From the human T2T-CHM13v2.0 reference genome, Homo sapiens: a stretch of DNA of 64,000 nucleotides. A program made the translations under genes and the position numbers. Below the pieces are notes generated by a model. The model did no database searches and was not told the DNA's origin. It was given only the letters and a program-made list of their open reading frames with translations. Of the stretch, positions 1 to 64,000 are shown piece by piece (position 1 is the stretch's first letter; every line of letters starts with the position of its first letter). The DNA lies in assembly GCF_009914755.1 (NCBI RefSeq), contig NC_060938.1; one strand, 5' to 3'.

Positions 1-137
1 AGACTGGAAACTGAGGCTCAGAGTGGTGTAAATAAATTGTCTTAGGCAACACTGAATAAATAGCTGTATGAGGATTTAAACCTAGCTCTGTCTGAACCCC
101 AAGTCTATATTCTTTACACTAGATCAGGCTGACTCCC
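1..137 (-). mobile_element. MIR SINE fragment
   Basis: ggaaactgaggctcagag...ggatttaaacctag...tctgtctga is the reverse complement of the MIR core. Confidence 0.7.
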
Positions 138-199
138 ATAATATTTATATTTAAATTTGCATGTTATCTAAATAAAGATCTGAGAGTGACCAGTCCCTT

Positions 200-210
200 T
201 CTGAGCTGTT
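200..210. repeat. Target-site duplication copy (tctgagctgtt), partner at 2490-2500
   Basis: Identical 11-mer flanks the L1 fragment and SVA together. Confidence 0.85.
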
Positions 211-891
211 TTTTTTTTTTCCTTTTTCAAATTTTATTTTACTTTAAGTTTTAGGGTACATGTGCACAACGTGCAGGTTTGTTACATATGTATACATGTG
301 CCATGGTGATGTGCTGCACCCATTAACTCGTCATTTAGCATTAGGTATATCTCCTAATGCTATCCCTCCCCCCTACCCCCACCCCACAACAGTCCCCAGT
401 GTGTGATGTTCCCCTTCTTGTGTCCATGTGTTCTCATTGTTCCATTCCCACCTATGAGTGAGAACATATGGTGTTTAGTTTTTTGTCCTTGCGATAGTTT
501 GCTGAGAATGATGGTTTCCAGCTGCATCCATGTCCCTACAAAGGACATGAACTCATCCTTTTTTATGGCTGCATAGTATTCCATGGTGTATATGTGCCAC
601 ATTTTCTTAACCCAGTCTATCGTTGTTGGACATTTAGGTTGGTTCCATGTCTTAGCTATTGTGAATAATGCTGCAATAAACATACGTGTGCATGTGACTT
701 TATAGCAGCATGATTTATAATCCTTTGGGTATATACCCAGTAATGGGATGGCTGGGTCAAATGGTATTTCTAGTTCCAGATCCCTGAGGAATCGCCACAC
801 TGACTTCTACAATGGTTGAACTAGTTCACAGTCCCACCAACAGTGTAAAAGTGTTCCTATTTCTCCACATCCTCTCCAGCACCCGTTTCCT

Positions 892-894
<3 letters not shown>
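211..894 (-). mobile_element. L1PA (L1PA4-like) 3' end: ORF2 C-terminus, 3'UTR and poly(A); probably a 3' transduction carried by the adjacent SVA
   Basis: ORF 360..800 translates to L1 ORF2 C-terminal peptide ([33 protein letters not shown]); L1PA 3'UTR; poly-T at 209-220. Confidence 0.95.
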
Positions 895-922
<28 letters not shown>

Positions 923-2489
923 ATTGATCATTCTTGGATGTTTCTCGCAGAGGGGGATTTGGCAGGGTCATAGGACAATAGTGGAGGGAAGGTCAGCAGA
1001 TAAACAAGTGAACAAAGGTCTCTGGTTTTCCTAGGCAGAGGACCCTGCAGCCTTCCGCAGTGTTTGTGTCCCTGGGTACTTGAGATTAGGGAGTGGTGAT
1101 GACTCTTAAGGAGCATGCTGCCTTCAAGCATCTGTTTAACAAAGCACATCTTGCACCGCCCTTAATCCATTTAACCCTGAGTGGACACAGCACATGTTTC
1201 AGAGAGCACAGGGTTGTGGGTAAGGTCACAGATCAACAGGATCCCAAGGCAGAATAATTTTTTTTAGTACAGAACAAAATGAAAAGTCTCCCATGTCTAC
1301 CTCTTTCTACACAGACATGGCAACCATCCGATTTCTCAATCTTTTCCCCACCTTTCCCCACTTTCTATTCCACAAAACCGCCATTGTCATCATGGCCCGT
1401 TCTCAATGAGCTGTTGGGTACACCTCCCAGACGGGTTGGTGGCCGGGCAGAGGGGCTCCTCACTTCCCAGTAGGGGCGGCCGGGCAGAGGCGCCCCTAAC
1501 CTCCCGGACGGGGCGGCTGGTCTGGCGGGGGGGCTGACCCCCCCACCTCCCTCCCGGACGGGGTGGCTGCCAGGCGGAGACGCTCCTCACTTCCCAGACA
1601 GGGTGGCTGCTGGGCAGAGGGGCTCCTCACTTCTCAGATGGGGCGGCTGCCGGGCGGAGGGGCTCCTCACTTCTCAGATGGGGCGGCTGCCGGGCGGAGG
1701 GGCTCCTCACTTCTCAGATGGGGCGGCTGCCGGGCGGAGGGTCTCCTCACTTCTCAGACGGGGCGGCCGGGCAGAGACGCTCCTCACCTCCCAGACGGGG
1801 TCGCGGCCGGGTAGAGGCGCTCCTCACATCCCAGACGGGGCGGCGGGGCAGAGGCGCTCCCCACATTTCAGACGATGGGCGGCCGGGCAGAGACACTCCT
1901 CACTTCCTAGATGGGATGGCGGCCGGGAAGAGGCGCTCCTCACTTTCCAGACTGGGCAGCCAGGCAGAGGGGCTCCTCACGTCCCAGACGATGGGCGGCC
2001 AGGCAGAGATGCTCCTCACTTCCCAGACTGGGTGGCGGCCGGGCAGAGGCTGCAATCTCAGCACTTTGGGAGGCCAAGGCAGGCAGCTGGGAGGTGTAGG
2101 TTGTAGCGAGCCGAGATCACGCCACTGCACTCCAGCCTGGGCACCATTGAGCACTGAGTGAACCAGACTCCGTCTGCAATCCCGGCACCTCGGGAGGCCG
2201 AGGCTGGTGGATCACTCGCGGTTAGGAGCTGGAGACCAGCCCGGCCAACACAGCGAAACCCCGTCTCCACCAAAAAAAATACGAAAACCAGTCAGGCGTG
2301 GCACTCGGCAGTCTGAGGCAGGAGAATAAGGCAGGGAGGTTGCAGTGAGCCGAGATGGCAGCAGTACAGTCCAGCTTCTGCTCGGCATCAGAGGGAGACC
2401 GTGGAAAGAGAGGGAGAGGGAGACCGTGGGGAGACGGAGAGGGAGAGGGAGACCGTGGGAAGATGGAGAGGGAGAGGGAGAGGGAGAGC
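895..2489 (-). mobile_element. SVA retrotransposon (SVA_D-like), near full length
   Basis: Poly-T 895-922 with AATAAA (tttatt 920-925); SINE-R ~923-1420; GC-rich VNTR ~1430-2045 (gggcggctgccgggcggaggggctcctcacttctcagat units); Alu-like domain ~2046-2400; CCCTCT hexamer region ~2400-2489. Confidence 0.97.
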
Positions 2490-3487
2490 TCTGAGCTGTT
2501 GAAGTAGACAGAGCTGGTTGTATGCAATGCATCTGCTTTTATGTCCTGAGAGTGAAGAGTGAGCGATCTATAACACTAATTGTCCCTTCGTGCACTAAAG
2601 CAGATTCAACTTCCATAAATCAAAGAACAGTTTCTCTGCCTCTTCAAACCATCCACAGGAAAGTATTTGATGCATGTCTTTTGTGAGCATTCCTTATTTC
2701 TAGTTATTAAAGAGAAAGGCAGAAAGATTGGCCATTTGAGGTGTCTCTCTAACAAAGGACGCTACTAACCTTAAGATGTAATAAAGCATTGTATTACTTT
2801 TATGGCTTTAGTTTATTGGAGTTTGGCTTGGCTGAATTTTCGCTAATATACTTTGCAAACAATCTGTATTTTAAGTAAGTACTTTTTAAATTTCACTGCG
2901 CCTGTTTTATGGAGGCAATTGGAAGAGGAAAAGGAGGACTGTGTATATATGAATCATGTCATTAGAGAGAGATTGCTCTCTGACACAGGGAAATTGTACG
3001 TACCACAATGAATGGACCTCCCTTGAGGGCTACAGACATGTTTTACCAAAGATGCTCTTGGGGAAATTCACGGGGCCAAATGCACTTTTTCTGAGAAAGA
3101 AAATACTCTTTAGGGGATCCAAGCTAGGTATAAATATTGACCATTCTCCTAGAGCTGCAGATAACAACCCTCCACATACAGCTCAACTCCAAGGTATGAC
3201 AAGCACGTGTGGTTGAACATTCATGGTCCTTATGACTCTAGTTTGATAGATTATTTCAGCTGCAACCTTTCCAATTCTCTTTTGGAACATGTTTATTGAT
3301 TTTAAAAGAATGGATGTTGCCTAATGAGATTATTGTTCAACTGTGGTCATTCTGTTCCTTAAAAAATAAAAGCATAATTTTAAATCATGCCTTGATACTT
3401 TAAATGAAAGAATGCACTAAGAAAGCTTGTCTGCTCTTCCCCTTGTCTGACACATACTTGGACTGTATGGATGTTTTACTTTTCCTT

Positions 3488-3700
3488 TAATTTATTCATT
3501 TAACAAATATTTGGTGCCTATTCTGTGTTAGCCCCTTAATATACCTTGCCGAATCAAATAGATTGAGATCCTTTGCTTGTGAATACGGCATTCTCATTGG
3601 GAATAAACTTTAAACAAACAATCATTACAATACAAGTGACATTAAAATTTTAATCAGTGCAGTGACAAACAGGAGACCAGGAGAAGGTGTAATGGGAGAG
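3488..3700 (-). mobile_element. L2 3'-end fragment
   Basis: ttattcatttaacaaatattt...tgcctattctgtg is typical of the L2 3' end (reverse). Confidence 0.5.
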
Positions 3701-3716
3701 AGATAATTTATATTAA

Positions 3717-4201
3717 CTAATTTCTAGTTTAGGAAAAAAAAAATCGCAGCTCGCTGCCAGAGCTGATTTAATTTTACATACACACGCTCTTTGAGCTGAA
3801 GCGAATCTGACTGAATTTCAGTGTGAAAATAAAATATAAAAACTGTTTGTGGAGTTATTCCTAAACAGAATTAACATCAGAATCATCTACTTTGGAAAAA
3901 TCGGTTCATCAAATAAATCTTTGGCCAACAATTGTTCAAGAAATATGTTCATGTCAAGGGCAAGATTGCCATATTTTCTAGGATTCAAAATTTTCACTGA
4001 TCGGGAATTACTATATTTTGTAAATGGAAATACCACTACTAAAACAGAAAGCTGTAAATAGAATGATACCTTTTGTTTCCAAAGTCGATATACTAGACTG
4101 ATGCGAAAATAATAGTAAAAGCAAGACAGTTCCTGACAAAGTTACCTCGGGGTAAACGTGGCAGCCACAAGCGCCTCCGGTGAGTATTCTCAGGGAAGGG
4201 G
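3717..4201 (-). mobile_element. MER75 non-autonomous piggyBac DNA transposon
   Basis: Reverse complement matches remembered MER75 (GAGAATACTCACCGG..GCGCTTG..GCTGC..CGTTTACCCCGAG; GTATATCGACTTTGGAAACAAAAG); TTAA at both flanks (3713-3716, 4202-4205). Confidence 0.85.
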
Positions 4202-4399
4202 TTAAAAAAGACCTCCTTGAGGAATGTGATATTTGGAGTAAGACCTGATGCAGGAAGTTACCCAGGTCAACAGTAACAGTGACAATTTCCTGGGCTATGT
4301 GACACAAAGCTCAGGAGAATCACATTTTTAGAGAAATGAGGCTACATGTTTTGCAGTATCCTTGTATGCTTGAGGGAAATGTATGCAAGATGGAAAAAA

Positions 4400-4535
4400 A
4401 TTTATTGAAGATACTACAATGTGTCTGACACTTCCCATTCACTATTTCCTTTATTCCTTACCACAACCCACTAATGTTGGTGTGAGCACCCCCATTTTAA
4501 ATACAAGAAAGCTGAGGTTCAGATTACCTAAGATA
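4400..4535 (-). mobile_element. MIR fragment
   Basis: tttattga...ccacaaccc...cccatttta...gaaagctgaggttcaga. Confidence 0.55.
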
Positions 4536-6211
4536 ATATCTTCAAAAGCCTGTTACTGGGATACCAACAAGTTATTTCCCTCATCAGCGTTGTCCAAAAT
4601 ATATTCTTCTAAGACTTGGGTCCATGAGATATCAGATCTCATGTTATACATAGACAGAAACACACACAAGTCAGTCAGTCATACACTTGGATACACATAA
4701 ACACCTGGGTTTTCTTTATTAAATACCCTGGGCAACGTGGAGTTGAGCAATGCTAACCCAGTGTGCAGTGCAAACTGATATTTACTGAGAATCTCCAAGA
4801 AGAATGCTGAGATTTTAGAGGGTCGATAAGTAATACTCCACTTTCTATCAAAACTAATAAAAATATAGACATAAGAGACAGAGAGAAGGGAATGGAAATA
4901 TCAACTTTGCTACCTAAAGAGCTGAATTGGAGAACCTGGCTTTAGATTTGTGGCCTCCCTGGGCATGCTGATACTATGCCTTAGAATTAGGCAGACTTAT
5001 TCAGCCAGTCCCTGGCAAGGTTGGGCAACCAGTGAACCTGGTCTATGTAGAGAGAGATACCTGAGTGGATCCTTCCTACACATATGCAGATATGGAATTA
5101 GGAGAGAAAAAAATGGTTAAATTGAGCATAATCAGCTCTAACCAGAAAAGTAATTCTTTTCCGGGAGACTGAGGCAGCAGAGAGGAACTAGGAGTATTTT
5201 TTTCTGATAGAAATTCCTCTACAGGCCATCATGAAAGTAAAGAGAAAGGAGTTTCTCTATTTGCAAGAAGTAGCTTGTGTGTTGTTTCAGATTCTAGATG
5301 ATGCTATTCTCATTTGAAGACTACTTTGCAGTCCTAGCTGGAGAATCAAGCAGTCTGGGCCCAGCGACTGTATTGACATCTCTGATAGGCACTTTGGTTG
5401 TCTCCTGTGGTCCTTTCCCCATGGTTTTCCATACTTCTAGTCTGATCTTTTTGAAAGTGGTGATGAAAACCTTGGCAGAAGTAAGAAGAAAGGATCATTT
5501 TGTAGCACAGGTTACTAAATTATTGCACATCCATTTTCTCTAGGAAATTGAATTAATTATTGAGTAAACATGGCTTCCTATTGATTCTATGTTGATTACT
5601 TTCTAATATGAAAAATGGAGCCAAGCCATAATGTTATTTGAGCATGGCAGATTGGGGGCTGGACTGCAGAACAAATCAAATAAAGGATATCGACATTTCT
5701 GTAGAAGGAGGGTGTCTGTCTCCACGTGAAAGAGGCTATCTTTCTACAATCTCAAAAATAAACAAATTCGCCCAGGAAGGAAAAGTCATATTAGAAAAAG
5801 GTTTGGATTACATAGAGGACTTCATTAGTCATCGATCTTCCCTGTGATAATGCAGTACCCTTAAACATTATTAAAGTCTATTTACCATAAATGACTACTT
5901 GGAAGCAGCACCAAATCCTCTATAGAACCTCTGATTTTCAAATTAAAGGAAGGAGCTAGTAATAAGACATTTTTACCATTATGCAGATTAAATATGCTCC
6001 TTCAGAAATTCATTCTGTGCAGCATCTTTCTACCAGGAATCTGTGCCCCTGTGTGTAAGGAAGCTTTATGGCATCAAAATGAGAATAAGAGGAAAACTTG
6101 CTTCATCAAACTTAACAGTAATTCAAAATGAGTGGCTTCAATGCAATACACATTTTAGAGCTTGTTTTGGTGGACTTTGCCTAGAACATGGCATTCATCT
6201 CTTGAAAGACA

Positions 6212-6652
6212 AACACCCATCAATAATGGACTGAATAAAGAAAATATGGCACATATATACCATGGAATACTATGCAGCCATAAAAAAGGATGAGTTCATG
6301 TCCTTTGTGGGGACATGGATGAAGCTGAAAACCATCCTTCTCAGCAAACTAACACAAGAACAGAAACCAAACACCGCATGTTCTCACTCATAAGTGGGAG
6401 TTGAACAATGAGAACACATGGACACTGAGAGAAGAACACCACACACTGGGGCCTGTGTGGGGTGGGGGGCTAGGGGAGGGATAGCATTAGGAGAAATACC
6501 TAATGTAGGTGATGGGTTGATGGGTGCAGCAAACCACCATGGCACGTGTATACTTACGTAACAAACCTGCACGTTCTGCACATGTATCACAAAACTTAAA
6601 GTACAATAATAATAATAATAATAGCAATAATAAAGGTATAAAGACCAAAAAA
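6212..6652 (+). mobile_element. 5'-truncated L1PA7/8-like 3' end
   Basis: catggaatactatgcagccataaaaaagg...; 3'UTR gggttgatgggtgcagcaaaccaccatggc; (AAT)n tail; TSD gaaagaca at 6204-6211 and 6653-6660. Confidence 0.9.
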
Positions 6653-7371
6653 GAAAGACAGCATCCTGTTAACTTATGAAGACTAAACCTAAAAACAGAA
6701 GCAAAAGAACATCATAAGGCTCTTATAGAAACAGATGCTGAGTATTTAGTTATACATCAGAAATGTATGAATTAATTTTTAGTTAAGAGATTGGCAACTT
6801 CATTTTCTTCTTTATTAAAGTGTCAGGAAAAGTCTGAAATGTTCATGCTGGAATGTTCAATAGACTTACTTCACAAGGATTATTGCTGAAACTTCATGGT
6901 TCATGTAAAATGAAGGGGGGCTTTAAGAATTTAAGTAATACTTCTCCAGCTAAAATATGCCTTATACCAAAGGCTAGATATACATAAGTAAATTTTTCTA
7001 TTCATTTTTCACAAGCATAGAATTTTCAGGTTGAATATGGAAGAATTGCTGTAAAACTTGAAAGGTGGTTTAGAGTGAATGACTAGTGAACCCTAAACTG
7101 TGTAATATTTAAAAGGTATTGCTTATTTAGAACCAGAACCAAGCAAGTCTCCTTCTCTAAGAATTTTACTATTTTACTATTTCTTTAAGTGTAGTAGTAA
7201 CACATCAATATATGCGTAAAATAATTTTATTGACACTACATAGACATGAGATATAACACATCTTACACCAAACATAATAATGAAATTAGATTTTAATGAT
7301 TCTTAATAATTTAACATGTATAGATTCATATTGATACTATCCTCCTTTAATATGCTTTAATTCACTCATTT

Positions 7372-7419
7372 TTGAACCTTTTATTTATTGTTAGATTGAA
7401 CCTTTTATTTATTGTTAGA
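7372..7419. repeat. Perfect 24-bp tandem duplication
   Basis: ttgaaccttttatttattgttaga x2. Confidence 0.95.
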
Positions 7420-8823
7420 TTTGCTTTTTTTTTTTTTGTAGTCAGTGGAACATGCTTCTATGGCTTTAATATCTTTAATATAGACCGGAGTTCCAAGATC
7501 TACTTTTCTTGAGAGATTCAGAGCTCATTAATTCTTCTGTTGCATGTAACTCTTAAATGCATTGGTTAGAGTGATCTTTTGGCAATTCAAAAGCCAATAT
7601 AGTCTTTCTTCTTATTTTTAGTCCTCCTTCCATTTTTCTAAAGAAGTGGGATGGATCTGAATTTTCTAGAATATTCATGTCTAAGAGCATAATTCCCTCT
7701 TGCTTTTTTTGAGGCTTATTCTTTTGGACCTGTGAGGAATGGTTCCTGCTGACAACTCCATGCAAAGGAAGATTGGTAGCAAGTCACTGATAGACAGTTT
7801 TTCACATGGCCTGGCTCCTTTCAATCTGCCAGGTGTACCAGGATCATTCCTATGAACTTGTCAACAGATACATTCACGTATTGATTTACGATGTCACCAA
7901 TACCTAAAACAACATTCCTTAAAACATTTGAAGTAAGTGAAGGTTATGTATTGCTGATTTGTTTTTAAATATGGATTTGTGTATGTCTGGAGAAAAAATT
8001 AAAACATAATTATTCAGACATAGAATACTTAGAGTTCACAAATGAAAATGGTTGCTATTATAAGAGTAAAACATATCCTTTAATAATTAAGGAGATTTAA
8101 CCTTGACCAAGTTCACTCATAGACTAATTTATGAGTGATCTGAAATGTACCTGTGTTAAGTCAAATGAATGGTTTGATATGGTTTTAAAATTAGTAGTAT
8201 AATTAATATATGGTAAAGTCTACAGGTGTGTTCTTTCATGGTGACTGGTAAAGCGTTGACTAGGGTAAAGTAACCCTTAGTCACCTAACTGAGTCCACAT
8301 GCTTCAAGGTTAAAGAAGAAGAACTACAGCATTGACTTCTTATTCTTGAAACTAGTCAAGGCACTGAAATTTTGGCTTCATAAAAGCCAGTGTCTTTACC
8401 ATTAGTTAATAAAATGAAAGATAAAATTATAAAGATTGACCACTCTTAACTCTTACAATATACTTCTTTGTACAGTCCCAGAGTAGCTGGAAAACAACTG
8501 AGTCTATGGCATAAATAGCTCCTATCAGCCAGGACAATACAGGGCCAGGCTTAGTGTCCCAGCAGACATGGGCTTCTGAATTGTTTTAAATCGTTTAGAA
8601 GATTACTTAATTTCATAGTGACAGAGAATGAATCTGGATGACAATGGAAACATTACCTAGATTCTTTAGGCCTCTAATCTCTCATCTGTGATTTTGAAAT
8701 AATAAATATAGGCTTCTATTGGCTTCATCTTTTTAACAAAATTTTGAGTGTAAAATTTTAAAACATTGAACTGAATGTGTGTAGTGAGAATTAAAAGTGC
8801 CATAAAAAGCATGCTATTAATTA

Positions 8824-9185
8824 TGATATGGTTGGGCTTTATGTCCCCGCCCAATCTCATCTTGACTTTTAATCCCCAGGTGTTGAGGGAGAGACCTGGT
8901 TTGAGGTGATAGGATCATGGGGGCAGTTTCCCTCATGCTGTTCTTGTGATAGTGAGTGAGTTATCATGAGATCTAATGGTTTTAAAATGGCAGTTTCCCC
9001 TGGGTTTTTACACTCTTTCTCACCTACTGCCATGTAAGACGTAGCTGCTTCCCCTTCCTCCATGAATGTAAGTTTCCTGAGACCTCCCCAGTCATACAGA
9101 CCTGTAAGTCAATTAAATCTCTTTTCTTTATAAATTATCCAGTCTCTGGCAGTTATTTATAGCAATGTGAGAACGGACTAATACA
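8824..9185 (+). mobile_element. MaLR solo LTR (THE1D/MSTA-like)
   Basis: Starts tgatatggtt..tgtcccc..ccaatctcatcttga, ends gaacggactaataca; 5-bp TSD aatta (8819-8823, 9186-9190). Confidence 0.9.
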
Positions 9186-10869
9186 AATTATCATATTAGT
9201 ATTAGCAGATTACAAATAATCTTGCAAGACACTGTTGGTAGATGTCAGCTTTGAATTCCAGGGAAGAGAACAGACCTTGATATTTTAATATGTTCATGAT
9301 AATCACTACTTATGCTTGAATTTGTTGTTAATTCAATAGGATGCATGGCAGAAAAAAAATATCCTTTTATTTATGACCACATTATTCATAAGCATCAACA
9401 GATCTGTAAAGCAATGGTGGCATTGGTAGAGTAGTATAAATAAGGAATATGTGTCTTTTTGTTTCTGGAAAGGCGGGCTAACTTCCAAGTTTCACTGTCT
9501 CAATAAATCATTATGTCCTCGAAAAAAAAAAAAAGTAGAAACCCAGACTATTTAGAACTCAAAGCTAGTTAGTGAAGGTGACCATTTTAAAGCTATTATT
9601 TTATTCTTCTCCTTTACTTGGGTAGGTGAGGGAAGTATTTCAGTTGCAGCGCTGGCATTTAGCTGTAGTTACAATGAATTGCGGCCATGATTGCAATTGT
9701 TTTGTGATGCCTGTGGTGTCATTACCAAGATGCGATTACCAATTGCTATATGAAATTAGTTATGCATGAAATGAATAGGAAGCATAAATACTAGGAGGGA
9801 GAGTCTGAGCACAGACTTCATCCTCATTGTCTTCCAGATCCACTAATGCTTATGCATAATGTGGTCATAAAACTTTAATTTATTTCAGAGTCCTAGGACT
9901 AGAAGGGATCTTTAAAGGTCATTTAGGACAGCCCTCTGTTTCCAGGCCCTTGAGCAAACCTAAAAGGAAAATGAATGAACCCTTTCCCCAAGACCAGATT
10001 AAAAATCTTCTAATAATTATAAGTTAAAATGAGTTAAGTTGTAATAGTAAGAGGAATTTCTACCAAGTAATGCTTCACTGCATTCACTGGTCAATGAGTA
10101 TAATATTTTTATATATACTATACATTAAATTAATGTACAGATATATTTAACTGGCTTTCAAATATTTTAATGTTAGTACATGATTTTGCTGTAAAGCTTT
10201 CAAAAATTAACTGTCATTATATGTGATGCTTCCTTTTAAGGAATGACATGTTCTAAAAATTTTGTTAATTAAAGTTTCTCAATGGAGTCATAGTTTAAAT
10301 GTTTAAAAGGAACATATTACACACACATACATACACACACACAATACTGTAATGCAGTAAATTGATCTGAAAAGTGAAGGCAGTTCAATACACTTTTAAA
10401 AATTAAATTTCTAGGTATAGAATTTTTTGAGAAGTAGGATGTACCTGAAGATTTTTCTACGATAAAATCATATTACTTTTATTTCATTCAGAAGTTAAAA
10501 AAAGATTTTTTAGATACATTTTGATAACTCCTAAGTTAATAGTATCTGCAATTAATTGTCTCTAAAAGTATATCTTCATTATTAACCTATTTCTCCTTTC
10601 TGGATACTAATTATGGAATCCAATTTTCTTTGTCAAGGTTAATAGCTTGGTGTGAAAAAAGTAATCATGTTCATTTTTCACTTCCTGTGTCACAAAGGTT
10701 AACAGGAAAGGGAGTAGGAACTTTGTGAAGCCCAGCTGTAAGACGGTGTCCACTAAAGTCTAGAGCCTTTGAAGTTAAATGACGTTGCTTTTCTCTGCTA
10801 CGGAGACTGTTTTAGCATAATTGAGCAAACATTGGGTTACTGTGACTCGACGGCCTGTTTTTCTGTTTC

Positions 10870-11045
10870 AGAAATGCCAGTGAACTTTGGTAGGTTACTT
10901 ATTCTCCCTTGATCTCAGTTTTCTCTCTGTAAAATGAGGACATAACTCTCTTTTTGTGGTTGTTGTGGTAAGGATTAAATAAAAATCACTTTTTCTTTTA
11001 GCAAATTGCTGGACACACAATAGATACTGCAAATGTTAGTTCACT
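10870..11045 (+). mobile_element. MIR
   Basis: gttactt...ctcagttttctctctgtaaaatgagg...gtaaggattaaat. Confidence 0.65.
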
Positions 11046-12029
11046 GCCCCACTGCCTCCTTTAACATGAAGGGGTGCAGAAGATTCTGATAGGCAAAAAC
11101 TTTATGATTATTTGAGCTCTTTAATTGGGGGTGGAGAAAAATGGTCAAATAAAAAGGTGTGGGAACATAAAAGTGGCTCAATGCTCCACATTAGAAAACT
11201 ATTGTATTGACAGGAGTGTTTGAAAAAAGAAAAATGTTCTGCAAGGTAGAACTATAAAAATACTATTCAAAGTAGAACTATTTTTCATGGCACCTATTTC
11301 TGCTTCCATAAATATTAGCACAATATTAGTAACCAAAAATCTTAATATAATTATATATTGACCACTGAATCCTAAAATATGCCCACTATTTACTCACCCT
11401 CTATAATACATGATTCTTTTCTTCTGCCATCTTTTTCTACAGTGGTAAAATTTCTATTCAAAATCTATGACTTCTGGGTTGTGAAACCTGTAACCTTAGT
11501 ATTCAAACTTACTTTATTTTCCTCACAAGCAATTCTGAGGTCCTCAGGCAAGTCTTTCAGCCACACAAAAATGTAGCATCATCTAATTTTGTATTAATTC
11601 GGGAACATCATAGCATCGACCTTTAACTCGAGGAGTTTAACAATGCTATTTACACCATTGAATTGTCCAATAATTGAGATTGCTTTCTATTGCACCCTCT
11701 TAACCTGGTTTGCTATCCTGGGAATATAAAGATGGTAATAAAACAAATACTTTGCGGTGTCTATGGAAGTAATCTTCATGGAAACCAGAAGAAAGCTGGC
11801 TTAGAACGAGGCAAAGTTAATAAAAGCATAGTGAGAGAATGAACAAATGGAGGCGGTATGGAATAGAAAAATAATATTGGGTGCTAACAAGGAGAAAATT
11901 GATCCTGTTCCATTCAGATGATGGGTCAAGAACACACTTGTTACCTGTTCCTTAAATCGAACTTTCTCCTCTGATGATAAGACATGATGAGTAGGATGGG
12001 AAAAAATTAGATGGTTGAAATTAGGGAAG

Positions 12030-13245
<1,216 letters not shown>

Positions 13246-14649
13246 GAAGGGGAAGGAAAAGCAGCAGGTATAATTGATCAATTGTAACAAACCAACCCCA
13301 AATTACCTCCACCTGGGCCTGGAGTTTTGCAGCAACAATTAAGTTACTTTAGGTCTCTGTTCAAATTTTACTTCATTCTATTAAGTCTTTTTCAATGAAC
13401 ACGATTTACAATTTATTTTTAGTTGTAAGAAATCATACGTATTTTGTACTTCAGTTTGAGAAACACAACATTTTAGGACTTGAAATGGCTTTAAATATAT
13501 CTTATCTGCAAAAATACACCAAATAAGGCAAAGCTATTTTCAGTTTCTTGCTTTTGATCATCCTGAAAATCTCAGAACTGATACTAGAACTTTAGATAGT
13601 TCTAGTGCTTGTTCTAGTATCTAGTTCTGGAGACTTAGCAAGTCTTTTTCTTGTCAAATACGCAAGTACTGTTCTCAGAGTCATAATTTTAAATTTGGGG
13701 CTAATAAAATAAATGTTTAAGTGCTTTCTTTTTTTAATCAAAAACAAGTTTGAACCCCCGATAAGTGTTGTGTCTATTCTTTGCTCTTGCTTAAAATCTT
13801 AATTATTTTGCTTATATGTATATTAATAATGATCATCTATCTATTGATCTATTAAACATACTGTATATGACTTAAGTCAAGGGTCTAGCATCTTCTGTTT
13901 TTTCATTATGCCCGGAACATCTCTTACTTAAGAGTTTTTCAATAATTATTTCTAATGCCACATTTAAAACCATCTTAATATGAATGATTACAACTTTCAC
14001 TGTGTAGTCTTTAAGACATAGAACTGTCTCTGAACTAAAAGCATTTATTCTCTTTAAATCTCTCCACTTTATGTTATGCTTGTAGAAAACAAATTACTTT
14101 AAAACTTGTCTAATTTTTTAAAAATGTGGTCTAAAGGTTGCATGTTAATGGAAGATAGCTACAATAAGTTTGTAAAGAGGTTGAAAATCAATGTTATTTT
14201 AGACAGGTGGGTCCTAAGTTTTATTTGTTTCTTTTTGTTGCTGTTGTTGTTGTGGTTGTTGTTTTGCGTCTCAATTACAAATACTTTTGTGATGCTTTTG
14301 GATAATATGAACCGTAAGTTACTTTCATTTATCTCATTATTGATAGAGTGTATTTCTCCCCAAATAGTCAAGCTTATGATCAAAAGAGTACAACTTGAAT
14401 TGTCACAACTTGGAACACCTTTTAAGAAACACCTGCGGAAAACTTGTGACAATGAAAATTTTGAATACACTGACCTGTCGTTTGGAGAACTCATTTAACA
14501 GATTCGTTTAGCAAACTGGAATGACATGATCTGTTAGGCTGTGACTGTATAGCAACACCAAATTCACGGCACTAGGGTTTCAAAAAGAATTCAGCCATTT
14601 TATTGAAGTAGTCACTTCAACAGCTGAGTGCTTTCCATGGGATCAGGTA

Positions 14650-14880
14650 TTATATTTATTTAATAAGAATACTGGATAAATCTCATTATGTTTCAGGAGT
14701 GCTTCTAAGCACTTTATGAAGATTAATTCATTTAATCCTCATTGTGATTCTAGCATCCTGGTAATATTAGTATCACCATTTTAGAGATGCCTTCACAATT
14801 AATTTGTCTTAGGTCTCCTAACCAGCGATGCAATTCAGATTCAAATCCAGATAAAGATGCCCCACAATGCCTGTGCATAT
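14650..14880 (-). mobile_element. MIR
   Basis: ttctaagcacttta...tcatttaatcctca...ccattttagagatg...attcaaatccag. Confidence 0.7.
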
Positions 14881-14914
14881 TCACCATGTGGGCTATCTCC
14901 CCATGGCTAGCTGA

Positions 14915-15065
14915 GGCTGTATGTTTTATAGTGTGAGCTTCCGAGCCAAAAAGCCTGGGATCGAATCCCCTATGTGCTGTTATTAGCCTTGGGATTATAT
15001 GTAAGTTACTAAATCTCCCTGTGCTTCAGTTTCCTCATCTGTAAAATAAATACTAATATATGTAA
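14915..15065 (+). mobile_element. MIR
   Basis: gcctgggatcgaatccc...aagttact...cttcagtttcctcatctgtaaaat. Confidence 0.75.
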
Positions 15066-16091
15066 AACAATAGACTATTAATTAACATGTAGGCAGTATT
15101 TATTGAACAGTGTTTTTGTTACCTAATATTTGGCTTTAGGTTAAAAAATAATAAATGATTAAATAATTGAATTTTCAAGTCTGAGTTTTGATTTCACATA
15201 TAAATGGATAAGAGACAATTGTGTCAAAAAGTTTATAATTCAGCTGTGTGAGAGTGACATCACATTTCTTGATTTTTAGAAGGGGGTATACAGATAACTA
15301 GCTTTTTCTAATACCTCCTACTGTGCCAATTTTTAAGGCCTCTTTCTTTTTTCTTCAGGACAATGATGAATCTAGAATATCTAGACAGCGAACTCACAGG
15401 TGACATCAGTACCTGTGGAAAGCCAGACTCCCTTGAGAATTCAGTCTAACTGCAGCCTAATGAAAGTGCAGTTTTCTTGTGTTCTGGGATTTAATGATCC
15501 CATTCCCAAGGTCAGTGGATCTCCTTTGAGGTTTCTAGCTAGCCCTCTCATGATCCTTGTCAGCTTTCCATACTCTTCAGCATATATGCATATTCATAAT
15601 GCGCTTTAACGCATCCTTTGAATGAATTCGTGCATTTACTCAACTTTCCATTTGCAGGACCTTTCTCGATGGAGTGTCATGGAAGCCCTCAAATCAAGGG
15701 AGGGCTGGGACAGAGGTGTACATAGCACCAGATTTAAAGTCTAGGCTTTATTTCAAGTCAGGTAAAGGGGAGCTAGTGAAGATTTCAGATAGGACATATC
15801 TGGCCTCACTTGCACAAAATCTTGCGGGTGAGACAACAAACAGGGAATCATGCTGAAGGTGATGCAGAAGTGATGAATGTGGGGCTGGTGGTAGTGGTCG
15901 TAAAGGTTTCCCATTGGGTGGATGTAGGTTCTGAGCTAGAGAAGGTGGTGACACTTTGTCAACTAAGACTGGGTTGGAGGAAGAAAAGAACAGAATTCAC
16001 ACCTCAGGTCTGGAGGGAGAGGAGGAAAAGTCAGTGTGTGAGGAAGGGGCTACTAAGTTGTTTCATTACTGGGGCAGGAGACAAAGGTGAC

Positions 16092-16200
16092 TATATGTAT
16101 ATATATACACACACACATTATATATATCCATATATACACATGTATACATATATAATAAAATATGTTTGAATTTATATGAATATATGTATGTTTATATATT
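16092..16200. repeat. (TA)/(CA)-rich low-complexity tract
   Basis: tatatgtatatatatacacacacacattatatatatcc... Confidence 0.85.
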
Positions 16201-16386
16201 TCAAGTAAAAGCAGAATGTTGGATATTATGCAGGCAACGTAAGCCATCTAGTCCTTAAAGTATACCTAATATGAAAATTCTTGAGCTGTCACTGTTTGGG
16301 TTATATTCACCTCCTTTTCTGAAACTAACCTCTAGAACTCTACCTGGATTTAATTTTAAATCTTATACCTAACTTTAAGATAAATT

Positions 16387-16681
<295 letters not shown>

Positions 16682-16785
16682 TCAAAATACCTGAAGGTAT
16701 ACTTCTTTTGTAACTTAAGATATAATATATCTCTATGGGTTTGCTATTGCCTCATCAAACACACCTTAAAAATTGTTCAACTTTG

Positions 16786-17060
16786 GGCCAGTCAGGGTGG
16801 CTCACACCTGTAATCCCAGCACTTTGGGAGACTGAGGTGGGTGGATTGCTTGAGCCAAGGAGTCCTAGACCAGCCTGGGCATTATAGGGAGACCTCGTCT
16901 CTAAAAAAATACAAAAAGTAGCCATGTGTGGTGGTATGCACCTGTAGTCCCAGCTACTCAGGAGGCTGAGGTAGGAGGATTGCTTGAGCCAGGGAGGTGG
17001 AGGTTGCAGTGAGCCAAGATCATGCCACTATGACAGAGCAAGACTCTGTCTTAAAAAAAA
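16786..17060 (+). mobile_element. AluJ
   Basis: gattgcttgagcc, ggaggattgcttgagcc J-type motifs; decayed CpGs; degenerate TSD aattg..caactt. Confidence 0.88.
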
Positions 17061-17971
17061 GATTGCCCAACTTCATAACTTACCTTTTTATCTTCACATT
17101 TCAGAAAAACTTTACTCTCAACTGGTTTTTAAGAGACTTCAATTTATGGACTATTTTTCCTTGAACTATGCCTTACTTCAAATTTACCTTCAGTATTAAT
17201 ATCTTTGCAACAATGAAATATATTCATACAGACACCAAATGACGGGCTGCCCTAGCCAAATTAGTACATCATAAATTGTCTTCAGGAACAACTGGGGCAG
17301 CCCAGTACTATTATTATTTCTCTTCTTTAGCTGGACATAGTGAGAGATTTCTTGAAAACAAGATATTTTGCAGAAGTCAATTTCTTCTCTCAATAGGTAC
17401 AAAATAAATACATTTGAGCACATTCATTTTTCCAAAATCTAGTTTAACAAGCATATATTAAACATAGGCTGATATTACACACAGTTGTGCACAACATCTG
17501 ATAGACATATGAAAATACTAATTTGAATAAAACATGAACTCTGTCTTCCAAGAACTTAAACTCTTTTCAGAGAGTTTGTTGTAGTATGATACAAGGAAGT
17601 AGGACATTTTCTCGGTGAGATACAAACATTAGATTGAATAATGACTGAGCAGATTTCTGACTTTGGGAATAACATATGAAAAAGTGACTCTGGCTCCTAG
17701 GAGAATAAAAGGTTTGAAGGTTCAGACAAATGTTACTTGCCATGCAAGCCTTTCACATTATAGGCTGACAATAAATGCTCTTGAAAGAAAAAGAAAGAGG
17801 CAGGTAGGGAAAGAAGAATAGCATTACAAGGGCAAGAAGGGTAGAAGGTTGGGGGTCATGAACTTAGAGAGAGCTGAGCTTCAGGTTGCTGCTGTGGTTG
17901 TTATTAGTATTATTAATCGTTTGGTCTGCTGTTTGAGATAGGATTGATTTTCTGTTCTAAATAAAATTCCC

Positions 17972-18146
17972 AGCCAGGTGCAGTGGCTCACACTTGTCAT
18001 CCCAGCACTTTGGGAGACCAAGGTGGGAGGATCAATTGAGCCCAGGAGGTCGAGGCTGCAGTGAGCTATGATGGCACCACTACACTCCAGCCTAGGTGTC
18101 AATGAGACCCTGTCTCTAAACAAAAAAAAAAAAAAAAAAAAAAAAA
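17972..18146 (+). mobile_element. Alu monomer (FRAM/AluJ-like single arm) with A tail
   Basis: Single arm running from gtggctcacac to gagcccaggaggtcgaggctgcagtgagctatg...gagaccctgtctc, then poly(A). Confidence 0.85.
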
Positions 18147-18398
18147 TTAAAATTAAAAAAATTAACAAATACAATTTGTTAAAATTTAAAAAATTAACAA
18201 ATACAATTCCTCCTGGGATCAGCATAGAGCTGATTTTTTATTTCAAATAAAATTCCTCATGGAATCAGCAGGTCCCCATGTATTTAGAACATAAAATCCC
18301 TGAAGCCAGGATCCCATACCAAGCTCTCTCACCTGCCGGAGACTGGAGTCCTCCATTCCCTATGCTGGAAGCACATTCCCCTTGCCTCGTTCTGATTT

Positions 18399-20507
18399 TA
18401 CCTTTATATGGATATATATATCCATATAAATCCATATATATATGGATACATATATCCATATAAATCCATATATATATGGATACATATATCCATATAAATC
18501 CATATATATATGGATACATATATCCATATAAATCCATATATATGGATACATATATCCATATAAATCCATATATGTATGGATACATATATCCATATAAATC
18601 CATATATGTATGGATACATATATCCATATAAATCCATATATGTATGGATACATATATCCATATAAATCCATATATGTATGGATACATATATCCATATAAA
18701 TCCATATATGTATGGATACATATATCCATATAAATCCATATATGTATGGATACATATATCCATATAAATCCATATATGTATGGATACATATATCCATATA
18801 AATCCATATATGTATGGATATATATATCCATATAAATCCATATATGTATGGATATATATATCCATATAAATCCATATATGTATGGATATATATATCCATA
18901 TAAATCCATATATGTATGGATATATATATCCATATAAATCCATATATGTATGGATATATATATCCATATAAATCCATATATGTATGGATATATATATCCA
19001 TATAAATCCATATATGTATGGATATATATATCCATATAAATCCATATATGTATGGATATATATATCCATATAAATCCATATATGTATGGATATATATATC
19101 CATATAAATCCATATATGTATGGATATATATATCCATATAAATCCATATATGTATGGATATATATATCCATATAAATCCATATATGTATGGATATATATA
19201 TCCATATAAATCCATATATGTATGGATATATATATCCATATAAATCCATATATGTATGGATATATATATCCATATAAATCCATATATGTATGGATACATA
19301 TATCCATATAAATCCATATATGTATGGATACATATATCCATATAAATCCATATATGTATGGATATATATATCCATATAAATCCATATATATATCTATATA
19401 AATCCATATATATGGATATATATATCCATATAAATCCATATATATATGGATATATATATCCATATAAATCCATATATATGGATATATATATCCATATAAA
19501 TCCATATATATGGATATATATATCCATATAAATCCATATATATGGATATATATATCCATATAAATCCATATATATGGATATATATATCCATATAAATCCA
19601 TATATATGGATATATATATCCATATAAATCCATATATATGGATATATATATCCATATAAATCCATATATATGGATATATATATCCATATAAATCCATATA
19701 TATGGATATATATATCCATATAAATCCATATATATGGATATATATCCATATAAATCCATATATATGGATATATATCCATATAAATCCATATATATATGGA
19801 TATATATATCCATATAAATCCATATATATATGGATATATATATCCATATAAATCCATATATATATCTGTATAAATCCATGTATACGGACATATATGTCCG
19901 TATAAATCCGTATATATGGACATATATGTCCGTATAAATCCGTATATATGGATTGATATGTCCGTATCAATCCATATATATATGGATATATATGTCCGTA
20001 TCAATCCATATATATATGGATATATATGTCCGTATCAATCCATATATATATGGATATATATGTCCGTATCAATCCATATATATATGGATATATATGTCCG
20101 TATCAATCCATATATATATGGATATATATGTCCGTATCAATCCATATATATGGATATATATGTCCGTATCAATCCATATATATGGATATATATGTCCGTA
20201 TCAATCCATATATATGGATATATATGTCCGTATCAATCCATATATATGAATATATATGTCCGTATCAATCCATATATATGGATATATAAGTCCATATATA
20301 GATATATAAATCCATATATATGGATTTATATATCCATATATATGGATATATAAATCCATATAAAGGTGTATATATATATACCTTCATATATTTATATATA
20401 CATATGTGTGTGTGTATATATATATATATAAAGGTATTTATATATATAAAGGTATATATATATATATATAAAAATACCTTTATATATATAAATACCTTTA
20501 TATGGAT
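18399..20507. repeat. AT-rich 32-34 bp minisatellite (VNTR) with ordered variant blocks
   Basis: Units ta(c/t)atatatccatataaatccatatat(gt/at)atgga (34 bp), a 32-bp variant, then tatatatgtccgtatcaatccatatatatgga from ~19950; degenerate (TA)n end. Confidence 0.97.
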
Positions 20508-21799
20508 TGCTCACAGGCTCCCTATACCGTGTATGGGTGATTTTCTTTTTCTTTTTTCCTTTTTAACCTTGTTTTGGTAAGTCATCCTTAAAATTCCCAT
20601 TGGTCGTCTCCAGCTTCCTTGAAACATACAGCAGATGCTGGATATAACTTGATTCACAGTTTAACCAATTTCAGAGCTGAGTCTTGACTTCTAATTAGTC
20701 AGAGTGCATAAGATATTTTTATTTATCCTGAGGCATAATGACACAAAAAATAAAGCTTTAAAAAATGCGTATATATGCACCCAGACTGAAGCCCTGTACT
20801 GGGGTCCTGCAGTCTCTAATTCCCATAAGTGAGAGCAAACAGGAACGTGCTCTGGCTCTATAGTCTTACTGCATTACCTCAATGCAGTTGGAGGAGGTAT
20901 CTTTACTCCTCAGAAGTCATTTGGCCTAACTCTAATTAATACTTCACCTAATCTTCTAGTAATACCACTAATTGTTCACAAACCGGCAATTTAATCAACA
21001 CTCTGCTAACAGGCAAAGTTTTTTTTTCTTTCCACTTTTTTTGTGCTCTGACACAGTGTGAACTTAGGCAAGTATGTCCCAATTGCTTTGTTTCCATGTA
21101 ATTTAACAGCGCAACATTATTTTCTCATAAGAGGTGCTTTGAATTTTTACTGCTAATGAATAAATTAACTAAAAAAGGTTAATCTGCCTACATGTTTATG
21201 AAACATTATGCAAATCATTCTCCGAAAGGTTTAATGGTAATTGAAAGCAATTGGAAACCATGGTACATTTCCCCCAATTTTCATTTATTTTTTTTTAAGT
21301 ATACAGATTTTTACATTTTACAGATGTGTATGTAGAGGGGATTTTGTGAGTCTCTGACATCATCCCTGCAGGTTAAGCATGTTAATGAAGCAAGTGGGGC
21401 CTCCATTTTTGCTCAGGAATGGAATGGACTTTGATAATTAATTTCAAAGCAAAGCCATAAATATGAAAAGAATTGGCGTAATTAATATTATTACAGTGCA
21501 TAGCAAAGGAAGTGATTATGTTGAGACTCTCATTGTAAAGCTTTGACAAAATGGTACTCGCATCAAGTTACGTGCAGTTTATAACCTGCTATTCACTTTG
21601 GAGGTATTTTTCATGAATGGCACAGGTGTTGAAACCTGAAAAGGGTGGATTACTAAGTATGGACGTGAGCGTCACTTTGCGAAGAAACTTTTGCCTAAAT
21701 AAAGGCCTGTTTTCCCCATCTCACCCTCCTCTCTCCTGTAGGGAGGGTGGGTTGACTCATATGCTGGTAAAGGCATTTTTAGAAAGAAAAATGTGCATG

Positions 21800-21855
21800 C
21801 CTCTGTGCATGTGTGTGTGTCTGTGTGCACGTGTGTATGTGTGTGTGCATGTATG
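21800..21855. repeat. Imperfect (TG)n microsatellite
   Basis: tgtgcatgtgtgtgtgtctgtgtgcacgtgtgtatgtgtgtgtgc. Confidence 0.8.
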
Positions 21856-22002
21856 AGTTTGGAAATAGCAAAAGGCATGCACTGGGGATTACATCCTAAA
21901 AAAATTTTCCTACTTGATCCTGAAAGTCTGCACTGAGAATCCGAAGCTATGGATAAGTAGCTGATGGGCCTCTGTCACAATTTTTAAAAAATATATTGCA
22001 TA

Positions 22003-22284
22003 GGCTGGGCGTGGTGGCTCATGCCTGTAATCCCAGCACTTCGGGAGGCTGAGGCGGGCAGATCACGAGGTCAGGAGTTCGAGACCAGTCTGACCAACAT
22101 GATGAAGCCCCATCTCTACTAAAAATATAAAAATTAGCTGGGCATGGTGGCATAAGCCTGTAATCCCAGCTACTCAAGGCAGCAGAATCGCTTGAACCTG
22201 GGAGGTGGAGGTTGCAGTGAGCCAAGATCGTGCCACTGCACTCCTGCCTGGGTGACAGGGCAAGACTCCATCTCAAAAAAAAAA
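22003..22284 (+). mobile_element. AluS (Sg/Sc-like)
   Basis: gatcacgaggtcaggagttcgagaccag; right arm with small deletion; A tail. Confidence 0.9.
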
Positions 22285-22354
22285 GACAAAACTGTGATTC
22301 TCAAACTTTCCAGTCTCAAGACTTTTCACATTCTTAAAAGTTATTGGGGACCCT

Positions 22355-22548
22355 AAATATTTAACAATGGGCTCTCTAGGAAGAAAGAAAAAGGACTGAT
22401 ATGTAGCATTTGCCTATCTATACTTAAATTAGGGCCATAACGACAGACTTCAAGCCACCAACTTGAGGGTACTGAACTAGAAATTGTGAAGAGATTCACA
22501 CAATCAGCTCCACCAGCTAGCGTGGGCTGGCTCCAACATATTAATACA
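22355..22548 (-). mobile_element. MER63-like (hAT-Blackjack) element nested in Charlie1
   Basis: Reverse complement tggagccagc...gctgattgtgtgaatctcttc...gttggtggcttgaa...ggcaaatgctaca.atcag...gagagccc.ttgttaaa. Confidence 0.7.
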
Positions 22549-22699
22549 ACTGTTCCCATATTATCAGTTAAAATTAACAAATGTTAGAATATTTATTTCT
22601 ATACTCATCCGAGAAACCTAGAAGAAAATGGAAGAGAGAGGCCTTTGTCCAAAAAGCAGAAAAATATATTAAAGCTACTAAAATCAGAATGCCTCTCTC

Positions 22700-23536
22700 C
22701 TTTTGTGTTTTTTAAATTTGCCATTTATTGTCATAATATTGCCATTCATCTTTATGTTGTGCAATGTCAGTTTTAAATGCAAATAGAATAATAAATGTAA
22801 TTGTACAATGTATATTTCATAGCTCATATGTACATATGTATTTCATTCTTACCAGAACAGCAGAAACAGCACAAAACTAACTCATAACTGTTTTTATTTT
22901 ACCTCTTGATATTTTACCAACATTCTCTATCTTGGCCTTACTGATTTGTAAGTAAGGATTGAAAGGAAAAAGAACTACCCTATCTTTTGTATTCTTTTTG
23001 TGTCATCATTTCAGTGTAAGTGTTTGGCTAACACAGGGAAGTCATAGAAGTAACAAAGGATGTGGTGAGGCTCTTTGGCTATTAGTGTTTCATAAAATGT
23101 TTTTGCCTTTTGTCTGCATTTAAAGGAAATTCTGGTTCAAAGAGAAAGCATGTCCTCTCAGGGATGTCACTGACAGATCTCCCACCCGTCAACGCTAGTC
23201 TTAGTCTTAGATGTAGTTTGCTTGTCTTGAACTTGCCTTGAAACTAATTGAATCTCCATGTATTATGGGTCTACCAGAGCTCTGTTCTCAGGGGCATTGT
23301 GAATGCTCTGTAGCAATAGAATCACAAGGAATGGTGAACATGTGTGCTGCGTGTATGTCCTCTGCTCAGGCACATGCTTTATTTTCCTATTGGACTTCAC
23401 GTATAAAACACAAATTCAAAGACAAAAATAAGAATTTCAAGATGGTGACAGCAGAGCATTAAGCAAGGTCCACACCCTTTCTGAGTACAGGGCCCTCTGC
23501 CACTTCCCTGGCTGCACACCTAGGAAGTCAGCCCTG
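22700..23536 (-). mobile_element. MER45B-like (hAT-Tip100) element nested in Charlie1
   Basis: Reverse complement begins cagggctgacttc...gggccctgtactcagaaagg...ttaatgctctgctgtcaccatcttgaaattctta...tctttgaatttgtgtttt; left boundary approximate. Confidence 0.75.
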
Positions 23537-23819
23537 AAAATCGCAATAGCAAAATCATTCCATGTTACTGTAAATATTTTCACAAGGAATAACTGTGTTT
23601 TTAAAAAGTATAAGAACAGTTACATTGTTTTGCACTTTTGCAAATATCTTTACTGTCTAGTTTAATAGAAGACAGCTGGGCTCTCATGTCTACTTCTGCA
23701 TTCAATAGGTTGGAATACATTGTTTTGGTTGAGCTATCTGAAGAATATCTGGCCTCCCACAGACATGTGGTTGGACAAAGTCGAAGTATTTTACTATTTA
23801 GAAAACTGTAAATATTCTT

Positions 23820-24133
23820 TTTTATTTTATTTTATTTTATTTTTTTGAGACGGAGGCTTGCTTTGTGGCCTAGGCTGGAGTGCAGTGGCAAGATCTCAGC
23901 TCACTGCAACCTCTGCCTTCTGGATTCAAGCAATTCTCCTGACTCAGCCTCCTGAGTAGCTGGAACTACAGGCACATGCCACCACGCCCAGCTAATTTTT
24001 GTACTTTTTTTTTTTTTTTTTTTAGTAGAGATGAGGTTTCACCATGTTGGCCAGGATGTTCTCCATCTCCTGACCTCAGGATCCACCCACCTCGGCCTCC
24101 CAAAGTGCTCGGATTACAGGCGTGAGTCATCAG
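23820..24133 (-). mobile_element. AluS (Sx/Sz-like) nested in Charlie1
   Basis: (TTTTA)n tail, full dimer, TSD aatattctt at 23811-23819 and 24134-24142. Confidence 0.9.
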
Positions 24134-25114
24134 AATATTCTTATTTGAAATTATACTAAAACTCAATGTGGTAGTTTCTTAGATGTTATTATAATATGCA
24201 ATCTGATACCATATTAATAAACATTTTTATTCTGTTGAATTTCAATCCATTAGTGTATCTTGCACTTTGAATAAATCTTTACCCATACATGATTTTATAA
24301 CAACATGCATTGCTGATTGGAAAACACTGGCTCACTGAATTACATAGATCTTACAAATTTTGGCCCATTTTATTGTGCAATAAGACGAAAATAATATTTA
24401 TGAATATTGCCATCAGTCTTAGCTCACAGTTGTCAAGCTCACAGTTACAGATACGTTTTCAAAACTTATAATAATTTTCACTTTTTAAGCTCAAATTTTA
24501 TCATTGACAACAAATGCTGTCAATTATTTCCCTTTAAATGACAGGTTGAGGCTTCATTCATTTTTGAGAAAATATCTGCCAAATACCTAAGTCTGAATAA
24601 GTATGATTTGTTAATCATTTTTCAAGTAAAAATTACATACCATGGATTTTCAGAGGTTAGTTCAGGGGACAATGTGAAAAATTACATAAGCATTCTTGCT
24701 TCAGATGGTGTAGACACTAGAAATGCTTTCATCACGCTTCTCGTTTCTTCACACAAAATACAAAAAGACATGGCTTACGGGTCCAAAACGGATAATATTA
24801 ACAATTTTTACTAGTTTGTGAAAGATATTTTGTGAAACTTGCTTTCAGTTTTACCCTGTTGGTATAGAGGTGAATGATGCAATGACTAGCAATGCAGTTA
24901 GGTGTCATTGCCTTCGTTTGTGTCAAGGCCTCAGCAGTTTTATCCACCATTATTTTTGTACCACTGGTGCAACTGTCAACACAATGAAAAAGGAAAATAA
25001 CAGACACTATTATTTTACAATTGTTTTTGACATTGTGGGCACCCTAAGTGGTTCTGGAAAATTCAGAAGTCATACATTGGGAACTGCTGGTAGGAAAATG
25101 CTGCAGTAGGAGAT

Positions 25115-25260
25115 TATACTCTGCCACTTGACAGAAATTTGCCTTGGGTGTCACTTCCACACTCTGAACCTCAGTTTTCTTCTCTACTAAGTGAGGACAA
25201 TCACACGTGTTCTGCCATCAAAAGATTTTCTCTAAGGATCAAGTAAAGTCATGACTCTGA
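25115..25260 (+). mobile_element. MIR fragment
   Basis: ctctgccactt...ccttggg...ctctgaacctcagttttct. Confidence 0.6.
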
Positions 25261-26283
25261 AATCAAAGTTTTGAAAGTCTAAAGACCTTTGTGTTTGTCT
25301 TTGTTTCCTTAAAATCACTATTGGTTTCTTGTTGCTAATACTAATAACACCCATATCTGAGTATCAATTATGGCCCATGCACAGCATTAGTCACCTTTAT
25401 ACCTAGTGCCTTTAATGTTATACCTGGTGCCTTTAATGTTCACCACAATTCCTAGTTTATGATAGTCAGATCTGGGATTTGAGCAGAAGCCTGTGATTTT
25501 TTTCTTGACATCATAATACTTTGAATGCTGGCATCCATGTCGAAAGAAAGAAAAATTGGGGTAAGAACTAGTTTGACTATAGGATTTAGTTTAGAGGTCT
25601 CATTCCTAAAATGACTGAACCTTTGAAATCTATAAATAATAATTACAGAGCTGCATTTATATGCAGAACGCTGTACTGAGCCTAGATACAGATATCGATA
25701 TAGGGTTCCTCTTCAAGAAGTTAACAGCACAAATAAAATATGCAGACGTTGCATCTCGAGCTTTATATAGAAGAAAACAAGGCAAAACCATAAGGCAAAA
25801 ACAAGGCACCAGAGAGCTTTGGTAAGAGATCTTTTGCTGTTTTGATTTAGTATTTCTCAAAGTTCTTGTTTGTGCAACTTCTATGGAGAACAAATCTGGA
25901 ATTAATCTATTACTGAGTAGTTACACATGAGTAATATAGATTTCGCAGTAAAAACATTCCTATCATTTTGCCTTGTGAGCAAATACTAGGGTTTTAACAC
26001 TTGCAAATGCACCAACAAATATGAAATATGAGAAGCAGAAAAGGCATAGTAACTGGAGTATCAAATGCAACACAAGTGTAATCACTGCCAGGTTGTAATT
26101 TACCTTATTTAGATCCACGGTGAGTCAATGGAGTTTTAGGGAAGCTTCTCTGAGTCTCCTAATACAGACACTACTACTACAGTCTATTTTACCTGAAACA
26201 ACTCCCTTCCTCAACACACAGCCTCCCTCCCACTACCCACATTATTTTACATTATCTCTGTTGAACTTAACCACCAACTGAAA

Positions 26284-26860
26284 CTGTATTAAAATTTCAT
26301 TGAATTTGCAGCATCTTTAATTATAAGACATTTCCTTATTTTGAGTACACTTAAAATCACCAATTACATTATATTCTTTTATTATTTAAGTTTTTAAATT
26401 TTATTTTGAAAAATCTTTCCAACTTGATTATGTTTTAAACATAAGTAAAATAAATATATATTTATTTCCAGAATATCATCATCTTGTGCCATTACAGCAT
26501 TAAAGAGATAAAATTTCTTTTTATAAAAGGTTTCACCCTTGTCTCTGGGACTCTTTCGAAGGCCCTAATACCATTCTATAAGTGTTAAGAAAGGTGCTTT
26601 TAAAAATCTTGCCAGAAGGCATCAACAGAAGATTTTAAGACATAAACTGGGATTTATATTCTTTCTTTAAATGGTTTTTTAATGATTCATGGACTGACAT
26701 GTGAAAGGGCTGAGGTTGTCTCTTTATGCCATCAAAAATAACAGCCAAGGTAACATATACATAGGTCATAACACATTACCACTGCAACCTGGGCTACTAT
26801 AAATAAAAGAAGGTATTCCAATTTCAGAGATGTTAAAATTAGCAGAGAAAATGAAATACA
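26284..26860. mobile_element. Probable TcMar-Tc2 (Kanga/MER104-like) DNA transposon remnant within L2 sequence
   Basis: atttcagagatgttaaaat...atgaaataca at the right end; L2-like sequence on both flanks (~26130-26280, ~26880-26990). Confidence 0.4.
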
Positions 26861-29405
26861 ATATTATTAAGTTTTCAACATGTGTAGTTTCTTTCTCATC
26901 CCACTGCAATATAGCTCCTTGAGGGTGGGGCTCTATCTTTAATTTTTATCCATGCATTAGGTAGAATATTTCTCAATACATACATTAAATGCACACTTTT
27001 AAAATTAAGGACGAATACAAGCTGAACACACTTGAAAGCCTTACAGGAATGTGGAACTATGGAGTACTTCAGTAAACAAGGGCCTTTTTAACCAGAAAGA
27101 CTTCTAACTCCCTAACCTACTCTGACACTGGCTATGTGACATGGCATAAATGTTGAAACATGTTAAACTTCAAAGTGGAAATAAAAACACATACCTTGTG
27201 GGTGATGATTTGTATGAGTTTTGACAGAGTATAGGGTAAACCTCTGTACAGGGTCTAAAGGTAGTTTCTGCTAAAGAGGAAGCATATGCCTTTCTCATCA
27301 CTTTCTATCTACAACTAATTGCAGCACCATGATCAGAATTCTTGTTGTGATGAGCTTTTTCCAGACCCTCACAATCTACACGATGGTGAAGGAGAAACCT
27401 GAAAAAAAAAATTGATCTCTTTGATTTTCCACATCTGGAGTTTGCTTTCTTCCTCTCCTCCATTCTAGTAGCTGAAACCAGGGTGGGGGCGGTGGGGGAG
27501 GGAAGAAAAAAAGATAGTTCTAAGAGGCAGGGCACAGTAAAGACAGAAAAAAAAAACCCTAATTTATTCATTCTCTACAACTTGAAATAGAAAGTATATT
27601 GTTATTATTTTGATGAGTTGTAAGTTTGTGAGGTCTCATCACAGATAATTCCCCAAATCCTTGCTTTGAAGCTATCAGTGTCATGCTGCAACTGCTTCTC
27701 TGAAGAAAGGAGTCAGATGGAATTAAAGTTTGGAAAGAAGAGTTAGTCTTTATATTGCAATTTTCACCTTGTGCCTGGCAGCTTATAGCAGCTCAAAAGA
27801 AGTCCTACGGAGCCAGTAATCAAGAATGAAGCTGAGTAGGCTTTCAAATTAAACCAGATTTTAGGTAGGAAATTAAGGCACAGAATGTGATGGCATTCCA
27901 TGCAACTCAAAGAAAGATTCAGTGCTGGATGTAACATGTGAAACAATTTTCAGGTTTTATTACCTAACTACTTGATAATTAGTCACTGTCTCCAATGCAT
28001 TATTTATATGTACATGTTTAACTTGCCAATATATCTCATTATAACTTGTAAAATTTTACCAATGTGCTTGGAAAGAATAATATATGTATTAAATATTTTA
28101 TAGCACTCTTATTTTCCCACTGATAACTACTTCAGAAACAAATAGGAAAGAAATTAAAAGTCTTATTTAATATAAGTTGGAAACAAGCAAAGGGACTCCT
28201 ATGATTGAGCCAAAGTGAGTTCAACATTATATACCATAATATGTGAAGGAGACTGTGAATTCAGTAGAGTGTTCTAAAACCATAAAGGTAAAATAAATGA
28301 AAATATTTCATTTAAATGTTGAAACCTTCAAGAATAGAAAGCATGTCAGTAATCTCAAGAGAATAGATGTCAATGTTGCAGCTTTCAAGGAACTAGATAG
28401 ATGGCAGTATTGTTAGAGCATGTCTATGACATTTATTTTTAATGGCTAGAAGGGATTTTAGTTCCAAACTGAGAAATAGTCTTCAAATAATTCACTAGTT
28501 TGTGTTTAATTCCACATTTGGCTTGAAATATTCTATAAATTGCATACCATAAAGGTGCGTGTTTATAAGTGAGAAGTGTCTTTTCATACATAAATATTGC
28601 TTTTCCCAAACTTAATTCTGTCATACAAATATTTTGAAAAGCTTTTGTTGATTTTCCACCATCCTTTGCAGTCCTCAAGTCATGGTGGTCTCAAAATCCA
28701 GGCCATTTAAGTGCCTGCTTTATTTTTACCTAACACATTGGACCACGCACAGTCTAATGATGTCAGAGAATAGACTAGATTCATGTCTTATATCAAAATA
28801 AACTCTTTAAAAGAATAGGAGTTAGATTTTAAAAAGAAAAATTACAACTTTCCATATCTTTTTTCTTTAATGTCTTTCTATAACTCATAAAACCATGAAC
28901 CAATTTGAATGTTTAGCTTCCCTTCTGGTTTGATTTCTTTCATGCCAAGTGATACTCGAGGGAGCATTTCACCTGGTGCTATAATGGGAAACTTGGCAGA
29001 CCTTAATATATCACTGCACTGTTTTCCTCAATTATATACTTTTTTCCGTGTGTTTTTTGGACATATTTCAGATGGTCTTGACCATTAATTCTCTGTAAAT
29101 GAATATTCTTCAGAAAGTTACTTTTAAATATCCTTGCATAGCAATTTTATAGCCCCATGATAGACCTTATTACCAAGATAGACAAAATTACTGGTTAGTT
29201 AGTGTATAAAGATGTTATATAGAGATGAAGCTTGTTGAAATTACTTGATATGGATATGCTAGTTAAAACAAACAATTGAATTTTCCATTCTCTGTCTACT
29301 TTTTAACTTAATTCTTGAAGGGCTTTGAACAGTAGAGTGACATATATTTTGAAAGACAGGACAAGACAGACTATCTAAGGAAATAGCCAATGTTGACTTA
29401 AAGTC

Positions 29406-29763
29406 TGATATGGTTAGGCTATGTCCCCACCCAAATCTCATCTTCAGTTGTAACTCCCACAATTCCCATGTGTCATGGGAGGAACCCAGTGAGATTGAAT
29501 TATGGGGACTGGTCTTTCCTGCGTTGTTCTCATGATAGTAAATGAGTCTCACAGGATCTGATGGTTTGAAAATGGGAAACCCGTTTTGCTTGGCTTTCAT
29601 TCTCTCTCTTGCCTGTTGCCATGTAAGACGTTCCTTTCACCTTCCACCATGATTGTAAGGCCTCCCCAGACACGTGAAACTATAAGTCCAATAAACTGCT
29701 TTCTTTTGTAAATTGCCCAGTCTTGAGTATGTCTTTATCGGCAGTGTGAAATGGACTAATACA
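29406..29763 (+). mobile_element. THE1 (THE1B/C-like) solo LTR
   Basis: tgatatggtt.ggct.tgtccccacccaaatctcatc...ggactaataca; TSD aagtc at 29401-29405 and 29764-29768. Confidence 0.92.
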
Positions 29764-29784
29764 AAGTCCTATGATAGATAATGA

Positions 29785-30105
<321 letters not shown>

Positions 30106-30381
30106 TGAGTTTTATTCTTGGCTATTTTATATATTGTCGGCCTTATTCTATCATTCTGACATTTTTGTTCTACATCTTTATTTACTCATTTATACAGCAA
30201 CTATTTTGAATATCCATTATGTGCCAGGCAGCATCTCATTTTAAGGGAGGGGAACTAACTATAATAAAACAGGGCATTTAAAATGTGTTGAAAATAATAC
30301 CAAGAGAGAAATGCACACTGTATATGGAAGTCTAGAGGGAAAATAATTAACCCAGACTTCAAAATGAAGAATGATTCCCTA

Positions 30382-30915
30382 TGAGGTAGGAGATCAGCAG
30401 AACTTGTTTTCCAATCCCCATTCACAACCCTGCTGAACAAAACAGGATGTAGCAAAGAAATAGGCTAAAACCAGCTAGGACCAAAGGTGATGGAAGCAAT
30501 CTCTAGTTGCCTTTATTGCTAATTATACGTGAATTATAATGGATTAGCATGCTTCAAGACACTCCCACCAGCACTATGACAGTTTACAAATGCCATGGCA
30601 ACAATCTGGAAGTCACTTTATATGGTTCCAGGAACTCCCCACCCTTTTCCAGAACGTTTGTGAAAAATCCACCCCCTAATTAGCCTATAATTAAGAGTGG
30701 GTATAAATGCAGCTAGCCAGTAATCCAAGAGTCATTCTGCTTATGGGTCATTCTGCATATGGGCTAACACTAAACTGTCCTTGGAGCAGCTATTTTGCCA
30801 TCCTCTGTTGCTCTAATAAACTTTCTTTCATTGTCAGCTTGCTCTTCAATTCTTTCCTCAGCGAATCCAAGAACCTCCTTGGGCTAAGCCCCAATTTTGG
30901 GGTTTATTTGCAACA
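30382..30915 (+). mobile_element. MER41-family ERV1 solo LTR
   Basis: agacactcccaccagca..atgacagtttacaaatgccatggcaac core; TATA-like gtataaat ~30702; aataaa 30815-30820; 3' gaatccaagaacc...gggctaagccccaattttgggg; TG...CA ends. Confidence 0.8.
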
Positions 30916-33900
30916 TCCATGAGAAGTGACAGTCACACTGAAATTTAATGTCCGAATAACAGTTAGGACTAAAGATAATTAGCACGGGGGATATTTTAAG
31001 CACATGTAGGACCTTTTTCAGTAAAATAATTATGGATCAAGGGGATGGAAGGGTGTGTTTCAGAATATTTTGTTCTGCTCTTTTAACTGTCAGTCAATTT
31101 ATTTTGGTCATCTTCATAGTTATCAACTAATCCTGCAAATTCTAAATGCCTCTCAACTGCCCTTGGATATGTGTATAATAGAATACGATTAATTCTTATT
31201 TAACACTGCCTGTGACATTTTCTGCCTTTTGAGGAAGGAAGAAAGGTGTCAAATTTATTTTGTTGGCAAATAATTTTGTATTACTCTGTACAAAGAGATT
31301 GGTGGGTAGTAGAAAGGAAAGGTTAAATCTGCAATCTTTCACTATTTCTTCAATGCTGTTAAACTAAGAAAAAATTTAAAGCACATTAGAAAGGTAAAGA
31401 TAGGCTCAGAGATCTGATCAATAGAAAGCTAAGAAGCAAGGCAAAATAAAGAAAGGGAGATGGGGTTTATGGGAGTTTTAAACAGGAGAAGAGGCTAAGC
31501 AATTTGGATAGGTGGCCAAAGCCATTTAAGAATAGCAATAGCTATTGTTTAATTTGGATTTGTTTGGGTTTTGTGATTATATACCTTAACATGGCCATAA
31601 ATCTTAAACAAGGACGTGAAATGCACAGATGTCTGGCTTTTGAGGAGAAACAAAGAGTAGAGTTGATTGCACAGGTGGTTTAGTGTGGAACAGAGCAAAG
31701 AGAAGGGAAGAAACCAGTGGATAAAGTGATGTTCTGTGGAGGACATCAGGCTGTTCCAAGGATATGGCTCAAAGGACTGAAGACAGTTTGGTACAAATAT
31801 CAAAGGCAGGATGTCTTCCACTGACATCTGGTTGGCACAGAACATTTGAAGAAATAGCATGCAAAGTTTTTCTGTATGTAAGACAACACTGTAAATTCAA
31901 CTTCCAATTTTTTTGTGCTATCAGCAGCAATAATCTCAAATCGTTAATCTACATTACATTTTTTTTAAAAAATTTGGTTTTAAAAGTATTTTTCATTTGA
32001 TTTAACTTTTTAATTATATCTTGCTCAGGCTTACATTAAAAGCACAGACTAGACAAGCAATAGGAAAAGAGAGCTAAGATTTTTACAAAGTGTATATTAT
32101 CTTAATGTATGTAACTGAAAATGACTGCATTTTGAATACTATATTTTATTTTTATATATTCAAACAGTTGTTTTTGCTTAAAATATCTTTGATCAGTCAT
32201 CCCACACACTTACTGAAACCAACTAAATATATATATTTTGTTTTTTCTACTATTAGATAAGTGTTAATATTCCCTAAACAGTTCTTATGATTGCAAGCTA
32301 CAAGTATGCAAAAAGCAAGTACAACGACTATAAATCTTACCCTTATGAATGTGTAGAAAATAATTCCTAAACAGCTGAAAATACAGTTCATTATTGTGCT
32401 GCACTTTTGTGCCTGTTTGTAACTTTCTTAGGGCTACAGAAATATAAACAAATTTTTGTGTCTTGTTACTTAAAAAACAAACACTGGGCTTTGGTTCTTG
32501 TAGGAATATTGCTTAGTCTTTGTACTGTGATACCACTGAAGTCTAGGTTCCTAAAAACCTAACAAGATCATATAATCCATTTTTTTTTTATCCCTTGTGG
32601 TGTTTACTTTTTGCATTTCATTTAGTTTTGTCAATAAAAACACTCAGGTCTTTCAAAGTATAATCAGTATTTTATTTTATTATTTTTAAATTTTAACTTT
32701 TTAATGCTTCGCATAAACATAAAACCATTCTCAGTGGGTCTCTGGGATGGCATTTAAAGGCTTAAACAAATCAAAAATCTGTATTCAGTTAATGCCAAAA
32801 ATAAACTCATGATGTTATTTTATTCTTATTAGGTTTTCTAGCTCTTCAGTCTCCACTCTTCTGTGAAACTGAAATTATAGATCAAAGCTAAGTGGTCAGT
32901 GTCTTTTTAATTTTAAAAGCATGCTGTAAGAGCAACTGACCTCTAGCCCATACAATTTGGATGTGATCATGTCATTTAGAAGATGCCACTGCACCAACGA
33001 CCCATAGTTGAGTTTTGGAATAAGAGATGTCTCCAAACTCACCACAATGCTGTCTACATGCAAATGAAAATTTTGAAGAACTACTCTTGCGTGGAAGTTA
33101 ATTCAGCTTGATTCTCTTAGAACTCTTCTCTTTTCTTAGATTAGAATTGTTGTTTCAGAGCAAAATGTTCTTTTATGGCAATAACAAATTGAAAGGAGAA
33201 AGAAAGAGAAGATACCTCTAAACACACTAAAATTGTATCAAATGTTTCCAAATCCATGTCTTTCCTAAGGGTTTCTAAAAAAATTCTAAGTCTTTAGTAA
33301 CTGTTGGCCACTTCAGTTCAGTCTTGAATTGCATTCTATTGAAAAATAGAGTAGAGAAACAGCAAAAAATCATAACTAATGAGATTTCTATGGTGACAAA
33401 ATGTTAACTCATTTGATTTTCCTGAAATTCTGGCTACAAAGCAATTCCATACACATTGCTAGATGTTGCCCGTGGCTTATATTAGAAATGTCACTTGGCT
33501 GAAGCTCTTTGAGGGTATTACATATGTGTACAATATACTGCTACTCCTCTAGGGTAGAGGATTTCATTGTATGATCAACAGCCTGAGGACTCCTGCATTG
33601 AACTTGAAAAATATTGGTTTGTCAAAGTGAATGCTGTACTCAGTGAATGTATGTGATCCCAATTTTATTTTCTCTTGAATGTACATTATCCTCCTACTTT
33701 TATCATGGTGCTCATTCAGAGAGCAACATTTCTCTAATTTAAATGAAAAGTAAGAGATTAAATTGGAAAGGAAAAGCATAGTTTGAAAATCATTCAGTGA
33801 CTCTTCCTGAATACACCACAAAACTACAAGGAACAACAAATAATTGGAAACACAGTTATGAGTGTCAAGTTCCAAAGGCTGTTTTTCTGGTTGCCTTACT

Positions 33901-35305
33901 TTATTCACCTGCCTGCTGAACTTGATCACTCACCCAACATCTATCTGCCAAACACTGCTAATCTCAGTGGAGAAATCAAAGGGATGTAAAATACTGTCTT
34001 GTTTATAGAGAAATTATAAGCTAGTATATGTAGACAACTAGTCACAGTTCAAAACCAAAATACATGAAAGTTATATAAGTGATACCTATGCTTCATGTGA
34101 GACTGTGCCTGTGGGGGGGTGTGCACAATATATGATTAGTGCATAATCTTTTTATCCTCATACACAGGGATGTTGATATATATTCATACAAACAAATTAA
34201 CATTTCAAAATCATACACACAAAGGTCAACAATAATAAACTATAGATTATTTGGCCTCCCTACCAAAATAGAATAAGTATAAATTTAATGTGTTTTGAAG
34301 CAGTCTCATTCATTTTTCTACAGAAACATGTTATACTGCTCAGGGTAGAAACAAGGATGGATAGATCCATTGTGCCTTATGAGCACTCCATCTTTTCTTG
34401 CCAAGCACATCAAAGAGTGTAGTTTCTGTCAGCAGGAATTATGTGATATAAATATCCCCACGATGGGCCAGTCTGAAATCTTCTCTGGAATTCTGGGGTC
34501 TTAATTTTTCTGTGAGACTAAAGAGCAACAACCCACAACTTTCAGAGGAGAATCAGTTCTGGAGAAAGACAATCCATCGAGGTTGACTGGAAAGTTACAA
34601 TTTTTCATTTGGGACATTCTGACTATGTTTAAGTAGCGCAGAAAGAACATTAAAATGGTAGATTCAAGGTATAGTTTGTCAAGAGATGGGTGCTGGCATA
34701 GGGTCCTGGAACTGATGCTCTTTTCTGAGGGAAGGAGCTGACACCTTGTTCCTGATTCTTTCCTGAGTCTTTTCATGTGAAAGAAGTGTTTTTTGGAGGT
34801 TATTGGTCAGGCAAATAAAATATGGCCAATGAATACTAGCACAAGATTTACAAACAGTGACAAACTGTGTACTCCTGAGGTTAGTTAATGAACAAGACAC
34901 CCATTCTTGTACATATTATCATCCTTTGGTACCAATGCCTCCCCATATCCCTTTTTAAAAGCAAGTCACTTAAGTGCTACTTGTTTCATTAATGAAAAGA
35001 CCACTGTGATGCCGAATGATGAGGCGATGGAAGAAGGATTCACGTGAGGGATGATCAACAAGCATATGAAATACTGTCATAAGCTAGACTGAGGTCAGGT
35101 TTTAATTCCCTGGGAAAGTGGAATGGCAGAAGCAAAATCATGACAATAAAAATTATGGATTACGTTTGGAAAAGGTCAACATGTTCAGAGCATAGAATTT
35201 GTGTAGAGAAGTAACAGCATAAAATGGTAAACTTGGCCCAGAATCTCAGTTCCTGGAACTTACTCATACTTCCTTCTAGATTCTAGGGATATCAGTCTGT
35301 TTTTA

Positions 35306-35385
35306 CTAGGTTGGTGCAAAAGTTATTGCATTTTTTGCCATTAAAAGTAATGCCAAAAACTGCAATTACCTTTGCACCAACCTAT
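35306..35385. mobile_element. MADE1 (Hsmar1-derived 80-bp palindromic MITE)
   Basis: taggttggtgcaaaag...tttgcaccaaccta inverted repeats, 80 bp, flanked by TA on both sides. Confidence 0.93.
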
Positions 35386-35711
35386 TAATTCATTATATAC
35401 TGTTTAAAATATAGTGCATGCAGTCACTGTTCTCTACTGAACATTCATTGGTGAACAAGTTAGATCCTTTCTCTCAAGGAATTTTCATTCTAATGTGTGT
35501 ATTTAGGAGCAGGGCTGGGGAAGGGTTTGGAAACTGACAACAAATATAGGTGAATAAAAATATAATACATGAAGCAAAATATTTTTTGAGCCCTTCTTGT
35601 TCTGAGCATGCTTTACTAATGTGTTGGAGTCAATAGGATATTACCTGCTGATCTGAGTCTCCACTGAGGGAAGAGTGTTTCAGAAACAAGTGAAATCTGG
35701 AGGAAAAGACA

Positions 35712-36200
35712 TTTTATTTAGATATTTATTGAACACCTAGTGTGTGCCGTATACTCTTTTAGGGAGTACCTGTGATATAAGCAGAAAAATCTCTGCCCTT
35801 TGGAGTTTACTTTCTAATGGTAATAAATATACACATAGATCAATCAATCAAATACATAAGAAAAAATAGAATACATTAATTTCTGGTAAGAGCTCTGAAG
35901 AGGGCTAAAGCAGGGAAGAGGCATGGTAATGCGTGTTGATGATGGTATAATTTTAAAAAGGATAGTCAGGAAAAATTTCACCAGAAAGCTGACATTTAAG
36001 CAAAGAGCTAAAGAGTAGCCACGTGCATATTTGAAGGACAGGTTTCCAAATATAAGAAAAAGCAGAAAGCACATAGCCCCTTGTGCCTGGCATGTTGAGG
36101 CAAGAAGGTTCATGTGGCTAGAAGAGCCTAGCACGAGAGATTAGTAGGCTTTGAGATAGAGAGAAATGGGGAGCCAGACCACAGTGAATGTTGGAGTCAA
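35712..36200 (-). mobile_element. L2 3' fragment
   Basis: atatttattgaacaccta.tgtgtgcc...ctctgcccttt.gagtttact.tcta...tgacattta.gcaaaga. Confidence 0.65.
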
Positions 36201-36258
36201 TTTATCTATTAAGGAGTTGTCACACTGACCTACTTACATTGGAGATATTTTTAGAGGT

Positions 36259-36291
<33 letters not shown>

Positions 36292-37204
36292 GAGCAATAT
36301 TTTCTTGGTGGTGTCTGAACTAGTTTCATCCCCATTCTAATCACCTGACAAGAAAACTGAGAGGTAAGCTGTGGTTAAGTAGAATTCGTTAAGATGTTAT
36401 CTGAGGGGCTCAGAAACAGGCATGGAGCAATGTCCAACACTTTTTCTGTAGAGTTCTCCTGGTTGTGTTAAAGGTACCATATAAATCATAAAAGGAGAAC
36501 TATAGAAAATTTGCTGTTTTCTTCCAAATAGCAGTAAAGCCATGTTATCTTAATATGGAAGAAACCTACCTATATCATGTGTTTTATAGAGTAAGGGATA
36601 CTAGGTGAATCATTGTGATGGACATCCAACAGTGATTATGGAGATGGCTAAAACTAGTTTGGTTTTAACAGCAAACAGTGATAAGGATAATACTGTATTG
36701 TGTCTTACTCTTCTATCCAACTGACCATCTACTCATTAGATATCAAACTGCTCTTCTTGATCAAGAGAAATCCTCCCGGCTCTTATGATTCCTAGCGTGC
36801 CCAGTAGAGCCAAAAGCACTCACTCAGTAAATACTTGCAAAGTGACTAATAAGTGTGCCTCAGGTATTCTGAAATAATCGGTGGTGATTTAATTTAAATA
36901 TGTAAAAATAAATATTTTAAACAATTATAATCAATGGAATGCCATTTGCCTTAGAAATAAAGATAAGTCATTTTCTTAAAAAATATATGGTACAGCTGAA
37001 ACATGAGCATTCCTAACAATGGAATTTGAAGTTTGTAAGATTTAATTTATAATCTAAAGATCAAATGACTTATCAAATTAATTATATTCCTTCTAAATGT
37101 AATGTGCTAATAAAATTCACACAAGTATATCGCAATAGCTTTTTCAAGAAATATTTCGCTACTCTAGATGGAACTAAGTGGAGGACTTCTATGTGTCTTT
37201 CTGT

Positions 37205-37500
37205 GGTATGGTGAAAAGAACATTAGATTAGAAGGTAGAAAAAATGAGTTCTACCTTTGATGAATTTGTTAACTAATTTATATGACTTTTGAAAACCACC
37301 CACATATTCTTGCCTGCTTCCTCATCTATCAAACAGCTTTTGTCCAGAGGCCTTACCCTGTGCCCACATTGTTCTAAGCACTTTATGTATACGATCTCAT
37401 TAACTCTTCCCAATATCCATTATGTAAGACTGCCTCCTAATGAGAAGGTTAAGTTAAATTAGTTTGGCTATTTCTGAGGTCTGTTATAGCTCCAAAAATT
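37205..37500. mobile_element. Cluster of MIR fragments (both orientations)
   Basis: ttcctcatctat; tgttctaagcactttatgta...tctcatt. Confidence 0.5.
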
Positions 37501-39693
37501 CCAATTTATTCAAATCAGTGTGTTTATTTCCCCATGGAGCAAGAGAAGAAATACCGTGCACGAGCACATGTTAGTAGCTGACCACGCAGAGAATCTGATG
37601 CCTTTTCATCACCTGCCTTAGCAACTTAATGGCACATGATTATTGAACTAAAATTTTGATGCATAGTCTAGATTTCTCAACCTCTGGCTACAGAGTTGGA
37701 TATTACTGCATGAAATATTACTTCTATCTGTAATAACAGAATCACTGGGGGAATGTGAGTTAATTAGAACCTCACTGCAAAAGCTTGGGCAATAGCCCAT
37801 TAAATGTTACAACTTCAGCAAATACAGATTGTGGAAAAATGCTAGTTTCTAGAAATATGTTCACATTATTTTGTTATAGGACAACTTAACAATTCCTGTC
37901 ACCACTGTAACTTCACTAAGTGACTGTCGCTGCTGATCTTGAGGGAACAGAGATATTTACTAAAGCAACATAAAGCAATAGTTTTTATATTCCTTTTTTT
38001 CATTTGCACAAAGACATGGATTATATGATTAAAAGAAAATTGCCATAGGGTAACGATTCAATAAGCTACATGCACAAAATGATTTTTGGGGATATGTTTT
38101 CTTATCAACAAGAATAATTTCTCTTTTTAATGTGAAATATTTTCCAGGTAGTTTCAGTATAAAGAAGAAATTGCTTTTGTGTGTTTATTAATAAATGATC
38201 AGGTATCTCTATAAGAGAGCCTGGAACAAAAGAAATGTTTAAGTAGATAAAATATTATAATTTGTTTAAGTATAAAAGGAGAAGGAAAAACAGATTCTTA
38301 TTTAATAAAGGTTTGAGTACAAGCATGTTTCCTGTTACCAGCAATTATTACCTAACTTGATAAGCCAGCATGTAGTTATTGGAAAACGCTTGTGAAAATA
38401 GAGTATTACTTTACCACTATTGGCCTATAACTGCCTGTATGAATAGTCATGGCTCTTTATCACTGATTTTGCTTATGTCTCTGCTCTGATGAAGAAAGAC
38501 AAAACCGTGGGTGCCAAATTCTGGGAATAGAGCAGCTCAATTATCATTTGGACTCATTTGAATCCCACAGGACCACACCACGTTTACACGATTGATATTG
38601 ATTCAAGAAATAGACCTTAAATGAGCTGGTGTAACAGAGGCAAAATTAATCTTTGTTGAAATGTGAAAGAAATCATGATGAGGGAGGCTGGCCAAAGATT
38701 TGCCTAATGACAGGATCACGAATATCTATAATAGTTTTTAATATTTGCTCTAATAATTAACAACAGAAGTTTATATAAAGAGAGTTGGATAACAGAAGCA
38801 TTTAGAGAACCAGGTTTCATAGGACAGATGAGGAGATAGCCAAGGGAGGGTGTTCAGTATTAGAAGAGCATCTGATTATGAAATGTCTGAAAGGCCTAAA
38901 GATAACACATCAAACTCTTCATACAAGCTGTGTCATACAATTCAAGCTTTTCGTTTCCATTAATGTTTTATTTTGAATAAACTGCTATCTGTACTATGCA
39001 TTTTTATCCATGACAGCGGTGCTTGAAAAACTGTAGCTGTGGAAATAATAAATATATTAAAGGCCCAACCAGTTTGTAAAAACAGAAGAGGTTACTTAAA
39101 ATCAGAAAAGCAAAAGATAAGATTAGCAAAAAATGATATTGAGGGAAAATTAGAACAATTGTTAAAGAGATTGCCTATGCATTCCTGTACTAAATTCACT
39201 TGAATCAAAGGATGGTAAGAGCAAGTATTACTATGTTCCATTTGACATACTTTGCTTTACATTAGAACCAAGATTCCTGAAATTTTGGACCTCCAAGCTT
39301 TTGATATATAACTTTATGGGTGTTGGGCTTTGAAAAGTGAGTAGTATCTGACAGATGTTAGTGGGTAGGACTACAAAGGAGAAATGGTGCCATAGCTCAT
39401 GAATGAATTTTGTGTTACCACCAGGGGGTGAACTAGCAGAAGGCGCCCATGTGGGACTCCACATTGCACTGACGGGAATGGCCAAAGTGTTTCCGTAGTT
39501 GGCTGTTCTCATACTTAAATATAGGTATAGAAACATGGATCATGTTTGTAACAAGAGTACAGTAAACCTTTTTAGCTATTGAAGAATTTGGGTTTTCTGT
39601 AGGAAAGGCGAACCTATGGGAAACAATAAATGTATTTTCATAAAAATAAAAGTTATACGCATTTATCTTTTTATATTTATAAAATATTTATAT

Positions 39694-39696
39694 ACA

Positions 39697-39730
<34 letters not shown>
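39694..39730. repeat. (CA)n microsatellite
   Basis: Long uninterrupted CA run. Confidence 0.95.
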
Positions 39731-39735
<5 letters not shown>

Positions 39736-40699
39736 GATCATGTTTAACCAACTCAATCATAGTACTGGTATTTAAATATGAAAAGTATTCTAAAAATAGT
39801 GAGTGTTTTTCGTCAGACCATACCTAAACTCTGTCAAGTTGGCATTACTGATGTTGTTCAAATTTAATTTGAGTTTCATAAAAAGGTAACTTATTCTCCA
39901 AAAGCTGACTCTGATTGTCAAAAGTTAATAACATAGTGTTGTCCCTGACTCCGATTCTCATTGTCCTATTCTCAATCGGGAAATGGAGGCTGGTGGAACC
40001 AAAAGTGGTACCATGTTCTAGAACTTTAGGCTGAGCTTGATTCAGAGCTGAACTTCCACGGCATCACAGAGCGTAGACTAGAAACGATTACAAACGGCAG
40101 AACACTATGAAGAGTTTCTAGGTCAGCGTTGCTGAGGTATTCCAAAGCCTTTTAATAAAATCCAAATAGAGTAAAATGGACTGCTTTAAACTGAATGTTC
40201 AGGACAGGAGTAGAAAGACAAGACCTAGACGATATCTTTGGAGTAGAGAAGATAATTTCACAGGCTTTTCAATAAAGTTTCTGTGGCCCAGGAAAAGCGG
40301 TGTTTGCTGATCCCTTAACATCTTGAGTCTAGAAAATGATCCTGACTACTATTGAAATTCCAGGATACTATATTTTCTTGATGGTCACAGCTTAAATTCA
40401 GTAAATTCCTTATGACCAAGTTATTTTGAATAGGTAGGTCTATGATAATTAGGTCTGCCTTAAAATCTGCTATTCTATTAAGTCTGGGATGGCATCCCAA
40501 AGAAAAGTAAATTATAGCCTCTAGTTACCATCTTGTCAATCCATATATGCAAGGCAATCCCTATCTCAATTGTTCTAATTCTTTAAAAAATAGATAATTA
40601 GTATTTTCAAGGCTAGTGTCTTATCTATAACATCTCTGGGTTAAAGGAGAGTCTAACAGCTCATGCTTCTAGTTTAAACATTAAAAAAAAAATCCTTGG

Positions 40700-41695
40700 A
40701 GAAAACCAACAACTCAACCAAAACATGAGCAAAAGATCTGAACAAACAGCTCATCAATGAATACATATTCATGAATACAGATGGCAAATACGCATGAGAA
40801 AGGATGCCCAATATCATACATCATCAAGAAATTTCAAATTAAAACAATAATAAGGACTCAAAAACACCTATTAGAATGGCAAAAATCCAAGACAGTGACA
40901 CTAAATCCTTGTGAGGATGGGTGTACAAGAATACTCATTCATTGCTAGTGAGAGTACAAGATGGTACCACCTCTTGAGAGGCAGGTTTTTACAAAACTAA
41001 ACATATTCTTACCATATAATCCAGCAATCATGTTCCTTGGTATTTACCCAAATCAGTTAAAAATGAATATCCTCACAAAAAAATGAACTTGTGTGTTTAT
41101 AGTAACTTTCTTTATAATGTCAAAATATGGAATCAGTGAAGATGTCCATCAACAGGGAAATGGATAAACCGTGGTATATCTATATAATGGAGTATTATTC
41201 AGTACTAAAAAATAATCTACCCTGCCTCAAAAATACAAGAGGATCCCTAAATGCATATTACTAAGGGAAAGTAGTAAATCTGAAAAGGCTGTATACTGTT
41301 TAATTTCAACTATCCCATTCTGGAAAAAGCAAAACTAAAAGAATCCATGGTTGCCAGGATTTGGGGAGTAGAGAAAGGATAAATTGGGAGACCACAGACG
41401 ATTGTTCAGGGCAGTGAAACTATTTTGCATGATAATATAATGGTAGATTCATGTCATTACACATTTTTCAATACACACAGAATATGTAACACAAAGAATG
41501 AACAGTAATGTCAACTATGGAGTTTGGGTGATAATGATGTGTCCACATTAGTTTAACAACTATAACAAATGTAGCACTCTAGTTGACTATAGGGATGGCT
41601 GAGTGTTTTAGGGAGGTGAAGTATGTGGAAATCTTCTGTACTTACTGTTCAATTTTGCTGTGAACCTAACACTGCCCTAAAAAATAAGTTTATCA
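40700..41695 (+). mobile_element. L1M (L1MC-like) 3' end
   Basis: gcaaaagatctgaaca; ccatataatccagcaatcatg.tccttggtatttacccaaa; ggcagtgaaactattttg.atgat; caattttgctgtgaaccta. Confidence 0.85.
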
Positions 41696-41714
41696 ACTAA
41701 AAATTAAATGAAGT

Positions 41715-42028
41715 GGCCAGGTACAGTGCTCACACCTGTTATCCCAGCTCTGTGGGGGGTCAAAGTGGGCAGATGGCTTGAGCCCAGGAGTTCCAGACCA
41801 GCCTGGGTGACATAACAACACCCTGTCTCTACAAAATCAAACAAACAACAACAAAAACACAATTAGCTGAGTGTGATGGCATGAGCCTGTAGTCTCAGCT
41901 ACTCAGGAGTTTGAGGTGGAAGAATCACCTGAGACTGGAGAGATGGAGGCTGCAGTGAGCTGTGATCATGCCACTGCACTCCAGTCTGAGCAAAAGAGTG
42001 AGACCCTGTCTCTCTCTTACACACACAC
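41715..42028 (+). mobile_element. AluJ with tail converted to (CT)n(CA)n
   Basis: gcttgagcccaggagttc; TSD aaaattaaatgaag at 41700-41713 and 42029-42042. Confidence 0.9.
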
Positions 42029-42184
42029 AAAATTAAATGAAGAAAGTCTTTGGGCCAATGAAAGAGCTCAATGAATCAATCATCTTCACACATTTCCAAC
42101 ATCATTCCATATTTTCAAATTGGTAATATGCACCAAGGGACTTTCTTGAACTCTCACTGCACACCTTGCATAATAGAAGTTGCA

Positions 42185-42405
42185 TGTGATATTGCAAGTT
42201 GATCAACGTTTGAACTCGGTGAATCTGAGTTCAAACCCCAGCTATCTAACCTACTACCTAAGTAACTTCATGCTAGATGCATACGTTTTTTAGTCTTCAG
42301 ATTTGTAGTTTCATGAGATTTCTATAAAGATTAAGTGAGATAATGTATTTGATATTTTTAGTATAGTTCTTGGTATATGCACTCAAAAATATTAAGTGTT
42401 ATTGA
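42185..42405 (+). mobile_element. MIR
   Basis: ctgagttcaaacccca...aagattaagtgagataatgta...cactcaaaaatatt. Confidence 0.6.
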
Positions 42406-42694
42406 GTGGCTAGAGAAAAGGGAAGCTGGACATAGTACATGTTTCTGCATATATCCTTCCTCCCACTCATACACACACACACATGCACACACACACACCT
42501 TTAGTGCAGGTGTTAACATGTGACAAGTGAAATCAGATTTTTCACGTTTAGGACAAATCTCTCATATTTCCTAAAAACGGGTGGTTCACATATGTAAGTT
42601 TATTCATTAAAAACCTTTATATTTTCTTTTTGGGCTGCATACTGGAGTCAGATGTAACCTACATGAGATCTTTGCTATAGAATATTAGCATTTT

Positions 42695-43165
42695 TTAACT
42701 TTTTAAAAACAGCTTTATTGAAATCTAATTCAACTATCATTACATCTATCCATTTAAAAATGGACAATTCAGTACTTTTTAGTATATTCACAGAGTTGCA
42801 CAACTGTTACAAGCAGAATCCATTTGAGAACACTCTTATTCAGTTTGTCACCAAGTCCTCTACAACCTAAAGCAAACACTAATGTACTTTATGTGTTTGT
42901 AGATTTGCCTACTCTCTGGACAGTACATATAAAGGAAATCATAAAATATATGATCTTTTGTAGCTGGCTTCTTTAGCATGTTTTTCAAATTTCATCATGT
43001 TTTAGTATGTGTCAGTACTTCATTCCTTTTTATTGCCATATAATACTTTATTTTATAAATATACCACATTTTATTTACCATTCATCAGTTGTGTGATAAT
43101 CAGTTGGGCATTTGATTTGTTTCCACATTTTAGCTATTATGAATAATGCTGTTATGAGCATTATG
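42695..43165 (-). mobile_element. Old L1M (L1MB-like) 3' end
   Basis: aacagctttattga...tagtatattcacagagttg.acaac...agatttgccta.tct.gac...gtttccac.ttttagctattatgaataatgctg. Confidence 0.8.
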
Positions 43166-43379
43166 AATATAATACACATTTTACATGTAACACATATATA
43201 TCAATATTATAGTTTATATATCTAATTGCTAGAAATCCCTTCTTAAAATTAGTTGAGATAGAGATGTTAAGTTACCTACCTGAAATCATTCACAAACTTC
43301 TAGCTAATGATGTATGTGCTATATATGTGACAGTAAAATAAATAGCCACTTTTTTTTTTTTGCTATTATTGAGTCTCCT

Positions 43380-43755
43380 ATTTTCCATAGAAGTGGAGGC
43401 TAAAATCTACATTTCATATTATCCCCTGCAGCTAATCAGGGCCATGTAAGTAAGTTTTGACCAATGGATGTGAAAGGAAGCGCTTGAAACTTTTAGATCC
43501 TGCACTTAAAGATAAGGAGTATATTTTCTTTCCCTTTTTTTTCTTCCCTTCTGCTGGCTAGAGTGTAGAAGTGACAGTGGAAATGGGAGTAGCCATTTGG
43601 GACCAGGAGATGGAGACATTTTGAGAAGTGTTAGAGAACAAACAGAAAGGTCCTTGATCCCAAATAACATGCAGCTGCCATATCAGCTCTGAGCTGCTTA
43701 GTTCATACTCTGTTATATTGAGTCTTTCTGTTCAAGCAGCTGAAACTGTTAATAA
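43380..43755. mobile_element. MLT1-type MaLR LTR remnant
   Basis: ctgcagcta...ggccatgt...aagttttgaccaatgg.tgtga; gcagctgccatatcagc; tctgtt...gcagctgaa. Confidence 0.55.
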
Positions 43756-46132
43756 CTGCTAATAATGAAGGTGCCTCATCCACAAAAAAAGTTTCCATTC
43801 TTCATGATAACCTTTCACTATGCAAAAGCTGCTTTTTTTTGGTCTTGAGTATTAGCTACTCTAGAAACATTCTCTTCAATTCATTCAAGTGGATTTTTAT
43901 ATAATACTCTTCATAGACATCTCACTTTCCTGGACCATTGTTTATCAATGTTTCTCTAAAATTTTGTTGTTTAGAATGGAAATTACACTCTAGATCAAAA
44001 CTATGAAAAGCAAAACAGATGATTCCTCTCAAGATAAGGAGGCAGTTCGATTGTGAATCAACTTATCTTTCAATCTCATGTATTTCTTCAATCAATCATT
44101 AGGCTGAGATCATATCGTACATACAATAGGATATGTGCAAGGACCTGGAGTAATCAAACACAAAAATACTCTGAATACTTATTGAGCTTGTGCTGAATTA
44201 AATATGTCTTTCTAGCCTGTACATCCACTAGGGTTCCCTATGTTTCATCAGAAAAATCAATAAATAAAAGACTTCACAGGCATTTCATACATGTAAAATT
44301 TCATTTTGTTCTTTGTTCATATGGGTCCAACCTGTTAAGTTCAACAGTTGGTCTTGAGACTTGAACATTGCCCTAGGAAAAGATAATTTTTTTTTTTACT
44401 GCCTTCAGATACTTCTGGAACTCAGAATGAATGTAGAACTACATTTCCAGGGTTGGTCTGCAGAGTAAAAATGGAATGATGTCCTAGCTCTCACCTTTTC
44501 TTCTCCATTCCTGCCATCACTGGAGCATCTTCTTGCCATATTTATGGCTTTGGACCTTAGACGTGGTGCTTGCTAGTATTCCATATTCTTGGTTTACACA
44601 TGGCTCCTCTTCCTGCCACAGTTCCAAAGGATTGGGTGCTGGCAAGGATGTTATGAGTATAGGGTTATTTCCCTTGAGCCACTTATTATTCTCTTCTGCT
44701 TAAATTTAGGTTCGTTTTGAATGTCTCCTTTCTTTGCTTGTACGTTTTCCTTGAAAGCCCCTTTGCCAATAGTGTCAAATACTGTCATTTCCAATACATC
44801 GTTCCCTTTCACTCCTTTATGGGGGAACGAGGGCGAGAGATGGTTAACAACTGTTAGGCTGCAACCATTGAAACTAAAGAAAGCCACTGCAACACTGCTG
44901 TGAAGGAGCTTTCACCAGGAGCATGTGTGCAGTGGTGAGCAACTGTAAGCTCTCTTTAGCTCTTAATTACCCCCACACAAAGGACAGTGTTTGCTCCTCG
45001 TACACATGGGATTTACCCGCCTACTTTTCATTAGTGTTAATGGGGGTCTCTATGTATAAATCCTCTTTCCTTCTCCCAGTGTCAATGGTGGAATAGATGC
45101 CAAAAGAGCTTTCTGCTTTTTCGCTTACTGATTGGTTTCAGATGAAACACAAAAGCAAATCTCTGAGCTTGAGCCCACTCATCCTCCACACACAGCACTC
45201 CAGGCGCTATTAACACTCCTGAGGATTCTTTTCTCATTTGCTGGCTCAGGAGTGGCCAGAAACGATTGCACCATTGTGTACCCCCACCCCCTCCAAAGCC
45301 CTTGAAAATCACTTTTCTTTTTTCTCATATCAACTTGACTTATTCTATTCCTCTTGATACAAGTAGATCAGTATAAGGATCGAAAACCAAAAGTACACAA
45401 AAATACAAATTTTTCCTTCTTAGATCCCACACACTCTGTTTCAGCTTCCTTCATGTCCTCCAGGGACCCAGTTCCATTTCAATGTCCTACCTCACCTGAG
45501 CCTGTTTGCTGGAGAGTGAGGTCATCTTGCTGGTGCATTCATTCCCCCTAATCTATCCTTGAACTTTTCAGGATCCTCATATTTATGTCTTAATTAGTTT
45601 CAGGATTTCTGGAATCTCCAAATCCTCACCCAAATATTTAGCTCTCAGCTTAACAGCACATTATTTATTAGTAGGTAGGAACTGGCCAAGTTTCCATTAG
45701 TGACATACAGAGTTCTCTTCGTTGCTTTTCATGTTGGCCCTAAATCACACATCCTACTGTAATGACTTTCTTTTCTTTAATTTTATTGGTTGGCTTAAAC
45801 CTCAGGATACTTATTGATGAAGTTTTTCAGCTACCTTGAGTGTAACATAGTGCAAAGAGTGTTGTTGGTTTCTCTGGCAGCAGTAAGAGGTTTCAAAATG
45901 AGAAAGAAGAAGGTCATACCAAATCAGTACCAAAAGCCCAGATTTTTTATTCTGCTACTGACTGTAAGTGCACAGTTTGCATCTGCTGGGATGAGAAAGA
46001 GACTGATGAGAAAATGCAACATAATGAAGTATTTACGATGCCACCTCCCTTGTCAAATAACAAAAGCAAACATTATTCTCTTTAGTAAAATTATTGAAAT
46101 CTAGAATGAATGTTCATTGATTTATACCAGTA

Positions 46133-46133
46133 T

Positions 46134-46167
<34 letters not shown>

Positions 46168-46168
46168 C
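46133..46168. repeat. (CA)n microsatellite
   Basis: CA run. Confidence 0.95.
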
Positions 46169-48283
46169 ATAGTTGGAAATCTTCCCCTTAAGCCAAAATT
46201 ACATTTTATTTTAACATTGTTTTTGCTTAAAGGATCTGATAAAACCAGATTAAAATTTTCGGAGATCGAGTTGCTTATTTCAGCATTAAACCTTTTAAAA
46301 TGTTATCCATAATAATGAATATGCTACTTTCCAGCTTTACCAAACACCGTTATGTTATTATTATAGTTAATCCTCAAGAAAACCCTGATATTCAGGGATT
46401 ACTGTTCCATTTTTAATAGTAAGGGGTCTGTAGGTTTTCTTGAGTCCCACTGACACACATCTTTTGTCACAAATCTATGATATTTTCCATCGGGATACCT
46501 GCTAATTTTAGTTATTTTCCAAATATTCTCTCTGCTCCATCTCCGACTCCATTCTTTAGCTGCAAAATCATGGAATAAGTAAAAATATCAAGACAAAATA
46601 AAAATGTTAAGGACAAAGGAACAGCAAAAATATTGTCTTTCTCCATATCCCAGAAACTCTCTCCTCCTCCCAGATACAGGTTTAATATGTGGCATGTATG
46701 GTGGGAATAGTCTTCATTGAGGTTAAGAGGTCTGGATGGGGAAGGACTATTGGTCCTTTAGAAGCTGTTAGTATAGACATCGTTAGATTTACGTTTACAA
46801 GGGATAGATTACTGACATTAGGTATGGCTTTAAGATGCTTTGGTTATCTGTTAATTCCTCACGTTCCAAGACTATAGAATCTTTGTATTCATTAATTTTT
46901 CTAAGAATCCAACATATTCAAGGAAGTAATATCTGATTTACTGATGAAAGTCATTTGACTAGTTTCAAGGAATTCTGAGTGCGGGCGTGAAACTGTGTCC
47001 ACCTTTCTAGGAGCACCACAATGCCTTAGTAAGGAGAAACAAATGGTCTTGCTGATGAGATATGCAGTGTTTGATACATTTTCCACCAGTGGGAGATACA
47101 TCGAAAGATGAAGTGAGGCACTTGGGGAGGAGACTCCAAGCTTGACTCAACGTACGAGGGTAGGGGATGTCATTTAGTGCTCCTGATGTGGACCCGGTGG
47201 GGATAGAGGTTTTGAGGGACTGTAGTCATGGAACAATCTGGCTGATGATATAACAGTGATAAATGCCTTAACAAAGCATGCATCTGAATTAGAAATGAAA
47301 TAATTTGAAAGTCAATGCAGCATAGACTTTAAATTGCTTTTGGCCTACATGCTTAATACACTTGCACACTCGCATAATAATTAAGCCTGGGAGTTAAGTT
47401 CTTAGAGAGCAAAGTGATCACTCTTCCTGGACAGGCAGGAAACCTGTAATCCTTATATCCACACAGGTCTAAAAAAGTAGGTAAACTGAAAGACACCCTT
47501 GTGTCTTAAAAAGGCTGAAGCTTATGTGTATGTATGGAGGGAGCGGGAGTGAGTATGTGTTGGCTTATAAATAAAACTACCTATCCCCACAAGCTTCTCA
47601 TTCATGTATGGAAATGATTAATGTCTAGGGACCAAGGATTTGCACTTCTGCAGCTCGAGCAGACTTGGTTTGATTGGATGTAGGTTCAGTGGCCATTGTT
47701 CTCTGCATAATGAGAAGAGACCTTGCATATTAAAGGTTTGCCCACTTTCCTTTTGTTGCCTCTGTTGACACCCTCTAAGGATTGTTATGAGGACTAAGTG
47801 AAACGAAGAATGAAGGTAAAACTCAGCACAACACAATAGTCTGCATCGAGTAGAAGTGCTCAGTTAATGGTAGTTGCTGAGACATTCATCAACATCACGA
47901 ATAACCATAGTAAATAGACATTTAGAGCCATGAATGGACTTGCTCAAGAGAGCAATTAAATCAGTGGCCCCTGGGCTTGATGTTTTATTTCCTTTGAAAA
48001 ATATTGTTGAATCCTTATTATGTGTGTTTACTGTAAGGAATACAAAGATAAGAAAGACAATTTCAACCTCAAAACAATGCATGATTCTGTGAGAGTGAAA
48101 AGAGAGGGAACATCTTGTGCATGAATAATAAAGAGAATAAGCCAAAAAGCAGGAGGGGACTGGGATAAGAGAGTGAATGCTGAGCCTATGAGTACACTTG
48201 TTCCAATTTCATATTCAAACCTAAAGTTGTGCTCCTCCTCCTAAATCATCTCCCAGTGATTTTCTTGCAAGAGTACTAGTTCC

Positions 48284-48636
<353 letters not shown>

Positions 48637-48694
48637 TCATATTAAATCCTGTCCCAGCTCCTGGGTAAAAAGAGCAATTTATCTGAGTTTAGGG

Positions 48695-48933
48695 TAGTGT
48701 TGCTCAAATTATGGTCCAAAGTCTCCTGCCTCACAGATACTCAGAGTGCCTTTTAAATGCAGATCAGTTTCAAAATGTATCTCAGTTGAAACTGATCAAA
48801 TGTATCTCAGTTAAGATACAGATCAAATGCATCTATTTCTAATCTGAATCTCTTGGGAGTAAAAGCCAGAGCTTATATTTGAAACCATGTCCTCAGGTGA
48901 TTGTTTTACCCACCAAAATATGCAAATCAATGG
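48695..48933. mobile_element. MER5-like hAT MITE with internal templated insertion
   Basis: agtgttgctcaaa.t.tggtcc...ttaaatgcagat...aatctgaatctct.ggg...cctcaggtgatt. Confidence 0.6.
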
Positions 48934-49659
48934 TGTGGGGCAAGCAAGAATTACATTGCCAGTGATTTAAATGAGAGTCTTGGTTAGGTATGGGGATAAT
49001 ATTTGCAGCCTGTTTTCTATCTCTATACTGCTAAGCTTAATTAAATGTACAGTAGATATCAGAAAGGGATAAAGAAAGACTAAATGATGGAAAGAGGCAA
49101 AAAACCAAAGAAATTATCCAGGGATGATTTTGAGACCTCCCTTCTTCCCAAGGACACGTGGTAATTATATGCCGAAGACTTAAGATATAGACAGCAAATA
49201 CCTAAGCACTTGCACCTTCCCTCACACCTTCAGCACCCATAGTAGTCATTACTCATAGGTAACCACACTTGCCAGCAGAGCCCTAACAGTGTCTCACAAT
49301 TTGTTCCAACATATCTCTTCATGTAACCACCTTCAATCAACTGGAGTTACCACAGGTGATGAAACCTTCATGCCATACTGGGCAGACACAATTAATCCCT
49401 GTTTCCTGAAAAGAAATAAATGGGCAAAAAGTCAGTTCTTCTGCACAAAATGTCTTTGGAGGGATTTCTGGGTGTGCTTGCCCTCATTTTCCTTTCATAT
49501 ACTTGGTGTTATAAGACAGATGTGGGGCTAGGTCCTGTTTGGGATCACATTTCCGGAAAATAAAAACATACATTCTGAGGCTGTCAGGCTCAGAGTGAAC
49601 TCTGGGGTAGGAAAGAATTCTGTGGATGGTTAAGGTGCCTCTCCTGCTAAATCTTGGTG

Positions 49660-49890
49660 AAAAATACTCAGTGTAAGGTAGTGGTCAAGAGACAGGTTCT
49701 GCTACCCAGCAGATGAGTCACATCCGTGACTTTCTGACAGCATGGAGAGCAGGCAAGCTCAGATGCTTCCTTTTCAGCCTCCTCCTCTGTGAAATGAAGG
49801 TGATAACACCAGCTACTTCCTTGATAAATTGAGTGAATTAAATGAAAGAGGGCGTAGTGGCTGCCACATGAATGCTAGTGACTATTAATT
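49660..49890 (+). mobile_element. MIR
   Basis: gtagtggtcaagag...ggcaag...cagcctcctcctctgtgaaatgaaggtgataac...attaaatga. Confidence 0.6.
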
Positions 49891-49938
49891 TATGTAGATA
49901 TACCTAATTGGGCTTCTTTTCTACATTAGAATGTTGAA

Positions 49939-50238
49939 GCTGGTTGTGGCGGCTCACATCTGTAATCCCAGTGCTTTGGGAGGCTGAGGCAAGAGGAATG
50001 CTTGAGCCCAAGAGTTCAAGACTAGCATGAGCAACAGAGTGATGCCTCATCTCTACTAAAAAGAAAAAAATTTAAATTAGCTGGTGTGGTGGTGCATGCC
50101 TGCAGTCCCCATAACTGGGGAGGATGAGGAGGGAGGATCACTGGGGCCTAGGATTTCGAGGCTGCAGTAAGCTATGATCGTGCCACTGCACTCCAGCCTG
50201 GTTGACAGAGCGAGACCCTGTCTCAAAAAAAGAAAAAA
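49939..50238 (+). mobile_element. AluJ
   Basis: gcttgagccc.agagttcaagac; gaggctgcagt.agctatgatcgtgccactgcactccagcc. Confidence 0.9.
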
Positions 50239-50273
50239 GTTGAGACCCTGGAGACAAATTAGGATATTGAGTT

Positions 50274-50310
50274 AAACAAACAAACAAACAAACAAACACA
50301 AAACAAAAAC
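50274..50310. repeat. (AAAC)n repeat
   Basis: aaacaaacaaacaaacaaacaaac. Confidence 0.9.
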
Positions 50311-52711
50311 CACTTGGTATTATTTTTATAGTTCTAGCTTGAGTGGCAAAAAGAATCTTATTGGACTCATATATAATCCCATGCCATTCATCAGAGTGAG
50401 AAAGCCCAAATATTATTAGAGTTCAAATCCAAGTAAAAGGAAAATATGTTTTCCCTGCTGAGATCTCTGGATTATCCTAGAAGGTTTTCGATTAAATGGC
50501 TGTGACCAAGGGAGGTGGCTGAGTGACAATGTCCAACAGAAATAACTAACTATATGTCGAGAAAATGCCGTGAAAAGGATTCATACATCCTTTCAGCAAT
50601 ACAGTAAAAGACAGATAAGAAGGTTGTAATTCTGACTCTTTGGCTCTCCTGGCATTAGTGGCTTAAGAGGTTAACACTGTCCGAGACTTTTCTTTACAGA
50701 ATTCCCTGCAATCAATTTCCAGACTTGGAATATGCTGTGGCACCTGCTCTGCTAGAGTGAGCATCTACTGGCTCTCTTCCGCTTCGTTTTGGGAAAGTAA
50801 CGAACTGTTGGTTATAAACTGTTGAAAACAAATATCAGAAGGTCATTGTGCTGCTAAACTTTGATATATTGAGAAATGTGAACTTTAGCAGGACTTCTAA
50901 AGTACTGTCACGCAGGAGGCGGTAGTGTAAGTGGATTCATCTATCACTGGTGAAAACATGGCACAGCATCACTGCTTGAAGGTTGAGCATGGAAACGCTC
51001 AACCCTGATTAAACGACCATAATTTCTCAAGCCTGGGACATGGTTGGCAGACATAGGAAGCTGGGGCCTTAAAATATAAATTGTTGGAATTTATAATGCA
51101 CTGTCAATCTGTCAGGGAAAAACAGTGTTGGAGTCTCTGTAAATTCACACTATCGAATAATTATTTAAACATTTTCTAAAGCCAATTTGCAAATGCATTT
51201 TGGTGGTAAGAGAAAAAATCATATTTTTTTCTGCTTTCAAAGAAATATAATGGGCAGTGTGCATAGAATGGAAATGCTTAGTGTTTCTTCAAAATTTGTG
51301 CCCGCTTTGATAGCTGGGTGATTTTTTACTAGTATTTTAAAGTATGGATTTTGTAGTTGGGATATTTAGGGATGCTGAACAGTAGAATTGTTCTTGAAAT
51401 TTCAAATAGTTACACTGCAGAAATGAAAAATTACTGGTGAATGCATTTATTTTCTTCAATGAAGAAGCCTTCTGCAGATAAACTGCACCATTTCAGTTAT
51501 TTCAAAGAATAGGAGAATGTGCAGTGAATTTATTGGATCAAGAAACCAAGCATGTTTCTTGATGAAACTGAGAACTGAGGCTTGGGTTAGGCTTGGAACA
51601 ATCTTGAGTCACATCCCTAGAAATAAAAGTTATGTAGTTTCCTTTCTCTTTTGGACTAGTTGGCATATGTACATAGGAGTAGTTAATAAATACTAGGAAA
51701 GAAGAAATTTAATTAAGACTCTTAAGAGTGTAAGACAATGAATTGCTGATGAGGATTTGAAAGGAAATTGTACAGCTCTAAGATATGTTGTCTGGTCAAA
51801 GCAATAAGTGTTAATATAGTTCTCGTTACATGCCTTGCTCAGCATCATGGAAGATATAACAATGGGAAGACTTCCTTCAAGTAACTTAACATCTGGAGAG
51901 AGAAAACTCAAGCCAATAAGCATTCGGTATATATAACTGTATGTATATGATTGTTTCAGGAAGCAAAGGGGATCACATGTATTCTAGAAAGAAAGATAGT
52001 AATATTGGTTCAGTAGTTGGGGAAGGCTCAGTGGAGTAGGCCAGGCTTTGGAAAAACCCTGAATGATGAGGACAATTTTTAAAGTTGAAGAGAATATTCT
52101 CAAAAGTAGCTAGAGTAAAATGCATATTAGGGATTGTTGATTTAACTCCTGAGGCTGGAGGAGGGAGTTCAAAGAGGAGTTTCATGAAAGATCAGAGAAG
52201 TTACAGGATAGGATGGTAAGAGTCTATCTGGATTTGCTCTATATTTTATCATATTCTATAACTTCCCTTAATCCATTAGTCCTTAATGTGCATTTTCCTC
52301 TAGTTACTCTTTCTTCACAAAGGACCTAATATATGGTCTCACCATAACTCCCTCTACACAGTTGTACAAGGGTTCCATCTAATCCCTGTTCCTTTGGGAG
52401 CCACTCTGAAAAGGATGGACTTTCTCCTCATCACACTCTGTACATGTGTCTCCCTATGTTTTCTCTCACCGTATTATGCACCCAGGGAATCATAACCATC
52501 TTTACATACTATAAAGCACCTAACGTAACACTTTGCTTTAATAAGTACAGAGCAAATGCCAGTTGGTGGGAATTTCCAGTTCTCAATCTTTCTGTAAACA
52601 ACAGAAAAGTTACATAATGTTCAGTGGATAAAGCTGGAAGTGAATGTCTTCTTCCTCAGGATTGAGTAGATGAGTGCTGCTAGATATTAGAGGCCCCTGA
52701 AGATTGGATCT

Positions 52712-52802
52712 GTCTTATTCATTGCTGTGTTCCCAGTGTCTTTTTGCAACACCTGGCACAGAGAGAGTGTTGAAAATGTTTGGTGAATGAATGAGTGAAT
52801 AA
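52712..52802 (+). mobile_element. L2 3' terminus
   Basis: ttattcattgctgtgttcccagtg...cctggcaca...tgaatgaatgagtgaat. Confidence 0.7.
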
Positions 52803-55800
52803 TCATAAGTGGCCACAATGCTATTCATACACTGCATGGAGCTCATGAGTGTGTCATCCCTGCACCTCTCAGGGCTATCTAGCTTTACCAGGTTCAAACA
52901 GGGGATTTTATTGAGAACAGTCAAAACCTACCAAGACAGGGTGTACACAACTCCAGGCCATTCTCCCTCTGCCTCTTTGTCCCATGGGGGCGGTTATTCA
53001 TAGAGGAAGCTATAAAAGGGTAAGCTACTATAGAAGTTGACAGACAGGAACTTTATTCCAGATCTTTATTCTGAGAGTCAAAAGAACATGTCTTCTAGAC
53101 ACAAGAATATATAACAGGATCTTTCTTTTATCTCTAAGTCAAAGTGACTGAGATTTGCCTATAAGCTAGGCAAAATTCTGGCTATGGCTTCAGTACTGTC
53201 CTTAACCTGAACATTCTACGACTACAAATAGCATATTATCTGTATTTTCTGTGGGTCTCCATGTAACAGATTTTGGAGAGGTATGTAATTCACTTTTTCT
53301 GAAAATACTTACCTTCTGTTTGGGGTTTTAAATGAAAATAGATTCCATGATTAATGCAGAAATATGACACTAAGGTGTTTCCTGTAAAAAACAAACAAAA
53401 ATACTGTTTTTGAGTTTCTAAATGATATGCCAATGGAGGTCACAAATCTCATGTGGACCAGTTATCCCCATTTAGATGATGAACTCTAGAGAAATTTAAT
53501 GTGAAATTAATAATGATCATAAAAATCAGAATTTTAGTCATATTGAAGAGAGTATTTAACTTCAAAAGTTAAGTTTGTTGTACGCATTCAGAACTCGGAA
53601 TACCTTTAAATTATGTACGTTCTTCTCACTATTTATTTTGTGGGTATGCTTTGGCACTTTTGGACACAGGCCTTGTGCCATATCTCACTGCGTATTGAAG
53701 AAGCAAGAAGACTTCTCCTCCGAATGTGGATACCCATGTGCTCCCACAAAGGAACAGGCCATGTAGCAGAGTTAGCAGGTGCAAGTATTCGGCCTGGTTT
53801 TGTTATACTGAATCCACATAAGGCATTCTATTCAATGTGGGGATATATCTCACTAGTTCAGAGTGATTCATTAGCACAAAGAAATAGCAGAGTGGGAACA
53901 GTTCTCAGAGCCTTTGGCAAGCATGTTAAAGCAGGCCCATGACAGATGAACTAAATGAACTAACAGCTTAAATAGCAGTTGGGAACAGGGACTGCTGAGA
54001 AATGAATGGGCTGACCTTATAACAGTGAGCAAAACTTCATGACTAGAAAACACAAACTTTTGGGCCCTTATGGGAGCATGTACCCCATTATGTAGTGTTT
54101 GAGGGGAGGAGATGTGGGCTCTACAGTTTTACATGCCGTTAATTAAACTTAGCATAGAGAGGCCACTGATGTCTACCTTACTGCCTGATTAACATACTGG
54201 GTCAAGAGCGTTAGATGTTTACCGACTGTTTTTGCATCAGAAACCATAAGGGAAATGGCCCCTCAGAAGTACATCTATAATTCATGGACCAAATCAGAAG
54301 CTGTGCATGAAGGCTGGCATTGCTATGCATTCCCTTCCCTTATTCAAGTGGGAGCTAGCCATGCATAAGGAAGGTCACGTCATACTGTGTGATTCCATTT
54401 CTGTTTGTGTTGTTTTCAAGATATTTTGGATATCTCGAGGCATGGCCAAGGACATTGGGGGAAAATGGGAAATGCAGGTTAAATTAAAGGAGGCTTATTT
54501 ACTTCAGTGGATCTTTCAAAGAGCTGCAAGTATCTAATTAGACAAAAACGAATTATTAGATTATGTAAAGACGTCTCGTAGGCACCATTATCAGATTAAA
54601 TTGTAAACACATATGTGCAATGTATTTGCTTTTTATATATTTATGTTTATTTAGTATAGCTATAGCATTAGCCATGGTGGTATTTATTTTGCCCAAGTGT
54701 TTGTATTTACCTCCAATTTTATATCATGCTATATAATAGGTGGGTTTTTTGAATAATTGGTTTTTATATTTTCAAATATATGTATACTGTTTCAAGCAAT
54801 CCTCAATTACAATTTTTCTGAACTAAATGGTAAACTATGCTATTTGGAAAGATTCCTTACAAACAGTTAACAATTTTAGCAAGCCATTAATATAAATTAA
54901 GTGGACAAATGAAAATAGCTTTTTATATTATTATAGAGTTTCTATTTTCAAACTCAAAGTATTAAAATGGGGATTATAAGTCACCCATGAGGACTGTGTA
55001 ACTAATCAGTTTTACAATTAGATAGAAGCTCAAAACCATTCTTTTCTAAGCACTGGGGAGCAGCCTGCCAGTCTCACTAAGTAATTGTGGGGTTGAACAA
55101 ATCCCTTGCCAATATTGGGGTGATGTGGCTGGCAGATGGCTGATCAGAGACTGAAATAAAACATAGGTGGTAGAACATGAAATAAAAACACTATCCAGCA
55201 CTATCTCTTACTGGTGCTGCAACTCCCTGCTGAATATATTTTAGTTTAATTAGTTTGAAAAGGTAAAAACTATCACTTTCTAGTAACTTAAGTCCAAATT
55301 TTAAAGTGCATACAAATTGAAAGTGACCTGCTTTTAATAACAGCTTTCAGTCTGTTGAGCATTTTCATGTCTAGGTCAGGCAATAGGATTCCAGAAAAGA
55401 TAAATATTATGTGGGTTGGTGGGCTGGTTTTTTTTTTTTTTTTTTTGCCTTGTATATTATAAGGTAATAAGAAATAAGATGTGTGCAATATGAAATGAGA
55501 TATGTGCATGCATTGAAAAGACTGTTCATCCTCTGGTGATTGTTAGATTTGCAACTTCACCTCATGTGTAACATGAGTCTTTTTCATACCAATTTCCAGA
55601 CACATCAGCCTGGTCTTGCCTCATTTTATTTCAATGCTATTATTCTCCTTCATAGGCATATGTTTGCAAAACATCACTCTACGCCTATATTCTGGGACCA
55701 TGACACTTCCCATTTTCCTTCCAACCTGATGTCACATACTCACTCAATCTAAAACCCTCACTTTACCTCCACCATAGCTAAAATCCTTCTCAGTCTGTTT

Positions 55801-57325
55801 TCATCAGCCTGTAACACAGGGAAGATGTACATGCCCAAGCCATCACAACAGACCAAAGGCTGTTGATTGACCACGTGGAATAGGGCACACATTCAAAAAT
55901 GTCTCTACAACTGCGCAGGCTGGTTAAATGTGGGTAAATTATGCACATCTGCAAGGCAGCTGTTGCCTTCAGCTCGATCCCATTCAATGTAAAAAGCCCA
56001 GGAGGTCAAGGAGAAGAGCTTTTCAGTTCTCTGCTGTACAAACACATGGTGGTACAGGTGGATCCTTGCCCAGTCCAAGTGTCAGAATGCGGAGAAGGAA
56101 TTGTGGACACATTGACCCTTCTTCTTATTGTTTTCATCTGCATTATGTATTCATGGAGTTGCACGTATTAGTTAAGACAAGTACCCTAGAAACAGGAAGC
56201 CTTTGTTCTTTTTCTAACCAGCTGAACATTACCAAGTAGAGTTAGAAAATATTCCTAGATTCTTTGATTATTTCTTCATTTATATTTGTATAAAATGTAG
56301 TGTGCTTCATGAAACAGGAGGATGACAGAAATTGGTTTGCAAAGGACTTGGTCAATTGTGTTTGTTTAAAAAGATGAGAGGAATTCAAAATGAGATTATT
56401 CCTTGCGAGGATAACATTCACCTTTGACTTCCATTCTGATGTGGCCCCTGGAGAACACATCAATCAAAATGGAAAATAGAGAAGAATTAAAGTCAAGGAG
56501 AACCTCAGATAAAATATGTGGGAGTTAGTAAAAAAATGTTACTGGTATTAGTAACAATCTAAGGGTTTCTTTATGGGGGTCAAGAATAATCTGAAAGGAG
56601 CAAAGACAAATTTCTTTAACAAGACAAGAGATCAGAACGAATGAGTAAACCAGGCATTAATGAGCAGATTGAGAGCTCCTTTGGGATGTTGGAATTGAAG
56701 ACTTTCCTCCCAAGTCTCAGTTTCAGTTGCTTATATGAAATGCTTTAACAGGCACAGGCAAGAAACAAACTGTATGTTCACCTGCTCTCATGTTTCTTAT
56801 TCGTGTTTTCTTCAGAGCCCAGTTAGGCATGTCTACCTACAGGCAAGGAGGTAAAAGTGACTCTTTACCAAATACTGAGTTTCCTATTTCTAGGCCTTTC
56901 CTTTAATTTCTCCCATTACTTTTTTTTTCCCTCACTAACATGCTCAGTCTTTTTGAAATAAAGGAAAAGAATATAATTAAGTTGCCCTATAAAGTTTATT
57001 ATTGTATTTTCTTCCAGGAAAAATTACACTTTAATTACAAAAAAAAAAAAAAAAAATTCCTACCAAAATCAGCACTTTGGAGATTTCCCTACCAAAATCA
57101 GGAAATTTCAGGTGTGCTGGTGGGCATATCTGGGGGCTTTGTGACATGTTTTGAATCACTCCACATATCACCTCTCTACTCTCTTAAAGATAAGGCTAGC
57201 CAGTGCCTATATGGGTCTCTTGGCATCTCCTTTAAAGTGGCATGTCTCATTACCTATTCATAGGGCATACATCGTGGTTATGGGACAGACAAACAGGAAT
57301 GCAAAAGCAGGTTTAGAAAAGGAAC

Positions 57326-57371
57326 TGTCTTAGTCAATTTTCTGTGGCTTATAAGAAAATACCTGGTACAG
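57326..57371 (-). mobile_element. MSTC-like MaLR LTR, left piece (split by L1)
   Basis: tgtcttagtc.attt.tgt.gct.ataa.aaaatacct is the LTR terminus; continues after the L1 at 63443. Confidence 0.75.
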
Positions 57372-58275
57372 AGGAGGAGCCAAGATGGCCGAATAGGAAC
57401 AGCTCCGGTCTACAGCTCCCAGCGTGAGCGACACAGAAGACGGGTGATTTCTGCATTTCCATCTGAGGTACCGGGTTCATCTCACTAGGGAGTGCCAGAC
57501 AGTGGGCGCAGGCCTGTGTGTGTGCGCACCGTGCGCGAGCCAAAGCAGGGCGAGGCATTGCCTCACCTGGGAAGCGCAAGGGGTCAGGGAGTTCCCTTTC
57601 CGAGTCAAAGAAAGGGGTGACGGACGCACCTGGAAAATCGGGTCACTCCCACCCGAATATTGCGCTTTTCAGACCGGCTTAAGAAACGGCTCACCACGAG
57701 ACTATATCCCACACCTGGCTCAGAGGGTCCTACGCCCACGGAATCTCGCTGATTGCTAGCACAGCAGTCTGAGATCAAACTGCAAGGCGGCAACGAGGCT
57801 GGGGGAGGGGCGCCCGCCATTGCCCAGGCTTGCTTAGGTAAACAGAGCAGCCCGGAAGCTCGAACTGGGTGGAGCCCACCACAGCTCAAGGAGGCCTGCC
57901 TGCCTCTGTAGGCTCCACCTCTGGGGGCAGGGCACAGACAAACAAAAAGACAGCAGTAACCTCTGCAGACTTAAGTGTCCCTGTCTGACAGCTTTGAAGA
58001 GAGCAGTGGTTCTCCCAGCACGCAGCTGGAGATCTGAGAACGGGCAGACTGCCTCCTCAAGTGTGTCCCTGACCCCTGACCCCCGAGCAGCCTAACTGGG
58101 AGGCACCCCCCAGCAGGGGCACACTGACACCTCACACGGCAGGGTATTCCAACAGACCTGCAGCTGAGGGTCCTGTCTGTTAGAAGGAAAACTAACAACC
58201 AGAAAGGACATCTACACCGAAAACCCATCTGTACATCACCATCATCAAAGAACAAAAGTAGATAAAACCACAAAG
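57372..58275 (+). promoter_or_regulatory. L1 5'UTR internal sense promoter and antisense promoter
   Basis: YY1 site caagatggccg at 57381-57391; CpG-rich ~900-bp UTR. Confidence 0.85.
57605..57820 (-). CDS. ORF0: L1 ORF0, intact 71 aa
   Basis: MAGAPPPASLPPCSLISDCCASNQRDSVGVGPSEPG...RCVRHPFL within ORF 57605..57889; ATG at 57818-57820. Confidence 0.85.
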   Translation of the reverse strand: MAGAPPPASLPPCSLISDCCASNQRDSVGVGPSEPGVGYSLVVSRFLSRSEKRNIRVGVTRFSRCVRHPFL

Positions 58276-59291
58276 ATGGGGAAAAAACAGAACAGAAAAA
58301 CTGGAAACTCTAAAAAGCAGAGCGCCTCTCCTCCTCCAAAGGAATGCAGTTCCTCACCAGCAACAGAACAAAGCTGGATGGAGAATGATTTTGACGAGCT
58401 GAGAGAAGAAGGCTTCAGACGATCAAATTACTCTGAGCTACGGGAGGACATTCAAACCAAAGGCAAAGAAGTTGAAAACTTTGAAAAAATTTAGAAGAAT
58501 GTATAACTAGAATAACCAATACAGAGAAGTGCTTAAAGGAGCTGATGGAGCTGAAAACCAAGGCTCGAGAACTACGTGAAGAATGCAGAAGCCTCAGGAG
58601 CCGATGCGATCAACTGGAAGAAAGGGTATCAGCAATGGAAGATGAAATGAATGAAATGAAGCGAGAAGGGAAGTTTAGAGAAAAAAGAATAAAAAGAAAT
58701 GAGCAAAGCCTCCAAGAAATATGGGACTATGTGAAAAGACCAAATCTACGTCTGATTGGTGTACCTGAAAGTGATGTGGAGAATGGAACCAAGTTGGAAA
58801 ACACTCTGCAGGATATTATCCAGGAGAACTTCCCCAATCTAGCAAGGCAGGCCAACGTTCAGATTCAGGAAATACAGAGAACGTCACAAAGATACTCCTC
58901 GAGAAGAGCAACTCCAAGACACATAATTGTCAGATTCACCAAAGTTGAAATGAAGGAAAAAATGTTAAGGGCAGCCAGAGAGAAAGGTCGGGTTTCCCTC
59001 AAAGGAAAGCCCATCAGACTAACAGAGGATCTCTCGGCAGAAACCCTACAAGCCAGAAGAGAGTGGGGGCCAATATTCAACATTCTTAAAGAAAAGAATT
59101 TTCAACCCAGAATTTCATATCCAGCCAAACTAAGCTTCATAAGTGAAGGAGAAATAAAATACTTTATAGACAAGCAAATGCTGAGAGATTTTGTCACCAC
59201 CAGGCCTGCCCTAAAAGAGCTCCTGAAGGAAGCGCTAAACATGGAAAGGAACAACCGGTACCAGCCGCTGCAAAATCATGCCAAAATGTAA
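58276..59291 (+). pseudogene. ORF1: L1 ORF1p, frameshifted
   Basis: MGKKQNRKTGNSK...; A6 instead of A7 at 58484-58489 splits it into ORFs 58276..58494 and 58545..59291. Confidence 0.95.
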
Positions 59292-59354
59292 AGACCATCG
59301 AGACTAGGAAGAAACTGCATCAACTAATGAGCAAAATAACCAGCTAACATCATA

Positions 59355-63169
<3,815 letters not shown>

Positions 63170-63442
63170 ACAATAAGATCACATGGACACAGGAAGGGGA
63201 ATATCGCACTCTGGGGACTGTGGTGGGGTGGGGGGAGGGGGGAGGGATAGCATTGGGAGATGTACCTAATGCTAGATGACGAGTTAGTGGGTGCAGCGCA
63301 CCAGCATGGCACATGTATACATATGTAACTAACCTGCACAATGTGCACATGTACCCTAAAACTTAGAGTATAATTAAAAAAAAAACAAAAAAAAAAAAAA
63401 AAAAAAAAAAAAAACTGAAGAATACCAAGATAAAAAAAAAAA

Positions 63443-63833
63443 AAAATACCTGGTACAGCATAATTTATAAAGAAAACATTTTATTTCTTATTTGTATGGA
63501 ATCTGAGAAGTCCCAGGTTGAGGAGTTCTGTCTGGTGGGAACCTTCTTGCTGGTGGGGAGTCTCTGAAGAATCCTGGGGTGATGCAGGGTATTGTAAGAA
63601 TGGGGCTGAGTGGGCTAACATGCTATTTCAGACCCCTCTTCCTCTTCTTATAAAGCCACCATTTCCCCTCCTGTGATAACCCATTAATCCATTAACTCAC
63701 ACATAGAGTAATCCATTCATAAACGCAGAGGTCTCATGACTCAATTGCCTCTTTAAGGTCCCACCTCTCAATACTGGCACTTTGGGGATGAAGTTGCAAC
63801 ATGAATTTTGGAGATGACATTCATACCACAGCA
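63443..63833 (-). mobile_element. MSTC-like MaLR LTR, right piece
   Basis: aatttataaagaaaa...ccttcttgctggtgggga.tctctg...cttcctcttcttataaagccacc...cccacctctcaatactg...cattca.acca.agca. Confidence 0.85.
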
Positions 63834-64000
63834 GAAAGGAAAAGGTTTCTAGAACATTTTGACTACAGACATTTCGTTCTTAAAGAAGTCGTGTTATACT
63901 TAGGTAATATTTGTTAGATTCTTTGAGGAGTGAGAAACGGCTTGAATTATCAATATGCTTTCCCAGTTTGCTTTATAAAACCAAGTGGCTCTTCTCTCAT

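What the first reader, a model, noticed from the sequence alone, without database searches (positions are those of the whole stretch)
200..2500. SVA and L1PA 3' end inserted as one unit: SVA-mediated 3' transduction of an older LINE
Seen: a single 11-bp TSD (tctgagctgtt, 200-210 and 2490-2500) encloses both elements. On the minus strand the order is hexamer-Alu-like-VNTR-SINE-R-A(n)-L1 3' end-A(n). No TSD flanks the SVA alone. The L1 piece starts at AAAAAGTCAGGAAAC; the window's own L1 (62701-62720, aatcatt|aaaaagtcagg) shows this position is a perfect TT|AAAA L1-endonuclease site. Inference: a source SVA landed sense-oriented inside an L1PA4-like copy elsewhere. Its transcript read through the SVA AATAAA, used the L1 poly(A) signal, and the chimera was retrotransposed here. 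An annotator would call two independent elements of different ages.
Basis: partly seen in the sequence, partly recalled or inferred. Interest (0 to 1): 0.8.

Follow-up and report, generated by a model that had tools for sequence, protein, structure and literature searches.

The report
SVA carrying a chr2 L1 tail
A full-length SVA retrotransposon and a 670-base piece of an older L1 were pasted into chromosome 14 in a single event, and the L1 piece can be traced to one particular L1 copy on chromosome 2, which makes this an ordinary though neatly traceable case of a mobile element carrying neighbouring DNA along.

Summary
On the minus strand, window 200-2500 reads TSD, (CCCTCT)n, Alu-like, VNTR, SINE-R, AATAAA, A-tract, 672 bp of L1 3' end, A12, TSD. 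The exact 11-bp TSD occurs only at the two outer ends.

New here: the L1 piece has one outstanding relative in T2T-CHM13, an L1PA copy at chr2:63,235,492-63,236,940. It is 97-98% identical, against 95% or less for all other scored copies. The two share private variants, and a 26-mer of the odd L1 3' end occurs exactly twice in the genome.

The chr2 L1 runs uninterrupted through the junction site, so CHM13 has no SVA there. That site is the only perfect TT|AAAA site in the chr2 L1. It is also a genome-wide insertion hot spot: 91 loci, including an unrelated SVA-in-L1 on chr5.

Private divergence since the copy event is about 1.5% in the L1 part and 1.6% in the SINE-R, as expected for co-insertion.

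Best reading (0.7): classical SVA 3' transduction from a source SVA allele in the chr2 L1 that has since been lost. Main rival: template switching. This is a known kind of event, of low to moderate interest.

The parts
200..210 (-). Target-site duplication, copy next to the terminal poly(A). The + strand reads TCTGAGCTGTT. Its 3' TT is the primer end of the inferred endonuclease nick CTGTT/GAAG.
211..222 (-). Terminal poly(A) tail, A12 (T12 on the + strand), added after the L1 poly(A) signal.
223..894 (-). Carried-along segment: 672 bp of an L1PA 3' end, from the ORF2 C-terminal region to the 3' UTR with AATAAA. It is copied from the L1 at chr2:63,235,492-63,236,940. It starts at the TT|AAAAAGTCAGG site and has a private 3-nt deletion plus a substitution at 883/884.
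895..922 (-). Internal A-tract, 28 long. It includes up to 5 A that belong to the L1 and 3 A of the SVA AATAAA, and it corresponds to the genomic A-tail of the source SVA under the transduction model.
920..1411 (-). SVA SINE-R region ending in a canonical AATAAA (920-925). It is 98% identical to dozens of SVA copies, with 8 private differences in 498 columns.
1412..2050 (-). SVA VNTR with units of 37-40 bp (boundaries approximate).
2051..2389 (-). SVA Alu-like region, with a private 23-bp deletion at about 2299.
2390..2489 (-). SVA 5' hexamer (CCCTCT)n-type repeats, showing the element is full length. One extra G sits at the very 5' end (c at 2489 on the + strand).
2490..2500 (-). Target-site duplication, copy at the SVA 5' end.

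Best explanation
This is an SVA 3' transduction whose carried segment is part of an old L1.

Steps that are shown:
1. One L1-mediated target-primed reverse transcription event, nicked at CTGTT/GAAG with an 11-bp TSD, inserted a single RNA. That RNA consisted of a full-length SVA, an A-tract, 672 nt of L1 3' end and a new poly(A) tail.
2. The L1 part was transcribed from, or from an allele of, the dead L1PA copy at chr2:63,235,492-63,236,940.
3. The RNA was polyadenylated 12 nt after that L1's AATAAA, upstream of the chr2 L1's own tail.

Steps that are inferred:
4. Roughly 7-16 million years ago an SVA sat in sense orientation in that chr2 L1, at its single perfect TT|AAAA endonuclease site.
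5. Transcription from the SVA ran through the SVA AATAAA and its genomic A-tail into the L1.
6. The SVA-bearing chr2 allele never reached fixation and is absent from CHM13.
For: Single event: the exact 11-bp TSD lies only at the outer ends and there is no inner TSD.

Progenitor L1:
- The chr2 L1 is 98% identical over 660 bp (97.2% over 684 bp). The other 38 scored L1 copies are 94-95% identical.
- In a 37-sequence alignment, ours and chr2 share 23 states that differ from the majority. Four of them (window 468, 611, 654, 777) are seen in 0 of 35 other copies.
- The 26-mer of the aberrant L1 3' end occurs exactly twice in 3.1 Gb.
- The chr2 L1 continues about 760 bp beyond the junction, so it is the parent rather than the offspring.

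Age of the L1 before copying: the shared derived changes, the 95% ceiling to other copies, and only 5 chr2-only against 10 ours-only substitutions (plus a 3-nt deletion) since the split.

Co-insertion: private divergence is 10/672 = 1.5% in the L1 and 8/498 = 1.6% in the SINE-R.

Junction site:
- It is the only TTAAAA in the 1449-nt chr2 L1, but just 1 of 9 runs of A5 or longer.
- The homologous L1 position followed by T10 or more occurs at 91 loci.
- Of the 30 loci held with 3-kb context, at least 25 are elements inserted into an L1 that continues beyond them. Three were not assessable and 2 showed no continuation.
- One of the 91 loci is an SVA with a 17-bp TSD on chr5. This shows that the predicted source configuration arises.

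[quoted passage not shown] An A-tract between SVA and carried sequence fits read-through.
Against: No source SVA is present at the chr2 site in CHM13, which has a clean empty site with the normal 5 T.

There is no sibling with the same L1 tail and none with the same 23-bp Alu-like deletion. The single 2-mismatch hit, on chr1, has a SINE-R only about 91% identical to ours.

CHM13 is one haploid genome, and no ape or pangenome data could be searched.

The junction at an A-run is also what a microhomology-guided template switch would give.

Pfam Frtz exons lie on the same (minus) strand 84 kb upstream of the chr2 L1. A host transcript may therefore run through the L1 in sense orientation and supply an SVA-independent polyadenylated RNA.

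DNA searches of the genome scored only 40 of 9441 and 40 of 2080 candidates, so weaker relatives could have been missed.
Confidence: 0.7

Rival explanations
1. Template-switch chimera. An SVA-independent polyadenylated RNA ending in the chr2 L1 was being reverse transcribed at the chr14 nick, for example a host-gene intron transcript terminated at the L1 AATAAA. After 672 nt, at the A5 run, the L1 reverse transcriptase jumped to the poly(A) tail of an SVA RNA and copied it to its 5' end.
For: The chr2 site is empty in CHM13 and there are no siblings. The junction lies at an A-run, which gives microhomology with a poly(A) tail. The chr2 L1 lies on the same strand as the Frtz-domain exons at chr2:63.32-63.49 Mb and downstream of them. 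A template switch between an mRNA and an SVA RNA has been proposed for SVA-CKS1B copies (PMC12593883, passages). The delins 11-15 nt from the junction in our copy could be an error made by the reverse transcriptase before the jump.
Against: It needs trans-mobilisation of a rare non-retrotransposon RNA plus a jump. The jump would have to land on the one A-run of nine that is also the only perfect endonuclease site and a proven insertion hot spot. Among the 30 loci with context, this junction type is almost always a plain insertion into a continuing L1: at least 25 of 30, with 2 lacking continuation and 3 not assessable. The criterion used in print for a template switch, no poly(A) between the parts, is not met, since an A28 tract is present.
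Confidence: 0.17
2. Two events at chr14. The SVA inserted first, making the 11-bp TSD. Later a 5'-truncated retrocopy of the chr2 L1 RNA inserted in sense orientation into the SVA's poly(A) tail, so its own TSD is hidden in the A-run.
For: A-tracts flank the L1 piece on both sides (A28 and A12). Poly(A) tails are recalled to be favoured targets; this was not tested here.
Against: It needs an independent retrocopy of a dead L1 fragment to land in about 30 bp of one SVA tail. It also needs a nick inside a pure T-run (TTTT/TT), which is not the preferred site. The equal private divergence of the two parts (1.5% and 1.6%) would be a coincidence.
Confidence: 0.05
3. The chr2 copy and our L1 piece are siblings from one active master L1 that carried the shared variants, and our piece was joined to the SVA by template switching from that L1's RNA.
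For: Shared variants could in principle be features of a master element.
Against: The 26-mer marker has only these two copies genome-wide. The chr2 lineage shows fewer private changes (5) than ours (10 plus a 3-nt deletion), so chr2 is not an older insertion. The L1 type looks like L1PA4 or older from the 3' UTR, by recall, which would predate SVA expansion.
Confidence: 0.04

Closest known systems
SVA 3' transduction (read-through of the SVA poly(A) signal). Ostertag 2003, Wang 2005 and Xing 2006 are recalled, not seen. Passages were read in PMC12593883, PMC10681720 and bioRxiv 10.1101/2021.07.12.451456.
   Same: A full-length SVA, its AATAAA and A-tract, then foreign sequence ending at a second poly(A) signal and tail, all inside one TSD. 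The carried sequence maps to one other locus.
   Different: The carried sequence is itself a high-copy repeat (L1), which can only be mapped through private variants. No source SVA sits at the progenitor locus in this genome. Whether this locus is among the 55 high-confidence SVA 3' events listed for CHM13 could not be checked, because the supplements of the preprint are closed.
[quoted passage not shown]
   Same: The progenitor locus is identifiable and the SVA is absent there.
   Different: Those cases are young polymorphic human insertions. This one is old, with about 1.5% private divergence, so the source would have been lost millions of years ago.
Template-switch chimeric retrocopies. The U6-L1 and mRNA-L1 chimeras of Buzdin and colleagues are recalled, not seen. 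The SVA-CKS1B case is in PMC12593883 (passage).
   Same: Two unrelated RNAs joined head to tail inside one TSD, with the 3' partner 5'-truncated.
   Different: Here an A28 tract separates the parts, and the breakpoint is the single perfect endonuclease site of the L1. Both features point to a genomic insertion junction rather than a jump.
SVA inserted in an L1PA at the same L1 position, chr5:72,274,6xx (locus L112).
   Same: It has exactly the configuration predicted for the source: a sense-oriented SVA at TT|AAAAAGTCAGG, with its own 17-bp TSD and the L1 continuing on both sides.
   Different: It is unrelated. Its L1 is 94% identical to ours and lacks the four unique shared variants. The BLAST matches between its SVA and ours are 79-83% identical. 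It shows the site is a recurrent target, not the source.

Membership tests
SVA retrotransposon (full length) | Order of hexamer repeats, Alu-like, VNTR, SINE-R, AATAAA and poly(A) | tested here: met
   Direct reading and TRF. The SINE-R is 98% identical to 39 other genomic SVA copies. The Alu-like region is 87-95% identical to that of 11 of those SVAs.
L1-mediated (TPRT) insertion | Target-site duplication, terminal poly(A), and a T-rich/purine nick site | tested here: met
   An exact 11-bp TSD and an A12 tail. The inferred nick is CTGTT/GAAG, a loose match to TTTT/AA (the consensus is recalled).
SVA 3' transduction | One TSD encloses the SVA plus downstream non-SVA sequence, and no TSD lies around the SVA alone | tested here: met
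SVA 3' transduction | An intact SVA poly(A) signal and A-tract followed by carried sequence that ends at a second poly(A) signal plus a new tail | tested here: met
   AATAAA at 920-925 and the A-tract at 895-922. The L1 AATAAA is followed after 12 nt by A12.
SVA 3' transduction | The carried sequence maps to a single progenitor locus | tested here: met
   chr2:63,235,492-63,236,151 at 98% identity, with unique shared variants and the 26-mer present twice in the genome.
SVA 3' transduction | A source SVA lies directly upstream of the progenitor sequence, with its TSD at the start of the carried segment | tested here: inconclusive
   The site is empty in CHM13. This is one haploid genome, and other human haplotypes and apes could not be searched. 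Missing sources are documented.
Template-switch chimeric retrocopy | No poly(A) between the two parts (the criterion used in PMC12593883) | tested here: not met
   An A28 tract lies between the SVA and the L1. A jump onto a poly(A) tail could still produce one.
Template-switch chimeric retrocopy | The 3' partner RNA exists independently of the 5' partner | not testable with these tools
   Only indirect evidence: the chr2 L1 lies on the same strand as Frtz-domain exons 84 kb upstream. No expression data were available.

The most novel reading that the evidence does not exclude
The 'empty' chr2 site may not be a never-filled allele but a footprint of a vanished SVA insertion.

Four of the 16 changes that separate our L1 piece from the chr2 L1 lie within 20 nt of the endonuclease nick, that is, within one TSD length. 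Two are on the chr2 allele and two (a delins) are on ours. The probability is about 0.001-0.01, assessed post hoc.

If error-prone fill-in of the two TSD copies at a chr2 SVA insertion produced these changes, and the SVA was later removed by recombination between its TSDs, then lost retrotransposon insertions would leave recognisable scars at apparently empty sites.
Probability: 0.05. Interest if true: 0.6.

Novelty: new member of a known kind. Interest (0 to 1): 0.27.

Why it matters
The event itself is textbook retrotransposon biology in a gene desert, and no functional consequence is evident.

Its modest value is methodological. Repeat annotation shows an SVA next to an L1PA of a different age, and transduction pipelines that map carried sequence tend to lose repeat-derived segments. 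Here private variants pin a repeat-derived carried segment to one parent copy among the very many L1 3' ends in the genome (9441 first-look candidates).

This gives three things: a dated link between chr2 and chr14, a prediction that an SVA allele once sat in the chr2 L1, and a clean test locus for separating read-through from template switching once ape T2T assemblies are consulted.

Tried and rejected
- A junction query (window 860-960) against the genome returned only SVA 3' ends, with 40 of 977 candidates scored. It was not informative.
It was replaced by the plain pattern.
- The chr5 SVA-in-L1 (L112) was considered as the source and rejected: its L1 is 94% identical, it lacks the shared unique variants, and the BLAST matches between the two SVAs are 79-83% identical.
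- The private 23-bp Alu-like deletion was used to look for the SVA lineage. It gave one 2-mismatch hit on chr1, whose SINE-R is only about 91% identical to ours, so it is not a close relative.
- The private L1 21-mer across the deletion is unique in the genome, so the deletion is not inherited from any CHM13 copy.
- The SVA subfamily (A-F) and the L1PA subfamily number were not determined, because no reference consensus library was on hand. 'L1PA4 or older' rests on recall of 3' UTR motifs.
- Xing et al. 2006 could not be opened under the id I recalled. The supplements of the T2T repeat preprint are closed, so it is unknown whether this locus is already listed.
- No complex or structure tools were relevant.
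Full report
**What is there**

Reading window 1-2800 together with Tandem Repeats Finder gives the following order on the minus strand:
- AACAGCTCAGA (2500-2490).
- One G, then CCCTCT-type hexamer repeats (2489-2390).
- An Alu-like region (about 2389-2051).
- A VNTR of 37-40-bp units (about 2050-1412).
- SINE-R (1411-923) ending in AATAAA (925-920).
- An A-tract (T28 at 895-922 on the + strand).
- 672 bp of L1 3' end (894-223) with its own AATAAA.
- A12 (222-211).
- AACAGCTCAGA again (210-200).

The 11-mer occurs only at these two places in 64 kb. The chance expectation is 0.08 matches, and 1 of 100 shuffles reached two. No direct repeat brackets the SVA alone or the L1 alone.

On the + strand the primer end is ...GCTGTT, followed in the unfilled target by GAAG. 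This is a loose L1-endonuclease site.

**Where the L1 piece comes from**

A whole-genome DNA search with window 223-894 scored 40 of 9441 first-look candidates. It gave one hit that stands apart: chr2:63,235,492-63,236,151, 98% identical over 660 bp. The other 38 scored L1 copies were 94-95% identical. A local BLAST gave 97.2% over 684 bp for chr2, against at most 95.5% for the rest.

I aligned our piece, the chr2 copy and 35 other L1 3' ends with MAFFT. Of the 35, 30 came from the hot-spot loci described below, so they are not a random sample. Ours and chr2 share 23 states that differ from the majority, and four of these (window 468, 611, 654, 777) occur in none of the 35 others.

The two copies also share an aberrant 3' end. 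The 26-mer across it occurs exactly twice in the 3.1-Gb assembly, at chr2 and here. A further 24 places match with one mismatch.

The chr2 element continues as L1 for about 760 bp beyond the junction position. It can therefore be the parent of our piece but not its offspring.

Our tail begins 12 nt after the L1 AATAAA. At that point the chr2 sequence continues with about 25 nt of other sequence before its own A-run. The RNA was therefore polyadenylated afresh inside the chr2 sequence.

**Timing**

Within the 672-bp body, ours has 10 private substitutions plus one 3-nt deletion, and chr2 has 5 private substitutions.

The SVA SINE-R differs from the majority of its 11 nearest relatives at 8 of 498 columns. 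The Alu-like part has 8 substitutions in 346 bp, a one-base insertion and a private 23-bp deletion.

Private divergence is thus 1.5% in the L1 part and 1.6% in the SINE-R. This is what co-insertion predicts. By contrast, the L1 part as a whole is about 5% from other L1 copies, so it was already old when copied.

With assumed neutral rates of 1.0-1.5e-9 per site per year (the rates are recalled), the event dates to roughly 7-16 million years ago.

**The source problem**

In CHM13 the chr2 L1 reads straight through the junction (...gctgac ttttt aatgatcacc...), with the normal five T and no SVA.

No other copy of this L1 tail exists in the assembly. No SVA shares the 23-bp Alu-like deletion, apart from a 2-mismatch hit on chr1 whose SINE-R is only about 91% identical to ours. 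The 21-mer across our small L1 deletion is unique.

So the progenitor of the carried segment is identified, but the source SVA is not.

**Why read-through from a lost source is still the best reading**

1. The junction is the only TTAAAA in the 1449-nt chr2 L1, yet only one of nine runs of A5 or longer.
2. The homologous position in other L1 copies is a proven target. The L1 motif followed by T10 or more occurs at 91 loci.
   - A crude motif classifier over the other 90 loci called 68 Alu, 12 L1 and 10 unclassified.
   - By eye, the 10 unclassified are one SVA, about four Alu, about three L1 and two rearrangements.
3. Among the 30 of these loci held with 3-kb context, BLAST shows the L1 resuming right after the insert in 20. 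Inspection of 7 of the remaining 10 adds 5 more. Three (L1 inserts longer than the flank) could not be assessed, and two (L031, L032) show no resumption. This junction type is therefore normally made by insertion into an L1.
4. The one other SVA at this position, on chr5 (locus L112), has exactly the predicted source architecture, with a 17-bp TSD. It is unrelated to ours: its L1 is 94% identical, and the BLAST matches between the two SVAs are 79-83% identical.
5. Missing sources are documented. A study of polymorphic SVAs traced 84% of insertions carrying a transduction to source elements. [quoted passage not shown]

Pfam Frtz exons lie on the minus strand at chr2:63,320,294-63,492,159. The chr2 L1 is on the same strand, 84 kb downstream of the last of them. 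If the gene extends that far, the L1 is sense-oriented in an intron. The gene name WDPCP and its 3' end are recalled, not tested. A sense-oriented SVA there would plausibly be selected against. This is inference.

**Rivals**

Template switching is the main alternative. An SVA-independent RNA ending in the chr2 L1 would be reverse transcribed at chr14, with a jump at the A5 run onto the poly(A) tail of an SVA RNA.
- For it: the empty site, the lack of siblings and the possible host transcript. Such a switch has been proposed for SVA-CKS1B copies (PMC12593883).
- Against it: it needs a rarer chain of events, and it does not explain why the breakpoint is the unique endonuclease site. The printed criterion (no poly(A) between the parts) is not met.

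A nested insertion of a chr2 L1 retrocopy into the tail of a pre-existing SVA, and a sibling-of-one-master model, are each less likely. The first needs a very small target and treats the equal ages as coincidence. The second conflicts with the two-copy marker and with chr2 having fewer private changes than ours.

**Unexplained**

Four of the 16 events that separate ours from chr2 lie within 20 nt of the nick. In ours there is a delins at positions 16-19 from the nick. In the empty chr2 allele there are substitutions at positions 11 and 20.

A binomial test gives P about 0.001, or about 0.01 if the delins counts as one event. The test is post hoc. The distance equals a typical TSD length.

The cluster may be chance, reverse-transcriptase error (which would explain ours only), or a scar of TSD processing at a former chr2 insertion.

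**Comparison with what is known, and verdict**

SVA 3' transduction is well described. Its frequency in CHM13 has been catalogued as 55 high-confidence SVA 3' events (bioRxiv 10.1101/2021.07.12.451456, passage read). I could not see the tables.

This locus is a further member of that kind. Its minor points of interest are that the cargo is a repeat that can nevertheless be traced, and that the source allele is gone. It lies in a gene desert, and no functional effect is apparent.

Noticed in passing
L112 (chr5:72,272,500-72,279,500), SVA at L112 2087-4102: An unrelated, more diverged SVA sits in sense orientation in a long L1PA at exactly the same L1 position. Its own 17-bp TSD is CTGTTTCCTGACTTTTT (L112 2070-2086 and 4103-4119). 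It is a natural example of the source configuration postulated for chr2.
   Followed up: yes
91 genomic loci matching GTTTCCTGAC+T10; loci L022-L111: The TT|AAAAAGTCAGG site near the end of L1 ORF2 is a recurrent target for sense-oriented L1-mediated insertions. The 91 loci have a poly(A)-tailed element abutting it, mostly Alu, some L1 and one SVA, and typically show a TSD with the L1 continuing beyond the insert.
   Followed up: partly
L114 2161-2180 (chr2) and window 874-894: There is a cluster of four changes within 20 nt of the endonuclease nick, two on the empty chr2 allele and a delins on the chr14 copy. About 0.5 would be expected.
   Followed up: partly
chr2:63,320,294-63,492,159: Exons matching Pfam Frtz (PF11768) lie on the minus strand upstream of the chr2 L1, which is on the same strand. 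The progenitor L1 is therefore probably sense-oriented inside or just downstream of that gene. The gene's extent is known only from recall.
   Followed up: partly
window 2299 (Alu-like region of the SVA): A private 23-bp deletion relative to 10 of 10 compared SVAs. The only similar junction in the genome (2 mismatches, on chr1) belongs to an SVA that is not closely related.
   Followed up: yes
L114 1440-1500 (chr2, 3' of the L1): The chr2 L1 does not end in a plain A-tail. About 25 nt of non-L1 sequence separate its AATAAA region from an A20 run followed by GAAAAA repeats. This may be a short 3' transduction or a decayed tail of that older L1.
   Followed up: no
L031 and L032 (chr3:22.85 Mb and chr3:34.16 Mb): These are two of the 30 hot-spot loci where the L1 does not resume after the T-run (non-L1 sequence in L031, a truncated Alu in L032). 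They could be chimeras, deletions or 5'-truncated L1s, and were not resolved.
   Followed up: no

What the first reader, a model, noticed from the sequence alone, without database searches (positions are those of the whole stretch)
18399..20507. Minisatellite that records its own birth: TSD-like 15-bp bracket whose reverse complement seeds the repeat unit
Seen: tacctttatatggat occurs exactly at both ends (18399-18413 and 20493-20507). Every main unit contains atccatataaa, the reverse complement of tttatatggat from that 15-mer, and a longer inverted copy atccatataaaggt sits at 20354-20367. Further aaggta/tacctt pieces fill 20360-20500. Inference: an ancestral single site ...gattttacctttatatggattgctcacagg... 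was broken. It was repaired by iterative fold-back/template-switch synthesis that duplicated the site and made inverted copies joined by (TA)n, and one module then expanded to ~2 kb. This would be de novo VNTR genesis from unique DNA with no transposon involved.
Basis: partly seen in the sequence, partly recalled or inferred. Interest (0 to 1): 0.8.

Follow-up and report, generated by a model that had tools for sequence, protein, structure and literature searches.

The report
Hairpin-prone AT-rich minisatellite with bracket
A 2.1-kb stretch in a gene desert of human chromosome 14 is a well-preserved but ordinary AT-rich tandem repeat; its matching ends and mirror-image relics suggest growth by hairpin-guided copying and slippage, but its birth cannot be shown without ape genomes.

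Summary
TACCTTTATATGGAT lies exactly at 18399-18413 and 20493-20507. It has only 11 copies in the whole genome, so this pair is not chance. A 14/15 inverted copy sits at 20354-20368. Between the two direct copies lie 58 tandem units of 22-44 bp (most 30-34), 21.5% GC, in blocks of identical units. A degenerate right edge follows, with a 78-bp near-perfect palindrome.

The 34-bp unit and both flanks are unique to this locus. No poly(A) or transposon body is present. Each unit, however, is three ~11-bp ATCCAT(AT)n sub-repeats, two direct and one inverted, and that sub-repeat forms arrays at 13 or more other human loci.

Several of those loci, and FRA16B, also carry inverted copies of flank or unit motifs at their edges. 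One (L032) has the same "bracket whose reverse complement is the unit" layout.

The fold-back or template-switch part of the reading is therefore plausible and has parallels. The "TSD-like" bracket is equally what published slippage models of minisatellite birth predict. The claimed single ancestral site cannot be tested, because no primate genomes were available.

Verdict: a new member of a known kind, of modest interest.

The parts
18399..18413 (+). Left copy of the 15-bp bracket TACCTTTATATGGAT. Its last 9 bases are the first inverted (ATGGAT-type) sub-repeat of the array.
18403..18430 (.). 28-bp perfect palindrome TTTATATGGAT-ATATAT-ATCCATATAAA at the left boundary. It occurs once in the window.
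18414..19869 (+). Homogeneous main array. Blocks of identical 30-34-bp units run E3 J B7 A14 B2 A K C F C8 H2 F2 L. GC is 20.5% and there are no CpGs. K and L are 22-bp truncated paralogous units 472 bp apart.
19870..20305 (+). Variant block of 13 units (M N O D5 G3 P Q) with GTCCGT/ACGGAC-type motifs. It holds all 15 CpGs of the array. NCBI's file leaves 19876-20267 of it unmasked.
20306..20353 (+). Last, irregular unit (44 bp) plus the first four bases of the right-edge segment, leading into the right zone.
20354..20368 (-). Inverted copy of the bracket (14/15). With the left bracket it forms a palindrome split by the main array.
20358..20389 (.). Quasi-palindrome ATATAAAGGTG-(TA)5-TACCTTCATAT.
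20405..20414 (+). (TG)5 run inside the right zone, possibly a relic of a compound (TA)n/(TG)n microsatellite.
20426..20503 (.). 78-bp AT-rich (90% AT) near-perfect palindrome with no spacer; arms match 37/39. Each arm carries the same 18-bp tandem duplication of the AAAGGTA/TACCTTT module. The right arm contains the first 11 bases of the right bracket.
   Evidence: (I16)
20493..20507 (+). Right copy of the 15-bp bracket, followed directly by unique sequence. With its 5 upstream bases it matches the unit segment ATAAATCCATATATATGGAT at 17/20.

Best explanation
This is a single-locus, AT-rich, hairpin-prone minisatellite with no sign of function.

**Inferred history**
1. The site first held a short (TA)n-rich, probably compound (TA)n/(TG)n, tract next to the motif TACCTTTATATGGAT.
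2. (TA)n is self-complementary, so hairpins formed during replication or repair let the polymerase switch template. This copied tract-flanking bases to the other side in inverted orientation. The result was a small family of 7 or more module copies in both orientations, including palindromes.
3. Replication slippage or unequal exchange between the resulting short direct repeats then started a tandem array of the (R-X)n-R type.
4. A 34-bp unit made of three ~11-bp sub-repeats ([ATCCAT ATAA][ATCCAT (AT)2-3][ATGGAT (AT)3]) was amplified blockwise to about 2 kb, mostly on the left side.

The two exact 15-mers are the outermost copies, which were not homogenised. They are not a target-site duplication.

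**Shown:** the anatomy, the locus-specificity and the hairpin potential. **Inferred:** the order of events and the ancestral state.
For: **Array anatomy**
- Period 34, 58.8 copies, 94% matches.
- The unit map shows blocks of identical units on the left and diverged units plus relics on the right.
- ATCCAT occurs 101 times and ATGGAT 56 times, a 2:1 ratio.

**Locus-specificity**
- The unit at up to 2 mismatches (30 of 30 matches) and its 20-mer core (14 of 14 exact matches) occur only at this locus.
- Both flanks are unique in the genome.

**Hairpin potential and inverted copying**
- 78-bp palindrome with a mirrored internal duplication.
- DNA fold z-scores are -8.15 for the right zone and -6.37 for the left edge; 0 of 200 shuffles fold as well in either case.

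**Bracket as array edge**
- The right bracket lies in phase with the units: 17/20 against a maximum of 15 and a mean of 7.1 for other right-zone 20-mers.

**Parallels elsewhere in the genome**
- ATCC(AT)n arrays are recurrent: 301 matches against 10 for the reversed control.
- Among 13 fetched arrays, an inverted GGAT is the first non-A/T sequence beyond the array at 5 of 26 edges, in 4 arrays. My rough null of 0.04-0.08 per edge gives P = 0.003-0.05.
- L050 has a 24-nt unique flank copied perfectly in inverted orientation.
- L032 has an array bracketed by a ~20-bp direct repeat whose reverse complement is the unit.
- The FRA16B flank carries 10 inverted copies of its core motif.
- Pilot count: the dinucleotides flanking (AT)6 tracts are reverse-complementary at 22 of 41 sites against 14.5 expected, P = 0.013.

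**Literature**
- Two slippage models of minisatellite initiation, with flanking direct repeats of 5-20 bp (PMC3389668, passages).
- Short-range template switching is common in great apes and enriched in AT-rich DNA (PMC7954356, passages).
- Insertions with palindromic features (PMC3638132, passages).
Against: - No outgroup was available, so the ancestral state and the order of events are inferred only.
- Internal units carry only 9-12 of the 15 bracket bases. An (R-X)n-R origin therefore needs the original units to have been replaced by a variant.
- The left edge passes from unique DNA straight into consensus-quality units with no degenerate zone. A one-off insertion-like event would also produce that.
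- The two outer copies are 15/15 identical while the other module copies are 13-14/15.
- The edge survey is small (13 arrays), its null is my own estimate, and the dinucleotide pilot used only the 50 listed of 487 sites.
Confidence: 0.55

Rival explanations
1. A single unique 15-bp site was broken once. Iterative fold-back or template-switch repair duplicated the site (a TSD-like bracket) and made inverted copies joined by (TA)n. One module then expanded.
For: - The bracket is exact at 15/15, and homology ends sharply on both sides.
- The left edge is crisp.
- Inverted copies and palindromes exist.
- Flanks and unit are unique, with no transposon body.
- Short (5-34 bp) fold-back inverted duplications at double-strand breaks are documented experimentally in yeast (PMC11724301, abstract).
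- L050 shows a 24-nt flank copied in inverted orientation.
Against: - It is not distinguishable from slippage between pre-existing repeats with the data available.
- The right zone holds a (TG)5 run and several (TA)n runs, which look like an older compound microsatellite.
- The right bracket copy reads as a diverged in-phase unit.
- None of the inverted copies extends beyond TACCTT into the reverse complement of the left flank.
- The ATCCAT(AT)n sub-repeat arises at many loci that lack this 15-mer.
Confidence: 0.2
2. The 15-mers are a true target-site duplication of an inserted element, such as a retroposon tail or a DNA transposon, whose body later turned into the array.
For: - 15 bp lies within the size range of L1-type target-site duplications (recalled, not from a call).
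- At other loci, ATCC(AT)n arrays do grow from Alu tails (L039, L045) or from the internal (TA)n tract of one dispersed repeat (L030, L043, L046).
Against: - There is no poly(A) next to the right copy and no poly(T) next to the left one.
- No element body is present, and the unit has no other copy in the genome.
- The nearest Alu ends 190 bp upstream, closed by its own 12-bp direct repeats at 17959-17970 and 18245-18256.
Confidence: 0.03
3. The bracket is a chance match in low-complexity DNA, or an assembly artefact.
For: AT-rich low-complexity sequence inflates short matches, and 9 of the 15 bases belong to the unit.
Against: - The 15-mer has 11 copies in 3.1 Gb.
- The extra hexamer TACCTT/AAGGTA recurs 6 times within 150 bp of the right edge.
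- The assembly is a telomere-to-telomere one, according to the hub's note.
Confidence: 0.02

Closest known systems
AT-rich minisatellites of the rare fragile sites FRA16B (33 bp) and FRA10B (~42 bp)
   Same: - Unit length is similar, at about 30-40 bp.
- Both are AT-rich tandem arrays with predicted hairpins.
- FRA16B also has an edge zone of variant repeats carrying the core motif in both orientations: 10 inverted and 31 direct copies in 3 kb of CHM13.
- The review PMC9714581 (passages) argues that various AT-rich motifs may become fragile once expanded.
   Different: - There is no sequence similarity: the FRA16B unit search found no match at this locus.
- This array is 78.5% AT, against about 89-91% for FRA16B and FRA10B.
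- A 211-nt piece of this array folds more stably than an equal piece of FRA16B: -45.6 kcal/mol, z -6.4, against -35.2 kcal/mol, z -1.7.
- At 2.1 kb it is below the >5 kb quoted for FRA10B fragility.
- No fragile site is known to me at this position (recalled).
[quoted passage not shown]
   Same: The array is flanked by a short direct repeat and ends in an incomplete unit: the (R-X)n-R layout.
   Different: - The repeat is 15 bp, longer than the typical 7 bp.
- Present units hold only part of it.
- Inverted copies and palindromes play no part in those models.
- I did not see the original papers. One was not held; the other is known to me only from the reference list of PMC3389668 and was not looked up.
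Short-range template switching / quasi-palindrome correction (Ripley 1982; Loytynoja and Goldman 2017; Walker et al. 2021, PMC7954356) and fold-back inverted insertions at breaks (PMC11724301)
   Same: - They create perfect inverted repeats from nearby sequence.
- They are enriched in AT-rich DNA.
- The sizes involved are tens of bases.
   Different: In the passages I read, those studies describe single events, not seeding of a tandem array.
Palindromic AT-rich repeats (PATRR11, 17, 22)
   Same: Both are AT-rich, near-perfect palindromes with no spacer. Here the palindrome is 78 bp, 95% complementary and 90% AT.
   Different: - PATRRs measure about 190-600 bp (abstract of PMC1851657 in the listing).
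- They are not tandem arrays.
- They are defined by translocation breakpoints.
ATCC(AT)n / (AT)nCC simple repeats at other human loci
   Same: They share the same ~10-14-bp sub-repeat. Thirteen arrays of 60 bp to 2.4 kb were examined.
   Different: Those arrays are almost purely one orientation, for example 97 ATCC to 1 GGAT in L045. Here a three-part unit with one inverted sub-repeat is the unit amplified, and that 34-bp unit is unique to this locus.

Membership tests
Minisatellite / VNTR | Head-to-tail array with a unit of about 10-100 bp | tested here: met
   TRF gives period 34, 58.8 copies, 94% matches over 18405-20364. The unit map shows 58 units.
Minisatellite / VNTR | Copy number varies between individuals | not testable with these tools
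   Only one human assembly was held. Runs of up to 14 identical units suggest recent turnover.
FRA16B/FRA10B-type AT-rich minisatellite | Unit of 33-42 bp, about 90% AT | tested here: inconclusive
   The unit length fits at 30-34 bp. AT content is 78.5%, against 89% measured around FRA16B and 91% quoted for FRA10B.
FRA16B/FRA10B-type AT-rich minisatellite | Stable single-strand secondary structure | tested here: met
   DNA folds give z -6.37 and -8.15, with 0 of 200 shuffles folding as well.
FRA16B/FRA10B-type AT-rich minisatellite | Expansion to several kb or more, with a cytogenetic fragile site inducible by distamycin A or BrdU | not testable with these tools
   The array is 2.1 kb in this assembly. 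No population or cytogenetic data were available.
FRA16B/FRA10B-type AT-rich minisatellite | Sequence relationship to the FRA16B unit | tested here: not met
   The FRA16B unit at up to 2 mismatches gives 32 matches, none on this chromosome.
Array born by slippage between short flanking direct repeats (Haber-Louis / Taylor-Breden) | Array flanked by a direct repeat of 5-20 bp; terminal unit incomplete | tested here: met
   The 15-bp exact repeat lies at both ends. The right end is a partial unit matching 17/20.
Array born by slippage between short flanking direct repeats (Haber-Louis / Taylor-Breden) | Every unit carries the flanking repeat | tested here: inconclusive
   Units carry TATATGGAT (9/15), or TCCATATATATGGAT (12/15, compared by eye), but not the full 15-mer.
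Target-site duplication of a retroposon or transposon | Element body, poly(A) tail or terminal inverted repeats between the duplicated sites | tested here: not met
   No poly(A) or poly(T) lies at either junction. The unit has no other copy in the genome. No Dfam/RepeatMasker run was possible.
PATRR | Near-perfect AT-rich palindrome of roughly 190-600 bp at a translocation hotspot | tested here: not met
   The palindrome is 78 bp. Sizes of known PATRRs come from the abstract of PMC1851657. Translocation data are not testable here.
Dispersed satellite family | The same unit at many loci | tested here: not met
   The 34-bp unit and the 20-mer core occur only here. Only the ~11-bp sub-repeat recurs elsewhere.

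The most novel reading that the evidence does not exclude
(TA)n tracts may act as mirrors. Hairpin fold-back across the tract copies the bases flanking it to the other side in inverted orientation, and the new motif-plus-(TA)n module is then amplified by slippage.

This would be a common, transposon-independent route by which AT-rich minisatellites, FRA16B-type ones included, are born. This chr14 locus would be one of the clearest preserved examples, and L032, L039, L043, L046, L050 and L051 would be others.
Probability: 0.3. Interest if true: 0.55.

Novelty: new member of a known kind. Interest (0 to 1): 0.33.

Why it matters
AT-rich hairpin-forming arrays stall replication and underlie rare fragile sites. 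They were poorly assembled before telomere-to-telomere genomes. This locus has crisp unique flanks, a locus-specific unit and preserved edge relics. Together with complete ape genomes, it could serve as a clean case for reconstructing how such an array starts: slippage between pre-existing repeats, or a one-off fold-back repair. In itself it is a neutral repeat in a gene desert, with no sign of function.

Tried and rejected
- **Primate orthologues.** No tool holds primate genomes, and the window's genome 'has no relatives here'. The decisive test could not be run.
- **Paralogues of the flanks as a stand-in outgroup.** None were found: only self-hits at E up to 10.
- **Dispersed-family reading.** Rejected for the 34-bp unit.
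- **Alu-tail origin.** Rejected. The Alu monomer upstream is closed by its own 12-bp repeats 142 bp before the array.
- **Palindrome ATATATCCATATATATGGAT elsewhere.** I checked whether it marks a family. It gave 21 non-locus matches at 15 places (my hand count of the listing) against 14 for the reversed control, so there is no clear excess.
- **Literature.** No paper text holds the unit or the bracket string (0 papers). Five topic searches found no paper that describes a minisatellite seeded by an inverted copy of its flank. The library lacks most subscription journals.
- **Taylor and Breden 2000.** Not held.
- **CpG argument for direction.** I considered whether the CCGT-type units are ancestral, but found it indecisive.
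- **Unmasked BLAST.** A first BLAST of the loci was swamped by AT-repeat hits. It was repeated with AT-rich stretches masked.

Full report
**1. Observation**

The 15-mer TACCTTTATATGGAT lies exactly at 18399-18413 and 20493-20507. It has 11 copies on both strands of the 3.1-Gb genome, against 12 for the reversed control. Two same-strand copies 2.1 kb apart are therefore not chance. Homology ends sharply at the 15-mer on both sides.

A 14/15 inverted copy lies at 20354-20368. Further TACCTT copies sit at 20379, 20475 and 20493. AAGGTA sits at 20431 and 20449, and AAGGT at 20363.

ATCCATATAAA occurs 44 times. Of these, 43 are at unit junctions between 18420 and 19842, and one is at 20354. It is absent from the 13 variant units between 19870 and 20305 and from the two truncated units.

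Nine of the 15 bracket bases belong to the repeat unit. The unit is internally palindromic, so the 'reverse complement inside every unit' is largely automatic.

**2. Anatomy**

TRF finds one array at 18405-20364: period 34, 58.8 copies, 94% matches.

Cutting at the ATAAATCC/ATCAATCC anchor gives 58 units in blocks of identical copies: E3 J B7 A14 B2 A K C F C8 H2 F2 L M N O D5 G3 P Q R.
- The left 1.45 kb is homogeneous and has no CpGs.
- The next 0.44 kb holds all 15 CpGs, in variants such as GTCCGT and ACGGAC.
- K and L are 22-bp truncated paralogues 472 bp apart.
- Overall GC is 21.5%.

Each unit is three ~11-bp sub-repeats, [ATCCAT ATAA][ATCCAT (AT)2-3][ATGGAT (AT)3]: two direct and one inverted. 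ATCCAT occurs 101 times and ATGGAT 56 times.

The right edge (20354-20507) holds TACCTT/AAGGTA modules in the order - + ... (TG)5 ... - - + +. It includes a 78-bp palindrome (20426-20503) with no spacer. The arms match 37/39, the palindrome is 90% AT, and both arms carry the same 18-bp tandem duplication.

The left bracket and the inverted copy at 20354 form a palindrome that the main array splits.

Single-strand DNA folds are far more stable than shuffles: z -8.15 and -6.37, with 0 of 200 shuffles as good.

**3. Surroundings and uniqueness**

No gene is annotated in the window (hub note).

The 34-bp unit at up to 2 mismatches gives 30 matches, all here. The 20-mer core is exact only here. Both flanks give only self-hits. 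The tool states that such counts are lower bounds.

An Alu monomer with an A-rich tail lies upstream at about 17971-18208. It is closed by its own 12-bp direct repeats at 17959-17970 and 18245-18256, so the array is not its tail. No poly(A) or poly(T) lies at either junction.

**4. Related sequences elsewhere**

The sub-repeat is not special to this locus. A three-unit ATCCATATAT pattern with 0-4 nt of slack gives 301 matches, against 10 for the reversed control. Fixed 12- and 14-bp versions add further loci.

I fetched 13 distinct arrays, 60 bp to 2.4 kb long (TRF).
- Two sit at Alu tails (L039, L045).
- L043 and L046 share one dispersed repeat with L030, a single-palindrome locus outside this set.

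Edges of these arrays:
- In 4 of the 13 arrays (5 of 26 edges), the first non-A/T sequence beyond the outermost ATCC unit is an inverted GGAT. With my rough per-edge null of 0.04-0.08 this gives P = 0.003-0.05. The null is an estimate, not measured.
- L050 has a 24-nt unique flank copied perfectly in inverted orientation across a small AT centre.
- L032 came from a search for the palindrome, so its ascertainment is biased. It shows a (TTCCAAATAT)n array bracketed by the direct repeat TTTGGAA[T/C]GTCATATATAT, whose reverse complement is the unit. A (GACATATATAT)n array follows the bracket's GTC. This is the same layout as the finding.
- FRA16B, located in this genome with the unit printed in PMC2875025, has a flank zone with 10 inverted and 31 direct copies of its core motif.

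Pilot count: among the 50 listed of 487 sites matching SS(AT)6SS, collapsed to 41, the two flanking dinucleotides are reverse-complementary at 22 against 14.5 expected (P = 0.013, or 0.004 without the array class).

**5. Mechanism**

The best reading has three steps.
1. Hairpins across self-complementary (TA)n tracts promote short-range template switching. This makes inverted copies of tract-flanking bases.
2. Slippage or unequal exchange between the resulting short direct repeats starts an (R-X)n-R array.
3. One compound unit is then amplified in blocks.

The steps rest on published mechanisms:
- Short-range template switches are frequent in great-ape genomes and enriched in AT-rich DNA (PMC7954356, passages).
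- Non-slippage insertions carry palindromic features (PMC3638132, passages).
- Fold-back inverted duplications of 5-34 bp form at breaks in yeast (PMC11724301, abstract).
- Two slippage models of minisatellite initiation predict flanking direct repeats and an incomplete terminal unit (PMC3389668, passages).

The right bracket copy, with its five upstream bases, matches the unit segment 17/20. Other right-zone 20-mers reach at most 15. It therefore behaves as a diverged terminal unit.

The anatomy is shown; the order of events is inferred.

**6.

A single broken site repaired by iterative fold-back synthesis is compatible with everything seen. It is mechanistically close to my reading. The two differ only in the ancestral state: a bare 15-mer, or an AT-rich patch with at least two motif copies.

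Four points weakly favour the patch:
- the (TG)5 and (TA)n runs in the right zone;
- the in-phase right copy;
- the recurrence of the sub-repeat at loci lacking this 15-mer;
- the fact that no inverted copy extends into the reverse complement of the left flank.

Two points favour a single event: the crisp left edge and the 15/15 identity of the outer copies. Only outgroups can decide, and none were available.

**7. Comparison and verdict**

The locus works like the AT-rich minisatellites of FRA16B and FRA10B. A 211-nt piece folds more stably than an equal piece of FRA16B: -45.6 kcal/mol against -35.2 kcal/mol. But it is unrelated in sequence, less AT-rich, and only 2.1 kb long.

Its palindrome is PATRR-like but far shorter than known PATRRs (listing).

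It is a new member of a known kind. The bracket is a known signature, and the fold-back idea is plausible but unproven. The most interesting residue is the hint that inverted flank motifs at the edges of AT-rich arrays are a general pattern.

Noticed in passing
window 1441-2493: GC-rich tandem array (period 37-40 and 116) followed by GAGAGG-type repeats. It looks like the VNTR part of an SVA element; that family name is recalled, not tested.
   Followed up: no
window 17959-18256: Alu monomer-like element with a long A-rich tail that contains a 32-bp tandem duplication (18147-18208). It is flanked by exact 12-bp direct repeats AAATAAAATTCC at 17959-17970 and 18245-18256. About 40 bp of non-Alu sequence lies between the tail and the second repeat.
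   Followed up: partly
L050 (G000:C6:67175000-67176900): Perfect palindrome at the edge of an ATCC(AT)n array. A 24-nt unique flank is repeated in inverted orientation across an ATAT-ATCCATGGAT-AT-ATCCATGGAT-ATAT centre.
   Followed up: partly
L032 (G000:C5:115130752-115131372): Compound AT-rich region holding several motif families, each in both orientations. A (TTCCAAATAT)n array is bracketed by a ~20-bp direct repeat whose reverse complement is the unit. A (GACATATATAT)n array follows.
   Followed up: partly
L027-L029 (G000:C16:71115035-71118676): The FRA16B locus in this genome carries about 20 units of 28-33 bp, embedded in 3 kb or more of 89% AT degenerate repeats.
   Followed up: partly
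L030, L043, L046: Three loci share one dispersed repeat (77-82% identity over 200-262 bp) whose internal (TA)n tract has grown ATCC(AT)n or GGAT(AT)n arrays of different size. The family was not identified.
   Followed up: partly
L053 (G000:C23:137812500-137816300): A 26-bp higher-order unit alternates CCGT and CCAT sub-repeats. This is the same A/G difference that marks the CpG-bearing units at window 19870-20305.
   Followed up: no
whole genome: SS(AT)6SS occurs 487 times against 177 for the reversed pattern SS(TA)6SS. None of the 50 listed sites has a CG dinucleotide at either flank.
   Followed up: no
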